Part shown: one piece after another, positions 1-64,000 of the stretch
Layout of the letters: the number at the start of each line of letters is the position of its first letter
How positions within the stretch are numbered: position 1 is the stretch's first letter
Assembly: GCA_904063045.1 (NCBI GenBank)
Contig: CAJFCJ010000003.1
Span: forward strand, 1,984,001-2,048,000
DNA: 64,000 nt
Source: Dimorphilus gyrociliatus
Lineage: Eukaryota; Animalia; Annelida
Direction: 5' to 3'
The notes under the pieces: model-generated
The model's database searches: none
What the model was told of the DNA's origin: nothing
The model's input: only the letters and a program-made list of their open reading frames with translations
Translations under genes and position numbers: made by a program

Positions 1-145
1 GATTTTTTTCTGTATAAATACAAGGAGATATTTATTGATCGTCCATTATGCAAATAAACTACTAAGAGTCCATATTCAATAACAATGTCTTAGCTAACTT
101 ATTTTCTACAGCTTTCCCCTAAATTCTAAATTAGAAAAGTGATAC

Positions 146-219
146 CTCTTCAGTGCTTGAAGTGTTATCTCGTCCTCTTCACAATCAAAAAATTCCTCTA
201 TTTCACTGTCAGAAGCCAT
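146..219 (-). CDS. First coding exon of a gene running off the left edge; resembles the WDR44 (rabphilin-11) N-terminus
   Basis: ATG at 219 reads MASDSEIEEFFDCEEDEITLQALK, then a GT donor at 145. Similar to the WDR44 start MASESDTEEFYDA as I recall it; only 24 codons are visible. Confidence 0.45.
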
Positions 220-425
220 TTTCAAATCTTAATAGGAGTCAATGAAATTTTTCTAAAATATTTATGGACGCATTTTCTTTACACAAACGTGTGAACTATG
301 TCATTAAACCGAAAACCTAGCCGTATATAAATTTTTGTTGTGTATTGGTGTCCTTGACATTTATGTCTACATCCGTTGAATTCGCCGATTTCCGTTTCCG
401 CTCCCGTCATGCCTATTTTGGCAAA

Positions 426-2987
426 ATGGAAGACAGCAATGTCCCTGTAGAGATTTGGGCTGAAAATGGCCAGTATTATTTCGAGGTTTGTCATTTGGAA
501 AAATTTTTTCTATAATTCACATTCAGCGGAATCTGATGAAACAGTTTCATATAATTTTAGTATGAATAATTTCCGTGTAACAGTTTTCAAAAGTGAGGGT
601 TCGTCGGATTGCTCAAAACGTTGCGCCGCATATTTTTGTAAAATCTGAGTAAAACGTGTTTAGAACATTGATTCCATGCTTAATCGATAAATCAGACAAT
701 TTTTCTACTTTTTGTACCTTCGATCGTCAATTTTTGCATCATTTACATACTTTTACAGGCTCTTTTGTGCAATGTGTACCAAACTGAAGTTGGTGTCCGT
801 TTGAAATCCGGGTAAGTAGCGACTACACGTTTCAATAAATCATAGACATACGTATTGATTATTTATAAATTTAAAAGCATTATTAATGTTAATTCTTCCT
901 AAAATCTAAAAGATGCGAAGAAAAACGATATCCATTTAAAGACGTTTCACTGCCTCAGTCTGGAAATAGTTCAGGAGAAGTAAAGGAGAACGATGAAATA
1001 GAAATAAAAGGAGAAATAGAACAAGATGGAGTAACTTTGAAAGTTTGGAGAAAAGGTCGAGTGCGATTTATTAAAGGCGACTTTGTCGCATTTGAATTGA
1101 GTGGTTCCAATGACAATGATGTTGTACCCTTCGAGCGTATTCGATCAGCGGAACTGAAAAATCAACATGTTACGAAGAACTCTTTTAACATCAGTTTTTT
1201 TGATGTGCCTGATAACCTAGTTCTTGCTTTTCGAGACAACTCAGCCTTAAATGATTTTAAAATGGCTGGTCCTTGTGTCCTATCATATGATGGGCATGGT
1301 CAAAAGCTGAAAGTTATAACTGTCGACAAACAAATTCATGATCGTCTTCAAATGATGTCTGATTTGTGTATGAGAAATGTCCGACAAAAGTTGATTTTGC
1401 GGCAGAAGGCAGAGGAAGCTCAAAAGAAATTGGAGGTTAGTTGCCAAGCATAAAACTTTTCGCTTATGATTCATAAATTTTACTCCAGCATCGCACTTCA
1501 GTAGCTGTAAGTTATTTCACGTTGTCTAAAGTATATTAAGAATTGTTATGTAACAGTTTTCGTATCCTAAAAACGTTTGCTTATGGTTTATATGTTAAAC
1601 TCTTCCCAAACTAACTTTCGCTGATTAATTGCAGAACCAGCGCCAAAGCTATCGAGCACCGTTTACAAAAGAATTCACCGTACAATCTGATCTGATGGGT
1701 TTAGCTATAGGAACACACGGTGCAAATATTCAAAAAGCCAGGCAAATAGATGGCATTACCGGTATTGAATTAGACGAACAACAATTTAGGATTAGTGGTT
1801 CTACAGCTGAAGCAGTCCAACAAGCCCGAAACATTTTAGAGTTTTGCCAAGAAACCCTCCCTGTAGCAAGAGCAATTATACCCAAAGTTATCGGCAAGAA
1901 TGGACGCAACATCCAAGAAATAGTTGACAAATCTGGAGTAGTAAGGGTTAAAATTGAGGGTGATAATGAGAGGCAAGATGATGCTCAAACAGAAATGGTA
2001 CCATTTATTTTTATTGGAACAAGAGAGAGCATTACAAATGCAAAATTACTCCTGGATTGTCATATTAAACACCTGCAAGAAGTGGAGAAAATACGTAATG
2101 AAAATCAAGGACTCTTCCAACAACTCAAACAACTATCAATTGATCCTCGACCTGGATCTGGTTATTACAGCGCTGGGTCTGACTATGAAAGGGGATGGAA
2201 AGGTCGTGGTCGACCTCATCGTCGGGGATGGTCGGAGGATAACTCTGACAGATTAGGTTATCAAACTGACGTACCGAATGATAGACCAAGGAGGGGTCGT
2301 GGAAGAGGTCGCGGTCGCGGTAGTTCTGCGTTTCATACAGGTTCCCAACCTATCAGTAAATATTTAAAAAATTATATAATACAATGTACTAAACAAAAAT
2401 ACAAAAGCAGATGATAGGAGGCAGAGAAATGTCGCTGTAAATGAGGAAACAGTAAATATTACGAGTATGTAGTACATGTTTTGATTCTATTTTCATTTTC
2501 TTTTAAGTCATATTTTACATTCAAAGATATTTTAAAACTGCCTCTTGCATGTTTAGTACATCTTTTAATATTGTTGGTTTTTTATGAAACTGATTCTAGT
2601 TCTAATTTAACAGTTAACAATACTGACAAGCACGGTGGCAGGCGAAGACGAACTGATGAAGATGACACCTTATTGGACAATAAAGAGGAAGTATCCAGCG
2701 TGACTAGTCAGGATAAAGGTGAGAGTAAATAATCAAATTAAAACTGTAAAGTAATATTTTATCTCTCAGAGAGTACTTCATCACAAGATGGTGTTGTTAC
2801 GACGAGTCATGGCCGAGGAAATAATCGTGGACGAGGACAAGGTAGAAAAGTTCTAGGAAGAGGAATTAATAGAGGTCGGTCCAACGACAAGATACCACCT
2901 TCAGGCAGAAAGAAAGAATCTGGCAATGGGGATACAACTGCGCATAATGGAGGACGACGCGCTGTTGTAAATGGAACGGATAATTAG
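426..2987 (+). CDS. FMR1: Fragile X messenger ribonucleoprotein family member (Agenet/Tudor x2, KH x2, RGG), multi-exon
   Basis: Exons 426-485 ([20 protein letters not shown]), 759-811, 913-1435, 1635-2355, about 2411-2464, about 2614-2718 and 2770-2987. KH motifs [16 protein letters not shown] and [27 protein letters not shown]; RGG blocks; RRRRTDED motif as in FXR proteins. Confidence 0.95.
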
Positions 2988-3224
2988 TTTGTGTGTGATC
3001 TCGTTTTTTACAGTGGAAATTTCATAAACTGTATTGCGCTTATCTTTGGTCTACGTTGTAAATACAGTCCTGAATGGGCTTTCATGAATTCTCCTAAGTT
3101 TTAACCAAGACTTGGCCTATAATATTTAAATATTGGCCCGTCTTTATAGACTGGCCAAGGTTTTAGAAAGCGATGTATAATAGGTGCGACAGGGCGTGTA
3201 TGTTATACCTTTTACCGCTCAATT

Positions 3225-5875
3225 ATGATTACGTTGTGCTCTGCATTCATTTTCCTATGTATTCCCTTTGGTTTGTAAAGTGTTTTAATTTGAACGACGT
3301 AAAATGATAAGGTTTATTACGCAGGCTATTTTTGTAGTAGTGATTTTTTGATTTTTACAAAAAATGGAGGAGCAAATTTAATAGAAATAGGCAAAAATGA
3401 CGTCAAAGATTTATTTAAGATTTCAGAGTATAAAGACCTGGCTTATTATAATAAAAGTCTCTATTTGATCGATTCTGACGGAAAATTTCGAGTGAGAGGA
3501 GAAAATGGCAGTAAATTACAAAAGGTTCTTCCAAGTATGTAAAAAAACAAACGCTAGTGCATGCTAATAATAATCTGTAGGCCTTAGTTTTACTTCTCTT
3601 GCTATTTTGGGCTCTACTGGATACATTTTTATGCTGGATAATACCCAAGACACTATCAGTGTCATGTCAAATAATTTGGAATATATTCAAACGATAATCA
3701 CAGACACCAAAATGACCTGTCTTGCAGTATCCAAAACGTTATATAAAGTATACATATACTCCTAAACTAATACATCAAGTTCAAACTTCAACAGGCACAT
3801 ATTTTGGTTCAATTTTGAGTCAAAAAAGTGGCATTTAAAACAATCAGGGTTGGATGGAAAAAATCCTACAAAAATCACACAAATTGATTCAAAGCCAAAG
3901 AAATTGATTGTATCTTTAGGTTCGCAGACACTAAGTTTATATATATATACTGTATATATAAACTTGTTTATTTGTTTTATTAACTTTAACTAGAGATTTT
4001 AAATAGACAAAATATATTTCGTCACTGAGAAGAAGGAACTGTATACAGTAAGTAACAAAAAGTTGGATATGATTCTTCCACAGGTTGATAGTTTTGCTGT
4101 GATTATGGATCGTATTTACTTTACGAAGCCAAGTGATAGGTAAAGTATGCTCCATTTTGACAAGTCTTTGATAAACTACTATTTCAGCATTCTACATAAA
4201 ATGCAAAATAACAAAGTGGAACAAATCTCCACTAATTTCACTGCCGAGAGTATTGTAGCTCCTACTCTCAGTGAGTAGAAATTAATATCAAGAAATATAA
4301 CACTATAAAATGGTTTACCTTTTTCATGAACAGTTACCAGTACTCCAAACTGTCCATGTGGCCATTTCTGTTTAAGCAGTTCGAATTGCTTGTGTTCGTA
4401 TGGTTATACAAAAAATGGAGAGTCATGCAAAAGTCACATAAATAGTAAGCTTTAAAAAACTGATTGTTTAGACACTTTCTTTCTATTACAAAAAGATCAC
4501 GAGCCCCTTATTGTGTTTGGTGATCTTAATCAGAAGGGAATTCATTTATATTACGTAAAAAGCAAAATTTATGAGAAAATTCCTGTCTATTGGAATCATT
4601 ATGCAATTGCCACTGAATATGATTCAAAAACGGATCAAATTATCTGGATGGATTCCATTGCAGATAAGAATCTCCATCTTATATACAGAATAAATAGGAA
4701 AACCTTAACTGCTTTTCACATTGCAGCTCACCCGGGTATCTATAGTTATAGTTAAAAATAATTTATTCTACATTCGAGTTCTACTTCAGACAAAAACAGT
4801 GGAGGTATCGCTCTGAATAAAGAAGGAATACTATATTATGCGGCTGGACAATACATTAGTTACCATCATATTAATAAAAAACCAGACAAACCGTCAAAGA
4901 AATTTGATGATTTAACTAATGTAAAAGCTATAGCAATTGACGAACAAAACAAGTAAGAGAGCAGTTATGAGAAACATTACGACTTATATTTTTATCACAG
5001 CTATTTATACCTTGTGGATTCTCCTGTATCGAGCATTCATAGATCATCTATTACAAATAATCTGTTGTCACACAGCGATACTAAAATACTTTCTGACGGC
5101 TTGGCAACAGTCTCAGGATTAGTATTTGGCAGTGAGAGAAATATATTCTATTTCACCAACACACTAAATTCTTCTCCAGTCATCGGAAAAATTGAGAAAT
5201 ACAATTTAAATGATAGCAGCAGAAGTGTCATTTTCGAGAAAGCACATTGGAACATTTATGGTATTACTAAAAACCCTATAGCAGAAGAACTTTACTTTTC
5301 AGTAACAGATAAACCAGATAACACCATAAGGTAAACTGCTAGATCATAAAAATCAAATTAAGTTTTGTTAGTTTACAGTGCCATTCAAGTTTTGAAAATA
5401 CCTGAAAATTTGAATGAAGGATTAGATTCACTAAAGCTTGGGCAGTTTAAAGATGTTCGGGGAATCGTTTGTGGACGTACGCACTAAATTCAATAATTCA
5501 ATGCTTAGTTAATTATGTTTTTTTGCAGTTACACCTGAAGTTGACTCGGAGAATGACGAAAACGAAACTAAGTCATCAAAAAATAATGCAGGTCTCATTG
5601 GAGGCGTTGTTTCGGCTGCAGTAATTGTTTTGTTGATTACTATAGCTATTACCATTTACTGTTTGAAAAAGAAACCGCTAAAACCGAATGAGCGAGCAGT
5701 CGCATATGCTCAGTCAGTTGCTAGTGGTGGTAATGATAACGTAACTGTGATCACAAGCGTAACTGGTATTTCTGGGATCTCTCAAACACACGATTACAAG
5801 GGTGCAGCTCAATTTGGCTATGTGAAAATGCCGTCAGATGAGGCTTCCGTATCCGGACGTAGTATAAAATATTGA
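3225..5875 (+). CDS. LRP/LDL-receptor-like type I membrane protein (YWTD-like beta-propeller repeats, EGF-like module, TM, short tail), many small exons
   Basis: Signal peptide MITLCSAFIFLCIPF (3225-3270) splices in frame to 3325. Propeller-like strings (IYFVTEK, IYFTK, IIWMD, LYYAAG, LYFSVTD); EGF-like CPCGHFCLSSSNCLCSYGY at about 4350-4410; TM AGLIGGVVSAAVIVLLITIAITIYCL; stop at 5875. Confidence 0.7.
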
Positions 5876-6040
5876 TGTTGTGTAAAAATTGAAAATAAAG
5901 AGTAAAAATAATTTTATTGGAATAATAAATGAATTAAGTTTCAATTTTACATTAGCTTCTGATTAGTTAATCTACGCAATAAGGTATACTTTAGCTGTAG
6001 TAAAATCAGTATTACCTGTTCATATGCGGTTATTTTGTTA

Positions 6041-6059
6041 TATATATATATATATATAT
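6041..6059. repeat. (TA)n microsatellite; similar tracts at about 7347-7363, 20886-20903, 26695-26710 and 45811-45826
   Basis: Direct reading of tatatata runs. Confidence 0.8.
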
Positions 6060-6966
6060 TTATACACTCTCGTAACCACTCTTGTTATTTCTCCTTCCTA
6101 TCAGATAAGCAATCAAAACAATAACAATCATTCCTGTAAGAACAGCTCCAACCACTATGGGAACAATATTTGAGGTTTTTTTATCAGCAGCGCATTCATT
6201 TACTGTGAACAAATTAAGAATAATTTATTTTAATTCTTTTAATTAAATTTAAAGTCTTACCAGTTGAACTAAAATTTTTCGCTTGTCCACCTTTAAAAAT
6301 TTCAAATTTAAATTCTTTGAATTCTAAATCAACTGTTAAATTTTTGTTCTTCAGTTCAATTTTAGGTTGATTATAGCATTTGAAAGTTTTATTGAAGCTG
6401 GTTGAAAATAGTTTAAGCTCATTTTTGATATATTCAGTTGAAGATTGATCCTTTTCTGTAAAATAATAATTAGAAGGAGTATTTTATTAATATTATCTCT
6501 TACTAAAAGCTATTGAGTTCAAATAATAATTTGATTTGTCAGAGGAGAATTTTAGATTAACAAATGAAGTTTCTTCAAGAGTAATGTTGACCATTGTCTT
6601 GTTTGACTCACAGGCAACAGTGAATGATGGATGTTTTTTCATTGTCCAAAACTTTCCACTTTCCTTCACCCTCAATCCCATTCTGGCAATAAAGCATTCT
6701 TTTCTAAGGATTTCAACAGGAAAATCATCAGGTGTAACAGTGGTTTTTTGGGTTGGACTCGTCGGTTGAATGGTGCTGACAGTGCTTCTGGTTGAAGATA
6801 CTGTAGAGTCATTATTACCTTCAGCTGTAGCAAGTCCTGAAAGCAATATATAAAATTTGTCAATAGCTCTGCTTCAACTAATAATCACATGACTTGTACC
6901 TGTCAAAGAGTATGTTGTTAAAAAAGACTTACCTAATAGAAGAACAACTAGAAACTTTGCATACAT
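6060..6966 (-). CDS. LAMP1: Lysosome-associated membrane glycoprotein (single LAMP domain)
   Basis: MYAKFLVVLLLG signal peptide, Ser/Thr-rich stalk, LAMP domain with Cys pairs, TM IVPIVVGAVLTGMIVIVLIAYLIG, and a C-terminal GYESV stop matching the GYxxPhi lysosomal sorting motif. Confidence 0.88.
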
Positions 6967-7082
6967 GTTGTTTGTTATCTTTTACGTGCAGGATATTTAA
7001 AAAGCGGGGAAACAAATGATTTAAGCTTCTTTTTACGACCTTTAAACCCTTTCTAATCAAACTCGATCAGTTAGGTGGTTGA

Positions 7083-7090
7083 CCGGAAGT
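7083..7090 (+). promoter_or_regulatory. ETS-type motif CCGGAAGT in the LAMP / COPS9-hexokinase divergent promoter
   Basis: Exact CCGGAAGT between the divergent ATGs at 6966 and 7225. Confidence 0.5.
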
Positions 7091-7224
7091 AATAGGAGTT
7101 AGTATGGTTTAATGTTTGTAGGTATGCTTTTTTAAATATTAATAAAGAACAAAATTCCAATAGAATCGAATTGTCTTTTTACTGCTTGATTCGTTTTTTA
7201 CGAAAATAATATAGGAATTTGTTT

Positions 7225-9979
7225 ATGTCACGGGATGTCATAGCATGGTTAAAGGATGGAATAGATTTCAGTCTGCTAAGTCAGGGAGCAGGTAAATTCG
7301 TTCAAATTTGGTTCTATATTGACCCACATATCTATCTAAACTCGACTATATATATATATATATACCACCCATCGAGTTAAAACTAGAATTTCAACCTAAA
7401 TATGAAACCGAATTCAGCGAATGTTGTTGCTGATGAAATGTTTCCTGAGGGTGCCGGACCATACATAGATATTGAAGAGGTATGAATATATTGAAATAGT
7501 AATTTACTTTTTCATATGTGTCGTTACAGCCAGCAAATTCGAGTGCACTTTTAATGGATTTAGCTGCTAATGAAAAGTCAGTTCATTCCGATTTTCACAA
7601 CAGTAAGAAACGAGAATATTCGGTCTGTCTATTTACTCAAAAAAATTTGAATTTCAGATTTCGGGGATCTCTTCGAAGATGAGGACCTTATTTGACCTTT
7701 TCTTGCAAACTGTATTAAAAGCTAAAAATTATCCCTATTTGTTTATATATATATACAGTATATGTGTGTGTACAATTAGCTTTTATTGGTTAATACATTG
7801 ACTGAGACGTCATTTCCAATTTTAAATTTAATTCAATAAATCTGTGTTATGGTATCTAATTCAGCAGATATTCGGCGAGTTGTTCCCGACGCTGGAGTTT
7901 TAAACACTCTTGCAGAACAAGTTCGCCCTGAAGTACTTTTTTTAGATTTGGACTATGTTGCAAAATGCATGTTTTAAATATTTTAATCAGGTCAAAGAGT
8001 ACTTAACGCGATTAAATGTGGCAGAAAGACAGTACGACGCGATATCTATCGAATTGGACGACGCTATGAGCAGAGGTTTACGTAAAGAAACGCATTCAAA
8101 TTCAAGTGTAAAAATGTATCCGACATTCGTCAGGCAACTACCAACAAGAAAAGGTACTCTTCTTGTAAAAAGATTATTTTTCTAGGCTTTCTTTTTGAAA
8201 CAGAAAATGGGACATTTCTTGCTTTGGATTTAGGGGGAACAAATTTTAGAGTTTTAGGGTTAACACTAAAGTCAGCTGATAATACTTCTGAGGTTAAAAA
8301 GCCAGTATCTGCTGAAAAGCAGTATGAACTCTCAGCTGAAATGAAAACGGGAGAAGGGGAGGCTGTAAAAACAATTCCTTACGAAATCTTTTTTTTGAAG
8401 AAATCTAATTTGGTTCTAATTTTATAGCTTTTTGAATACTTGTCCGCTTGTCTGTATGACTTTGTTCGCTCTAAAGACTTTGTTAATATAATTGATGAAC
8501 CAAGCAAAAACCGTCTAAGACCTTTAGGATTTACGTTTTCCTTTCCATGTAAGCAGTTAAGCCTTGGAGAAGCCTGGTCTGAAATAATAAATACATAATT
8601 ATTTTTTCTCTAATTGCCTTGATTAACAGTCTTACACAATGGACAAAAGGTTTCAAATGCGAAAACGTTGAAGGACGCGATGTGGGACAACTCTTAAATA
8701 AATATATCACGAGAGTGAGTGGAAAATTAACCTTAAAAAATTTAAATATTTTCTAAACGAATAACAGAAGTCGGAGAATATCGAATGTTGTGCAGTACTG
8801 AATGATACTGTAGGATGTATGATGTCTTGTGCATATTTTAATAGAAACACAAAAATTGGAGTTATTTTTGGCAAGTTGATCATTTTGGATCTTTTCATTG
8901 TAATTAATTCTTTTCACTTTTGTAAATTAAACTAGGCACAGGGACAAATGCTTGTTATTTGGAGAAAATAAACAATATAGAAACATTACCTGAGAGCGAA
9001 AGGAATTTAGAGCCATCTGTGATGATTGTAAATACGGAGTGGGGAGCTTATGGCTCAAATAGAAACGAAGTTTGCATTCGTGGTATTCGAACAGATATTG
9101 ACAAAATTGTTGACACTAAATCCTTTAATCCAAATCGCCAAATGTTGTATTTGCGTACTCCGCAGGTTTATTATGAAAAATAATAAGCATTTTAAATGAC
9201 AGATTCGAAAAAATGATCTCTGGCCTATATCTAGGGGAATTAGTTAGATATTATTTGATTGAAGGAATTGATAAAAAAATTTTTTTTCCTTCTCATGATA
9301 CAACACTTACCAGAACTAAACTTTCAAAGCCGTATTCTTTCTTGACAAAACACATATCCAAAGTCGAAGCGTACATATATATTATATACATTCCTACGTA
9401 TTACTCTTAAATTTAATGCTGCTTTTTTCAGCGGTCATGATCCGAAATATGCTAATCAAGTAGATGACACTCTTAAACGAATAATCGGTTTACAAGGTTA
9501 AAATTTCAAGTATAATGATTATCAAGTACGAAATTGATATATTTTTTAGGAGAAATTACAAATGATGATAGGTTAACACTTCGATATTTATGCCATCTTG
9601 CATCGAAACGAGCAGCTTATTTGGCTGGTACAGGTATACTATTACGACTACAGAATATTGGCAAACTTTAGAGCCATGACTTTTTTAGCTTTGTCTGTGC
9701 TTTTGAAAAGAGTTAGTAATGGAGGGGATGAGATAATTACCATTGGAATCGATGGTACTTTACATTACAAACATCCTGCTTTTGATTATTACATGCGTCA
9801 GCAAATCAGAAGAATGTATGGGAATAAGGTGGGTAAAAATAAACTTCTATATGATTAAAGCAGATCAATTTGCTTTAAAGTTTGAATTGCAACGATCAGA
9901 AGATGGCTCTGGTTTAGGTGCAGCAATTGTAGCTGCTACATCATACTTAAACAAGAGATTGACTATAACATCTGAATAA
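7225..9979 (+). CDS. HK: Hexokinase (single-domain, about 50 kDa type), multi-exon; start either 7225 (spliced across COPS9) or 7849
   Basis: Motifs DLGGTNFRV, PLGFTFSFPC, LTQWTKGF, LNDTVG, GVIFGTGTNAC, NTEWGAYG, FEKMISGLYLGELVR and SEDGSGLGAAIVAA; stop at 9979. Exon 7225-7291 splices in phase 1 to 7868, and an in-frame ATG also exists at 7849. Confidence 0.95.
7402..7695 (+). CDS. COPS9: COP9 signalosome subunit 9 (CSNAP/MYEOV2), 3 exons; missed by the ORF track
   Basis: Exons 7402-7479, about 7531-7602 and about 7658-7695 give [62 protein letters not shown], matching the COPS9 signatures [21 protein letters not shown] and F.DLF.D; AATAAA at 7835-7840. Confidence 0.95.
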
Positions 9980-10059
9980 TTATGTACTGTTTACACACAG
10001 TATATGTTAAATTTGTCAGTTATATTTAACGTAAAAAATCCAGTAAAAAATTTTATCTT

Positions 10060-13000
10060 TTAGTATAAAACAGTGATTTTTTTGAGATTGTTGGATCTTG
10101 TCGAATTGGTAGCGGGACTTTGTATAGTTTGAGTCATATTTATAAAAGATATTGTAGTGCAGTCAAGAGAACGACTACAGTCTGAAGGACCTAATTTATC
10201 ATCATATGAAATTTCACCGGCAGTATAGTCGACTTCAGGAACTAAATTTAAGCATTTCAAAGCCGTTTTAGAACTGTCTGACGAATTCCGGCGAGTTATT
10301 CCGTTATCCTCTACATCATCTACAATCCCAGAATTTGTGTTAACTTCATAAACTTCATTTGAGAGATGATAGTTTGTCCTCAAATTTTCTTTCCTAAAAT
10401 TGAAAAAAAATATACTCAATCTTTTTATCTTTGACTTTCCTTTTTGAATCAAGATTAAATCAAAATTTCAGCAGTTTAGAAAATTCACGACAAAAGCGGC
10501 AACCTTAAAGCGCACACCTTACCATTTCGACAAAACCTTATTCCAGTTTAACAATATGCATAATACTCGTCGCTTTCCTTCTTACGAAGTCTAAGTGGTT
10601 TGCATTGAGAACAGCATAATTACGGTATATACCGACTTACCTTAAGCGAATACAGCAAACTAGAAGGATAATGACTATGATAAGAAGCACTCCACATAAA
10701 ATAGACAATGCAATAATAATTGCAATTGGTGTGCTTGAAACACAGTCATTCTCTTCAATAACTAATCTCGGAAATTCTACAACTATAAAATAAAAAATTA
10801 TATTGAAGATATTTTTAAGTATGACAATGATTGAGAAGATACGAACTGGCTACTGAACTTCCCTGTCGCGGTGGATTACCGCCATCGTCCACAATAAGAT
10901 GGAGCATATATTTATTTGGTGTTATTACAGTTTCTTCAGCTAAAAGATATAATGCTGCTGCTGTTTCATTTACTTTTTCAATTTTGAATATACTGTAGAA
11001 AAAATTAGGTAAAGATAAAAATCTAAAGACCAAGTTGTATCTCACTTTAAGTCATTCATTAATTTAAAATCCAAATTATAGTGAACATCAGCATCTGTGG
11101 CCTTTTTTTTATAAATTAAAAATAATTTTCTACTAAGCGTAACAAATGTTTTACATTTGTTCTACAAATTTATTTTACTAACTGTCACGTGGCCAATTAC
11201 GGATCCATTCTCCCTAGCGGCTTGAAACTGATAATTATCTTTAGAATAGAAACGTAATATCTTTTGAAAACCTGCTTCAGTTAAAATATATACAAACTCT
11301 TGGTAAAAGTTGGGTTATTGTCATTTATATCCATCACTTCAATAATGACTTTAGCTGTAGAAGTCTTTTAAATAAATATACTTAATGTTAAAGAAGTAAG
11401 CATTTGTAGTATATTGTATATTTTCCCACTTACGAAATTGTCAGCTTGAGCTATTACTGTAAAATTGTACATTTGCGCTTCTTCGTAGTCCAGTATTTTC
11501 TTAGTAAAAATATCACCACTGTTAAAAAAAGGGATACTTTTAAAATCTAACATCACAAAATTTAATCGTTTAATGATTTTACGACAATATGAAAATAAGA
11601 GGAACGTCTAATTAGACGCAAAACTAGATAAAATAACAGAAAATAAATTTCTATTAGTAATGTTGTATTCTTTACATACATGTGCTTAATTCATCTAAAA
11701 TCAATAGCTAAACTTAATATTTATTTAATAAATAAATAATGTTAAACAGAATACTAAGTGCTTTTATTCTACATTTTTAGATGGAGTTTTTATGTAGGGT
11801 ACCAAGAGCTTCTAATAAAGCAAACTTACTTTGTTCTAATAACCTTGAAATTTTCACTATTCTGATTTCCCTCCAGAGTATATAACACCCTCTTGGACGT
11901 TCCATTTTGAGTGAAGGCGGCAACGTTAAGAACAAAGGTGTTAGGAGGACTATTTTCGAATATTCTGCTAGAGTAATTTGCATGCAGATATATAGGATCA
12001 GATTCAAGTTCTATTCTTAACATGGCATTTGTAGTCCTATTTGCGTTATTCTCCTGTGTAGCCTTTTAACAGAATTATTTTTCTTATAATATCCTCAAAG
12101 ATTGTAATAAATAAGTAACATTACAGTTATTAAGAGCACAAATAAATTGTTCTCATAGATGACAGGTGACTTCCTCTTGATCGTGACTAAGCCACTAGTC
12201 GGATTAATTTCAAAAAGATCCTTATCTAATAAAACGTGGCAAAAAGTCAAAACGAAAATCATCTTTGGTTATAAAAATACCTCCATCCGCCTTATGTTGA
12301 AGAATGCCATAAATAATATTATTACCAAAAGATACGTCAGGATCCCAGGAAAAAATTCTATTAGGAAAAACCTTAACAACTGTTCCCACATCAGCATTTT
12401 TTTTTATTTTTCCAGTATAAAAGTTAGATGTAAAAAGAGGATTCTCATCATCTGCGTCTTCAATATTAATGTCAATAATCGCCGTTGAGTTTAATTGAGG
12501 ATTTTCAACGTCTTTTACATTTACCACTAATTTAATTAAAGAGACACTTTCATAATCCAATTCCTTTGACAAGAAGACTTTCATTGGGTCGGTAGTCAGA
12601 ATTGCCGAGTTGCTAGCAAGATAGAATTTTTCCTGCAAAAATCGGTCTCATTGCAAACAAACGTGACACAAACATGATATTTTAGCATCTTCCTAAAAAG
12701 AGAAGAGATTACTTTTTTATTTACTTACAGAATGTTTTCCATCTATAATACTATAGATTATTTTCGTGGTTAAACTATCCGCGTCTCGGGAGAGTAACTG
12801 AAATACTTCTGACTTGGGTGGTGTAAACTCGTTTATTGTTACATTACGAGATGATTGCAGTATTTCGGGGGCATTGTCATTAATGTCACGAACATTTACA
12901 TAGACAGTTATTGAGGAGTTCTAATGAAAAAATAAGATATCATTAAAAGATCGTAATTACCATTTCGCCAGAAGAAAGCTACAAACATCAAGATTTTCTC

Positions 13001-13422
13001 CTATTTTTTGGCACCAAATCCTCGTCGTGATTTTTTTCCCTACTGATTCAGAATCGATTCTACTCTTGATAGATATAATTCTTGTTTCCCCATCATAATG
13101 AAAGTAGCGAGTGTCTTCTATACTCGTAAGAACCTCTAGATTCTCTTTACCTAGAATATTGACAGAGCTTACTTTACTTCCAACCGGTAGTTCCTCATCA
13201 ACCAGTAACTCCATCACAAAAAATGGAAAAGTAGTAAGCTGACAGTTGTCTGCCCCTTCTATAAAATAAATAAGCGGAAGATAAAAGTAAAGCATAAGAA
13301 TTAATATTTCATTAGTGGTCGTATTATATTAATTAAATCCTATGAGAAAGGTTTATTTAATGATATGTATTTATACCTGAAATACGAAGGGTTATAGACA
13401 AAATTATAAAAATGAGAAACAT
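10060..13422 (-). CDS. Cadherin-related protein with roughly five to six cadherin repeats and a TM segment; two candidate terminal exons
   Basis: Signal peptide MFLIFIILSITLRIS; cadherin motifs LDYES, LDYEE, DADDENPLF, IFENSPPNT and DDGGNPP; TM TPIAIIIALSILCGVLLIIVIILLVCC at about 10650-10740. Confidence 0.85.
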
Positions 13423-14181
13423 AGCTTGTTCTTTAATGTTATCCGTAAAAACAACGGCTGTGCACGTTTAGCACCATATGCTCGTGCGAACAGTAGCACA
13501 CATAAATAAATTCGATATACCACTACTTTGTCTGGAGCAGAGAAGAGAAAACTACTATCTCATTTTATAACTGAATTTCGAATCTTATAAGCGTGACACG
13601 ATGGCCTTCGAGCTTTGATATATTTCTTTTTTATGGTATTTTTTATGTATGAGATTAGTTTTACAAAAAAGGAATGAGAGGCTGAAAGAAAGTACGATAG
13701 AAAGATTCTAAAGAAACAGCATCTCCTTGTCGATCGATAATTGTTATTAATTATTTCTTGCTCGGGATAGACTTAAATTAATATGTATTCTTCAAATATA
13801 AAAAGCCTGCATACATATTTTTAGAATAAAGATGCAATATATCTATTTTATCTCTTCAATGATTACTATTTTTAACAATAAATATATCAAAATAATTTAT
13901 GTTTCATCTCGTGCGTGGATACACCCCCACTGTTCTCTGCATCAAGCTACTATAATAAATCAACGTAAAAGACTTTAATAAAAATGAACCATAACACATC
14001 ACTTTCAGATTTATATTTAGATACTTTCTCGAAGCATTTACTTTCATAAAATATTACAGTTCATCTACCTGCACTCGTTGGGCCTATAAAAAAGACGCCC
14101 GTATCGTGTAAACAAGCTCCCCCGACATTGTCGGTTGCGCCATCTACGAAGTCTCTTTAATCAGACGACGCCGCGTAGGCG

Positions 14182-15298
14182 ATGGACAGAGTGGAATATC
14201 TTAATCAGTCGTTTGAGATTATTGAAAATTTTTTTCCAAAATTCGATAACGGAGGAAATTCCGTAACGAAAGTATGCTTGATTGTTGCTGCTACGATTCT
14301 TATAACCTTTGGAGCGCTGGGAAATGGCTTAGTCTGTTGGGTTGTATCTACACAAGCTCACATGAGGACGCCTCGAAACATATTTATCGTACTGTATTTT
14401 AAAGAACAAATTATATTACATAATTACTAAGTAAGATGTATTCCATATTCAACAGGCAAATTTGGCAATATCAGATTTGTCGTTATGTGTGATCACCCAG
14501 CCGTTCAACCTGCTAATGATTCATAAGTCATCATGGCCACTTGGAGCAACCATGTGCAAACTTGTGCCTATGTTTGCGGGAACAAATGTGTTTGTCTCAA
14601 CAATGTCGATAGCAGCGATAGCCTTAGATAGATTTCAGATGATCGTCTATCCTACCAGAGACTCTATCAAGCAACTCGGCGCCCTGGCGGCAATCGTAGT
14701 CATCTGGTTCTTATCGATACTCATGGCATCACCGCAGCTGCTCTTTGTACAATATAACGACGCAAGAGAAGATTCCCAGTTCGGTCGCCTTCCACCTATG
14801 TGTATAGAAGGCCATAGTTTCCTATACGAGAAAGCAGCTTATTCTATTTCTTCATTGGTCATACAATACATCGTTCCAATAGTTATAGTGACGTCAACTC
14901 ACGCTAGAATATTTGCTCAGCTAAAACGTAGATTTCGAACAAATCAAATTTCCCGGAATAAACGAGAAGGAAATATCAATAGACGAACAACTAGTTTGCT
15001 ACTTTCTATTGCGCTAACTTTTGGTTTGGCCTGGCTACCTTTAAATATTGTAAATATCATCGCTGATTTTAATTATAAGCAGATGACTGCCCTAGATTCT
15101 CAAAATATTTTAATTGCTCTATGTCATATCTCTACTACTTGTTCTGCCTGTGTTAATCCTGTTTTGTATGGTTGGTTGAATGAAAACTTTAAAAAGGAAT
15201 TCCGCAAAGTTCTCCGTCTGCCTTTGTACAATAATAAAAATCATAGTGCAGGGACTACGAGGATAGACGAAACGAAGTCTCTGCAAGCCATTCCATAA
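14182..15298 (+). CDS. Neuropeptide Y/F (NPF/sNPF/PrRP)-type class A GPCR, 2 exons
   Basis: Intron 14389-14455 joins NIFI to ANLAISDL. Motifs GNGLV, IALDRFQMIVYP, FGLAWLPLN and NPVLYGWLNENFKKEF; N-glycosylation site NQS at the N-terminus. Confidence 0.9.
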
Positions 15299-15359
15299 AT
15301 GTACTTTTTTAATGAATACATAATAAAACTACTGTATTTAATGTAATTATTTATTAATA

Positions 15360-16999
15360 TCATCCCCCACCCGAATTACTCTGTACAAAAATGGTGTAAT
15401 GTGGATGCATACCCAATTCTAATAATGTTTTCTCTACATCTGTAAAAGTTCGTTTAGGAAAGTTTGCGACAAGCTGATGACTCTCTGGAGAGAATCCTGA
15501 CTCTTTCACAAATAAAACTAGAGCTTTTAATTTTGATGTACAAGGTAGTTGCAAAGATTTTCTCTCACCAGATGGAAGTCGTAATACAATATTTGATTTT
15601 TCATCTGAAAAAAGCATTGTAGTTGACTATTTGTCATACAAAAAATTAATTTTAACAAACCAGATTCGTCACCAAAATAATCTGTGTAAAGTTCTGCTTG
15701 TTTTTGCAATTTTTTGGAAGGTTCATTATTTTTAGTTTCCTCGTCACTAGAGTGATACCTCTTAGTGGCTTTCTGTTTACAAGGCGTTACATCGATACAG
15801 TCATCGTCATTTTCATTATTCGTAATGTCTTCGTCGTCATCATCATCATTATTATTATCATCATCGTCTTCGCTCGTTGACAAATATTCTATTTTATTAA
15901 CTTTATTAGTCTCTTGTAGAGATGCTTGTAATGCTTCTTTTATTTGTTCTTCTTCACTCATATCAATTATGCTAATAGATTCAGATAGGTTATTGTCTCC
16001 CTTTTTTTCTTCTGATGGTTTAGAACCTCGCATAACAAATAGCTCCTCAACTAACTCACAGAACGATTTTGCATCCAATTTATTCCAAGCTACAATTCTC
16101 TCTCCAGTTATAGGATCAATAACTGCAATGTAAGGCCATTCGTTGAAATGATAAAATTGCCTATACTTCAATCCTTCTTGACTATCATGATATACTTGCC
16201 AGAAGATAAAATTTTTTTGAATAATGCGCTTAACTTTTGGGCAAGACCAAACGTCTCTATTGAGTATTTGGCAAGAGAATTCTGTTACGTCTTGGATATT
16301 AACCAACAACCATTTGTTTTGCTTTTTACCTTCTTCTCGAGCTGTAAAGAATGGTCCTTTATGAATAAGATCAAGAGGAGGACGGAAAAGTTCTTCGAGA
16401 GTCTGTCTTTTTTGTCCATTAGAATTTGTACTGGAAGCCAGACTTTCAGCTTGAAAATCTCTAAAACCATCGAATACGGAACTTCTATCATTTCTTCGAA
16501 ATCTTTTTGTAGAAGCTATAAAAAGTGAATATTTTGACTTTATAAAAGCTATTAGCCTGTTTAGTGTTAGAGTTTACCATATGGTGGACTGCCGGGTAGA
16601 AGTACTTCAGTTTTAGACGGAATAGGTGGTCTCAGTTCCTCTCTGAAATCACATAAAAATACCAAATTAATTGTTCCCTTGAATTTAAAGTGCTATTAAC
16701 TTACTCATCATCTTCCTTGGGAGTTTCTTCCGGTGAGGGCCCACCCGAATATCCTGGTTTCGTTGAATCCATGTTTTCCATGTACATACCTATTGCCATG
16801 TCTAAATTTCCATTGCAAACTTGTAGTAACTGTCTTGCTATATCTACCTGAGATGAACCTGGAAAGAGCGATAATCGAGAAAAATAAAAAAATCTGTGTA
16901 ATATGCTCAGCTTTAAGTTTCATTGAAGTAAAAATTTCTATATTACGTACCGGTGACAGAACAGAACTTTTCGAGAGTCTCAGCCGAAACTTCTGACAT
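15360..16999 (-). CDS. UBXN7: UBX domain protein 7 (UBA-UAS-UIM-UBX), multi-exon
   Basis: MSEVSAETLEKFCSVTG...ARQLLQVCNGNLDMAI (UBA); LRPPIPSK; FSCQILNRDVWS and IDPITGE (UAS); MSEEEQIKEALQASL (UIM); LRLPSGER and LVANFPKR (UBX). Confidence 0.92.
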
Positions 17000-17521
17000 A
17001 TTTCGACGAACAAAATTTGATTTAGTCGGGTACGACTTAAGTCTGTTAGGAGATCGTTTATTCTTTGGACGCCATCTAGCGATTTTATATATAAAAATTG
17101 CGCCAAACCACAATGAGTCATTTACTTGATAAATATATATTTCAAATTTAATGCATTTCTAAATTTTTTAAAAAAGATAAACTTAGAAGACTTGAAAAAA
17201 AACTTTTAAATTATTAATTAAAATTATTCGTAGCCTGCATTTTTAATTTAAGTTGCTAAACACAATCAGTGGTATATTCGAGATTGTGAGAAAATTTGTT
17301 TAATTTTCTCCTTCATTTCCTCATTTTCTCACTTCTGCTAAGTTTTGAACAACAATAAAAATTTCATCGTCTTTAGATTGTTAATATCTATCTGCAATTG
17401 GAAAATTCAAGACTATATGGGATAGGAGTCAATGAATCAGACGAAAAAACTTGCATGTAATAAATAAAATCAATGTTACATACGACAAAAAACGCTACGG
17501 CTATATAAATAGCACCGTTCT

Positions 17522-19327
17522 TTACACATCATCTTCCGATTCAGCATCACTCTCATCTCTAGTGTATCCAGAAGCTGCAGCCGCTGCGCCCTTACATTCA
17601 ACAAACTCTCCCAACCACTTGGCATTCATATTCTTTACTAATCCAGATAATCTGTGATTCTGATAATATTGTTTGGCCACCAAAAAACCGCTGGTGGTTA
17701 CAGAGCAATCTAACCAAGCTCGTAAAAGGGCTTCGTCTCGTCCTCGTTGTTGAGGAGAGAGAAAATGTAAAGCTAAGAGATTACCCGACTTGTCAGTTAA
17801 TGGTAAATATGTTATTTCATCATTATTGTCCTCTCCGGTTAACCCTACAAGAGCGCTAAAATGACCTCTAGTATATCCTAGAGCAATAGGAGATTTTGAG
17901 CAAAATGAAATTTCCCAGAGGAGTGGCAAATACACGCCTTCGAAGCAAGTTGGGGCCAACCTTTCACCCTTCCATGATTTCAACCACTTTATACTATAAA
18001 CAATTATCGGCCTCCGCATAATATGGGCTAGTGCAAACACATGCAATTGTTCAAGAGGTTCTCCTACCATTTTAGACGCCTGCACGAGTATTTGCCAGTC
18101 GCGCGACAATTGACGTTCATCCAATGTAAAATGTAACGCTTTCGCCGCCATTGCTTCACATTCTCTCCATCGTCTCTCAAAAGCATGACCTCCTTCTATA
18201 AGACTATCAGCTAGAGCTCGGCGCAAAGTATTTTCTTTATCGAATACTCCATAAGTTGCCTGCAGAACAGAATCAAGAAGACAATCACCAGATGTCCTAT
18301 TCCATAAAGGGTATAATCGACTCTGCAGCTGAGTTGTTAATTCTGTATTCCAATTTGTAACTGCTTCTTCTTCCTCCAATTCCTTCTGAACATGTCTATC
18401 AAGAATTTGATCCAAAAGTTCGTTGTTAATATTTGCAGGTAAATGTTCAATTTCACAGGGTAACGAATAGGTGGCAATTTCTGTCACAAAGGAGCAAGCA
18501 AATTCGCCTTTCCGAACTCGAATGACTGTTGAGAGGTGGTGAAGTATTTCTTTACAGATATCTGGTGATGCGTGTGAAGGGAGACGCTTTTTTGCTTTTT
18601 TCATGCACTCAGTTGAAGCTAAAATAACCCTAAGCATATCATCTTGACGAAATCTGATAGCTAGGTGTACAAGATTCTGATTAGGCTGGAAAGCACTAGG
18701 TCTATCCAATAAACTACACTCTTCTTCTGTTAAACTTCTAGTAGGATCACCTCCCGAGGTAAGATAAGCCTCTACAGGTAATATATTGTTTTCGAGGACC
18801 CCTCTACACGCATTTAGCCATAATAACTCTTTTCTGTATAAGGTTTGTCGTCTACGATTATCTTTCGAAGCTGAAGCTCCTTCGCAAAACGGCGGAGAAG
18901 GGCTTTTTCTAGGTGTCCCACATATAGCACATTTCCAGGATTTCATAAGATTGTCCAAAGTGCAATTCCTACAAGACCATTTATTATCAATTCCTCCACT
19001 AGCAAGGTTTTCTTCACTAATTGCCCTAACTGATCTTGGCTTTGGAGTTAGACACTGCACGCATTTAAGCGCTTTAGGCCAATTTAAATAAGTACATGCG
19101 CAACATGGCCATTTCTCACTTGATCTAGGACTTATTGTTCCACTGTTGCTAGGACCTGCATGATCACTATTATCTGCTAAAGATAAAACAGCCATCTTGT
19201 ATATGTCGCGTTCATTTGTTGCATCGTCGGTGACGTATGAAGGCCTAGGTGCTGTACACAATGTACATTTTCGTGAAGCTATGTAATTTTCATATGTGCA
19301 ACGTTCACATCGCCACTTAGATTCCAT
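17522..19327 (-). CDS. ZRANB1: TRABID deubiquitinase (3 NZF zinc fingers, AnkUBD, OTU), intronless CDS
   Basis: Three W.C..CT..N......C..C NZF motifs; OTU catalytic Cys in SGDCLLDS and His in RGHFSAL. Confidence 0.96.
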   Translation of the reverse strand: MESKWRCERCTYENYIASRKCTLCTAPRPSYVTDDATNERDIYKMAVLSLADNSDHAGPSNSGTISPRSSEKWPCCACTYLNWPKALKCVQCLTPKPRSVRAISEENLASGGIDNKWSCRNCTLDNLMKSWKCAICGTPRKSPSPPFCEGASASKDNRRRQTLYRKELLWLNACRGVLENNILPVEAYLTSGGDPTRSLTEEECSLLDRPSAFQPNQNLVHLAIRFRQDDMLRVILASTECMKKAKKRLPSHASPDICKEILHHLSTVIRVRKGEFACSFVTEIATYSLPCEIEHLPANINNELLDQILDRHVQKELEEEEAVTNWNTELTTQLQSRLYPLWNRTSGDCLLDSVLQATYGVFDKENTLRRALADSLIEGGHAFERRWRECEAMAAKALHFTLDERQLSRDWQILVQASKMVGEPLEQLHVFALAHIMRRPIIVYSIKWLKSWKGERLAPTCFEGVYLPLLWEISFCSKSPIALGYTRGHFSALVGLTGEDNNDEITYLPLTDKSGNLLALHFLSPQQRGRDEALLRAWLDCSVTTSGFLVAKQYYQNHRLSGLVKNMNAKWLGEFVECKGAAAAASGYTRDESDAESEDDV

Positions 19328-19591
19328 AACTATTTGCTGTAAAATCAATCAGTCGTATAACAAGAGCGATCCTTATTTAATACTTACCCACTGTTGCGAA
19401 GCAAACACAACTGCGATTTTAGTATTGGAAAATGTATGTGAGAATCACATGAGTAACTAGGTCAATAGAAATTAGGAAAGAAAAGATTACAGTTGATGTT
19501 TTGAGCAATCATCAAATGTGAAACGTTAAAATCTAAGACATAGTATATAATTTCACTACACTTCTACAATGTTGTTATTCAACATTGACTT

Positions 19592-19601
19592 CCGCCATTT
19601 T
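19592..19601 (-). promoter_or_regulatory. YY1-type motif (AAAATGGCGG) fused to an ETS half-site (GGAAGT) in the ZRANB1/RIC3 divergent promoter
   Basis: Plus strand gacttccgccatttt reads AAAATGGCGGAAGTC on the minus strand. Confidence 0.5.
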
Positions 19602-19842
19602 GAATGTGAATAGGTCGAAAAAATTTGATGTTTTTATTCTTTGCTTGATTATATGATTTATTTCTCTTTAAGGTTTAAGAAATTTTGAATAGCCCCACAA
19701 GAATTAATAAATCAAGACAATTTTCCATTGATTACATACGAAAAAGCTTATGATATTCTTGAGTGCGCATGCGTAATTTTGATTTCTTCTAGGAATAATA
19801 ATAAACAGTTTATAAAATCTATCTTGAAGAATACGGCCCAAA

Positions 19843-20832
19843 ATGGAAATGACAACCGCAAAAACAATAGCCGTTTTTGCTGTAATTGTTGGTTGCTTTG
19901 CCGTTTTATATCCCAAAATATTCCATCCAATGTTAATGCATGCTCTTGGAATGGAATCTAAGAAATCAGCATCTGATCCTTTCTTAAATAGAGTTCCTCC
20001 TCATCTGCGCCGTCCGACAACTAATTCCAGAGGTGGAATGGATGATCAAACAGTCAGGCATATGAAAGCCGGAGTTCATCCAGGTATGAGAGCAGCAGCT
20101 GAAATGCACAAGCAAACAGCTTCGCAAGGAGGTGGGGGAGGGGGTAAAGGCTTAATGAGCATTGTTCTTCCTCTCTATGCTGTTGGTATTGTTATATACC
20201 TAATTTACACATTATCAAAAGTTTTCGGAAAGAAGGATGTCAGGGATACTGAGGGAATTGAAGATTCAGGTTCTCGTCACATTCGAAAAGGCAAGGAACC
20301 AAAAGCACCACCTCCAAAAAATGTTAAGAAAAAGCAATTGGAGAAATTATTAATAAAAGTCGATGACAATGAAGTAACCGATGTGGAAATGAAAGAACTT
20401 CGTCAAAGGCTGTTGGAAACGGAAAAACAAATGACTAAGATTCTACAAGCTATGCAACAAGTTCAACAAAAAGTAGGAGTGGATAATGTCGAAGATGTCT
20501 TAGCTAAATGTGCTGAGACAGTAAATGATGTAAAACAACAAGTCAGGGGTAAAAAAAAATCTCGGATCATAGACGATCTTTCCGAAGAGGAAGATATGAT
20601 AGAAGAGGAAAAGAGTGAAGATGAAGAAGATGAAGATCTACAAGAGGAGGAGATAGATGAAGAATCAGACAGTGAAGATAAGGAATCTGCTAATAAGGAT
20701 TACCCTAGTGATATTTCTGAATCAGACAATGAAAGTGATACAGTGGAGGAGATAAAATTACCTAAGAAGACTCAAAAAACTGTTAAAGAGACCAAAGAGC
20801 TCAGAAAAAGAAGAGTACAGAGAGAATCGTGA
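19843..20832 (+). CDS. RIC3: RIC-3 nicotinic acetylcholine receptor chaperone, intronless
   Basis: TM1 IAVFAVIVGCFAVLYPKIF, Pro/Gly linker, TM2 LMSIVLPLYAVGIVIYLIYTLSK, coiled coil LRQRLLETEKQMTKIL, acidic tail. Confidence 0.92.
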   Translation: MEMTTAKTIAVFAVIVGCFAVLYPKIFHPMLMHALGMESKKSASDPFLNRVPPHLRRPTTNSRGGMDDQTVRHMKAGVHPGMRAAAEMHKQTASQGGGGGGKGLMSIVLPLYAVGIVIYLIYTLSKVFGKKDVRDTEGIEDSGSRHIRKGKEPKAPPPKNVKKKQLEKLLIKVDDNEVTDVEMKELRQRLLETEKQMTKILQAMQQVQQKVGVDNVEDVLAKCAETVNDVKQQVRGKKKSRIIDDLSEEEDMIEEEKSEDEEDEDLQEEEIDEESDSEDKESANKDYPSDISESDNESDTVEEIKLPKKTQKTVKETKELRKRRVQRES

Positions 20833-21174
20833 ATCTGAATTCCAAAATAGAAAACATTGCTGTTTTTAGTTTAGATTTATAATGTATGTATATATATATA
20901 TATGTGTTTTATCGAAGTCTTAATATAATTCAAAATGCGCGCCAGCGCGACGCACTACGTATTTGTCACCGTAACAACGACGTCAACCGGAAATCGTCTT
21001 TGGAAAGAGAAAAACGTTGACCTTGACCTTAAAATTTTTGTAAAGGCTTTAATTTAAGAAAAGACTTCTAGCCTAAAAAGCGTCTATCTTATTTGATTTT
21101 TGTTTTCATTTCCAAGGGTAATCCAAAGTTCTTAGTCAGTCTGCTATTATCGAAACATTGTAGGTATATTTGTG

Positions 21175-23179
21175 ATGACTCGGTCGCAGAAGCGTGTCGA
21201 ACTGAAGCCGCAAATTAGTTTGAAGGTTAACGAGTTGTTTGATGAATGGCTAAGTAACCTAAGCGTTCGAGAACAGTTACTTATTAATTTGGAACGAATT
21301 CGCAATGGCGAAAGAGTTGTCCCATTTACCCCATCTTTCAAAAATCGTTGCCAATCGCCAAGAAATCGTATCAGCTCTCCTCCAGCCCCTCGAAATGCTG
21401 CAAGTCCATCTCCACGTTCTCCAAGAAAAGCTTTGATCTCAGAGCATCGGCCTTTAAGGGTAGGTGGCGTTTTTTAAAAGTTTAATTGAAAAAGTTTGCA
21501 AGAGAAATATTTTATTAAAATCAATAAGTATTGTACAATAGTAGATTGCTCGTCTTATTTACACATTGTCTTAGGCCGTCAGTAACGTGTGTGCGTAGGT
21601 TAGTGCAGGCGGTGCGCAGGCTATGCAGGCTGTGCAGCGCTGTTGCAGTAGTGCAGTCTGTCTATACACACGTACACTAATAAGGACCGAAAGAATGATT
21701 GTTTACGACAGAATCAGCATCTATCGAACATGTTCTGTTGATACAAGGTGGTGTAGAGCCGTGCATTGCTGTGTTAAGTGTACATACACTGATTGTTCGG
21801 CTATACACTATGGGTTGTGTAAACCTTGTCTTAAACCGCTTATAAAGGTACCATTAAGATATAAATTTCATGTTAATGAACTTTTTGTAACTTTTTGACA
21901 GACCTCCCAAGAAACATCTGATAAATTTTTGCGAGAAAAGGAGCAGGAACTTAAAGCTAAGAAGAGTCGGGCTAAAAAGCAGCACATTCCAAAGTTCTTT
22001 TTTCCATTTGGTCAACAACAGCTGAGTGAAAAGGATTTGAACGATATTATTAAAAAATTAACAGAAATTTTCGCTCAATTCCCCTCCGGAAATGCAAAAA
22101 AGCAGCATATGCCCATGATAATGAAAGCACTTTGTCTGCCGCTCTATTGGAAAGCATTAGTTTACCAATCGGCTGCTGATGTAAAAGGACGTATCACATT
22201 ACAAAATGCCGTCTATCTATGCAAAAAATTGTATGAAACGAATCATGATGAGGCATCTCGTTTTCTGTATTTGGCGGCAAAGAATAACAGTTTTATAATG
22301 CAAGAGGATCTTAAATGTTTGGTGCAAGACGTCATCGAGAGTCATCCAGGTCTGTCTTTTCTCCAGAAAGAGGTAGACTTTCATCCAAAATACGTTTTAA
22401 CTGTGATTGCCCGTATATTCTATTCGGTCAATCGTTCATGGAGTGGCAAGATTACAGTTCCCGAGCTAAGAAAAAGTAATTTTTTACAAACTCTTCGGTT
22501 ATTGGAAGATGAGGAAGATATTAATAGGATAACTGATTATTTTTCTTACGAACATTTTTATGTAATATATTGCAAATTTTGGGAGTTAGATACTGATCAC
22601 GATCTATTTATTAGTAAACAAGAATTAGCAAGGCATAACAATGATGCTATTTCTTCTAGAATGGTTGATAGAATCTTCAGTGGTACAGTCATGAGAGAAC
22701 GGAAGCATAAAGAACGAATGTCATATTATGATTTTGTTTGGTTTTTATTATCAGAAGAGGACAAAAAACAACCAACAAGCATCGAGTACTGGTTTCGATG
22801 TATGGATCTTGACGGAGATGGGTTCATTTCCATGTATGAAATGCAATATTTTTATGAGGAACAAGTTGCAAAAATGGAACAAATGGGCTTCGAAACTTTA
22901 CCGTTTGAAGATTGTCTCTGTCAAATGTTTGATATGGTCAAACCCTCCAAGAAAAATCTCATTAGTTTATCTGACTTGAAAGCTTGTAAACAAACTAATA
23001 TTTTCTTCGACACGTTTTTCAATTTGGAGAAATATCTAGAGCACGAGCAGCGCGATCCTTTTGCCAATGTTCAAGATTCAGAAAATGGAGACGGGCCACA
23101 AACTGATTGGGAAAGATTTGCTGCAGAAGAGTACGAAATTCTTATTAGTGAGGAAGGAGTGGACAACGATGCTCAGTAA
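21175..23179 (+). CDS. PPP2R3: PP2A regulatory subunit B'' (PR72/PR70 family, EF-hand)
   Basis: Exon 21175-21459 (LKVNELFDEWLS) splices in phase 0 to 21902-23179. Motifs IPKFFFP, YFSYEHFYVIYCKFWELDTDHD, IEYWFRCMDLDGDG and DWERFAAEEYEIL. Confidence 0.95.
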
Positions 23180-23630
23180 ATTTTTAATATTCCTTGTAAT
23201 AGTTTCTTTACATTTTTTTGTTTTTCAGGCTGTACGAGGATGATTTTGAGACAGCGGGTGGAAAGGCTCTGAAAAGCCCAACCAACCTGGAAGAAGTTGA
23301 CACTTAAAATCAAAAGAGAAGAAGTTTTTAAATGTGGTGCTGCTTCTTTTCCGGCCACACTGCCCATCTTATTGTTTTGCATATTTTATATTTTCTACGC
23401 AAAATCCATTTTTTTCAATATATGCAATTTATTCAATATGCAATCTATTTATTTGTTTAAATTGTGCACGCATCAAGTATTTTACAACTTTAGTTATCCA
23501 GTATACTGCATATGTGTATTGCATAATAAAGATACATACATGCATGTAAGTTAATATATATCATTAAAAACGAATAGGTTAATAAATACCATTTTTATAA
23601 TAGCACAACATAAAAACTACAGTGTGTTCA

Positions 23631-26600
23631 TTAATCTTGCTTTTCAATGCTTTTGAATATCGTCATAAGCTCATCAAGAAAGGTTTCATATCTGTATGAA
23701 ACACGAATGTCTGGGACGTTTGTTCTAGCTATGTCATTTCCAGCAACTCCTGGCTTAGCGTAATTTGGACCAATCCAATGCTGTTTCAGTCTATGAGGAA
23801 AGCCACTCATTACTACCGAATTTCTAGCTAATTCGCACATATCTGTGCTAGTCAATTTCCAAACTTGTGCAGCTATCGAATATTCTTCCATAAGCGGTTC
23901 TTTGGTGAAATGGAATTGGAGTGGATCGTCAGTAGAGAGCGATACTTGCAGACCTTTAGAATGATAATCAGGCAAAGGATTTCTTGGGTAATTCAGAAAG
24001 AGGGAATTATTAGATAATGGTGACATGGCTATTCCGATTTGACATAAGTAATATAAGTACTGCAGGACAGGGGCCTTTCTTAGTAATAAACCATGACTAA
24101 TATTCTCAGCAAGCATATAAGCTGTAATCAAGTGATGAACAGGACCAGCTTCCCCACAATGCGGACGTAAAACAAATACATTCATACCCCTCTCTCTTCT
24201 TAACATGTTCAATACTGACATATTTGCATACGTATAGAAGAGATAATAGGTGTATGGAGGGTTATCATTAAAAGTCCACTCGGCAGGTGGAACAGTACTA
24301 TTATCAAAGTGAACTTTCTCAGCTTTACTTTCATCATCTACGGAATCAAATCCGGTTATATGAAATAGGAAAGCATGTAACTCAGGATATTTTTGAGGGC
24401 AACAGGTAGCCTCGAACATTGGCACAAATATATTGTCCAGCAGTTCTTGGAAGCTTGAAACCAATTTGTTAGATTTGAAAACGTCATATAAACGAGGAAG
24501 TTGAATAATCCATCTAACGTTAGGCGAATAAACGGAATGAGAGACCGCCCATTTAGCCAACTCTTCCCATTCGCTCCGCCGTCTTCCATAAATTGATAAT
24601 CGTAATTCTGCTTTCTGATATTTGGATTCCTCCAAATCTGACATGACTTCTCTTATGATGTGGGCAAAATATCTGCCTTCAATTTCATTATCAGTTTTGA
24701 TAAATATCTCTCTCAATCTACTTTCTCCAATTGGATTATATTTAGCATTAAACTTATCAAATCGATGAAAAGTATTCCGATCTGCATGTACATCTAACAA
24801 ATCAACGCTTAAATCATAAGCTGTAACACCTAATTTCTCGAATACTTCCTCCAGTGTAAGTAACTTTGGATTGGACCTTGACTCTTTGCATACCTTTTCT
24901 TTGGCCTCCGTTCTCATCGTTTTTTTTATAAAGCGCAGCAGATGCTTTTGATTCATACAAGAGGCAGCGTGCACGTGTGTATCGACCTTTCTCACATTGT
25001 AGAAATCTCTGTGTGGAACCTGCTTTTGACTAGCCGATTCTCTAATTTCATTAAGAAGACAATGAAGCTGGAATTTGGATTGCAGGTATGAAAGACGCCT
25101 AAAGCAAAATGATTTTAGGGGTCCATCAACCATCAACGCATATAAGATGTTTTGATCAGCTACAAAAGATTTAACATCTGGATAGGGCCATTCCAATGGT
25201 TCATTTTTCTCTAATTTTTCTTTACACTCATAAATATGCATTATACCATTTTTCATCTGAAATGCACACGGCAAATTTTCAGGTACTTCTCCTCCGATGT
25301 TATAGGGATTTTCACGGTTTGTATCTTCCTCGTCTCCTACTAGATCTGTTAAAAGAGTTTAAAAACAGTTGTTTGTGTGAAATAAGTCACAAGGTTAAAG
25401 GGTTGGTAAAACTGCAGAATCAGCTTTCAGGTTCACATCCTAAATTTGGCTGTGACTGTTTCGGTGGCTAAACTAAGTAGCTTGCTAGTAACTTGGACAA
25501 TAAATACATCATATTTAATAGAAATTAAATATAATGTAAATATTGACTTACACAATATGCTTCATATAGAAATAGTATCTTGAATACTAGATATATGGGC
25601 ATATGTATGAGATTTGTTTGTCACACTTAGGATCATAATTGTGTAAATTAAATATCCTTTTTAGAGGTTGAGCTCTTAAAATGTTGAGTACAGCACAAAT
25701 GTTGTATAAAGGTATGTGAGTTTGGTGCAGAAGAATTCTGGTATTTGTCCTCAAAACAAACAGAAACCAGGAAAATGAAATAGAAAGCCACACTGCAACA
25801 TCATACCTATACATCCATTCCAAACCTGCTCATCGCACTCAGAGAACATATTATTAGCCGTACTGTCCCTAACTGGTGAACATGACTATCTTAGGATTAT
25901 GAAAGAAAAAGTTTCTTTTTTCGATCCTTCTCTCAAATCATGCCACAAAAAATTGATTAAAAAAAAGCGAAATGCATGCAAAAAAATTATTAAAAGTGTA
26001 TTTATATATCATATAAATAGCTCTATACTCTATTTAATGTTTTCATATAAGTATACATTTTGTTTTAGGCCTAGATGCTCATTTATTAGAAAACTGCGTT
26101 GCTGAATTCTTATTAGATTATCTTTGATTTACCAGTAGAAACAAACCAATAATAGAAAAAGTAAAAGAGATGAATAATCTATTTTACAAGTATAGATATT
26201 AAATTACCTTCTTCGTTAGTATGATCTTCCTCCCGTTCAACAACGCTGGCAATATCGCTAAAATCATAAGTCTTGTCATTAAAGGTTTTAAGGAATTTGG
26301 CAGTTGTCTTGGGAAAACTCTGCATGGCAACAGCCATATACTTCTCACGTATCGACAAGGCTTTTATTATAGAGCGAGAAGCCTCCTTTGAACGAGAAAC
26401 AGAATTTTATTCATATTACATACAAATCGTGCCTACTAAACAATAATTACCTGTAAATCTTCTAAAGGTACACCACTCGTTTCTTCGCCGGAAATTGTTA
26501 GCTTTTGATATTGGGGAAGAGCTTCCTCCTCATGTGCTGCTAAACGAAGTTCATCTACCAAATTTTCACTAACTAGACGACATAGTTTGGGTTTTTCTTT

Positions 26601-27924
26601 CGGAGTAGCTTGAGGAGCTTGAGCTTCTGCGACTTGAGTTTCGAAAGAATCATCAGTTGATGGTTGCTTTTGCCTATAAAACATATATACTAATATATAT
26701 ATATATATATACTGTAAAAAATATAATATATTATATTAAAATTTATATCTTTTTTCCCCGTGTAATAAGTAAAATTATCCCTAACAAAACAACGTCATGT
26801 ACTAGTCGGATATAGAGTATATATCAACATTTGGAAGTCTGGAAGATTTGATACCCTCAAAAGTTCAAGAATATCATAAACATGCAATTCAGTGGAAATT
26901 GGAGTATAAGAAAATTTTGAAAATCTTTGTGAAAAACTTACATAAAACTCAAAAGAGGCACTCTGCAAGATAAGTGAAATAGGGGTTTGCATTAAAAGGA
27001 TATTTGATTGCGCGTTAGACATTAGAAATGTTGTCATATAGTTTATGATATATTAATGCAAATCACTTATAATTTGAGATATAATTTAATTGGAAACAAA
27101 GAAAAAACCAACCGTGCTTGCAATTTGCTCTCCATATGCTGTTTGTTTTGATGAGCTTCAATAGGATATAAGGGAACTTCGTAGGGCGCATTGTCTTCAT
27201 CCTATCAAAAGCAATGTTCAGAGATTCACCTAGAAAATGATTTGTCTACTACATACGACATTCAGATTTATGCACAAATGTATGCATAAAGATGTGTATA
27301 TAAGTAATATATATTTGTATGTGCTGTTATACATGTTTTAGACATGGCATACATAATAAGAATTGTATATTAGTATATAATATATATTCACTTATTTTCT
27401 ATTTATAAATTTATCTACAGTGTGTATCGATTCATAAAATGCAGCTTAGCTTTATGTTTCGATGAAAGAGTCATGCAACTGATCAAAATCGTCTCAAAAT
27501 TAAGCAAAATTCCCCTATTGATCGTATTTACGGACAACTGCATGCATACAACGTATAATTAAGAGTAAAAATAAGACCAACATCCGATTTCTCACATTCC
27601 ACCTCCTCTATAGCAGCTTCATCCTTCATTAGTAGAATTTATCAAATAGGTTTTATACAAATTCTTTTTTTTAAATAAACTAATTACAATCGATAATCAT
27701 TTTTAGTTTAAAAAAAAATAAGATATAGATAAACTAACTTGAAGAGCTTTATTGATCTTTCGAAAAATTGAGTCCGCCAGTTGTGATAATTTTTCGTCTT
27801 CCGGGGATTGTAGATATTTGGGAAATTTTACCTTATGCGTAGGAACGAACTTCGCTGATGTACTTAAAGGCGATGCTGCATCTGTAGAAATATTGTTTAG
27901 TTGAAAAATCTCTTCTTCATTCAT
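23631..27924 (-). CDS. AMPD2: AMP deaminase (AMPD2-like), multi-exon
   Basis: Exons 27924-27739 (KVKFPKY), about 27202-27114 (APYEVP), about 26664-26452, about 26389-26206 and 25346-23631. Motifs [38 protein letters not shown] and [10 protein letters not shown]. Confidence 0.96.
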
Positions 27925-28116
27925 TGCTGGCAGAAAGCCACCGCTAATAAATGTTTTTATATACGCACTGACAGATGTAATAAAACATCGGCCTAGTAAA
28001 AATAAAACATACGAAGAGTTAAATCAGGCGCTTCGTATTCCCTCTAGAGTACTATACATCTCACTGAAAGGACGCCTTATATACATAGGTCTTTTTCGCA
28101 GGTACAGATCGAAACG

Positions 28117-28130
28117 GTCTCCATGGTAAC
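28117..28130. promoter_or_regulatory. RFX X-box GTCTCCATGGTAAC in the AMPD/PLEKHB divergent region
   Basis: Exact fit to the X-box consensus GTHNYY-AT-RRNAAC. Confidence 0.55.
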
Positions 28131-28833
28131 GTTTCAATGAAAGTAACGAGGAGGCCAATCACCTCCCTAGTATAATTTTTTTTTAGCTTTCAAGCCTTCG
28201 ATCGATTAACGAATATCGCTCGATTGCTAATGAGTGTTGCATACTAGAATTTATTGGTTTTGGATCTAATGTTTGATACGTTACGATTTAGCAATTCAGT
28301 GATGGATAGAAAAATACCATATGTACATTTAGTTTGTCTATATACCTTTACATTCATCCAATTGTGAGTCGTCGTTTGACATCGTTTCGAATCAGGTGTA
28401 ATAGCCGATAGCAGAAATGACAATTCTTAAAATTTCGCAGCAGTTTACAAGTAAAGTGTAGGTTATCTTTTCCGCTCAGCTGTTTTTTATGCGTTGTTAT
28501 TTAATATAATAAGAGAATGTTTTTCCAAAATTTAAAAATGACTGCTCCCGTTCTCTCTATCATAGGCCATTTTTTAAATCATTAGTCATCCTACCAACAT
28601 CGCTCATCTACAAACAGATACAGAACTGTACACAAATATTCAAAATGGAGGACAAGTCTTTTTTTTGCGCCTTCATTTTTTCCTAAGTAAGTTTTTTTGT
28701 TTTATTATTTTTCAACCAAAGAATCAACATCATGTGATAAATATCTGGAAAGGTTTATGAAGAAAGTCCGCTACGCTATAGTCACGCCAGTATTTTTGCC
28801 GACACTTTTTTCTTGAAATCTTGAATTTGAGAT

Positions 28834-29554
28834 ATGGCCTTTGAAATAGCAAGATCGTCCTGGTTATATCGACAGAGTATGATTTAATTGTGCTAAAAAT
28901 AGATGTTTCTTAATTACGCAACCCCTTTTCATAATAGGTTCAATATTGAAAAGATGGAAGAGTAGTTGGTTTGTGCTCTATAAGAATGGAATGATGAGAT
29001 TCTTCGATTCTCCTGATAAGCATGTTGCTGAGGAGGTATATTACATATCAAAAGATTGTTTGGCCATCCGGAGAGCCCAATTTGTATCGAGTTATACACC
29101 TCCTAGCCATCGTTCAACAACTTGTTTGTTTGAGGTTGTATTGAAAAAGGAAACGCTGGTTTTGTGTGCCGATTCTCCTGATGACATGGAAGCTTGGTGT
29201 ATTGCTCTTGAACAAGCCAAGGATCTCGGTCCACCCAGGTCTAGGAGTGTTCCTCCAAATTCAAATATAGTATACCAATCCTATGGCGCAGGGCAGGACT
29301 TAATTATTCCGGATTCTGGACAAATTGTTGTCCATGCCGATGGTCCTGTACCTCATGGACAACCTCGAGCTTATTTGGTACGAGGAACGCCGGGAAGTCA
29401 GATTGTGCATTACCCAAATAATCAAATTGTATATGTTTCGGATCCCTATTACAATCGTTATCGTGGAGGTGACATGGCTCTGGGAATGATGGCTGGCGCA
29501 GCAACTGGAATGGCTTTGGGATCGTTATTTTGGACCCCTCTCTTCTTTTTTTGA
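28834..29554 (+). CDS. PLEKHB2: PH domain-containing family B (evectin)
   Basis: MAFEIARSSWLYRQS (28834-28876) joins SILKRWKSSWF (from 28938); PH domain; C-terminal GDMALGMMAGAATGMALGSLFW. Confidence 0.92.
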
Positions 29555-30746
29555 GGTGGCTTGCCACGGGAATTTTTATTTTAAATTTTCATTCCATATA
29601 TATTGTGTATTATAAGTTTTAATATTTTGTATTGATGATTTTATTACTTAATGATTTTTTTTACAATTTATGGATAATATATTAATGAAGTATCTATCAA
29701 TGAAATTCTGTAAGAAATGTACCACCTAATTTTTAGCTAAACACCTGAAAAATATCAAAACGTAATTGCTACACTGTGAATTTGAAATCAAATGCGGTTG
29801 AATTAGTACCATAATCAGTGCCATACTTTAAAAGGAAATAATTTCTAATTGTTCTTTGTTTATTTTAGGTGAATGATTTCCATAGCAGCCAGACTTTTAC
29901 GGGCTTTAAAAACTAACATATTACCTTATAATTATTAAAAAGATTGACTCATCCATTTCGTGACATATCATTTAGATTTCAGACTGTGACCTTTCAAAGC
30001 AGTACTAGTTTCTCTTTAACTACTTTAGTTTCAAAATAAGAAATATATATGTATGATATTCACTGACGTAAGTTACATTGTAAAACGGCCGTAGCTAACA
30101 TGTAAACTGATTGATGGATAATCTTCTTCGAAACTGAACATTTAGCCTTTAAAACTAAATTCTCTTTCAGTGTGCCTAATTATTGAAATCAAGTAAAATT
30201 AGCTAACGTTAAATTAGTACTTCAAATAATCACCTCACATTTTCTTATATGAGAAACATGTTTAAAAAATGAACAATAGTGTAATTAACTCGGCAAAAAT
30301 ATTGTGTATTATAATTATTGTTAATAATTAACACGGCAAAAGGTGTAATGACCCAATAGACAAATAATATTTGAATTCTATTAAATCCATATTTTCTCTT
30401 CAAAATTTAAAGCAGCCACTGTCTCTTTTTTTTGAAATTCTATAAGAAACAAGCCAGATTTGTTATCTGCGTCATCAACTCACATTGATTATAGTTTTTA
30501 TTAATTGGAAAAAGTGATTATGAATAGAGTACGTAAAATAATTAATAGTTGAGCCTTTTTATTTTTATTGAAAACGCTTGCAAGCATTACATCTGTCAAA
30601 AATAGTATTCATATATTAGCATGAATTGTCTAATCTATTATTTAGTGTTCTTTAAACAAACAGTTATCACATAGAGCTTTACTAAAAAAATTTTTATTTG
30701 ATAAACAATGGTATGAATAAGCTTTATTTTAATTGTAACTTATTGG

Positions 30747-32176
<1,430 letters not shown>

Positions 32177-32620
32177 ATTTCTCAGAACTCCTCTTTAGCT
32201 GTCTTGTTGATGAAGCGAACTAGAGCGTGTGATATCAGAGTCAGTTCAGTACAAATTAATAATATCTTTTATGATGAGGTTATAGAAACAAAAGTTATGT
32301 TTTGAAAGCAAATAGTGTTAGTCTTGTTTACACCAAAGGAAAAACATTTATGAACTAGCAGACGATATCTGGCACTGTTTGCTTGATAATATTCTGCTGA
32401 TATAATTCTTAAACGCAGCTCTTAATATAAAAATTGTGGCAAAAAGAGAATAGGTAGTAGAAATTTATAAATCTAAATTCTTTGGATTAAGTTCCAAAGT
32501 TTTTAAGACAAAAATGAAGGACAAATCTTTAACAGCTGCGGGAGAAAACTGGTACAACATTTTTAGACTGAATTTTGTTTATATTTAGAATTTCAGATTT
32601 CTGAAGATATCCTGTAAGAA

Positions 32621-33704
32621 ATGAGCTCGGAGAAAAGAAGAAAAGCTCGAATTCAAGGTGGTTGGAATTCAAAACATACAGAAAACTCCAACCAAAAAAC
32701 AAAAGATTTAAATCCTCTCTGGTTAGCTAAGAATGTCGATGGAACTCAAAAGAGCAAAGAAAAATTTGTATTCCAAGAAGTGAACGAACCTATTAAGCCC
32801 GATGATATTGTTAAAACAATAGAGTAAGCAGTCTATAGATTGATGAAATAAATTAAGTCCAACTTTTTCAAACAGTAAACCTGGAGTTTATGATATCAGT
32901 GAAGGACCAACTGGATTGTCAAGGTATACACTTCTCCTTAAAAATTTTGTTTTTGCATAGGTTTCTTTTTTTCAGAATACGATTTTTTCCTAACTTTATT
33001 CCTAAGGATCAAAGTGAGCAATTAATGGAGAGTTTAAAATTTGAGCTGCAATGGAGACAGGGAAGCGACATAAAAAATGGAGAATCGTATATTCAACCGC
33101 GATTGACAGCCTGGTATGGTGATCTGCCTTATTCATACAGTGGATATACCTTGAAAGCTAACACAGAGGTATGTATTTTTAGTTTGAATGTGTATATTTT
33201 GTGTATGTTGATTTTTATGACAAAATGGTCTACCATCAGTGGAATCCTCATTTATTAAAGCTAAAAGCTCATTTGGAAGATTCGACAGGCTTAGTGTTCA
33301 ATTCAGTCCTTGGTAACTTGTACAGAGATGGGCATGATTCCGTTAGCTGGCATTCGGATGATGAACCTTCACTTGGTCCTCAGCCAAATATAGCTTCATT
33401 ATCTTTTGGCGATACGAGAATGTTTGAGATGAGAAAGAAACCTATTCCACCGAATGTAACTATATTTATACTGTATTTGTTGTCCTATTTTAATCATACA
33501 GCACAAAGCGTAAAAAATAATATCTAATTTTTCCATATTGCCTAGGAGGATTATCGAGAGTATGTGAAAATTCCACTTACGGCTGGGTCTCTATTGATAA
33601 TGGAAGGTTGTGTGCAGGAAGATTGGCAGCACAGGATTCCCAAGGAATATCACGACAGAGATGCTCGTATAAACTTGACATTTAGAGTAATTCTTCCCGA
33701 ATAG
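32621..33704 (+). CDS. ALKBH3: AlkB homolog 3, Fe(II)/2-oxoglutarate dioxygenase, multi-exon
   Basis: MSSEKRRKARIQGGW start, QPRLTAWYG, NLYRDGHDSVSWHSDDE (HxD), WQHRIPKEY and RINLTFR. Confidence 0.95.
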
Positions 33705-33871
33705 TGAAACTACTTATCCTTTGTTTACCGAATGCAAAATAAAACTGCTAGCTGTCAGTTGGGATATTTTTGAACTTTCATTTGCAGATTCTATTTAATT
33801 AAAATAATAGTCAATGGAGTAATTTTTCAATTTGATAATCATGTCAAAGTAGTGTATATAAATCAAAAGAC

Positions 33872-35042
33872 TTATGATCTGCTCTCACAGTTAATTACAA
33901 CCTTTAAAACTCCCTCTTTGCCAAATGAATCGAAAGCGTTTTGGCTCTCTTCCATTTGAAAGCGATGAGTTACTAGTTGTTTAACATCCAAATCTCCTCT
34001 TGCAACCATTTCTATTGCTTCCCTATAAGTATTTGCATAGCGAAATATTCCTCTGATGTCTACTTCTCTAATGGCTGCATCCAGAATAGGAATATTTACT
34101 TGAGCTGGACCCATTCCAACAAGAACTACAGTACCACCACTCTTTGTTGCATAAATTGCCGTTTGAATTGAAGACTCTATATGAACAAAAAAACCAGCTT
34201 TACCAATGGCGAGTTTTGATAAAAATTATAAAATATTTCTCACCAGCACCACTACATTCTATAGTCACTCGTGGCTCGCCAATCTTTTCCTTAATAAGCT
34301 CTGCAACCTTTTTTGGATCTTTTTCTTTTATCAATAGAGTATGTGTTGCCCCCATTTGTTTCGCTCTCTTCAAGCGATCTACAGCAATATCCGTCACACA
34401 AATTTTTGCAGCTCCCATAGATTTTGCTACTAGCATACTCACTAAACCAATTGCTCCAGCACCACAGATTTGAACGCTATCCCCGAAGGTGACACCTGCT
34501 CGTTTACAAGCATGAACACCCACTGATAAAGGTTCTATCAATGCCCCCTCTTCCAGAGAAACGTTGTCAGGTAAACTGAGGTTAGCAAATTTAAATAAAC
34601 TAAGAGTCTATGCTACTAATAAATTTACACGTTACTTGTAGCAAAAGTCAGATGCGTGGCAATGGAAATTTGCAATGCATCCATCAACAGGAGGAGTCGC
34701 CAAGAATACAACATCTTTACACAAATTGTACCGTCCAATTTTACAAAATTGGCATGCCTTACATGGAACTCCAGGTTCTACGGCTACTCGATCACCAACC
34801 TTCAAATTTTGAACTCCAGGTCCTAATTTCGTTACAATACCAGAAGCTTCGTGCCCTAAAATCATGGGTTTCTTAACAATAAAGTCGCCAATAGCCATTT
34901 TCCTTAAATATGAAACATCAGAGCCGCAAATTCCAACGCTTCTGATTGACAATTGGACTTCTCCAGCTTTTGGTTCAGGGAGAGGTCTCTCTTCCAGTTT
35001 CATTTCATCTTTTTCTCGCAGTACTAAGCAAAAGTTTTTCAT
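33872..35042 (-). CDS. SORD: Sorbitol dehydrogenase (zinc-containing MDR family), 3 exons
   Basis: GICGSD, LGHEASG, structural Zn site C..C..C.......C, IEPLSVGVHAC, GAGAIGL and GIFRYANTY. Confidence 0.93.
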
Positions 35043-35548
35043 CTTGGAAGTATTTGATCAAATGAATTTCAGGAAAAGAGTGGTAGAGGATTGTTATCTA
35101 AAAAGGCGTCAACAGTTTACATGTACTCACTCAAAGATTATATTATTTCTTATGATAGCAGTTCAGCTCAGTTACAAGCAATAAAATACTTGAATATTGT
35201 GGAAAAACCTAAAACAGTAACCCTGTTTTGGAATTTATGAATGGATTAATTACCTTGTTTTCCAACTGAAAATGGGAAATTTTTAATAGTTTTTTTCGTT
35301 CGAGATAATTTTTTAACCCATAACGAATCTGTGCTTTGGCCTAATAGTCAATACTAAAAATAAGATTCTGTAGAAAAATTCTCGAATATAGAGGAAAATA
35401 ACATTGATATTTACTTCCTAGAAGTAATATACTCAATTTTATTTCATTTATTAATCTGGAATAAAGTTGATCACTTGACCAGTTATATTCCCAAAACTAT
35501 AAGGCTTTTCATTCGTAAACGCTTAATATCTATCAAAGGCGATCTCAA

Positions 35549-38500
35549 ATGAATTTTAGCGACCTTGTTTTTAATGATTCCATTAATAGCAGTCAGGTAA
35601 GTCTTTAGACTTGTAATAAAGAAATAATTTCAACTTTCTTTTGACTCATCAGGGAATTGCGGATGGAATTCCATTTATTTTGATGCTACAAATAGAGCGC
35701 GCCCTAACAACCGAATGGAGAGCTTTTGTGGCATCATTTGATTCAACAATATATAAAATAAAGTAAAATATCTATCATAACATGTTAAAATTTAATACAA
35801 ATTTAATTTTCTCTACCGTTCTTATATCATGCTTGTTTGATAGAGACAGTGATAGAGAAAAAGCTGCAATGTCCGAACATAAAGCAGAGGGAAGTGCTAT
35901 TAGGGAAATAATAAAGAGATTTAAATGTAGGAATATGCCAGTTGACATTTTTGCTAAAAGTATATTCAATATAGAATGTAACGAAGCATTGATGGTGTTA
36001 TTTAATCCAAAATGTGTTACAATTATTGACGACTTGTCAGATGAAGATCTTGAAATTTTAGAAGATGAAGTGCTATGCCTAAAAGTGAAAGCTACTGGTA
36101 TTCCAATTCCAAATTATCAATGGTTTCAAGATGAAAAATTAATAGAAGGACAGACGTGTCCTGTGTTACATATCGATAAGTTGAGGTAGAAAATATTAAT
36201 AATATTAAATATCTATAATTCACAAATTTAACTGTTTAGATTATCGGATTCTGGTAAATATTATTGCAAATTTACGCAGGACAGCATTGGTCAAAAAATA
36301 TTTTCTAAGACAAAAAATTTGCGAGTCATAGCACTTCCAGGAATAAGACCATCCATGAGAGGGATTTCAGAGAACAATAACCAAGATTGCGTTCAATCAC
36401 AGCAAGATTTTAATTTTTTGAAGAATCTTCCTGAACGTATCTCGATAACAGGAGGAGGCGTTGAAGAATTTTCATTAATTGTGAGTGGGAAAGAGAATTT
36501 AAAATTCATGTGGTTCGCTAATAACGTTGCAATAGGTTGTTATGAACATTCATATAGAAATAAGCAATTACCCTTACTTTTTTTTACTGTTTTTAAATTC
36601 AGATGATTTCATCTTCACTGTTAAAGACGGACCTGCTTGTTCTTGTCGTGAAAATCATGATCAAAGATGCTTGTTTTCAAATGTAGCACCAGTGAACATG
36701 TTGAAAAAATCAACAATATCTATCAATACACATAATGTTGACTCTTATGTCGAATATAAAATACAATGCCTTGTTAGAAGCACCTCTAGTAAAATGTCAA
36801 AAATTTCCAATACGATGCATTTCATTTGTGATCATAGGAGCTCTAACTTTCGTCCAGCACAAAAAATAGCTCTACTTTTTGGTGTTTCTGAATATCATTT
36901 CTCTACACAATTGAAGCCTATTGAAAAGAAGATGCAAAAATTGGAACAAGCGCTGGAATCTTTAGAATATGAAACTTATTCATTCTTAAATATTAATAAA
37001 TCTGAAATGGAGCAAGCTATTGAATTAATCAAAAAATTCATTCAACCAAATGCTTATTGTTTGTATACTTTAAACAAAATTAGTCCAATAACTGTATCAT
37101 TTGTTTTCTTTCATTAGTTTTGTTCTATTACGTTGGACATGGCTTTACTCGTGAAAGTTCGCCAACGACCTACTTAACAGATCCAGATTCAGATCTTCGC
37201 AATGAAAACACTTGTCTGACCGATGATTACATATTCAATAGTCTTAACAGTAATGAATTTTTCGTTGAGTTACGATACATTTACACTACTAGCACCTTTA
37301 ACAGATTGTCAGAAGATGCTAAATTCCGTCTTCGTCTTCGATACATGCAGAATGAACAGCGCTAGGTATATTTCTTATATTTCTAATATTTGTATTTATT
37401 TTTCACTAACTGGTTATATGTTAAGCTGCGAAAATGGCAGAAATGGCGAAATTCCGAGTGTTAAGGAATCAAGGACAGATAACGGATACTTGAAACTATA
37501 TGCAACGTAAGTGAAGAATAAAGTAACAAATAAAATAGAATTGATTTAGCAACAATTGTACAAATAGAGCTTACGGCTTAATGAACTATATACAAACGGA
37601 TGAAAATGCTAAAAGTTTTGTAGATTACTTCAGTAAGTCGTTAATATAGAATTTCTGTTTATATTTAAAAGAGAACTAAATTAATTATTAAATTTTTTTA
37701 AAATTCAACATATAGTTGAAAATATTGAGCTCAGTTTGTCTCAGCTGATATTGCGAGTACAGCAATGTAAGTTATTTTTTAATATATATTGTGGTATGTT
37801 TTTATTTTAGCGACTATCCATTTAGCACTTCTTCAAACTTCTAATCCACAACTCTCGCAGAAAATTCATTCTGATGTCACAATCAATTTGAAAAGAAGTT
37901 TAGCTGATAAAATTTCATTGGACCCTAATTCAAGTGTAATAAAAAGGAAAGATATGTATATAAGTGAGAGAATGCATGATTAAACTTAAATTTATTTGAG
38001 ATAAATTTCTTATTGACTTCAGAAAATGCTGTTGCAAGAGCTATACCACAATGCAGATCCCAAGAAGGCCGATGGCTGGACTCGAACCACTTTGGAATCA
38101 GATATAAACTTATCAAAGAATTTTCTAATGTTTTAGTGGTACATATTCTATGGAAAGAAAAAGAAGGATACTATAATTCAAATATTATAGTGAATACCGA
38201 GGAAGATAACGGAATTGAATGTGGTAAAGATGAGAATATATCTATTGCCCATAATTATAGGAATAAATATTTTATTTTCAAGAATTTACAGAGATTTGAA
38301 TCAGTTAGTTTTTCATTATTTCTTAATCAATTGCAAATTCTAAAAGTGAATTTTTCTTTACTTTCAGTTTAAAGGATGGGAGCAAAAATTTTATTTCATA
38401 GGAGAGAATGCTATGGGAAAACCTCTAGGGAAAATTCCATTTTCTCTCAGCTTCAAAAAACCTCTGATCATTGCTCTAAAGACACATTTTACAAACTTAA

Positions 38501-38571
38501 ACAATCCAGAAACTGTCAGGACTCGAAGAGCAGAGGAAAACACTGACGCTTCTGACGACAGCCATTGCTAG
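35549..38571 (+). CDS. MALT1: MALT1-type paracaspase (death domain, 2 Ig, caspase-like, Ig3), multi-exon
   Basis: DD exons; Ig motifs LKVKATGIPIPNYQWF and DSGKYYC; KIALLFGVSEY; catalytic His in FYYVGHG and catalytic Cys in VFVFDTCR (joined by intron 37250-37304); stop at 38571. Confidence 0.85.
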
Positions 38572-38982
38572 TAACGGAATAGATTGAGCCATAAATCTTT
38601 AAACTTATTTATATAAAAAAAACTCCGTCTAATTTCTCTCAGTAATGAGAAGAGAAGATTGTATTGTTTTCTTATAAAATCTAAAGTTATGTGAATAAAA
38701 AGTTAGTCACACCTTTAGTACGAATTTTAAAAGCCTAATTTTAGCATGTGTCTCATTAGTTTGTATTCATTCGAAATAGAACAAAATCCTTAAACACTCT
38801 GAATAGAACATAGAATAGTATCACAAAGAAAACGCTTTTGATGACATACTTTATCAACTGTATGTTGTGAGTGTCGCGTTCGGTAGTTATAAACTGTCAA
38901 GTGCTTGAGTTTAAGAGATATAAAGAGATTTAATTGTAAATGAGCGTTACTTCATTTTATCAGTAAACATATAAGAAAAGCA

Positions 38983-40799
38983 TCAGCTTATATAGAAATA
39001 CATAAATGCCAAAACTACAACTAATATTATAATAAAGCAAATTAAAAATGTAATGCACAGCCTATTGCCTTTAGATTTGAAGCGTGGCTCAACAGAGTTA
39101 GATGTTGCTCTACTTAATGAGGAGGTGGCAATATTCGAAAAATTATTATCTCTTCCTTTAACGAAGATTCTAACATATATTAACCAATCTTCCCATTTTG
39201 TGCTTGTTTCCGCCATATTCCATGTTTTTATTGCTTCTGGTCCCAATCTCTTCTGGCCTCCGCTCGACATTCTTGTAGGAACTGTTTCCACTCCCCACAA
39301 TAAAGTATCTTATAAAGATAAAACAAATTAATAAATTCGTTCGGCGCACGAAGTATTTGATGTAGTATACCTGAATTGTCTAACCAAGACGACACTCGTT
39401 CTACAGTCTTGGAAAAAGATTCGTACTTAACAACTTCCTCTTCATTTGTAAAAGGAAGGGAAACCGGGGCAAAAGTCATTTTCGTGATTTGGATAGGTTC
39501 GTTGGGATTTAATGTTATTTCCGATGATCCTTTGGCGTAAAAGATTCGAATTATCTGGAAATAGAATGTTGGATTCGCTGCATCAGGCCTACTACTATGT
39601 TCTGTATAAAAACACCTCTGGGAATTCAGATTTTTATCGTGTCCTGTGTAAACACAAATATCATAAATGAGCTTATTTTTACAAACAATATAGTAAATTA
39701 CCTTTTTGTTTAATGAATAGAGTTTGAATATTTATCATTCTATGAGAATTTGCCTCTGGGGTAGCCAGCCAAGAATTAACTTTCTCCATTAAAGATGTGA
39801 ATGTTCCTGGATTCTGAATTTTAGGTAAGAAATCCTTAAATGCAATTTCTTCGTGAGCAGGAAACATTTCAACAAAAAAGAGTCTTAAAAAGAAACCAAA
39901 CTCCCTTGTTTTGCTAGAGTATTCCTGCCAATAAGTTGAACCAGAGTTTATTTTGCCATTTTTAGTTCGAGCAATTAGAGTTTCTAAATTCAATATTTTT
40001 CCAGCTATTGGCGAAGTCTTTAGAGACTTGTTAACTTTTCTTATTAAAAAGTTTATGGTTTCTGAACGGTCTAGTGGTGAGAAATCAAACATTCCGATTT
40101 GTAAAGGACTGCTTAAAGGGTTCCGTGGATGGATCCATAATCTCAATCCTCTTAAATATTTATTTTTCGTATTAGCTGAGAAGCTTTTTATTCTCATAAC
40201 TGCGTCCGTATTATTGACCTTGAATTTACGCGGATTTTAAAACATATTTATTTAAAAAATTCTATTTCCTTTGTTCCCTTAATCTCCAATTCGAGATAAC
40301 CCGTTAAAAGGACATAAAGAGTTAATATTTTAAAAGACTCGTTTGATCTCCTATCTCATTTAGAATAATAATTTAGTATAATATCTAATTAAACTAATTA
40401 AATAAGTCATTGTTAAAGTTTAACTGTTTGTCTGTTAAGTTTGTACTAGATAATAATTTCTTTAATTCGGTTATAAATCCGCTTAAAAACCTGTTCAACT
40501 GTTGCTGAACACCAAGTAACTGTTTCGCATTTGTAAACGCCCATTGATGGATTCTGTAGAAGCCATTGATTGGCCTTTTTAATTAATCCTTTAAAATTTC
40601 CGATGGTTTTAACTTGATCCGGATTTTTTACATGTGGTGTAAAATCAACAAAGCTTAATTTCCATGAATGTTCAACGTTCTGAACGGGCGGAGGATATCT
40701 TGTACTGTTTATTACTTCCTCGTAGCTTGGTGGTAAAATTGAGAAATCGAAAGATGAGTGAGAAGACGAATCACTAGACTCATCGGGAGTTTCCATCAT
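38983..40799 (-). CDS. Uncharacterised tail-anchored protein of about 474 aa with four tandem copies of an unnamed domain of about 80-100 aa
   Basis: Exons 40799-40491, 40218-39702, 39643-39371 and 39308-38983 join in frame through canonical GT-AG introns (1425 nt in total). N-terminal PPSY motif and C-terminal hydrophobic helix LCITFLICFIIILVVVLAFMYFYIS*. Confidence 0.8.
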
Positions 40800-40975
40800 T
40801 CTGAAATAAAGTATATTACCTGTTTTGTAGAATATTTTAAATGATATTATTTATTTTAAAGTAACCTAAAAATTTCTTTGCATGTTAGAAAAAAAAATGA
40901 GCTAAGTGAGGATTTCGATGAATTGAGTCTTTCTCTGACAACGCCCAGAAACAGGTGTGTGACTTTTGTAGAAGA

Positions 40976-40989
40976 GTTACCATGGATAC
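40976..40989. promoter_or_regulatory. RFX X-box GTATCCATGGTAAC (minus strand) upstream of the uncharacterised repeat gene
   Basis: Plus strand GTTACCATGGATAC fits GTHNYY-AT-RRNAAC on the minus strand, 177 nt from the ATG at 40799. Confidence 0.65.
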
Positions 40990-43912
40990 ACTACGAATGC
41001 GGGTAAAGGTGCGACAGGTGGCGTGTAGGTAATACGTCAAAATTGTAATAAATATAACTATCTTGAGAATAAATAACACCATCTTTTCTAAAACAAGAAT
41101 ATAAAAAAGTCTATATAAACGAAGAATAATTGCTTTATTTTTTTAGAATATGTCATAAAGGAGGTTCATTAGTTTTTAGCAGTCCGTTTATAGAATAAAT
41201 AACTGTGTACAATATTTATGTCTATAAATAAGAAATGTAAGAAATTTGCTGATAAATTAGTTTAAGCAAAAAAAAAGAGACGACTTCTTTTGAAAATATG
41301 CCGAGTTGCATTTTTTTTCTTTATTTTTCTATTATTTAACACTCGTCCACTTGTTAAATTATGTTGTTGGCTTCTTAATTATTTATGGCCAAACGTACAA
41401 AACTCTTTGTGTAGGAATGAATCGTAGATTCCGCGGTAAGCTCAGTTAATGAGAATATAAATATACTTAGCTGCAAGTAAATGATAAGGGACTAAATACT
41501 TTTGAATATTTCAATTAAAACTATATGTTAATAAAACTTTAAAAGAGTATGGTTTCAAAGATTTGCAGAGAACAGTTATACTTCGCTATCTTTTAAATCT
41601 AATGGTGTAAGAATTTCTAAGCTTATTGCAATCAACTCTGAAAAGAGTTGAAGAAAGTAAACTGATGTGCTCTAGTTATTTTCATATCATATATAGTACA
41701 GAGCTAGGAAGTAAGACGTTCTAAATCTATTAAAATAATTCCTTTATTACGTTTGATATTCTCTAAATAAAAACGTGTTACCGCTTCTCTTTGGCTTTAA
41801 TCGCCTATCCGATCTTATACCCTTACAATGCTCTGCAGCAGTTCATTAAAGCTGCGCAGGGAAACATTTGTTGCTTTTTTTATCAAATAGGGCTATCATA
41901 TTTAATTTTCCTTTATTTGACAACAATTCACTAATAGCTGCTATTTAATCGTATTCAGAGTATTCCTAGACTTCGTATTGTTAAATCCAAATGAAAGGTC
42001 TTATCTTTTCCTTAGAAAAACTTTTCTTTAGATATTCAGTAATCCACTTCCATTCTCCTTATAGATATCCTTTTTATATAGAAAGCTAATAGAACAATTT
42101 TTCGTATTAAAATATATTATTTGATAATAGCTTCATAAACTTTTTCGGGAAGAGAAGTTTGTTCAACTTTTGATATTGCTTATGTAAATATTCAAAAGCC
42201 CTTATCATTCATGTCCCAAAACATACAAAGGAGATCGGAATCTGTGTAAAGATCTGTTTTCATTTCATGATTCATGCAGACCTTGTGTCAATTATATTTG
42301 GTAAAAAGATATTATAGAATGAAATGTTTCTTCTAACAAGTCTAAAGTGAATTTTTCATCTGCTCAATTTAATTCCTAAGCGTATTACAAAAACCAACAT
42401 TTCCTTAGTATCATATCCTGTTAACTTATCTTTACATTCTTTTCACCGTATGACGACATCGTTAACAACTTTGCATCTATACAGGTTTCTCTTAAATTCC
42501 AATCTTTAATAAACCATTCCTTCTTGTAAGGTTAAATACTGAATATGTTATATGTTATACTGTCAACCGGAGCTAGTATTAGATATACAAACTAACTTAA
42601 TTAAGTATTGTAAAATTTTCTGGAGAAGTAAAAGAGCTAAAAGGAGTATTTTGCCGCATCATATTTTATTCATTATAATCATTTATGTATTGAACCAGGG
42701 TAAATATCAACCATATGGTATTTTGATGATTATCAAACAACTCAGCTGACCAATTTATAGAAGATCGAATCATTTGACTGATTGCTCTCGATAAACAGTT
42801 TAAAATTATGATTCTGGTAGCCGATAGATGGCAGTATTAAAGGTTTAAAGATAAAAATTAAATGAGTAAAAGAAGAAGAAAAATCAAAGCAATAAAATGA
42901 GCATGCTGTAATTAATTTTACACTAATATCCACAATACAAAAAAAGCACACGAACAGGAAATAGCGAGTGGATTCTGGCATGTTGTCAGCTCGTGCTAAA
43001 CGACTAAGCGCAGCGAATATCGCTTAAATATTTACCCAACTTACACGCAAACACGCTCATTTTCTCTAATGAACACAACCAGCAAGATGGGAAATAATTC
43101 CAATCGGAATGTTCAATTTAATAACAGATTCTCAGTTCTCAGGATTCATACGAAAAAAGCTTCATCTCAAAGAACTATTTACTATAAGAAGGTTAAACCT
43201 AGTTTTAATATATAATATACTAAATTCGATCGAACCCGATTTGCCTTTCTTCCAAACGCCCTTTGCCTCCTTAATCCCACACTCATCTGACGCCTAAAAC
43301 GATTTCGGCTAAGCCTATAATGGTAGCGTCGCCGGCGTCGCTTGACCTCTCGGAAGCAAAATCTTCAGTCATAAGCGACGGTCCCACGCTCTGGGCGTCT
43401 AATGCCTACATTTTTCTTCTCTTCAACATTTCTGCAGTCTAATCGCCTTAGATGAGGTACTCATCACGCGAAGTAGGCCGTTTCAGGAGCTGTTGCTTTT
43501 CTTTATCAACTTAAAAGCATTATGTACTTGCCGAGTTGAAAAATTAAGTCATTTACGATCTTTTTTTTCTGTTTTAAAATTGAAATATTCATTTAAATTG
43601 ATATATTCTTGCATTTTCCTTATAAACTACTTTTTCAAGATTTATTCCTTTTATACTTTCTTGAAAATGTAGTAACCTTAAATATTTTATTTCATATTTT
43701 CATCGTATTTATACGTTAATTTGGAAACACCAACGAAAAGGATTAATCTCTTAATGCCCTTTAATCTACGTGACACGTTGCTTAATAGCAGTAATTAAAT
43801 TCTAGAGATGAATGGAGGAATCGAAGGAGGTGTGGCTTAATTTATTCCTTGGCGCCTCCTATTGGTTAAAAATCCTCTCCGTTTCTTGATTCACTTGTGT
43901 AAATCTATCGGT

Positions 43913-46900
43913 ATGGACGGAACTGGAAATGTTCCTGTTTCAGGGCACGGCAGCTTTGGTTTTGGAAGCAACGGACTTCAGTGAGTACATTTTAATTTAT
44001 TATATCTTAAATCACTATTAACTTAAGATACGCGTAATGGTTCAAATAATTTCAATATAGAATGATTATCAATATTATAATATCAAGAAATATTTCTTAA
44101 AATATAAAGTCTAAGAAGAAATAAATTAAATTTTTTTTTAGAGAAAAAGAGCATCATTTTTTTTTCAAAAAAACAATTTAACAAAAGTTTATTAAAGACT
44201 TATAAGCAATTATAAACGACCTCAAGTGAAAATTAATTATTCACATCCTCATATGAATATACATAAGAGACAAACTTTAAACATTAAAATATTTTGTAAA
44301 TGGAAAACTTTTTTTAAAGATGGATCTCTATCGTAAAAAAAATGTCTTGAATGAATAGGAGAAACTGGCAAAAAATAAGATTATCTTTGGGGAAAAAATG
44401 ATCAATTGAATATTTTAAAATGTGAAAAATTTCCATTTCACTAACAATGTTTATATTATATTAAAAATAAATCCAACAACAAAAAACTCGAAAAAAAATC
44501 AATACCGATCAAGAGCAATTCACTTATTTGCCCATTTCTAAAAAGCGCTTAATTCCACTCGAACTAGACTAAAACCGTCTTAAAATGTTTAAATCGACGG
44601 ATTAATTAAGCAAAAATGCTCAGAAAGCAATTAACGCCAGTATAAACAAGAGGATTATGGTTTAATTTGCGAATTGTTTATTTCAATTATTATGGCTTAA
44701 GCTCAGATCCTTAACGTTAATTATTTAAATAAAAAAAACATATTTTCATCTTGTAAATAAGGAAAGAAGTCTTGAAAAAGACTATAATAATTGTTAAAGC
44801 GGGCGAATTTGTGAACTTGATGCCGTATGGTTTAAAAAATTAAATGGTGCGTATCGGATGATGAAAGATTATAGCGCTTCTAAAAGCTTACGGCAAAGAA
44901 AAATCCGGTTTGAGACGGATAAATAAATCAGAGCTATATCATTTGTGCAAAAAGCCGATTAAAACGCCTATAATTTGCATATCCGTGTTCAATATCCGAA
45001 TCTTTCAAAGCTGAAACACGTTAAGTAAACTTTTAAAAAAGAAATCAATATAGAATAAGAAAATTTGATGAGAAAATTATTTTAAGTAGATAACAAGTGG
45101 TTTGTGGTTGTGCTTCTTTAATTCAAAAAATAAATGCGGAAGTACCGAGACATAGGTTAACATTCATGAACATAATTGTAAAATCTTTTAAAAAAATATC
45201 TAAGTAAATGAAAAAATAACATTAAAATATTTATTGCAACTGTTCAATAGGCTTATTCTCTTTTTTTTTCGTTATCTTTTCTTTAAAATAAAAAAGAACG
45301 ATAATTAGATGTTTTATACTAGAGAGCATCGTCTCAAATAAGCATGTAAATAAACGTTAAAAAAACGATAATGCGTGCCAGGAATTAAAGAGCTTTAACC
45401 AATAGAATCATTAGTTGTTTTTGTTTTTTCTTTCTATCTCTTTTCCATGAGGTTCAAAGGATCGAAAGAAACTTAATCAAACATAATAAATTTTTAATTG
45501 TCAAAGAAATAAACTGATAATGTAAATACAAAAAAAAAACGAAAATGAAATAAAAGTATGGAAAACATTAGGCTATATCGTATTACAAAGCTTCGCAATG
45601 TTAAGTCACTAATGATTTGAATATCCGCCTCGAGCACTCATCGAATGAGATCTACCCACGTTAAGCAAACTCGTTCAAAAAATTTTGAACAATAAAACAC
45701 CAAATAATCCGAAAGGGATTATCTGTGAGAATGTGTGAGAAAATACCGGAAATAAAACTCTCTTAATTTGCATATCGGCGTCAAACATATTTACACATAT
45801 ATATCAACATATATATATATATATATTTAAATGCGTCAAATAAGGCCTAAACACGTTTCGCAAACTCGCGCCAACAATAAGAGAAAAAAAATCTGAAACG
45901 CGGATTATCGGTGAGAAGGAACATGTAAAATCAACAAAGCCTTATGGCGCATTTTCGGCTAGCAAATCCGTGTGTTTTTTGGCACCTTTGTGCGCGTAAT
46001 TCGAGCCGAACACGTCGTAATTATTCCAACACGTTCTAGGTGCACGTTTTGCTAAGGCACTTTCAATAACTGATCCGAACCTATTCAAATATATCATGTC
46101 TTCGTCTCCTTTAAAGGAGTGCTTGTCAGTGAGTAATGTACCATTGGCTATTACATAACGATTTAGCATTAACATAATAGACACTCAACTGAACTCATAT
46201 TATGGGATTTTTACGACTTTTTATGTAATTCCAGTCTTACAGCGTATCACAGAGCATTTCGCCGACAAAGACGTGTTCTTAGTCCGCGTAATGCGCTTAG
46301 CGCTAATTTTTTTACATTACCCTAATAACTATCAAAGAAAGGGGTCGTTGAAATTTTCATAGTCACGAGCTTCTCACAGCAAGAAATGGCATTTTTCACT
46401 TAGTCGCTTAAATATGTGGTAAGCTGAATAAACGCCCTGAGCGTCACTTCTCCGACGCCTTATTTGCCGAAACGCGAGACGGTCTCGGTCAATACACTAA
46501 AGTCGAGAGTTCTATTTGATCTGGATCGGGCGTCCCTTTTTTCTATTAGAAAAGGTGCGAAAATGAATAGGTCATGTGACTTGACAATCAAGCTTTCGGT
46601 TATATTTCACACAGGCCCCGGATATAAGTTATTTTTTTCAAATAAGTATTTCCCTTTCATTCAGTGTGTTGTAAACAGATAATTGGTTGATTTCTCCGAG
46701 GCATCCTTCAAAGTTATGAAGGCGACATTTAGAGAAAATTAGATTTATAACTATGCTAATTACCTAATATTCTAAATAATTACTCCCACGAGATAACGAT
46801 TTGAAATTAATAGACTAAATCCTCTTAACGATGCGCCATCTTTGTTTGTTTGCTAATCGATTGGGGATGATCTGTAAACTGAACGAAGATGGAATGGGTG

Positions 46901-48241
46901 TATTTTGCGCGATTTACGAGAGTCATGACTATTTTAAGCGTCTAAATCATTTCTTCCAAGATTTAATAATTAAAGCTTTATTTGTCATTTTCCAACAGGC
47001 CAAGTTTAAATTTGCAACCAAACTTTCTCCAATCATCAGTTCAATGTGCTATTTCGCCTTTCTACGGCCACCAACCTGCTTCGTTGCATACATTAACTTT
47101 GGCGGAGCGTCTTGCTGGTGAATATTTTTTAAATAAAACTAAAACATGTAAGCATGTTAATAAATTATAATTTTCAAGCAGATATCATCGTTGAAGCCCG
47201 GTATGGTGCTCAAAGGAAACAACGTCGGTCAAGGACAGCATTTACTAATGCTCAACTAACAGCTCTTGAAAAAACGTTCGCAAAAACTCACTATCCCGAT
47301 GTGGTTATGAGGGAGCGTTTAGCCATGATGACTCATCTGCCAGAATCAAGAATTCAAGTGTGGTTTAAAAATCGGCGAGCAAAATTTAGAAAGAAGCAGA
47401 GGGGAAGTAAACAAATTCAAAATGTTCCAAAGGAAAGAGATGAGGAAAAGAAGGAAGATTCCGAAGGTAAGGGGATAAAGTAAGGGTAATTCTAAGCTGC
47501 GCTGTAGGGGCTTTACATAGCCGCCAGATTGATTCTTTCCCTTTCGAAAAAGGATTCAGATGAATTTCAGACTTTTTCCTAATAACTAAAGAGCCCTCAA
47601 AAAGCTAGCACTTAGCACAGCAGAGTCTAAATATTCTTATTAACGTATGCATTATGCATTATGCCTAACGTATAAGCTTATCATTAAATAGTATTAAGTA
47701 CTAAATTTATTTTAAAAACTTTGAAAAAGTCTTAAGCGCAATAAAGGAATGTGTAGAAAAATATTTTTTATCCTAATTTAAATATTGAATGTTTTTCCCA
47801 GAAAAATTTAGTTCTAAATCGGATGACAATGACGAGGAGGCCAAGAGTGATACTTCTGAAACATCACCAACTAAATCAGATTCAAATCAGAGTGAATTAT
47901 TTTTCTCAAATAGCTCAGGTAAATTCGGATGAATAATTTTCTCATTTTCTTATTATAGAAATTTTTTATTAGCCAACGCAAGACCTTCCGTCAATCCACA
48001 ATTCTTCAGTAGTCCTCAAATGAATCTACTGGAACAGCAAATGACGCAACCAGCACTTAACCTACTTCAGCGTCACCTACTAACTCAAAGCGGTTATTTG
48101 AGTTGGCCATCTTCAATCTCTTCACCCCTGCCTGTGCCGTCTGCGAACTTTCCACTATTTGGAAGTTCTGTTTTGAATGGAAGAAATTCATCTTCACTTG
48201 GGTTTTTTCCCACAACTAATCGGCAAAAAAGTAATCCATAA
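43913..48241 (+). CDS. DMBX1: Diencephalon/mesencephalon homeobox 1 (paired-like, K50 homeodomain), 5 exons with a 3-kb first intron
   Basis: Exon 1 at 43913-43980 (phase 2) joins 46999-47117 (LTLAERLA), 47182-47466 ([18 protein letters not shown]...[15 protein letters not shown]...[15 protein letters not shown]), 47801-about 47917, and about 47972-48241. The [16 protein letters not shown] motif is characteristic of Dmbx. Confidence 0.92.
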
Positions 48242-48821
48242 AAGAAAAGACGTAACGGCGAAGTAACTTACTTCCAAAGTTGTAGAATAAATATTCACAA
48301 GAAAAAAAACTCTTTTTTCATAATTCAGTTTGTATTTTATTAGTTTATTTCTGTCTTTAAGCAAAAAAAAAATGATAAAAAAATGTCCTAAATTACCTGA
48401 AAATTCTCTTTCTAGCTGATAGATAATGATGTTATCACACAGTATGAATATTTAACTGCACATAAATTAGCTATTGAGATTTATTTCAAATTTTGATCTT
48501 TGTAATATGTAGTTTATTGTCATTGTTAAAGACTTTATTATAGTGACCTATAAAATACCGTATACTATACTTAAAGAGAAAAAAACCAAATATTTAACAT
48601 TACTATTTCTATTGCTTTTTTTCTCTTAATTAAATATTCTTAGCTTATTGGTTTTAAAGAAAATTAATAAATTAACTTGATTTCTACGATGTCTGTCGAT
48701 AATTTTCTTCAGTGTATAGACTTTTAAAAGGGATTTTTTTAAATCAGAAAGATGGCGTTGTTATACATATCTGACTGTTTCGCTAATAGTTGACAGTCTG
48801 TGATCTTTCTAACAGCGCAAA

Positions 48822-49793
48822 ATGCCTATTTCCAGCCCTGATGAGCTGGAAACGGCGCTGGTAGATCTTACTAACAACATGGAAAAGGTATTAGAAACCA
48901 CAATGTCAATTTGGAATGAAACAAAAGACGTTTATGAATTTATAAAAAATCCAGGAAAATTAAGTAAAATGGGAAGTCTTATCGGACTTTACCACCAGTT
49001 TTTCATTCATTGCGAAATAGGTAGTCTAATGGACTTAGAAAGGATCTTTAAACAGTTTTATACAAAATTATCAGTTCAGGAAGCAGTTGCAGGTGTGTTT
49101 TAAATATACTGTATTTATTTATCTTTTCCATTCTATCACTTGATAGACTACGACTTCGTTGAAAGAAAATGGAACAGATTTCTTGAAAATATTGATGATA
49201 AACTAAATCCATCTTATTATAGAATATCTACTGTAAACTCCATTGCACCAATAGAAACACGGTTAAAATCTCTAGATGGACAAACTGTTTTATTAAAAAA
49301 TCTTGTTGAAAAAAGTTCAAGTACTGTCTTGGTCCTATTAAGACATCTTGCTTGAGTTCCGTGACGTCGACATGTCGTCGAACTTACTAACAATATGCAT
49401 AAATTTTCAAACTTGGAAACAAACATCATTGTTATTTCGTTTAGTGGAATGGAAGGTGTTAAACTTTGGAAGAGAGACACCGGTTGTGAATTTCCAGTTT
49501 TTGTTGACGAAGAGAGGATTCTTTACAAGACAATTGGTCTAAAAGTGACTGTTGCAAAAGTTTGGAGCTCAACTTCATTAGGTTACTACGCCGAAGTCTT
49601 AACTAATGGTGGAAAATTAATTAGCCCCTATTCTAACATAAAAGATGACCCTAATCAAATGGGCGGCAACGTGATAATTGATAATACAGGAGTTTATCGA
49701 TTTATTTATAAAAGCAAAACGCCACAAGACAGACCTAGCATGGAAGAATTAGAATCGTCAATTAAATCCTTGCATATTGTTAGTCGAATTTAG
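48822..49793 (+). CDS. SELENOL: Selenoprotein L (thioredoxin-like/AhpC-TSA_2 fold) with a UxxU motif encoded by two in-frame TGA codons; 305 aa if both are read as Sec
   Basis: Exon 48822-49092, 54-nt intron, exon 49147-49793. The frame stays continuous through TGA 49353-49355 and TGA 49362-49364 (VLVLLRHLA-U-VP-U-RRHVVEL), followed by family motifs FPVFVDEERILY and DPNQMGGNVIID, and a downstream SECIS. Confidence 0.93.
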
Positions 49794-49804
49794 ACTGAAT
49801 AACA

Positions 49805-49874
49805 GTATTGAGTCGAATGACAATCGAATATGAAAATCAATTGATGTATTCGATTTGATAATCTATTCCAATAC
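49805..49874 (+). promoter_or_regulatory. Eukaryotic type II SECIS element in the SELENOL 3' UTR
   Basis: ATGA 49817-20 / TGAT 49856-59 quartet; 10-bp helix II AATCGAATAT 49822-31 with GTATTCGATT 49846-55; unpaired AAA 49833-35; mini-stem ATC(AATT)GAT 49836-45; helix I GTATTG 49805-10 with CAATAC 49869-74. Confidence 0.92.
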
Positions 49875-49923
49875 ACCATTTTTAAAATTAGGTAAAATAA
49901 AAAAAACTTTGTATAAAAAAAGT

Positions 49924-52900
49924 TCACTTGCAAATTCCGTTCAAGTATAACGTGGCACTTCCTTTTTCGCAGTAGCAAACCATTCGAGCTGTATATTCCC
50001 CCGCTACTGGTGGGGAGAAAGTGACAGGCAAACTTAAAAAATGCCCGTTTCTGATTGTAACATTCGAACATTTTAAAGAGAAAGGTTCGGAAGGTTTATC
50101 AAAAGTCATTTTTACGGATTTTTTACAACGATTCTTAATGGCCAGCTTTTTAGTTTCGGATTTACCAATACTTGTACAAAAATCAACCGAATTAGGACCG
50201 ATTGAAACACCTTGTATAACAGTTGTTGAATCCGTCGATTGAGAAGATGGTGGTACAGATCTAGCAGGGGCCGTAGCTGATAATAATTCAAACGATTCTC
50301 CTTTCAACGTCACTCTTGAAACACTAGTTTTCCATCTATTCTTGCATTTTACTTCCCATGTTTGAGTAAATAATCCAGAGTCCAGAGGTCGAAATTGAAC
50401 AGTTATCTGATTACAAAAACAATACTATTAAAAATAGTAGTTCCTTATATTTAGTACTTTTACCTTACAAGTAGAGTTACCCTGAGCGATACCTGCTACT
50501 TTTGAAAACTGAAAAACAACGTAAGTCACTCGAAAATAGTCTCGACTGTTAGATGCTTTTGAATAAGGGGGAGCGAAAGGACTCAAACTCCATTCTACAA
50601 TATCTGTTGTGGTATTCTGTAACTCAAATTCTAACTCCTCAAGCCTGCCAGATTTAGCACGACCAAAGTCAACCATTGGTTGAAAAACGAGTAGAGAAGA
50701 ATTTGAGGCTACATTGGTTGGTGCTGCCTTTCGAGAGTCATGGCGATGTTGTGTCGGAGTGGTCTGACTGCCTTCAACAATTTCGACGTCAAATTTCTAA
50801 AAAACATACAGATTAATGATGATAAATGAAAAAAGGAAAATCTTTGTAAAGCAAACCTTTGTCTCTTTATTGCAAACAACGAATACGGAGCCTGTCCACG
50901 GAAATGTTGTAATATCAGCATCTTCGACAACAGAAGCCCTTAATGCAACTGAGGATTTTGGTGAGATATGACCTTTTCCAGGATATATATTAATTGTATG
51001 AGCAGGCCAGTTTGCGTCGAATCGTAAAGTATGAGATGAAGAATTTATAAGTTTTACAGTACTACAGCCTAAATCAGATATTTTGTTTGAACTAATTGAT
51101 ATGGATTTGGGTTCTAGTTGCCAAGATGGTTCATCAGTTTCCCAATAAGCAGGTGGCAACTCCGTATCTTTGGATGAGTCACGTCTAATAGTTGCGCTTA
51201 GCATCCTTGCTTCTTCAAGAGCTGTAACATCATGAGAAGCCTGTAGTGGCTGAAATCGTTGTGTGTCGTTTAGATCAAAGGTTATCAAAAACTTTATCCT
51301 TTTCAAGTCTTGAATAAAAGTCTTAGAGTCAATACGAATTCTAGAAGGAAGCGACTTTTCGGCTGTACAAGAATCCTCATTTCTAAAGTTTCCTGTAAAA
51401 TTCGTATCCGCAAGAATATCATCTCCTTTTATATGAGATCCTGAGCCGTAAGTTTTTTTAAGCATCCTCCTTGCGAATTCCTCCCCATAAAAAACGCACA
51501 AAACTCCACATACAGACTGTTTATCAACAACGAACATCTCATCTACCTTCAATTTGATTTGAATTTCCTTTACTTGATTGGGTAACAGGCAAAATTCATA
51601 ATTTTCCAACTCAATGTGTTCAAACTTTTCTTGACAGTCAGTGTCTCTAAATGCCAATATTTTATTGAAAGAGCACATATTTCCTGCATTTTTTAAAGTC
51701 AGGTAGCATGTGCCTTTTCCATCGGGCCGTATAGTTTCAATTTGTATCATCCCGAAACCATTGTCTGGTCGAAATCTGGTTCCAGGAGCGACAAGTTCAG
51801 CGGAACCAGAGTAGGCATACAACGGTAAAAAACAATTCGTGTGCCAAGATTCCTTAACGGACAGGCCCCCTTCTATGAATATATTTTCCAATTTGCCTGA
51901 CTGATTAGAACAGGAAAGGCTGATTTCTTCTCCTTTATTAGGGGAAAGTACTAGTTCATCAGTACTCTCTACTTTAAATCCGGAACCGCTTTGATGTTTG
52001 ACACTCAATCGTATATCGACTTTCTTTTGACTAGTTGTTTTCAATATTAGTTCTCTCCTCTTAAGCTCTCCTTTCGTGATTCTACCAAACATAAGAGAAT
52101 TCTTATTGGCTTCAATAGTTGGAATTGGTTTAACAATTGCCATTGCATCTATTTCAAAATCTTTATCTCCAGGCTTTCTCCTTAGAACTATAGCACTTTT
52201 AATTTCTGAATTTTCTTCTTCATTTCCAATACAGCTAAATTTGACAGTAATTTCACATTCGTCTTTCGGATTTAGTCTGAAATCGTTAGGTTCAACACGG
52301 AAGCAATTATTCTCAGACATAGTATTAACCTCAATGGGTATAGTTCCAGAATTTTTTACCCTAAATTTCTGTCTAGAAATACTCTCTTTTTCTCTCTTTC
52401 CTTCAAAGACTATAAAACGCAAACTTCTTGTATTTGTATGCAATATAGGACTTCCGACTAATGCCTTTAAAGATATTCTTCCCAAATTTAATGAACTACC
52501 AGGTGTATCTAAATCCAGAGAGAGTATTGCATTCAATTGTAAAGGATTCTGATTTAGGGCGTCCACTAAGGAACATGTACAAAACACAAAGATATGGAGA
52601 ACATTTGCGTCAGGTCTTGAATTGTCAGCCTTTGGAATGACGTAGCTGTCAGTCGTCGGTCGATTCACGTTCGAAGGAGCAAAATAAAAATGTTTTGAAT
52701 TTTCTATAGTTAATTTAACAGGTAGATCACATTTAGAATAATTTCTTAAGGTTAAAAACTTATTTTCACACACATCCCAACACAAGTTTCCGAAATTTAA
52801 TTCAGCAGAAGGGGCAACTTCTATAACAGGTAGTTCAGCTTCAGCAGAAATATATACATAAGTAGCAAACCCTGAAGTGGTGTTTCTTTTTGCAGCTGGA

Positions 52901-55242
52901 ACAACTTCAATTCGAATCTCTCCGACATATAGACCAGCAATTTTTGGAACAAATAAAATTCTTACGTCACGGGTACACCCAGGCTCTATAGTGTCACTGC
53001 TCTTAAATAAAAATGGAACTTCCGAATCTGAAAGTGTTTTACTATCCAGGGTTATTTTGCTGGCAAACAAGGAAACTGACAACCATCGAGAAGTAGGATT
53101 TGTAATGGAAATTAAACTACTGATACTCATACCGACACAAACATTACTATCAAATATGAGTTCTTTAGGAATAACATCTATAAAAACTGGTCCACTTGTG
53201 TTCGGAGGGGTACTTAAAACAGCAGGCGTGCTTTGCCACTGAGGAGCGAATGGTGTATCTGGACTTGGAGTATAATACGAATCTTCAGGCGGGAGAAGTC
53301 CAATACTTAACTTCGTGTCTGGAGCCAATGCTCCCACAGTAAGTTTACTACTTTCAGTTTCATCGTGATATCTTCTATACGAATCATTTGCATTAATAAA
53401 TCCTGATGGCGTCGGTGGAACTTTCATTGTATTAGGAGTGCTAGTCATCTGTTTCTCTCCACTGTTCCTCCTCATGTGCAAACTATGTTCTATTAAATCC
53501 TGCTCTTGTCTCTTGTCTCGTTCTTTCATGCTACCCCTCAAACCTATAGCACTAGGACGAGGCGAAGCCCAATGGCGATCTTCCTCTTTTTCTAAAGCCA
53601 GTTCTATCTCTTTCTTTATGGCTTCTACTGTTGAGTGAGGTATCTTTTTTTTCTCACTCCTCTCTACCGATGCTTTTTTGGATTTTATCAATATTTCGAT
53701 AAGCTTTTGAATATCATCTTCTTGATCAATAACTTCATCTGTTAAATTTTGTGAGGTAACAGGATTTTCCAGCGATAAATGAGGCTCATTCGTCTGATTT
53801 GACCACACAGATGTAGTTGATGTAATTTTACTATCTCCTGAATCTTTTCTGGTGCAATCGTCAGACGGCTTCGATTCAAGACTTTCAGTACTTAATCGGC
53901 AAACTTTCTCGGAATTGCAAGAGAGGCGATGTTCACTCCATTTAGAATCGTTGAATACATCACTATTATTCATATGGTTATCTAAAGGGGTAGGTGTCAA
54001 TGGTCTCTTGAATGGATCAACTTCATCCTCATAATCTAATGCTTTAATACAATTCTCTTTGTCATCACCCTCATTGCTTTCTTTATAAGATGTAGGTTGG
54101 TCAATGAGCGGGGTGGCTTGTCGATGGACAGGTGGAGAAACTATTTCCTTTCCCCAGCTGGGTCGTCTTATTAGATCATTAGCAGTAAGCGAGCCTAGAG
54201 GTTCCGACTTGCTAAACACAGCAGCTTGAAAAGCCTTTTGACCATCAATTTTATCAGATGATGTATACCATTCTTCCCACGAGGCAGCAGTATGCGTTGA
54301 TCCACCCAAAAATTTCGAAACTTCACAGCTATCGTCCTGCTCCTCCGATTCAAGAAATTGTCTCTGTATAATTTATAACTAAAAAAAATGATTTGGTAAA
54401 AACAACACATTACTTCTAGAACTGGATGATCCTGTTTTACTTGTTCTTCGTCAGCATCGAATATCGCTTCGTAATTTTCGCCTGTTAATAATCAAAGAGT
54501 GAACGAACTAAAATACTATTTAACTAATAAATTACCTGAGCAGAATTTTTCGTCACTTTGCTGAGACATATTTTCACCATTCTCATCAAAAAACCCTCGA
54601 TCGTCTGCAAAAAGAAATATTAACACGACTTTTAAAATTATTGAAAAACCTTTACCATATTCCTCACTACCGTCTGATCGCAAATCAATCAGATCCGGTT
54701 GAACAGGTTTTAACGAAACGTTTGTTTTCTCAAACATCATTGAATCCAAACCTCCCTCAAACATAGATGATTGATCTGCTTTGTGATATGTTGGTTGTAA
54801 ATACATAGCAGCCATTCCAGTCTTACTCTGTTTATTATAATTATTATATTGTTATACTTTTATTTTTGTATGTCATCACAGCAAAACAAACTATTAAGTA
54901 CCTCATCAATTGTTTCATCTTTTGATTGCTTTTCAAATATGCTCTTGAGATCCATATCATTTTCGCTATTTTCTTCCATAATTAACTTCCAATCAATTTT
55001 AGGGAGCTTGATTTTTCCTTCAATGAGCGAGGGCTCATTTGAGGCGGTTGCATCTGTATTGTCTTTTAAAAAAGTCATTCAGATGAACTGAAACTATGTA
55101 ACGTGATATATTTCTTACCAAGCGTCGAGAAAGATGAAGTGTCCGCATTTCCTATAAAATCATCTCTGAAATGATGCACACTGACTTTTGAAGATTTCTT
55201 TTTCGTTCAAATGTTGTCTACCTACCCTGAAGCTTCAGCCAT
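49924..55242 (-). CDS. CEP192: Centrosomal protein CEP192/SPD-2 (C-terminal ASH/PapD-like domains), multi-exon with one exon of about 3.5 kb
   Basis: Start MAEASGDDFIGNADTSSF, a long disordered N-terminus, then tandem ASPM/SPD-2/Hydin-like Ig domains (ISITNPTSRWLSV, LTLRNYSKCDLPV, FRVKNSGTIP, VDFGRAK, FELQN); stop at 49924. Confidence 0.82.
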
Positions 55243-55835
55243 AGTTATATCTGACCGCTACTTGTCAAGTGTTATCAACAAATATTCAACTCGGATAATA
55301 TTGTTACTTGATTAAACTCGTTGTTAGGCTATTATCTGCAAATAAATTTGCATATCACTCAAGCGGCAATATAAACAAAACGAATAACTTATGATTTGAA
55401 TAAAAACTGAAATAATTGAGGTGAACATTTACCTGAAGAACTTTACTAAAATTTTGGTTGCATAGTTAATATTTTTTCCGCTTAGATTTTAAAAAAGTCG
55501 TTTTAAAACGTAAAATTTGATATATCCTCTTCAAAATTTCCTCAATAGCCAGTTCCGAGCTAAATAAATTATTAACTCTGATTGGTCTAAAATGGTCAAA
55601 CCATGTCAAGGCGCCATCTTCCGATTTGAAAAAACGCGCGAAATAGACCAACCAGTTTCATGCGAAGTATTCCTACGACCATGTGGTTACAAAATATCAA
55701 GTACGACTGAGAATAATTTTATTTATATTGACTTCAGTGTATTTAAATTAATATGAGCCCTTTATTAAACTTCAATTTTTTCACTTGCATAACGTAGTGG
55801 AGTTTTAATGTTATTAACTTTTTCATACATTAGGT

Positions 55836-56412
55836 TTAACCAATTAGTCGGAGTGAACAACTCAATATCTTCCATGTGTTATTGTCAACTGCTAGCATAA
55901 ATTGCGAACTAAAAAGCTGCCTATGTCCATAGTCAAATATCACCACACCACCAACTGACACTAGTGTCATTGAGCTCTGAATTGCGTCTGAAAAATTGAT
56001 ATTTAATTTGGACTTTTTGTACGCTAAATACAAACCAAAGTTAAGAGAAGTTACTGGTTGCACGTCAACAACGTCTACCATATGTTGCGACTCCGGTAAG
56101 TTTTGAATAAAGCTTGCAACATGTCCTCCTTTGATCGCTGCACCACACCATAGAAGTTCAGAGGTCGGTAGAAAGAATCTACCTATAATCTATTCAAAGT
56201 TGTAATGATTATTCTGGAGAAAAAGATTCTAAAAAGAAGTTTTTACATGTCTCTGACGGTCAAAACTCTTGTAAAAGAGCTGAACAAACTCGAGTCCGGT
56301 TTCATTCGCTGTTAAAAAGTCTAATGGGTTCTGTATACGGTAAATTATTTTACAATTTTTGACATCCTAAGATTAATTAGAACTCTACCCTTTCAATTTT
56401 CAGCATTCTCAT
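55836..56412 (-). CDS. NXT1/p15-like NTF2-fold export factor, paralogue A (4 exons)
   Basis: Assembled exons: ...ANETGLEFVQLFYKSFDRQRH / IIGRFFLPTSELLWCGAAIKG...LPESQHMVDVVDVQPV / ...TLVSVGGVVIFDYGHRQLFSSQFML...WKILSCSLRLIG*, colinear with NXT1. Confidence 0.8.
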
Positions 56413-56859
56413 AAAGTTACTATATCGAAAAAAATGCTACATTAAAATAATTCCTGAATACTATATACCAGTTAATTTTACTGACCCAAAAGACAGTAGC
56501 GCTTACTGCGGGATTTGCTAGCACTTAATTATTGCTTTCCAAACTATTTTTATGCTTTTAGCGATACCATTAAAAAGTTTAAATCAATTCATAACTTTGG
56601 TAAAAAATTTTTGAATTTCATATTTAAATGTTGAAGAATTTTGGCGAAGAAATTGACTTAATTAAAATTATTAATTGTTAAACTATAACATGACATATAG
56701 ATGTCACTTTGTTGAATAAACTTTTTATTAATTCACACCAATATATAGAATATATTTCAAAAGGATTTTTATTCAATTTATTATGAAAATTATGAGAGAA
56801 AAATTACAGTTGACACTTTAATACTTTTCACTTTTATTTCTTAACAGAATTTTCTGAAC

Positions 56860-59376
56860 TCACGTATTTAGCCAATCATCTAAATTTCCTTCTGCCATTA
56901 GGTCGTCTAATTTATCATCTAGAAATAGGAGAACTGCTGAATACTTGATTTCAAAATGTGATACTTTTAAATACATACCTGAAAATAACTCAGCTTTTAT
57001 CTCCGGAATTTTCTTTGGTGATTGGGCTATAGGCTTTTTAAAACTGAATGATTTTTCCATGCACTTATCTGATAAAACAAAACATTGAATAAAACATTGT
57101 AATTTTTTTTTTAAAAAGAATGAGTAATTTACTATTAGCACTGGTGTCTTCTCTTTTCTTTTTCTTAAATGGACTCAGATGAGCGTCAATCTTTTCTGAA
57201 TGATCAACAAAAACATCTTTAGTAAGCATTGTATGAAATATTGTACGAGTTACTACTTAAGAATGATTCGCTCATAGTTGCATCAGTCGCACTTTTTCTA
57301 TCACGCTTGCGACTATTATCATTTTTTTCAGAGATACGCACATCTCGAAGCAGAGATGTAGTTGTTTCTTTTGTACTCTTGGCTTTATTGAAATTTTTAA
57401 AATTAAATTTATTAGTTTTCCCATCGGGTACTGCTTCTATATTGTGAAAATAAGAGCATTTTTAAAGATGAATCTCCAATAGTTAATTTATAAACCTATT
57501 ATGGAATCATTTGAGGCTTCCTTCTTTATTTGAGTTTGTGATATGACCTGGAACTGTGATGCAGAAAATTTTTTCGTCTTAACTTTCCGGTTTTGAGTTG
57601 AAGAAGGTTCCTTCTCTATTATAAAAGTTCATTTTAGAATGATTATATATAAAGGAAGATAGTTCAACCTTTAGAGAATGAATTCATGTCCAGATCTTGC
57701 ACGATCGTTTCAAAGTCATCATCTGAAATTGCGCATTTAGATGGATAATCAACGTTTATAATGTATTACCATCAAATACTTTGGAGACATCTGCTTGACT
57801 CTTTACTTTTGGTGGCGAAGATTTTGACCTAAAATTAAACTTTGACGGGATATTTTTTGAATTTGTAACATTCGGAAGATCGTTGTTTGTTGGTTTTGTT
57901 ATTTCGTTTTGTAATTTTGATGAAGACATAGAATCTACAAGGTATTTAATTTTAGCATATAGTTAACCAAAAAACGTTATTTTACCTGTTGCCATTGAAG
58001 CAGCTATAAAATCTTCATCGGTTAGCATCTTAAATTCATCGAAATTATCATCTATAAGTAGAGAATTAAGCATTAAAAGATTCTCTCACACTAAGACATA
58101 AATACCATCAAAAAAATCAGCTTGAACTTGTTGAGAGGCAACCGCTGAAGGAATTTCTTTTGAAGAAATTTCCTGATCAGCAGTCTTCTCATTTGATTCA
58201 GCCCTAATTATATCTTGAACATCAATAGTTTGCAGCTCCTTTACATCAATTTCCCGTTCATTATTTAATGCGTAAATCCTTACAAAATTCCAAGAGTTTA
58301 AAATCACATGTGTTCGTAGAACAGTTACCTATCAAAGAACCTCGAATAATAATAATTAAAAAGTATTATACTTTATACATCTTTAAGCAAAAGCACGCCA
58401 CCATGTTGAAAATAATGTGAATAAGCTTCGATAACGTCTCTGTGGCAGAAAGCTGTAATTTCGGCGGCTGCAATAAAGATTTAGTATTAAGATATTTCAA
58501 CATTTCGCTACCGTTATCTAACTCTTACAGCTATCGTCCTTCAATATAATTCGCCCATCTTTCCCACAAATATACTCTTCAGCAACAACATATCCAACTA
58601 ACCATGACAGTTTCGTCCGTTTCATATTAATTTGATCAAAGATGGAGGATATATTATTTTTTCTCATAAATGAAAGTATTTCAGGCTCCAATTTATTCTT
58701 AATTTTTGACCAGAAATTATTGTCCGCGGTAGCTTGTGTATTTGGCAATTGAGTTGAAACCCTCGTTTCAGGCTATGGAAATAACAATAATAATAAATTG
58801 TTAAATAATATTAAATAGGTACCATTCGAAAATTTTTCCATTTTTGTAGTTCTGGTACTGAGTGCTGAATCTAAATAAATTGAAGATCTTAATAAGTCTC
58901 TTATAAAATGACTTTATATACCGATTTAGTAATGACACCTGCAGGGCCGGGGAAGTTACTTTTCCATCTAGAATTTTCTGTTTCTGTTTTCAAAACAGTA
59001 ACTTCCTCTTTACAATAATCTTTTTTTTGTACAATGCTTCTCTCGGGCGTCTTTTTTGTATTATTAACACTTCTTGGTACAAGAAAGCCACTATCTTGAG
59101 TCAAAGTAGCCGGAATTTCAAAAATATTTTGTGAATTTATGGAAGAAGTTGAACGATTCTTATCTAAAAAACTTAGTTTCTGAGAATTATTGGTTGGTTG
59201 TGACTCTTTAATAATTGTTCTATCTTCTTTAGAATTTATTTGTTGATCGTCAGTGTCAATACTCCCTATAAGCTCCTGAAATAATTTTAATTTACTATAT
59301 TATGAGCAATATAAATTTTAATTACTTCAATGTCACTATCTTCGTCAGAGAAACCGCTTCCAAATGATCTCTCCAT
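56860..59376 (-). CDS. HROB: HROB/MCM8IP (C17orf53)-like OB-fold protein with a long C-terminal extension, many exons
   Basis: Conserved NFPGPAG motif at about 58945; OB-fold segment EITAFCHRDVIEAYSHYFQHGGVLLLKD-VTVLRTHVILNSWNFVRIY; phase-compatible exons continue to the stop at 56860. Confidence 0.72.
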
Positions 59377-59983
59377 TTTTGCTATAACCTTCCTTAAAAA
59401 TTTAAAATTCCGAAAAAACTCAAATTTAATTAACGAAATATTAAAACTTTTGATCTTTTAAATCATGATTATTAGACTTTTTAATCCGAAATCTTTCGAA
59501 AGAAAGTTTAGTCTTGAACTCAAAATTACAAAATTTTGTCCAACCGGAAGCTTTTCAAAGGAAACTCTTTGTAGACAACCTTAGACAAGATGTAAGCAAA
59601 TTTTCAAAAAATCAAAATGGCTACTAAAAAAGATTTAGCTGCTTATAAAAGTTTTGTGGAACTTTTAAAGGAAAGTACGTATATTATATTTAAGTAGCAA
59701 ATGTGTCGGAGTATCATTATTTCCGTCATACTATTTATTAAAATGTGTGCTTATATTATTATCCATGAGAAAATACAAGCTTTTGTAGTCATAGCATATT
59801 AATCATTCTGGATCTTATTTCTACAGACATGTTCTACGCATATACGGTTAAAAAAATAACGCATCAATGGTTAATTTATAAAACGTCATGAATTGAATAT
59901 GTAAAGGATTCTTTAATTGAACATAATATTATTTTATAGATAAAAAAATTGAATAACTATTAACATAATCACTTTTAACAAAA

Positions 59984-61440
59984 TTACATAGAATTAGATG
60001 ACCTCGTTATCTGTTCCCTCAAAATCAAAATACTTTGTCTTTGTTCTGGTGGGAGCATGCTAATTTGTTCATCCGATAATTGTAAAACTTGCATTATTAA
60101 GGCTGTTTTTTCGTCTTCGGCTTGAGAAGGCGGTGTAGATTCGTTTCTTGTTGTTACCGCTGCCCTGGCTCTAGGATCAGCTGATGCCATTTGCCGTCTA
60201 GGATCTGAGAGTTAAATATTTCAATAGATTCACAGGCAAAGTAAAAAGGCAATAAGAAACCTCTACCTCTTGTCTCCGAGACATCTGCCGGACGTCTTGG
60301 CTCCTCAGGAGCCGATATTCTTCCAACAACTAAATCGCCTCCAGCAGCCTGAGCAAAAAAAGACAACTATTTAATTAGATATAGATAAGACTATCAGATA
60401 GCTTTACCCTTGTAGTATCGGGCATTGGTGAATTGGTATTTGACGGTCTCTGAGGAATAAACGGCATATCACTTGCAGAAATAACACTTGACGGAACACT
60501 TTCAGGTTGTCTATGTAGCATACCTTTAGCAACCTAGTCAAAGTTTAATAATTTAAAATTTTATTGATCTTTTGATTTTTTTTTCACTTTGTTTGAGTTT
60601 TACCTGAGGGTCGATAACTTTCATAACAATCTGAACTTGTAGCAAAGCATATGCTAATTGTGGATTTTGAAGTAAGGCATTTCTAGCCTCATTTGGATCA
60701 TTTTGTATACATAATTTCATTTGTTTCATCAATTCTTGCATTTGCTCTGGTGGTAGAGATGCAACAATCTTAGAAATAGCTTCTGGTGCTTCGTTTGGCT
60801 CAACGGTCGGTCCATAGGGTGATTCAAACTGGGGACCTGGTACGGGTTGTTGACGAATTTCATCCTTGAAAGGTACATCTCCTTGAGCAACACCAACTCT
60901 TAGAGCTCTGCCATGATAATCGTGGTTATTGAGATTTCTCATTGCCGATTGGGCAGTTTCGGCATCTTGATACTCGCAGAATCCATAACCTTTCGGCTTA
61001 CCAGAATCTCGATCATAAACCAACCTGTAAAAATGGAGTACATTAATTTAGAAAAGTGACCAGATTTTAAAAATTAAATGTAAATTATATAATAATTTTA
61101 CGCAAAGGCTTTTTTGTATCTAAAAGGAAGATGTATCTGACCTGAAGTTTAGAACAGTTCCAACTTGAGCAAATATATCTCTAAGACTATCTTCTGTTGC
61201 TTCATAAGGTATGTTTCCCACTAATTTGAAAAAAAACGAAAAATATGAACTCCTTGAAATTATCGGTTAAAACTTGCCGACAAAACGAAAAAACACTTAA
61301 AGAGAATTTATTTTTCACTGTTTGCATTTTTGACAAAAGAAACATAAATTTTATAAAATTTTACTACCGAAAACCGATCTTGCAGCCCTTTCTGCTAAGA
61401 AAGTGGGATTATTTGTTCCAAAAAAGTCTCGCATCGCCAT
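59984..61440 (-). CDS. CSTF2: Cleavage stimulation factor 64 kDa subunit, multi-exon
   Basis: RSVF-VGNIPYEATE, LVYDRDSGKPKGYGFCEYQD (RRM); hinge PEAISKIVASLPPEQM...NPQLAYALLQ; C-terminal LIMQVLQLSDEQISMLPPEQRQSILILREQI. Confidence 0.96.
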
Positions 61441-61443
61441 CTT
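61435..61443 (-). promoter_or_regulatory. YY1 motif AAGATGGCG overlapping the CSTF2 start codon
   Basis: Exact AAGATGGCG; the same motif occurs at 48749-48757 (SELENOL promoter) and 55612-55620 (upstream of CEP192). Confidence 0.5.
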
Positions 61444-61622
61444 GAAGGGTTTTCGTAAACAATGTAAAAAAAAAATAAAAAAACTATGTTTCTTTGCTTC
61501 CTGCTAAATATTAAAGTTGCTAAACGTATTTTTTCATGCAAAAATATATAACCGTAAAACGGAAGTGATATATTTAAACTCGTTTCCGTAGCAGACTTCA
61601 TCCAAACTGCTATATCTTTAAA

Positions 61623-63045
61623 ATGTCCAATTCGCCGGATAAAAATATAGATGACATATTTCAAAGAGATTTTGAAAAGGCTGTTTTAAGATATGGAAAT
61701 CGTTTTATTGAGATTAGGTAAGTTTTCTTTCGCCTCTAATTTACAGAACTTGTTGAAAGCACGTGGTGCCAAATAACTCGAGAGTGATAATTTCCGAAAG
61801 TTTTTCGAGTTTTGAAAAACTCGTTTTCCATATCATTGTGTATATTAGAATTATATACACTGATAGATACTAATATTCTGTGTATGTTTTTAATCGTCAT
61901 GCAACATCATTTTTAGGGATGACAACGAACGTTTGCGACAAAAGAAGAAATGCTTGAAGTCAGAAGTAAAATCACTAAAATCCCAAATCATTTCACTACA
62001 GGAAAAACTAGAAAACAATGATTATATAATGGAAAATGAAATTCTTAAGGAGAAAAACTCCATGTTGAAGTCTGAGCTAAAAGCTTTGAAGAAGAAGTAT
62101 GCTAGTCTGGAAGAACAGAGTTCAGATAATCAAGACAATGAAGCAGCCATGAAGGAACTATACGAAAAAGTTCGAATCTTTTCCAATTATAATAATATTT
62201 AGAAATTGTTTAAATTCAAATGTTACATACGATGGATGCAATATAAAAAAACTTACTAATACTCAAAGTACTTTTTACAGGCAAAGGAAAGAAAAGAACT
62301 ATTACGCAATGAAGAGAAAAAGTGTAAACTTCTAGAGGAATTTCATGCAAAACTAGAGAAACAAATCGAAGAGCTACAAGATGAAAATCATAGGTTATGG
62401 ATATATGTTAATGATCATAAAGAGCCAAAAGAAAACTTGAAAAAACTATCTAATGGAAAGAAAGCATCATCAGTAAAAAAGGATAATGACACTCACAACT
62501 TTTGCAACTTTTGTCAGGTGCTTTGTGAGAGTGATGAAAAGTTTCAGCATCACGTACAGCAGCACTTAGATAAATTAAAACCAATAATAAGTTCAAATTT
62601 TGCTTTTTATGCGAAAGGGGATAATAATGAAACATTAATCATGTGTGAAGTTTGCCAACATTCCTCGACGACATCTGCAGGAATTTTGAAGCACATACGA
62701 AACTCTCACTTGAATAATGTCCAAATTCCTAATGTATGCCCTATCTGCTTGCTGGAATTTCAGAGTTCCAGACCATCATCTAATGCCCAATCGCTCATTA
62801 GGCATATCAAAACGTATCATGGTAGAATGGAAAAATGTGATCATTGCAAAGACACGTTCATTAATGAATTTTTGAGAGATCGACATATTTTTGATAAACA
62901 TAGAAATGAAATTTCAAACAAGCGCAAGGCAGATTCATCTATGGTTGATAACGATGCTAAGAGGTCAAGAATAGAAAGTCCTCATCAGTCTTTTGCTGAA
63001 TCGACAACTGTTGAAGATGTTGTTTTCTTTGAAGAGAGTCAATAG
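61623..63045 (+). CDS. Coiled-coil plus C2H2 zinc-finger protein (about 4 fingers), 3 exons
   Basis: Exons 61623-about 61717, about 61918-62169 and 62281-63045 are in frame; heptad-rich N-terminal half; fingers CNFC..H.QQH, CEVC..HIRNSH, CPIC..HIKTYH and CDHC..HIFDKH. Confidence 0.8.
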
Positions 63046-63222
63046 TATTTCAGAGCTATAGATATTCTATTATGTCGAAAAAATGTTTCTTTATTGTAAA
63101 ATATATACTGTAATCTTTTTTAAGTCATGTGTTACTAAAATCTTTATGATCAAATTATATACACTGTACACAAACATGCTTCTGTTCGACACTTTTCAAA
63201 ACGATTGACAAGAAGACAACAA

Positions 63223-63813
63223 TTAATCAAAGAGTCTAATAGAAGAGTTCAAAACTTTCCAAGTGTTGTTTTCAGCAATTAATATAAACTGAGAACTGAA
63301 GAGTTTTAATTTATCATCATTAAAACTGACAGTTCCACTAACAGAAACGATCGTAGAGGGTTTCCCTGATCTTTCGGCTGCAATGAGAACTTTGAAAAAT
63401 TATTTTCAAAATAGAGCGAGTCATACCTGCACATGTTATCGGTTGTGCATCGACGCATTCAACGTTGTGCTTGGAAGTTGGAAATTTTTCAAAATATTTA
63501 CTAATATTATCCCCCGTCACCTTCTCTCCTGACCATACCATTTCAGACATCGGTAAAAAGAATTTATTCAGATTCTAAATTGATTATATCATTAGAAAAC
63601 TAAAATACTATTATTACATATACTATTTTTGTATTACATGACGCTGCCGATCCATTGCTTCGTAAAATAATTCAACAAACTTTAAGCCGGTTTCATCAGC
63701 CGTTTCAGAAGTAATTATAGATGCCTCCTGTGAGCGATAGCAAAGTATATTAAGTGTGTACAATCAATCAGTATAGCTTGAGATAATTTTCATATAATAA
63801 TTACCAGACTCAT
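63223..63813 (-). CDS. NXT1/p15-like NTF2-fold export factor, paralogue B (4 exons)
   Basis: MSL / EASIITSETADETGLKFVELFYEAMDRQRH / NLNKFFLPMSEMVWSGEKVTG...VECVDAQPIT / ...TIVSVSGTVSF...LFSSQFILIAENNTWKVLNSSIRLFD*. Confidence 0.82.
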
Positions 63814-63967
63814 TTTGAAGAATTATAAATAGTTTAACTTCCACTTTTGGACCTAAAAGTAGTTCGATTATTTCGATATGGTAGAGAGCTTAGTTTGATA
63901 AAAACTGGTAGAAGTGTCGCTGTGTTTTGTCAAAACTTCCGGTTTCTAGCCTCTAGTTCCCCTGATA

Positions 63968-64000
63968 ATGGCGTTCACATTCGCTGCTTTTTGCTACATA
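63968..64000 (+). CDS. CNIH1: Start of a cornichon homolog (truncated by the window end)
   Basis: ATG GCG TTC ACA TTC GCT GCT TTT TGC TAC ATA = MAFTFAAFCYI, essentially the cornichon N-terminus MAFTFAAFCYM. Confidence 0.8.
   Translation, partial: MAFTFAAFCYI

What the first reader, a model, noticed from the sequence alone, without database searches (positions are those of the whole stretch)
49321..49400. Hidden di-selenocysteine (UxxU) redox enzyme: two in-frame TGA codons at the active site
The ORF track splits this gene into three pieces (48822-49103, 49140-49355, 49395-49793). After a 54-nt intron the frame is continuous apart from two TGAs three codons apart (CAT CTT GCT TGA GTT CCG TGA CGT CGA CAT), exactly where a thioredoxin-fold CxxC would sit. 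Established: UxxU in this fold defines selenoprotein L, a rare family reported mainly from aquatic animals and known for an intramolecular diselenide bond. Inference: this organism recodes two nearby UGAs using one SECIS, retains Sec machinery despite genome compaction, and automated annotation has probably truncated or split this gene.
Basis: partly seen in the sequence, partly recalled or inferred. Interest (0 to 1): 0.9.

Follow-up and report, generated by a model that had tools for sequence, protein, structure and literature searches.

The report
Selenoprotein L gene with two selenocysteines
This is a genuine, expressed selenoprotein L gene in which two UGA "stop" codons three codons apart are read as selenocysteine with the help of one RNA hairpin just after the gene; it is a well-known gene family in aquatic animals, so this is a sound annotation fix and not a discovery.

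Summary
TGA codons at 49353-49355 and 49362-49364 lie in one reading frame that joins the three ORF pieces. A transcript contig removes the 54-nt intron (49093-49146) and keeps both TGAs.

The 305-codon product reads ...LLRHLA-U-VP-U-RRH.... An AhpC-TSA_2 domain starts directly after the second TGA. An Rfam SECIS_1 hit (36.5 bits, cut-off 35) starts 12 nt after the TAG stop.

Homologues have either TGA (checked in DNA) or Cys at both columns. One 90% cluster holds a protein named selenoprotein L. These columns are the CxxC of solved PRXL2B.

A related species' cDNA (66% amino-acid identity) keeps both TGAs while the codons around them change synonymously. dN/dS is 0.07 downstream of the TGAs, and the SECIS core is 91% identical against 73% for the coding sequence. 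The neighbouring Cep192 gene ends in TGA here and TAA in the relative, so TGA is an ordinary stop in this organism.

The gene is selenoprotein L, already reported in fish, sea squirts, sponges, cnidarians and the annelid Capitella. It is a new member of a known kind, of low to moderate interest.

Not tested here: Sec incorporation itself, the genome-wide Sec machinery, and the state of the public annotation. The scan also noted this stretch and its SECIS in separate first-stage notes.

The parts
48822..49092 (+). Exon 1 of the coding sequence (codons 1-90 plus the first base of codon 91). It encodes the N-terminal region conserved in the family, which has no Pfam model.
   Evidence: ATG ORF. 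An in-frame TAA lies 4 codons upstream (read). The X2 contig covers 48832-49090. The region is collinear with the N-termini of full-length homologues.
49093..49146 (+). 54-nt GT..AG intron, in phase 1.
   Evidence: The spliced contig of run X2 skips 54 nt. The related cDNA L007 reads AVADYDFVERKW across the same junction.
49147..49793 (+). Exon 2 of the coding sequence: the end of the N-terminal region, the UxxU motif, the AhpC-TSA_2 domain and the TAG stop (49791-49793).
   Evidence: dN/dS against L007 is 0.22 upstream and 0.07 downstream of the TGAs.
49353..49355 (+). TGA, codon 160, the first selenocysteine of U-V-P-U.
   Evidence: It is TGA in L007 and in L001, L004 and L005. It aligns with the first Cys of CxxC in Cys homologues.
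49362..49364 (+). TGA, codon 163, the second selenocysteine. It aligns with the second Cys of CxxC and with the peroxidatic Cys of BCP.
49806..49873 (+). SECIS element. Helix I pairs 49806-49810 with 49869-49873. The AUGA is at 49817-49820. Helix II pairs 49822-49832 with 49845-49855. The unpaired AAAA is at 49833-49836. The 3' GA is at 49857-49858.
   Evidence: Rfam SECIS_1 scores 36.5 bits (gathering 35), E 5.5e-05. The orthologous hit in L007 scores 33.1 bits. The core is 90.6% identical between the two species against 73% for the coding sequence. The pairing was read.
49896..49901 (+). AATAAA, the likely polyadenylation signal of the SelL mRNA. It implies a 3'UTR of roughly 120 nt.
   Evidence: Pattern search. 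This is an inference: no read ends were available.

Best explanation
The region 48822-49873 on the + strand is a two-exon selenoprotein L (SELENOL) gene encoding a 305-residue protein. Shown: the mRNA keeps both UGAs. The frame is conserved through and beyond them. The two UGA columns are UGA or Cys in homologues. A eukaryotic SECIS lies 12 nt after the stop. Inferred from the established Sec pathway: SBP2 binds the kink-turn core of the SECIS (AUGA/GA) and brings eEFSec with Sec-tRNA[Ser]Sec to the ribosome. The ribosome then inserts selenocysteine at codon 160 and again at codon 163, using the same single SECIS. Inferred from the family: the two selenols of U-V-P-U take the place of the CxxC of a peroxiredoxin-like thioredoxin fold and cycle between the reduced form and an intramolecular diselenide, as reported for zebrafish SelL. 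The protein is therefore a redox enzyme whose physiological substrate and reductant are still unknown.
For: Both TGAs are in frame. AhpC-TSA_2 scores E 2.8e-12 and begins at profile position 2 right after the second TGA. SECIS_1 is above the gathering score on the right strand. A spliced transcript contig carries both TGAs with no differences. A 97.8%-identical marine metatranscriptome contig downstream of the TGAs has 6 synonymous and 1 non-synonymous change. HMMER against 1.84 billion representatives gave 467 hits. Of the best 150, 101 start just after the motif, 10 read WxxW and 5 read CxxC at the two columns. The W residues are TGA in the DNA of three unrelated loci. One hit's 90% cluster holds 'selenoprotein L [Biomphalaria glabrata]'. 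The protein is collinear over its full length with homologues of 306-335 aa. The related-species cDNA L007 keeps TGA at both codons while the neighbouring codons change synonymously (GTT/GTA, CCG/CCA, CGT/CGA, CGA/AGG). Its pS is 0.64-0.71 and dN/dS is 0.07 downstream. Its SECIS is conserved. TGA is an ordinary stop in this genome: Cep192 ends ...NGICK-TGA here and ...NGVCK-TAA in L007. The motif columns equal the CxxC of PRXL2B 9us9 and ResA. The literature reports two Sec two residues apart, one SECIS and a diselenide (PMC3316567, PMC2397514, PMC13134290).
Against: There is no direct evidence that selenium is incorporated: no proteomics, labelling or ribosome profiling. tRNA-Sec, SBP2, eEFSec, PSTK, SEPSECS and SEPHS2 were not seen, because none lies in this window and the rest of the genome cannot be searched here. 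The whole-window Rfam scan at gathering threshold missed the SECIS. The hit appears only in the 3-kb scan and sits only 1.5 bits above the cut-off. Rfam found no SECIS in two of the distant homologue loci, L004 and L005/L006. Run X2 has no recorded library type, so calling it cDNA rests on the missing intron.
Confidence: 0.93

Rival explanations
1. It is a dead gene: a former CxxC peroxiredoxin-like gene that acquired two nonsense mutations and is decaying.
For: Two in-frame stop codons split the ORF. No protein of this genome was found in the collections for either piece.
Against: Both TGAs are kept in a species whose synonymous sites are near saturation. dN/dS downstream of them is 0.07, lower than the 0.22 upstream. 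A conserved SECIS follows the stop. The gene is transcribed and spliced. Distant homologues carry TGA at the same two columns.
Confidence: 0.01
2. The UGAs are read, but not as selenocysteine. Either near-cognate read-through inserts Trp, Cys or Arg, or TGA is reassigned in this organism.
For: Several database predictions of homologues print W at these codons.
Against: Those W residues come from gene callers that translate TGA as Trp. The loci do not translate to the stored product under the standard stop table. TGA ends Cep192 at a position where the relative has TAA. A SECIS is present and conserved. The family is experimentally established as Sec-containing (PMC2397514 citing Shchedrina 2007).
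Confidence: 0.02
3. Translation mostly ends at the first UGA. The main product would then be a 159-residue N-terminal fragment, and full-length SelL would be a minor or selenium-dependent product.
For: Sec insertion competes with termination in general (established knowledge), and two UGAs 9 nt apart compound the loss. The N-terminal 140 residues are a conserved region in their own right.
Against: The strongest purifying selection is on the part after the UGAs. This explanation concerns efficiency and is compatible with the main explanation.
Confidence: 0.04

Closest known systems
Selenoprotein L (SelL/SELENOL) of zebrafish and other aquatic animals (Shchedrina et al. 2007, PNAS 104:13919, as cited in PMC2397514, PMC3316567 and PMC13134290)
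   Same: Both have a peroxiredoxin-like thioredoxin fold, two Sec residues two positions apart (UxxU), a single SECIS in the 3'UTR and an N-terminal extension. Both occur in aquatic organisms.
   Different: Identity to the full-length Sec-type homologues recovered here is only 25-28%. The motif reads U-V-P-U where most relatives seen here have U-L-P-U or U-D-P-U. The 3'UTR is very short, with the SECIS 12 nt after the stop.
SelL of the annelid Capitella teleta and other invertebrates (Jiang et al. 2012, PMC3473315, Table 1)
   Same: It is the same family in the same phylum, predicted from the genome by an in-frame TGA plus a SECIS.
   Different: It comes from a different annelid lineage. I did not obtain the Capitella sequence, so no direct alignment was made.
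PRXL2B / prostamide-prostaglandin F synthase (SelU family), PDB 9us9
   Same: It has the same AhpC-TSA_2 fold. Its CxxC aligns with the two Sec columns (E 1.6e-12 with a profile of Cys homologues).
   Different: PRXL2B/SelU has at most one Sec (UxxC) and lacks the ~140-residue N-terminal region. The window's piece alone finds no PDB chain.
PRXL2C / AAED1 (Cys-containing relatives)
   Same: Source names of some cluster members are 'peroxiredoxin-like 2C' and 'thioredoxin-like protein AAED1'. CxxC forms such as P0079 and P0125 align over their full length, including the N-terminal region.
   Different: They have Cys in place of Sec and no SECIS is expected. They score lower (E 1e-10 to 1e-12) than the TGA-containing forms (E 1e-17 to 1e-18). 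No tree was built to settle orthology.

Membership tests
Selenoprotein L (SELENOL) | Peroxiredoxin-like thioredoxin-fold domain (Pfam AhpC-TSA_2) | tested here: met
   PF13911 scores E 2.8e-12, 47.5 bits (cut-off 27), over profile positions 2-112 of 114 on the piece after the second TGA.
Selenoprotein L (SELENOL) | Two in-frame UGA codons separated by two codons (UxxU), at the CxxC position of the fold | tested here: met
   The TGAs are codons 160 and 163. A profile of Cys homologues aligns these columns to the CxxC of PRXL2B 9us9 and ResA, and the second column to the peroxidatic Cys of BCP 2cx3.
Selenoprotein L (SELENOL) | Homologues carry Sec (TGA) or Cys at both columns | tested here: met
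   Of the best 150 hits, 10 read WxxW and 5 read CxxC, with a few CxxS or SxxC, among those that cover the columns. W is TGA in L001, L004 and L005/L006. Both codons are TGA in L007.
Selenoprotein L (SELENOL) | A single eukaryotic SECIS element in the 3'UTR | tested here: met
   SECIS_1 scores 36.5 bits at 49806-49873 on the + strand and is the only hit in 48000-51000. Only 130 nt separate the stop from the neighbour's stop. An orthologous SECIS is present in L007.
Selenoprotein L (SELENOL) | Full-length collinearity with family members, including a sequence that a public source names selenoprotein L | tested here: met
   The 305-aa product aligns end to end with homologues of 306-335 aa. P0009 (E 3.4e-22, 41% identity) shares a 90% cluster with KAK6997796.1 'selenoprotein L [Biomphalaria glabrata]'. 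That model itself skips the motif.
Selenoprotein L (SELENOL) | Selenium is actually incorporated and a diselenide is formed | not testable with these tools
   This needs 75Se labelling or mass spectrometry.
Selenoprotein L (SELENOL) | Host genome encodes the Sec machinery (tRNA-Sec, SBP2, eEFSec, PSTK, SEPSECS, SEPHS2) | not tested
   None lies in this window. The only support is unchecked scan notes of other selenoprotein genes in the same genome.
SelU / PRXL2B | A single Sec or Cys in a UxxC/CxxC motif, with no long N-terminal extension, and nearest relatives that are PRXL2B | tested here: not met
   The motif has two Sec codons. A conserved N-terminal region of ~140 aa is present. The nearest relatives are UxxU forms. 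The window piece finds no PRXL2B chain by sequence.
PRXL2C / AAED1 | Orthology with the Cys-containing PRXL2C group | tested here: inconclusive
   Some cluster members carry these names and align over their full length. No phylogeny was made. The Cys forms score below the Sec forms.

The most novel reading that the evidence does not exclude
The whole SelL 3'UTR is only about 120 nt and sits in the 130-nt gap between the stop codons of two convergent genes, SelL and Cep192. This arrangement is conserved in a related species, and in both species a single assembled transcript contig runs across both genes. If the Cep192 transcript runs antisense through the SECIS, sense-antisense pairing could mask the SECIS and couple selenocysteine insertion in SelL to expression of a centrosome gene. 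That would be a new way of regulating recoding.
Probability: 0.04. Interest if true: 0.5.

Novelty: new member of a known kind. Interest (0 to 1): 0.22.

Why it matters
The finding adds one correctly delimited selenoprotein gene to a compact annelid genome: two exons, two Sec codons and one SECIS. It also shows that the Sec-recoding system is under selection there. In practice it is an annotation fix, because gene finders stop at or skip the UGAs. The same fault is visible across the family. Two thirds of the best 150 database homologues are N-terminally truncated ORFs that start just after the UGA pair, and even a model named selenoprotein L omits the motif. For biology the case is ordinary. 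SelL with UxxU and one SECIS has been known since 2007 and was reported in an annelid in 2012.

Tried and rejected
- The word-indexed protein search with the C-terminal piece and with exon 1 found nothing. An exact look-up of the 132-aa ORF found no called gene. The public annotation of this locus therefore could not be examined. I ran no further search on it.
- The whole-window Rfam scan at gathering threshold returned nothing, although the 3-kb scan scores the SECIS above gathering. I attribute this to the speed filters on the larger input.
- ARAGORN found no tRNA in the window.
- The minimum-free-energy fold of the 3'UTR (z -1.97) does not reproduce the SECIS, because the non-Watson-Crick core is not modelled. 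The centroid fold does show helices I and II.
- Rfam found only a weak SECIS in L001 (23.3 bits) and none in L004 or L005/L006. I did not hunt for them by hand.
- phmmer of the C-terminal piece against PDB sequences gave no hit. A profile of Cys homologues was needed.
- The original SelL paper (PMID 17715293, PMC1955791) is not held, so its content is cited through papers that cite it.
- No paper in the library mentions selenoproteins together with Dimorphilus gyrociliatus, and the genome paper does not mention them.
- There is no sign of an extra RNA element at the UGAs: third-position identity around them is about 0.5, like the rest of the gene.
- The weak PrrF and SNORD27 hits were dismissed as noise.
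- No structure was predicted, because the tools do not take a protein read through a stop, and a Cys homologue at 24% identity would have been only a proxy.

Full report
**The observation**

The sequence is as described. CAT CTT GCT TGA GTT CCG TGA CGT CGA CAT lies at 49344-49373, with TGA at 49353-49355 and 49362-49364. All three share one frame. The pattern TGA-N6-TGA is itself common, occurring 73 times in the window on both strands. The case therefore rests on context and not on the pattern.

**Gene structure and expression**

A 6114-nt contig of public run X2 lies on 48832-49090. It skips 54 nt with GT..AG ends (intron 49093-49146) and continues over 49145-50200 without a single difference. 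The intron is thus removed and both TGAs remain in the processed transcript. The library type of X2 is not on record, so reading it as cDNA rests on the missing intron.

Splicing gives a 918-nt reading frame of 305 codons, with TGA at codons 160 and 163 and TAG at 49791-49793. An in-frame TAA lies four codons before the ATG at 48822 (read).

A 363-nt contig from a marine metatranscriptome (X1) covers 49529-49891 at 97.8% identity. Of its seven coding differences, six are synonymous.

**What the protein is**

The 142 residues after the second TGA match Pfam AhpC-TSA_2 (E 2.8e-12, profile positions 2-112 of 114). The domain model therefore starts immediately after the motif.

An exhaustive HMMER search of that piece gave 467 hits at E up to 0.001. 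In an alignment of the best 150 hits:
- 101 begin just downstream of the motif. This is the mark of gene callers restarting after a UGA.
- About 20 are longer models in which the motif segment is missing.
- 10 read WxxW.
- 5 read CxxC, and a few read CxxS or SxxC.

I fetched the DNA of three unrelated WxxW proteins (L001, L004, L005/L006). Each W is a TGA, in contexts such as LLRHFA-TGA-LP-TGA-R.

The full 305-residue product aligns end to end with homologues of 306-335 residues. The alignment includes a ~140-residue N-terminal region that has no Pfam model. Exon 1 therefore belongs to the gene.

One good hit is P0009 (E 3.4e-22, 41% identity). It shares a 90% cluster with a Biomphalaria glabrata protein that NCBI names selenoprotein L. 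That model itself leaves out the motif.

A profile of Cys-containing homologues aligns the two columns to the CxxC of PRXL2B (PDB 9us9) and of ResA. It aligns the second column to the peroxidatic Cys of an archaeal BCP peroxiredoxin.

**The SECIS**

A 3-kb Rfam scan finds SECIS_1 at 49806-49873 on the + strand. It scores 36.5 bits against a gathering score of 35, E 5.5e-05. The element starts 12 nt after the stop. Read, it has these parts:
- Helix I: 49806-49810 pairs with 49869-49873.
- AUGA at 49817-49820, opposite UGAU at 49856-49859.
- Helix II of 11 pairs: 49822-49832 with 49845-49855.
- Unpaired AAAA at 49833-49836.

The apical part can form only a 2-3-bp mini-stem, so I leave form 1 versus form 2 open. 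The whole-window scan at gathering threshold missed the hit, which is a caution about filters. No second SECIS was found.

**Evidence from a close relative**

P0005 (73% identical) led to L007, a 6052-nt transcript contig from another sequencing run. It carries the orthologous gene at 66% amino-acid and about 73-75% nucleotide identity.
- It has the same splice product (AVADYDFVERKW).
- It has the same A-U-V-P-U-R-R-H, with TGA at both codons.
- The codons between and after the TGAs differ synonymously: GTT/GTA, CCG/CCA, CGT/CGA and CGA/AGG.
- Synonymous sites are near saturation (pS 0.64-0.71).
- dN/dS is 0.22 before the UGAs and 0.07 after them.
- Its 3'UTR holds a SECIS_1 hit of 33.1 bits.
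- The SECIS core is 90.6% identical against 73% for exon 2.

This excludes a pseudogene. It shows that the frame is read through both UGAs.

**TGA is an ordinary stop here**

The convergent neighbour on the minus strand is Cep192. Its last exon ends ...LYLNGICK-TGA at 49924-49926. The orthologue in L007 ends ...LYLNGVCK-TAA at the same residue. Reading the two internal UGAs therefore needs a dedicated recoding signal, which the SECIS provides.

**Mechanism**

Shown: a spliced mRNA with two conserved in-frame UGAs, a conserved SECIS, and selection on the downstream peptide.

Inferred from the established eukaryotic Sec pathway: SBP2 bound to the SECIS recruits eEFSec with Sec-tRNA to decode UGA 160 and then UGA 163.

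Inferred from the family: the U-V-P-U pair takes the place of the CxxC of the fold and forms a reversible diselenide. The literature on SelL reports two Sec two residues apart, inserted with one SECIS (PMC3316567). It also reports a diselenide bond and a distribution in fish, invertebrates and marine bacteria (PMC2397514, PMC13134290).

**Comparison and novelty**

Jiang et al. 2012 (PMC3473315, Table 1) list SelL in a sponge, a placozoan, a sea anemone, amphioxus and the annelid Capitella teleta. It was earlier found in Ciona ESTs (PMC2874816).

Earlier follow-up notes of this scan name the genome as the miniature annelid Dimorphilus gyrociliatus. I could not test that. It is consistent with the marine metatranscriptome hit, the 54-nt intron and 33.6% G+C (PMC7854359 gives a median intron of 66 bp). 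The same notes list other candidate selenoprotein genes in this genome, including SelU, SelW, SelO, SelK, a deiodinase and a thioredoxin reductase. These are unchecked.

No paper in the library links this species with selenoproteins. The gene is therefore a new member of a known kind.

**What remains open**

- Selenium incorporation itself.
- The Sec machinery genes.
- The state of the public annotation. No protein of this genome turned up for either piece.
- Whether the SelL and Cep192 3'UTRs overlap on the SECIS within the 130-nt gap between their stop codons.

Noticed in passing
window 49794-49926 and 49924-54309 (-); L007:860-5842: The convergent neighbour is Cep192 (domains D1-D8 across three minus-strand ORFs). 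Its TGA stop at 49924-49926 is only 130 nt from the SelL stop, and the SECIS lies in that gap. The same tail-to-tail arrangement, with a 117-nt gap, is kept in the related species. In both species one assembled transcript contig spans both genes, so the 3'UTRs may overlap antisense.
   Followed up: partly
window 48822-49092 and 49147-49300 (residues 1-140): The N-terminal ~140 residues are conserved across SelL-type and Cys-type homologues, for example the motifs G.Y..F and W..FL..D. They match no Pfam family, and their role is unknown.
   Followed up: partly
database homologues P0001-P0150; P0157, P0009, P0015, P0160: The family is mis-annotated systematically. 101 of the 150 best homologues are ORFs starting just after the UGA pair, and about 20 gene models skip the motif. 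These include Biomphalaria glabrata KAK6997796.1, which is named selenoprotein L but lacks UxxU, and the Trichoplax models. Others print W for TGA.
   Followed up: yes
window 49529-49891: A marine metatranscriptome (run X1) holds a contig 97.8% identical to the end of the gene and the SECIS. One of its differences is in the SECIS (49821 C>T, the variable fourth position of the core quartet). The species or a close strain is therefore present and expressing SelL in an environmental sample.
   Followed up: partly
window 1-64000 against 48000-51000: The Rfam scan of the whole window at gathering threshold reports nothing. A 3-kb scan scores the same SECIS at 36.5 bits, above the gathering score of 35. 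SECIS elements can be lost to the speed filters in large scans.
   Followed up: yes
window 48800-48821: Just upstream of the ATG lies a pyrimidine-rich stretch ending in CAG (tctttctaacag, 48804-48815) that looks like a 3' splice acceptor. It may mark a 5'UTR intron. The transcript contig stops at 48832, so this could not be checked.
   Followed up: no

What the first reader, a model, noticed from the sequence alone, without database searches (positions are those of the whole stretch)
49805..49874. Canonical type II SECIS hairpin 12 nt after the SELENOL stop codon
The sequence shows all SECIS parts: an AUGA/UGA non-Watson-Crick quartet, a 10-bp helix II (9 Watson-Crick pairs plus one G-U), unpaired AAA, an apical mini-stem and a 6-bp helix I. 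It lies about 440 nt downstream of the second UGA and is independent support for Sec recoding.
Basis: seen in the sequence. Interest (0 to 1): 0.7.

Follow-up and report, generated by a model that had tools for sequence, protein, structure and literature searches.

The report
SECIS hairpin of selenoprotein L gene
The 70-base hairpin just after this gene is almost certainly a genuine selenocysteine-insertion (SECIS) signal that lets the ribosome read the two UGA "stops" of a selenoprotein L gene as selenocysteine; this is a sound annotation of a well-known kind of element and not a discovery.

Summary
Window 49805-49874 (+) contains a 6-bp helix I, an AUGA/UGAU non-Watson-Crick core, a 10-bp helix II (9 Watson-Crick pairs plus one U·G), unpaired AAA and a 3-bp apical stem. 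It begins 12 nt after the TAG stop and 441 nt after the second in-frame UGA.

- **Score:** Rfam SECIS_1 gives 36.5 bits (gathering score 35). It is the only SECIS hit in the window.
- **Chance:** my own descriptor finds it once, against 0.01 hits per shuffled window.
- **Gene:** it is a two-exon selenoprotein L, with an AhpC-TSA_2 domain and the motif LLRHLA-U-V-P-U-R. The same two TGA codons occur in eight relatives' loci.
- **Expression:** a spliced transcript contig and a metatranscriptome contig both run from the coding sequence through the hairpin.
- **Conservation:** in the closest relative (73% protein identity), third codon positions are 49% identical and the hairpin 89%. All eight changes fall in loops, at the free core positions, or convert A-U to G·U.
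- **Machinery:** the genome encodes tRNA-Sec, SepSecS and eEFSec.

Caveats: the apical stem is weak. This sequence's thermodynamic optimum is a different, non-conserved pairing register. The poly(A) site was not mapped.

The scan had already reached the same reading on this window (s1-080340). Verdict: a real but ordinary SECIS, a new member of a known kind.

The parts
49805..49874 (+). SECIS element as a whole (helix I, internal loop, core, helix II, AAA, apical stem-loop)
   Evidence: Rfam RF00031 scores 36.5 bits at 49806-49873. Pairs were listed. 62 of 70 bases are identical in relative L011.
49805..49810 (+). Helix I, 5' strand (GUAUUG); pairs with 49869-49874 (CAAUAC)
   Evidence: Six Watson-Crick pairs. 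In L011, A49807 is G, which turns A-U into G·U and keeps the pair.
49817..49821 (+). 5' half of the core: A, then UGA, then N (AUGAC)
   Evidence: Read from the sequence. AUGA is unchanged in L011. The metatranscriptome variant X2 has C49821U, which is the free N position.
49822..49831 (+). Helix II, 5' strand; pairs with 49846-49855
   Evidence: Ten pairs, 9 Watson-Crick plus U49831·G49846. In L011, A49822 is G, which turns A-U into G·U.
49833..49835 (+). Unpaired AAA motif, preceded by unpaired G49832
   Evidence: Read from the sequence. Invariant in all seven SECIS candidates aligned in A2.
49836..49845 (+). Apical stem-loop: 3 bp (AUC/GAU) with loop AAUU
   Evidence: Kept in the fold when the core bases are blocked from pairing. 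It contributes -1.4 kcal/mol. Identical in L011, so there is no covariation evidence.
49856..49859 (+). 3' half of the core (UGAU)
   Evidence: Read from the sequence. L011 has CGAA: GA is kept and both flanking N positions are changed.
49353..49364 (+). TGA GTT CCG TGA, the U-V-P-U redox motif and target of the SECIS
   Evidence: In frame with the ORF. Two TGA codons stand at the same place in L011, L012 and L015-L020. They align to residues 161 and 164 of P0027.
48822..49092 (+). SelL exon 1 (ATG at 48822)
   Evidence: Frame and GT donor read. The splice is confirmed by the X3 contig.
49093..49146 (+). 54-nt GT..AG intron
   Evidence: The X3 contig skips exactly these 54 nt (table 5).
49147..49793 (+). 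SelL exon 2, up to stop TAG 49791-49793
   Evidence: Translation. The part after the second TGA matches Pfam AhpC-TSA_2 at 2.8e-12.
49896..49901 (+). AATAAA, candidate poly(A) signal 22 nt after the SECIS
   Evidence: Read from the sequence. L011 has ATTAAA at about the same place. Use of the signal was not shown.
49924..50313 (-). Last exon of the convergent Cep192 gene (context only, not part of the element)
   Evidence: ORF; Pfam Cep192_D8 at 1.6e-17. Its stop lies 130 nt from the SelL stop.

Best explanation
Window 49805-49874 (+) is the single SECIS element of a selenoprotein L (SELENOL) mRNA. In the transcript it folds into helix I, an internal loop, a kink-turn core of tandem sheared G·A/A·G pairs (AUGA opposite UGAU), a 10-bp helix II, an unpaired AAA and a small apical stem-loop.

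By the established eukaryotic mechanism, SECIS-binding protein 2 binds the core and recruits eEFSec carrying Sec-tRNA(Sec). Ribosomes that reach UGA 49353 and UGA 49362, about 440-450 nt upstream, then insert selenocysteine at both and do not terminate. The result is the U-x-x-U diselenide redox motif of a thioredoxin-fold (AhpC-TSA_2) protein.

Shown here: the sequence and structure features, the model score, the position in the transcript, conservation in a relative, and the presence of tRNA-Sec, SepSecS and eEFSec genes. Inferred: SBP2 binding, actual Sec insertion, and the fold adopted in vivo.
For: 1. Rfam SECIS_1 scores 36.5 bits against a gathering score of 35. It is the only SECIS hit and the only hit below E 0.01 in the 64-kb window.

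2. A hand-written descriptor gives one hit in the window, at this site, against 0.01 per shuffled window.

3. The gene is SelL. The two ORF pieces align to residues 95-160 and 165-301 of full-length relative P0027, and the two TGA codons fall on its positions 161 and 164. Nine loci, including the window, carry two in-frame TGA codons in LLRH[FLY]A-TGA-x-P-TGA. The C-terminal piece matches AhpC-TSA_2 at 2.8e-12.

4. Transcription: the 6114-nt X3 contig has the 54-nt intron removed and runs through the hairpin. X2, a 363-nt metatranscriptome contig, spans 49529-49891.

5. Conservation in L011, whose protein is 73% identical and which has the same SelL/Cep192 layout. Third codon positions are 69/142 identical and the SECIS 62/70. 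The eight differences are two A-U to G·U changes in the helices, two at the free N positions of the core, and four in the internal loop. There are none in AUGA, GA, AAA or the apical stem. In L011 the SECIS form is the minimum-energy fold, and most of its pairs have probability 0.95-1.0. L011 itself scores 33.1 bits on SECIS_1.

6. More distant SelL loci carry the same architecture in their 3' UTRs: [A/G]UGA, a 10-11 bp helix, AAA, an apical stem, then NGAN. At most 3.6% of shuffled UTRs give a hit.

7. Machinery in the same genome: tRNA-Sec at 80.7 bits with anticodon TCA, SepSecS, and the eEFSec domain III at 136 bits. A second SECIS scoring 42.3 bits lies elsewhere in the genome.

8. [quoted passage not shown]
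Against: - Unconstrained folding of the window's own 70 nt prefers another register: 49806-19 paired with 49847-60, at -15.3 against -10.9 kcal/mol. The SECIS-form pairs have only about 0.1-0.2 probability in that ensemble. Such models do not credit the kink-turn or protein binding.
- The z-score of the fold against shuffles is only -1.9.
- The score clears the Rfam cut-off by only 1.5 bits, and the whole-window scan in 'gathering' mode missed the element.
- The apical stem is 3 bp and shows no covariation.
- There are only two close relatives, so no double compensatory change was seen.
- Contigs cannot show mRNA ends, and the X3 contig also runs into the convergent Cep192 gene. The poly(A) site is therefore unmapped.
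- There is no direct evidence of Sec insertion.
Confidence: 0.93

Rival explanations
1. The hairpin is a chance AT-rich inverted repeat, or a remnant of a small mobile or miRNA-like hairpin, that happens to resemble a SECIS. The TGA codons would then be real stops, or the gene broken.
For: The sequence is 26% G+C and contains a direct repeat of TCGAAU that gives alternative pairings. The Rfam score is only 1.5 bits over the cut-off. Weak miRNA-model hits overlap the region, for example mir-1006 at 16.5 bits.
Against: E is 0.0012 for the whole window over all families, and this is the only SECIS hit. The descriptor gives 0.006-0.01 chance hits. The element sits exactly where a SECIS is required, behind two TGA codons that are conserved in nine loci. 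The coding sequence downstream of the TGA codons is under purifying selection: second codon positions are 92% identical and third positions 49%. The hairpin is conserved at 89%, with substitutions that respect the structure.
Confidence: 0.02
2. The conserved hairpin serves mainly the other strand or the gene pair. It could be a 3'-end or termination signal, or a regulatory hairpin of the convergent Cep192 transcript, with the SECIS resemblance secondary.
For: The two stop codons are only 130 nt apart. The X3 contig joins both genes. A coral metatranscriptome contig covering the Cep192 end stops exactly at 49874, the 3' edge of the hairpin. The stretch 49875-49900 is also fairly well conserved in L011.
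Against: The minus strand folds less well (-12.2 kcal/mol, z -1.15) and gives no Rfam family hit of note. The invariant positions are exactly the plus-strand AUGA, GA and AAA. SelL needs a SECIS, and there is no room for another in the 130 nt. A second role on the minus strand would not exclude the SECIS role.
Confidence: 0.03
3. It is a functional SECIS, but of type I and not type II. The 14 nt between the strands of helix II (GAAAAUCAAUUGAU) would form an open apical loop carrying the AAA, and the 3-bp stem would not form.
For: The stem is only A-U, U-A and C-G, and is worth about 1.4 kcal/mol. Infernal aligns this part with low posterior probability, about 0.5. It shows no covariation, being identical in L011.
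Against: Folding with the core blocked from pairing keeps the stem. The 10 nt are a perfect palindrome, fully conserved in L011. The other SelL SECIS candidates have clearer apical stems after the AAA.
Confidence: 0.2

Closest known systems
Eukaryotic SECIS element, Rfam RF00031 (SECIS_1); type II form as defined in PMC3753652
   Same: Full-length match to the model (positions 1-64 of 64) at 36.5 bits. The core fits UGAN/KGAW, helix II has 10 bp, the AAA is unpaired, there is an extra apical helix, and the element lies in the 3' UTR.
   Different: Very AT-rich (26% G+C). The apical helix has only 3 bp. The element starts only 12 nt after the stop codon, inside a 130-nt gap between two convergent genes. 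Mammalian 3' UTRs of selenoprotein genes average about 1 kb (PMC3316567).
SECIS of selenoprotein L (SelL/SELENOL) genes of fish and marine invertebrates (Shchedrina et al. 2007, as cited in PMC2397514 and PMC3316567; invertebrate SelL genes in PMC3473315)
   Same: One SECIS serves two UGA codons three codons apart (the U-x-x-U motif). The protein has the same architecture: an N-terminal domain followed by an AhpC-TSA_2 fold. The SelL relatives fetched here (L012, L015, L017, L019) show the same SECIS plan.
   Different: In those relatives the element lies about 85 to 425 nt after the stop and has a longer apical stem. Two of them use GUGA where this one has AUGA.
Other SECIS elements of the same genome (L001 = G000:C6:947667-947731; earlier scan notes s1-081159 and s1-081068)
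   Same: The same AUGA ... AAA ... UGAU plan and the same AT-rich helix II.
   Different: They belong to different genes (a SelU/PRXL2-like ORF, SELENOO and a deiodinase). L001 scores higher, at 42.3 bits.

Membership tests
Eukaryotic SECIS element (Rfam RF00031) | Covariance-model score at or above the curated gathering score (35 bits) | tested here: met
   36.5 bits with a full-length match, at 49806-49873. The scan with Rfam's fast filters missed it.
Eukaryotic SECIS element (Rfam RF00031) | Non-Watson-Crick core: (A/G)UGAN on the 5' side, KGAW on the 3' side, with tandem G·A/A·G | tested here: met
   A49817-UGAC 49818-21 opposite UGAU 49856-59. The consensus is taken from PMC3753652.
Eukaryotic SECIS element (Rfam RF00031) | Helix II of about 9-12 bp between the core and conserved unpaired adenines | tested here: met
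   Ten pairs, 49822-31 with 49846-55, followed by G and AAA 49833-35.
Eukaryotic SECIS element (Rfam RF00031) | Helix I below an internal loop | tested here: met
   Six Watson-Crick pairs, 49805-10 with 49869-74. The internal loop has 6 nt plus A49817 on the 5' side and 9 nt on the 3' side.
Eukaryotic SECIS element (Rfam RF00031) | Located in the 3' UTR of an mRNA with an in-frame UGA, beyond the minimal UGA-SECIS spacing of 51-111 nt | tested here: met
   It starts 12 nt after the TAG stop, and 441 and 450 nt after the two TGA codons. Transcript contigs link the coding sequence and the hairpin. The spacing rule is from PMC3316567. The poly(A) site itself was not mapped.
Eukaryotic SECIS element (Rfam RF00031) | Structure conserved in orthologues, with pair-preserving changes | tested here: met
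   L011 has 62/70 identical bases. Both helix changes are A-U to G·U and no pair is broken. Only one-sided changes were seen, with no double compensatory change, and only two close relatives are available.
Eukaryotic SECIS element (Rfam RF00031) | Binds SBP2 and supports Sec insertion at UGA | not testable with these tools
   This needs a reporter, 75Se labelling or a binding assay. The genome does encode tRNA-Sec, SepSecS and eEFSec. SBP2 itself was not searched for, because it has no specific family model.
Type II SECIS | An additional helix (helix III) above the unpaired adenines, so that they sit in an internal loop or bulge | tested here: inconclusive
   The 3-bp stem 49836-38 with 49843-45 and its 4-nt loop are predicted when the core is blocked from pairing. 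The stem is worth only 1.4 kcal/mol, has no covariation, and has low alignment confidence in Infernal.
Selenoprotein L (SELENOL) | Two Sec codons forming U-x-x-U at the redox motif of a thioredoxin-fold or peroxiredoxin-like domain | tested here: met
   TGA GTT CCG TGA lies at 49353-64 in frame. The same holds in eight other loci. AhpC-TSA_2 matches at 2.8e-12.
Selenoprotein L (SELENOL) | Family-specific N-terminal region joined to the Prx-like domain; overall length about 300 aa | tested here: met
   Exon-2 piece 49149-49352 aligns to residues 95-160 of the 306-aa P0027 (E 3e-8). The C-terminal piece aligns to residues 165-301 (E 6e-30). The pieces were searched apart, and the joined protein was never submitted.

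The most novel reading that the evidence does not exclude
In this species the SECIS could act as a two-state switch. The window's own sequence favours an alternative 14-bp hairpin (49806-19 with 49847-60) that buries the AUGA/UGAU core. The element also starts only 12 nt from the stop codon and abuts, or overlaps in antisense, the 3' end of the convergent Cep192 mRNA. Terminating ribosomes, SBP2 availability or antisense pairing could therefore tune how often the two UGA codons are decoded.
Probability: 0.04. Interest if true: 0.5.

Novelty: new member of a known kind. Interest (0 to 1): 0.2.

Why it matters
The element confirms that the two TGA codons at 49353 and 49362 are Sec codons. The gene should therefore be annotated as one full-length SELENOL protein of about 300 residues, not as a truncated ORF or two fragments. 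Standard gene callers split or mistranslate it: many relatives in the protein collections are C-terminal fragments of about 130 aa, or carry W at the two positions.

It is also a compact example. The SECIS starts 12 nt after the stop, in a 3' UTR of roughly 110-130 nt if the AATAAA at 49896 is the signal used, inside a 130-nt gap between convergent genes.

A practical point follows for automated scans. An AT-rich SECIS can clear Rfam's gathering score and still be lost by the fast filters. Beyond that it is ordinary: SelL genes with a single SECIS have been described in fish since 2007 and in sponges, placozoans, cnidarians, annelids and amphioxus since 2012 (PMC3473315).

Tried and rejected
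- **Rfam, whole window, 'gathering' mode:** no hit. This was a filter miss, not an absence, as searches show.
- **Word-based protein search:** it gave nothing with the 142-aa C-terminal piece or the N-terminal ORF of L011, and only P0005 with the last 65 aa. These blanks are explained by the length window and by fragmented gene calls.
- **Metagenome pattern scan:** an exact 26-nt pattern from the top of the hairpin found 0 matches in metagenome contigs. No further close relatives could be added.
- **Own-genome scan with RF00031:** only 120 of 1459 candidates were scored, and the scan did not even return the window's own element. It cannot be used as a census of SECIS elements.
- **Rfam SECIS_1 on distant SelL loci:** L012 scored only 22.9 bits and the others were not listed. 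The support from distant orthologues therefore rests on my descriptor, which requires pairing by construction. The only control is the shuffles.
- **Loci without a descriptor hit:** L016, L018, L020 and L021. L018 and L021 hold only 117 and 92 nt after the stop.
- **MAFFT alignment A2 of seven SECIS candidates:** three rows are out of register by one column on the 3' side. I did not build a covariance model or count pairs on it.
- **Joined protein:** the spliced, read-through protein was never submitted to any search. In one script a 28-residue context around the TGA codons was printed with U at TGA, for display only.
- **Organism:** earlier scan notes call the genome that of a tiny annelid. 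I did not test this.

Full report
**Observation**

The sequence at 49805-49874 reads GUAUUG / AGUCGA / A-UGAC / AAUCGAAUAU / G-AAA / AUC-AAUU-GAU / GUAUUCGAUU / UGAU / AAUCUAUUC / CAAUAC. A script listed every pair.
- Helix I is 49805-10 with 49869-74, six Watson-Crick pairs.
- Helix II is 49822-31 with 49846-55, nine Watson-Crick pairs plus U49831·G49846.
- The apical stem is 49836-38 with 49843-45.
- The core is U49818·U49859, G49819·A49858, A49820·G49857 and C49821·U49856, preceded by A49817. This fits the published core consensus UGAN/KGAW (PMC3753652).

The stop TAG is at 49791-93. The in-frame TGA codons are at 49353-55 and 49362-64. AATAAA is at 49896-901.

**Is it more than chance?**

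Rfam's SECIS_1 model matches 49806-49873 end to end at 36.5 bits, against a gathering score of 35. E is 5.2e-6 on 281 nt and 0.0012 for the whole window, both strands, all 4227 families. No other family comes below E 0.4 anywhere in the window. The default gathering-mode scan missed it, which was an effect of the speed filters.

A descriptor of my own requires the following:
- ATGA plus one free base (N);
- 9-12 consecutive pairs;
- AA just after the helix;
- N-GA on the 3' side;
- a helix I of at least 5 bp.

It finds exactly one site on either strand of the window, this one. Dinucleotide-shuffled windows give 0.01 sites each. A looser version hits 0.6% of shuffles of the 130-nt region.

**The gene**

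- Exon 1 runs from ATG 48822 to 49092.
- A 54-nt GT..AG intron follows.
- Exon 2 runs from 49147 to the stop.
- The part after the second TGA matches Pfam AhpC-TSA_2 at 2.8e-12.

An exhaustive HMMER search with that piece found 467 relatives. Many are fragments of about 130 aa that begin just after the position of the TGA codons. Full-length ones (P0027, P0032, P0055) read LLRH[FY]A-W-x-P-W-R, with W wherever a gene caller translated TGA.

The window's two pieces align to residues 95-160 and 165-301 of P0027. This leaves exactly W161-D-P-W164 for TGA-GTT-CCG-TGA. In the DNA of eight fetched loci the two positions are TGA in every case. This is the U-x-x-U signature of selenoprotein L. Its two Sec residues are known to be served by a single SECIS (PMC3316567; Shchedrina et al. 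2007 as cited in PMC2397514). The gene is single-copy in the genome.

**Is the hairpin in the mRNA?**

A 6114-nt contig of run X3 (organism A) has the 54-nt intron removed and continues through the hairpin. A 363-nt contig of a marine metatranscriptome (X2, 98% identical) spans 49529-49891. Six of X2's seven coding differences are at third codon positions. Its only difference in the hairpin is C49821U, the free N of the core.

No AATAAA or ATTAAA lies between the stop and 49874. Contigs cannot show ends, and the X3 contig runs on into the convergent gene. The poly(A) site therefore remains unmapped.

**Comparison with relatives**

The closest relative is P0005 (73% identity) on L011, a 6-kb Logan contig with the same SelL/Cep192 layout. 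It has the same TGA-x-x-TGA motif, with synonymous changes in the two codons between. Its hairpin lies 6 nt after its stop and scores 33.1 bits on SECIS_1.

| Region | Identical to the window |
|---|---|
| First codon positions | 80% |
| Second codon positions | 92% |
| Third codon positions | 49% |
| Hairpin | 89% (62/70) |
| Linker between stop and hairpin | 3 of 6 aligned bases, plus a 5-nt gap |

The eight hairpin differences fall as follows:
- A49807G in helix I, turning A-U into G·U;
- A49822G in helix II, turning A-U into G·U;
- U49856C and U49859A, the two free core positions;
- four changes in the internal loop.

AUGA, GA, AAA and the apical stem are untouched.

More distant SelL loci (L012-14, L015, L017, L019) have the same plan in their 3' UTRs: [A/G]UGA-N, a 10-11 bp helix, AAA, an apical stem, then N-GA-N. 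Their helix sequences are unrelated. At most 3.6% of shuffled UTRs give such a hit. Rfam's model is insensitive to these elements, with L012 at 22.9 bits and the others unlisted. This support is therefore weaker.

**Machinery**

The same genome (77.9 Mb) encodes:
- a tRNA-Sec, at 80.7 bits on RF01852, which ARAGORN calls tRNA-SeC with anticodon TCA;
- SepSecS, in three exons;
- eEFSec, detected by its euk_SelB_III domain at 136 bits.

It also carries another SECIS scoring 42.3 bits, behind a SelU/PRXL2-like ORF.

**Caveats**

Unconstrained folding of the window's 70 nt prefers a different register. Bases 49806-19 pair with 49847-60 in a 14-bp helix with four G·U pairs, made possible by the repeated UCGAAU. 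Its energy is -15.3 kcal/mol, against -10.9 for the SECIS form, whose pairs have only 0.1-0.2 probability in that ensemble.

When the core bases are forbidden to pair, the SECIS form becomes the optimum at -13.5 kcal/mol. In L011, G49812U and G49815A destroy the alternative register. There the SECIS form is the plain minimum-energy fold, and most of its pairs have probability 0.95-1.0. The alternative is therefore not conserved and is probably incidental.

The apical stem is 3 bp and worth 1.4 kcal/mol. 'Type II' is therefore the likelier label but not a secure one.

**Context**

The downstream neighbour is a convergent Cep192 gene. Domains D1-D6 lie on 50800-54309(-) and D8 on 49927-50313(-). 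Its stop codon is at 49924-26, so only 130 nt separate the two stops and the SECIS fills 70 of them. A coral metatranscriptome contig covering the Cep192 end stops at 49874. The two mRNAs may abut or overlap there.

**Comparison with what is known, and verdict**

This is a standard eukaryotic SECIS of a standard SelL gene. SelL genes have been catalogued in sponge, placozoan, cnidarian, annelid and amphioxus genomes since 2012 (PMC3473315). An earlier follow-up of this scan on the same window reached the same reading (s1-080340).

Other notes on this genome call it a tiny annelid (s1-081068, s1-081159). I did not test that.

The finding is real and useful for annotation, and not novel in kind. 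Confidence that it is a functional SECIS is 0.93.

Noticed in passing
window 49794-49926 (both strands): SelL (+) and a Cep192 gene (-) converge with only 130 nt between their stop codons. The X3 transcript contig runs through both genes, and a coral metatranscriptome contig covering the Cep192 end stops exactly at 49874, the 3' edge of the SECIS. The two 3' UTRs may overlap in antisense.
   Followed up: partly
window 49806-49819 with 49847-49860: An alternative 14-bp pairing register buries the AUGA/UGAU core and is the thermodynamic optimum in this sequence (-15.3 against -10.9 kcal/mol). It is abolished by two substitutions in the relative L011.
   Followed up: yes
L012:1110-1157 and L012:1443-1490: A SelL orthologue of an unknown organism (Logan SRR27871382) carries two near-duplicate SECIS-like elements 333 nt apart in its 3' UTR, one with AUGA and one with GUGA. 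SelL is described as having a single SECIS. This could be a real duplication or an assembly artefact.
   Followed up: no
L001 (G000:C6:947667-947731): A second SECIS of the same genome scores 42.3 bits on RF00031. It begins about 50 nt after the stop of a SelU/PRXL2-like ORF.
   Followed up: partly
L016:948-1039: A near-perfect 90-nt palindromic hairpin lies upstream of a SelL orthologue on a 556-kb ENA contig. It hits several miRNA models equally on both strands (mir-7131 at 51.5 bits, below its cut-off). It looks like an inverted-repeat element and not a miRNA.
   Followed up: no
window, whole: The Rfam scan in 'gathering' mode with fast filters returned nothing for the whole window, although the SECIS scores above the gathering score with laxer filters. 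AT-rich SECIS elements may be missed systematically by that mode.
   Followed up: yes
protein collections (P0001-P0150): Many SelL relatives in the public protein sets are C-terminal fragments of about 130 aa starting just after the UGA pair, or full-length products with W-x-P-W where TGA was read as Trp. The family appears to be widely mis-called in automated gene sets.
   Followed up: partly
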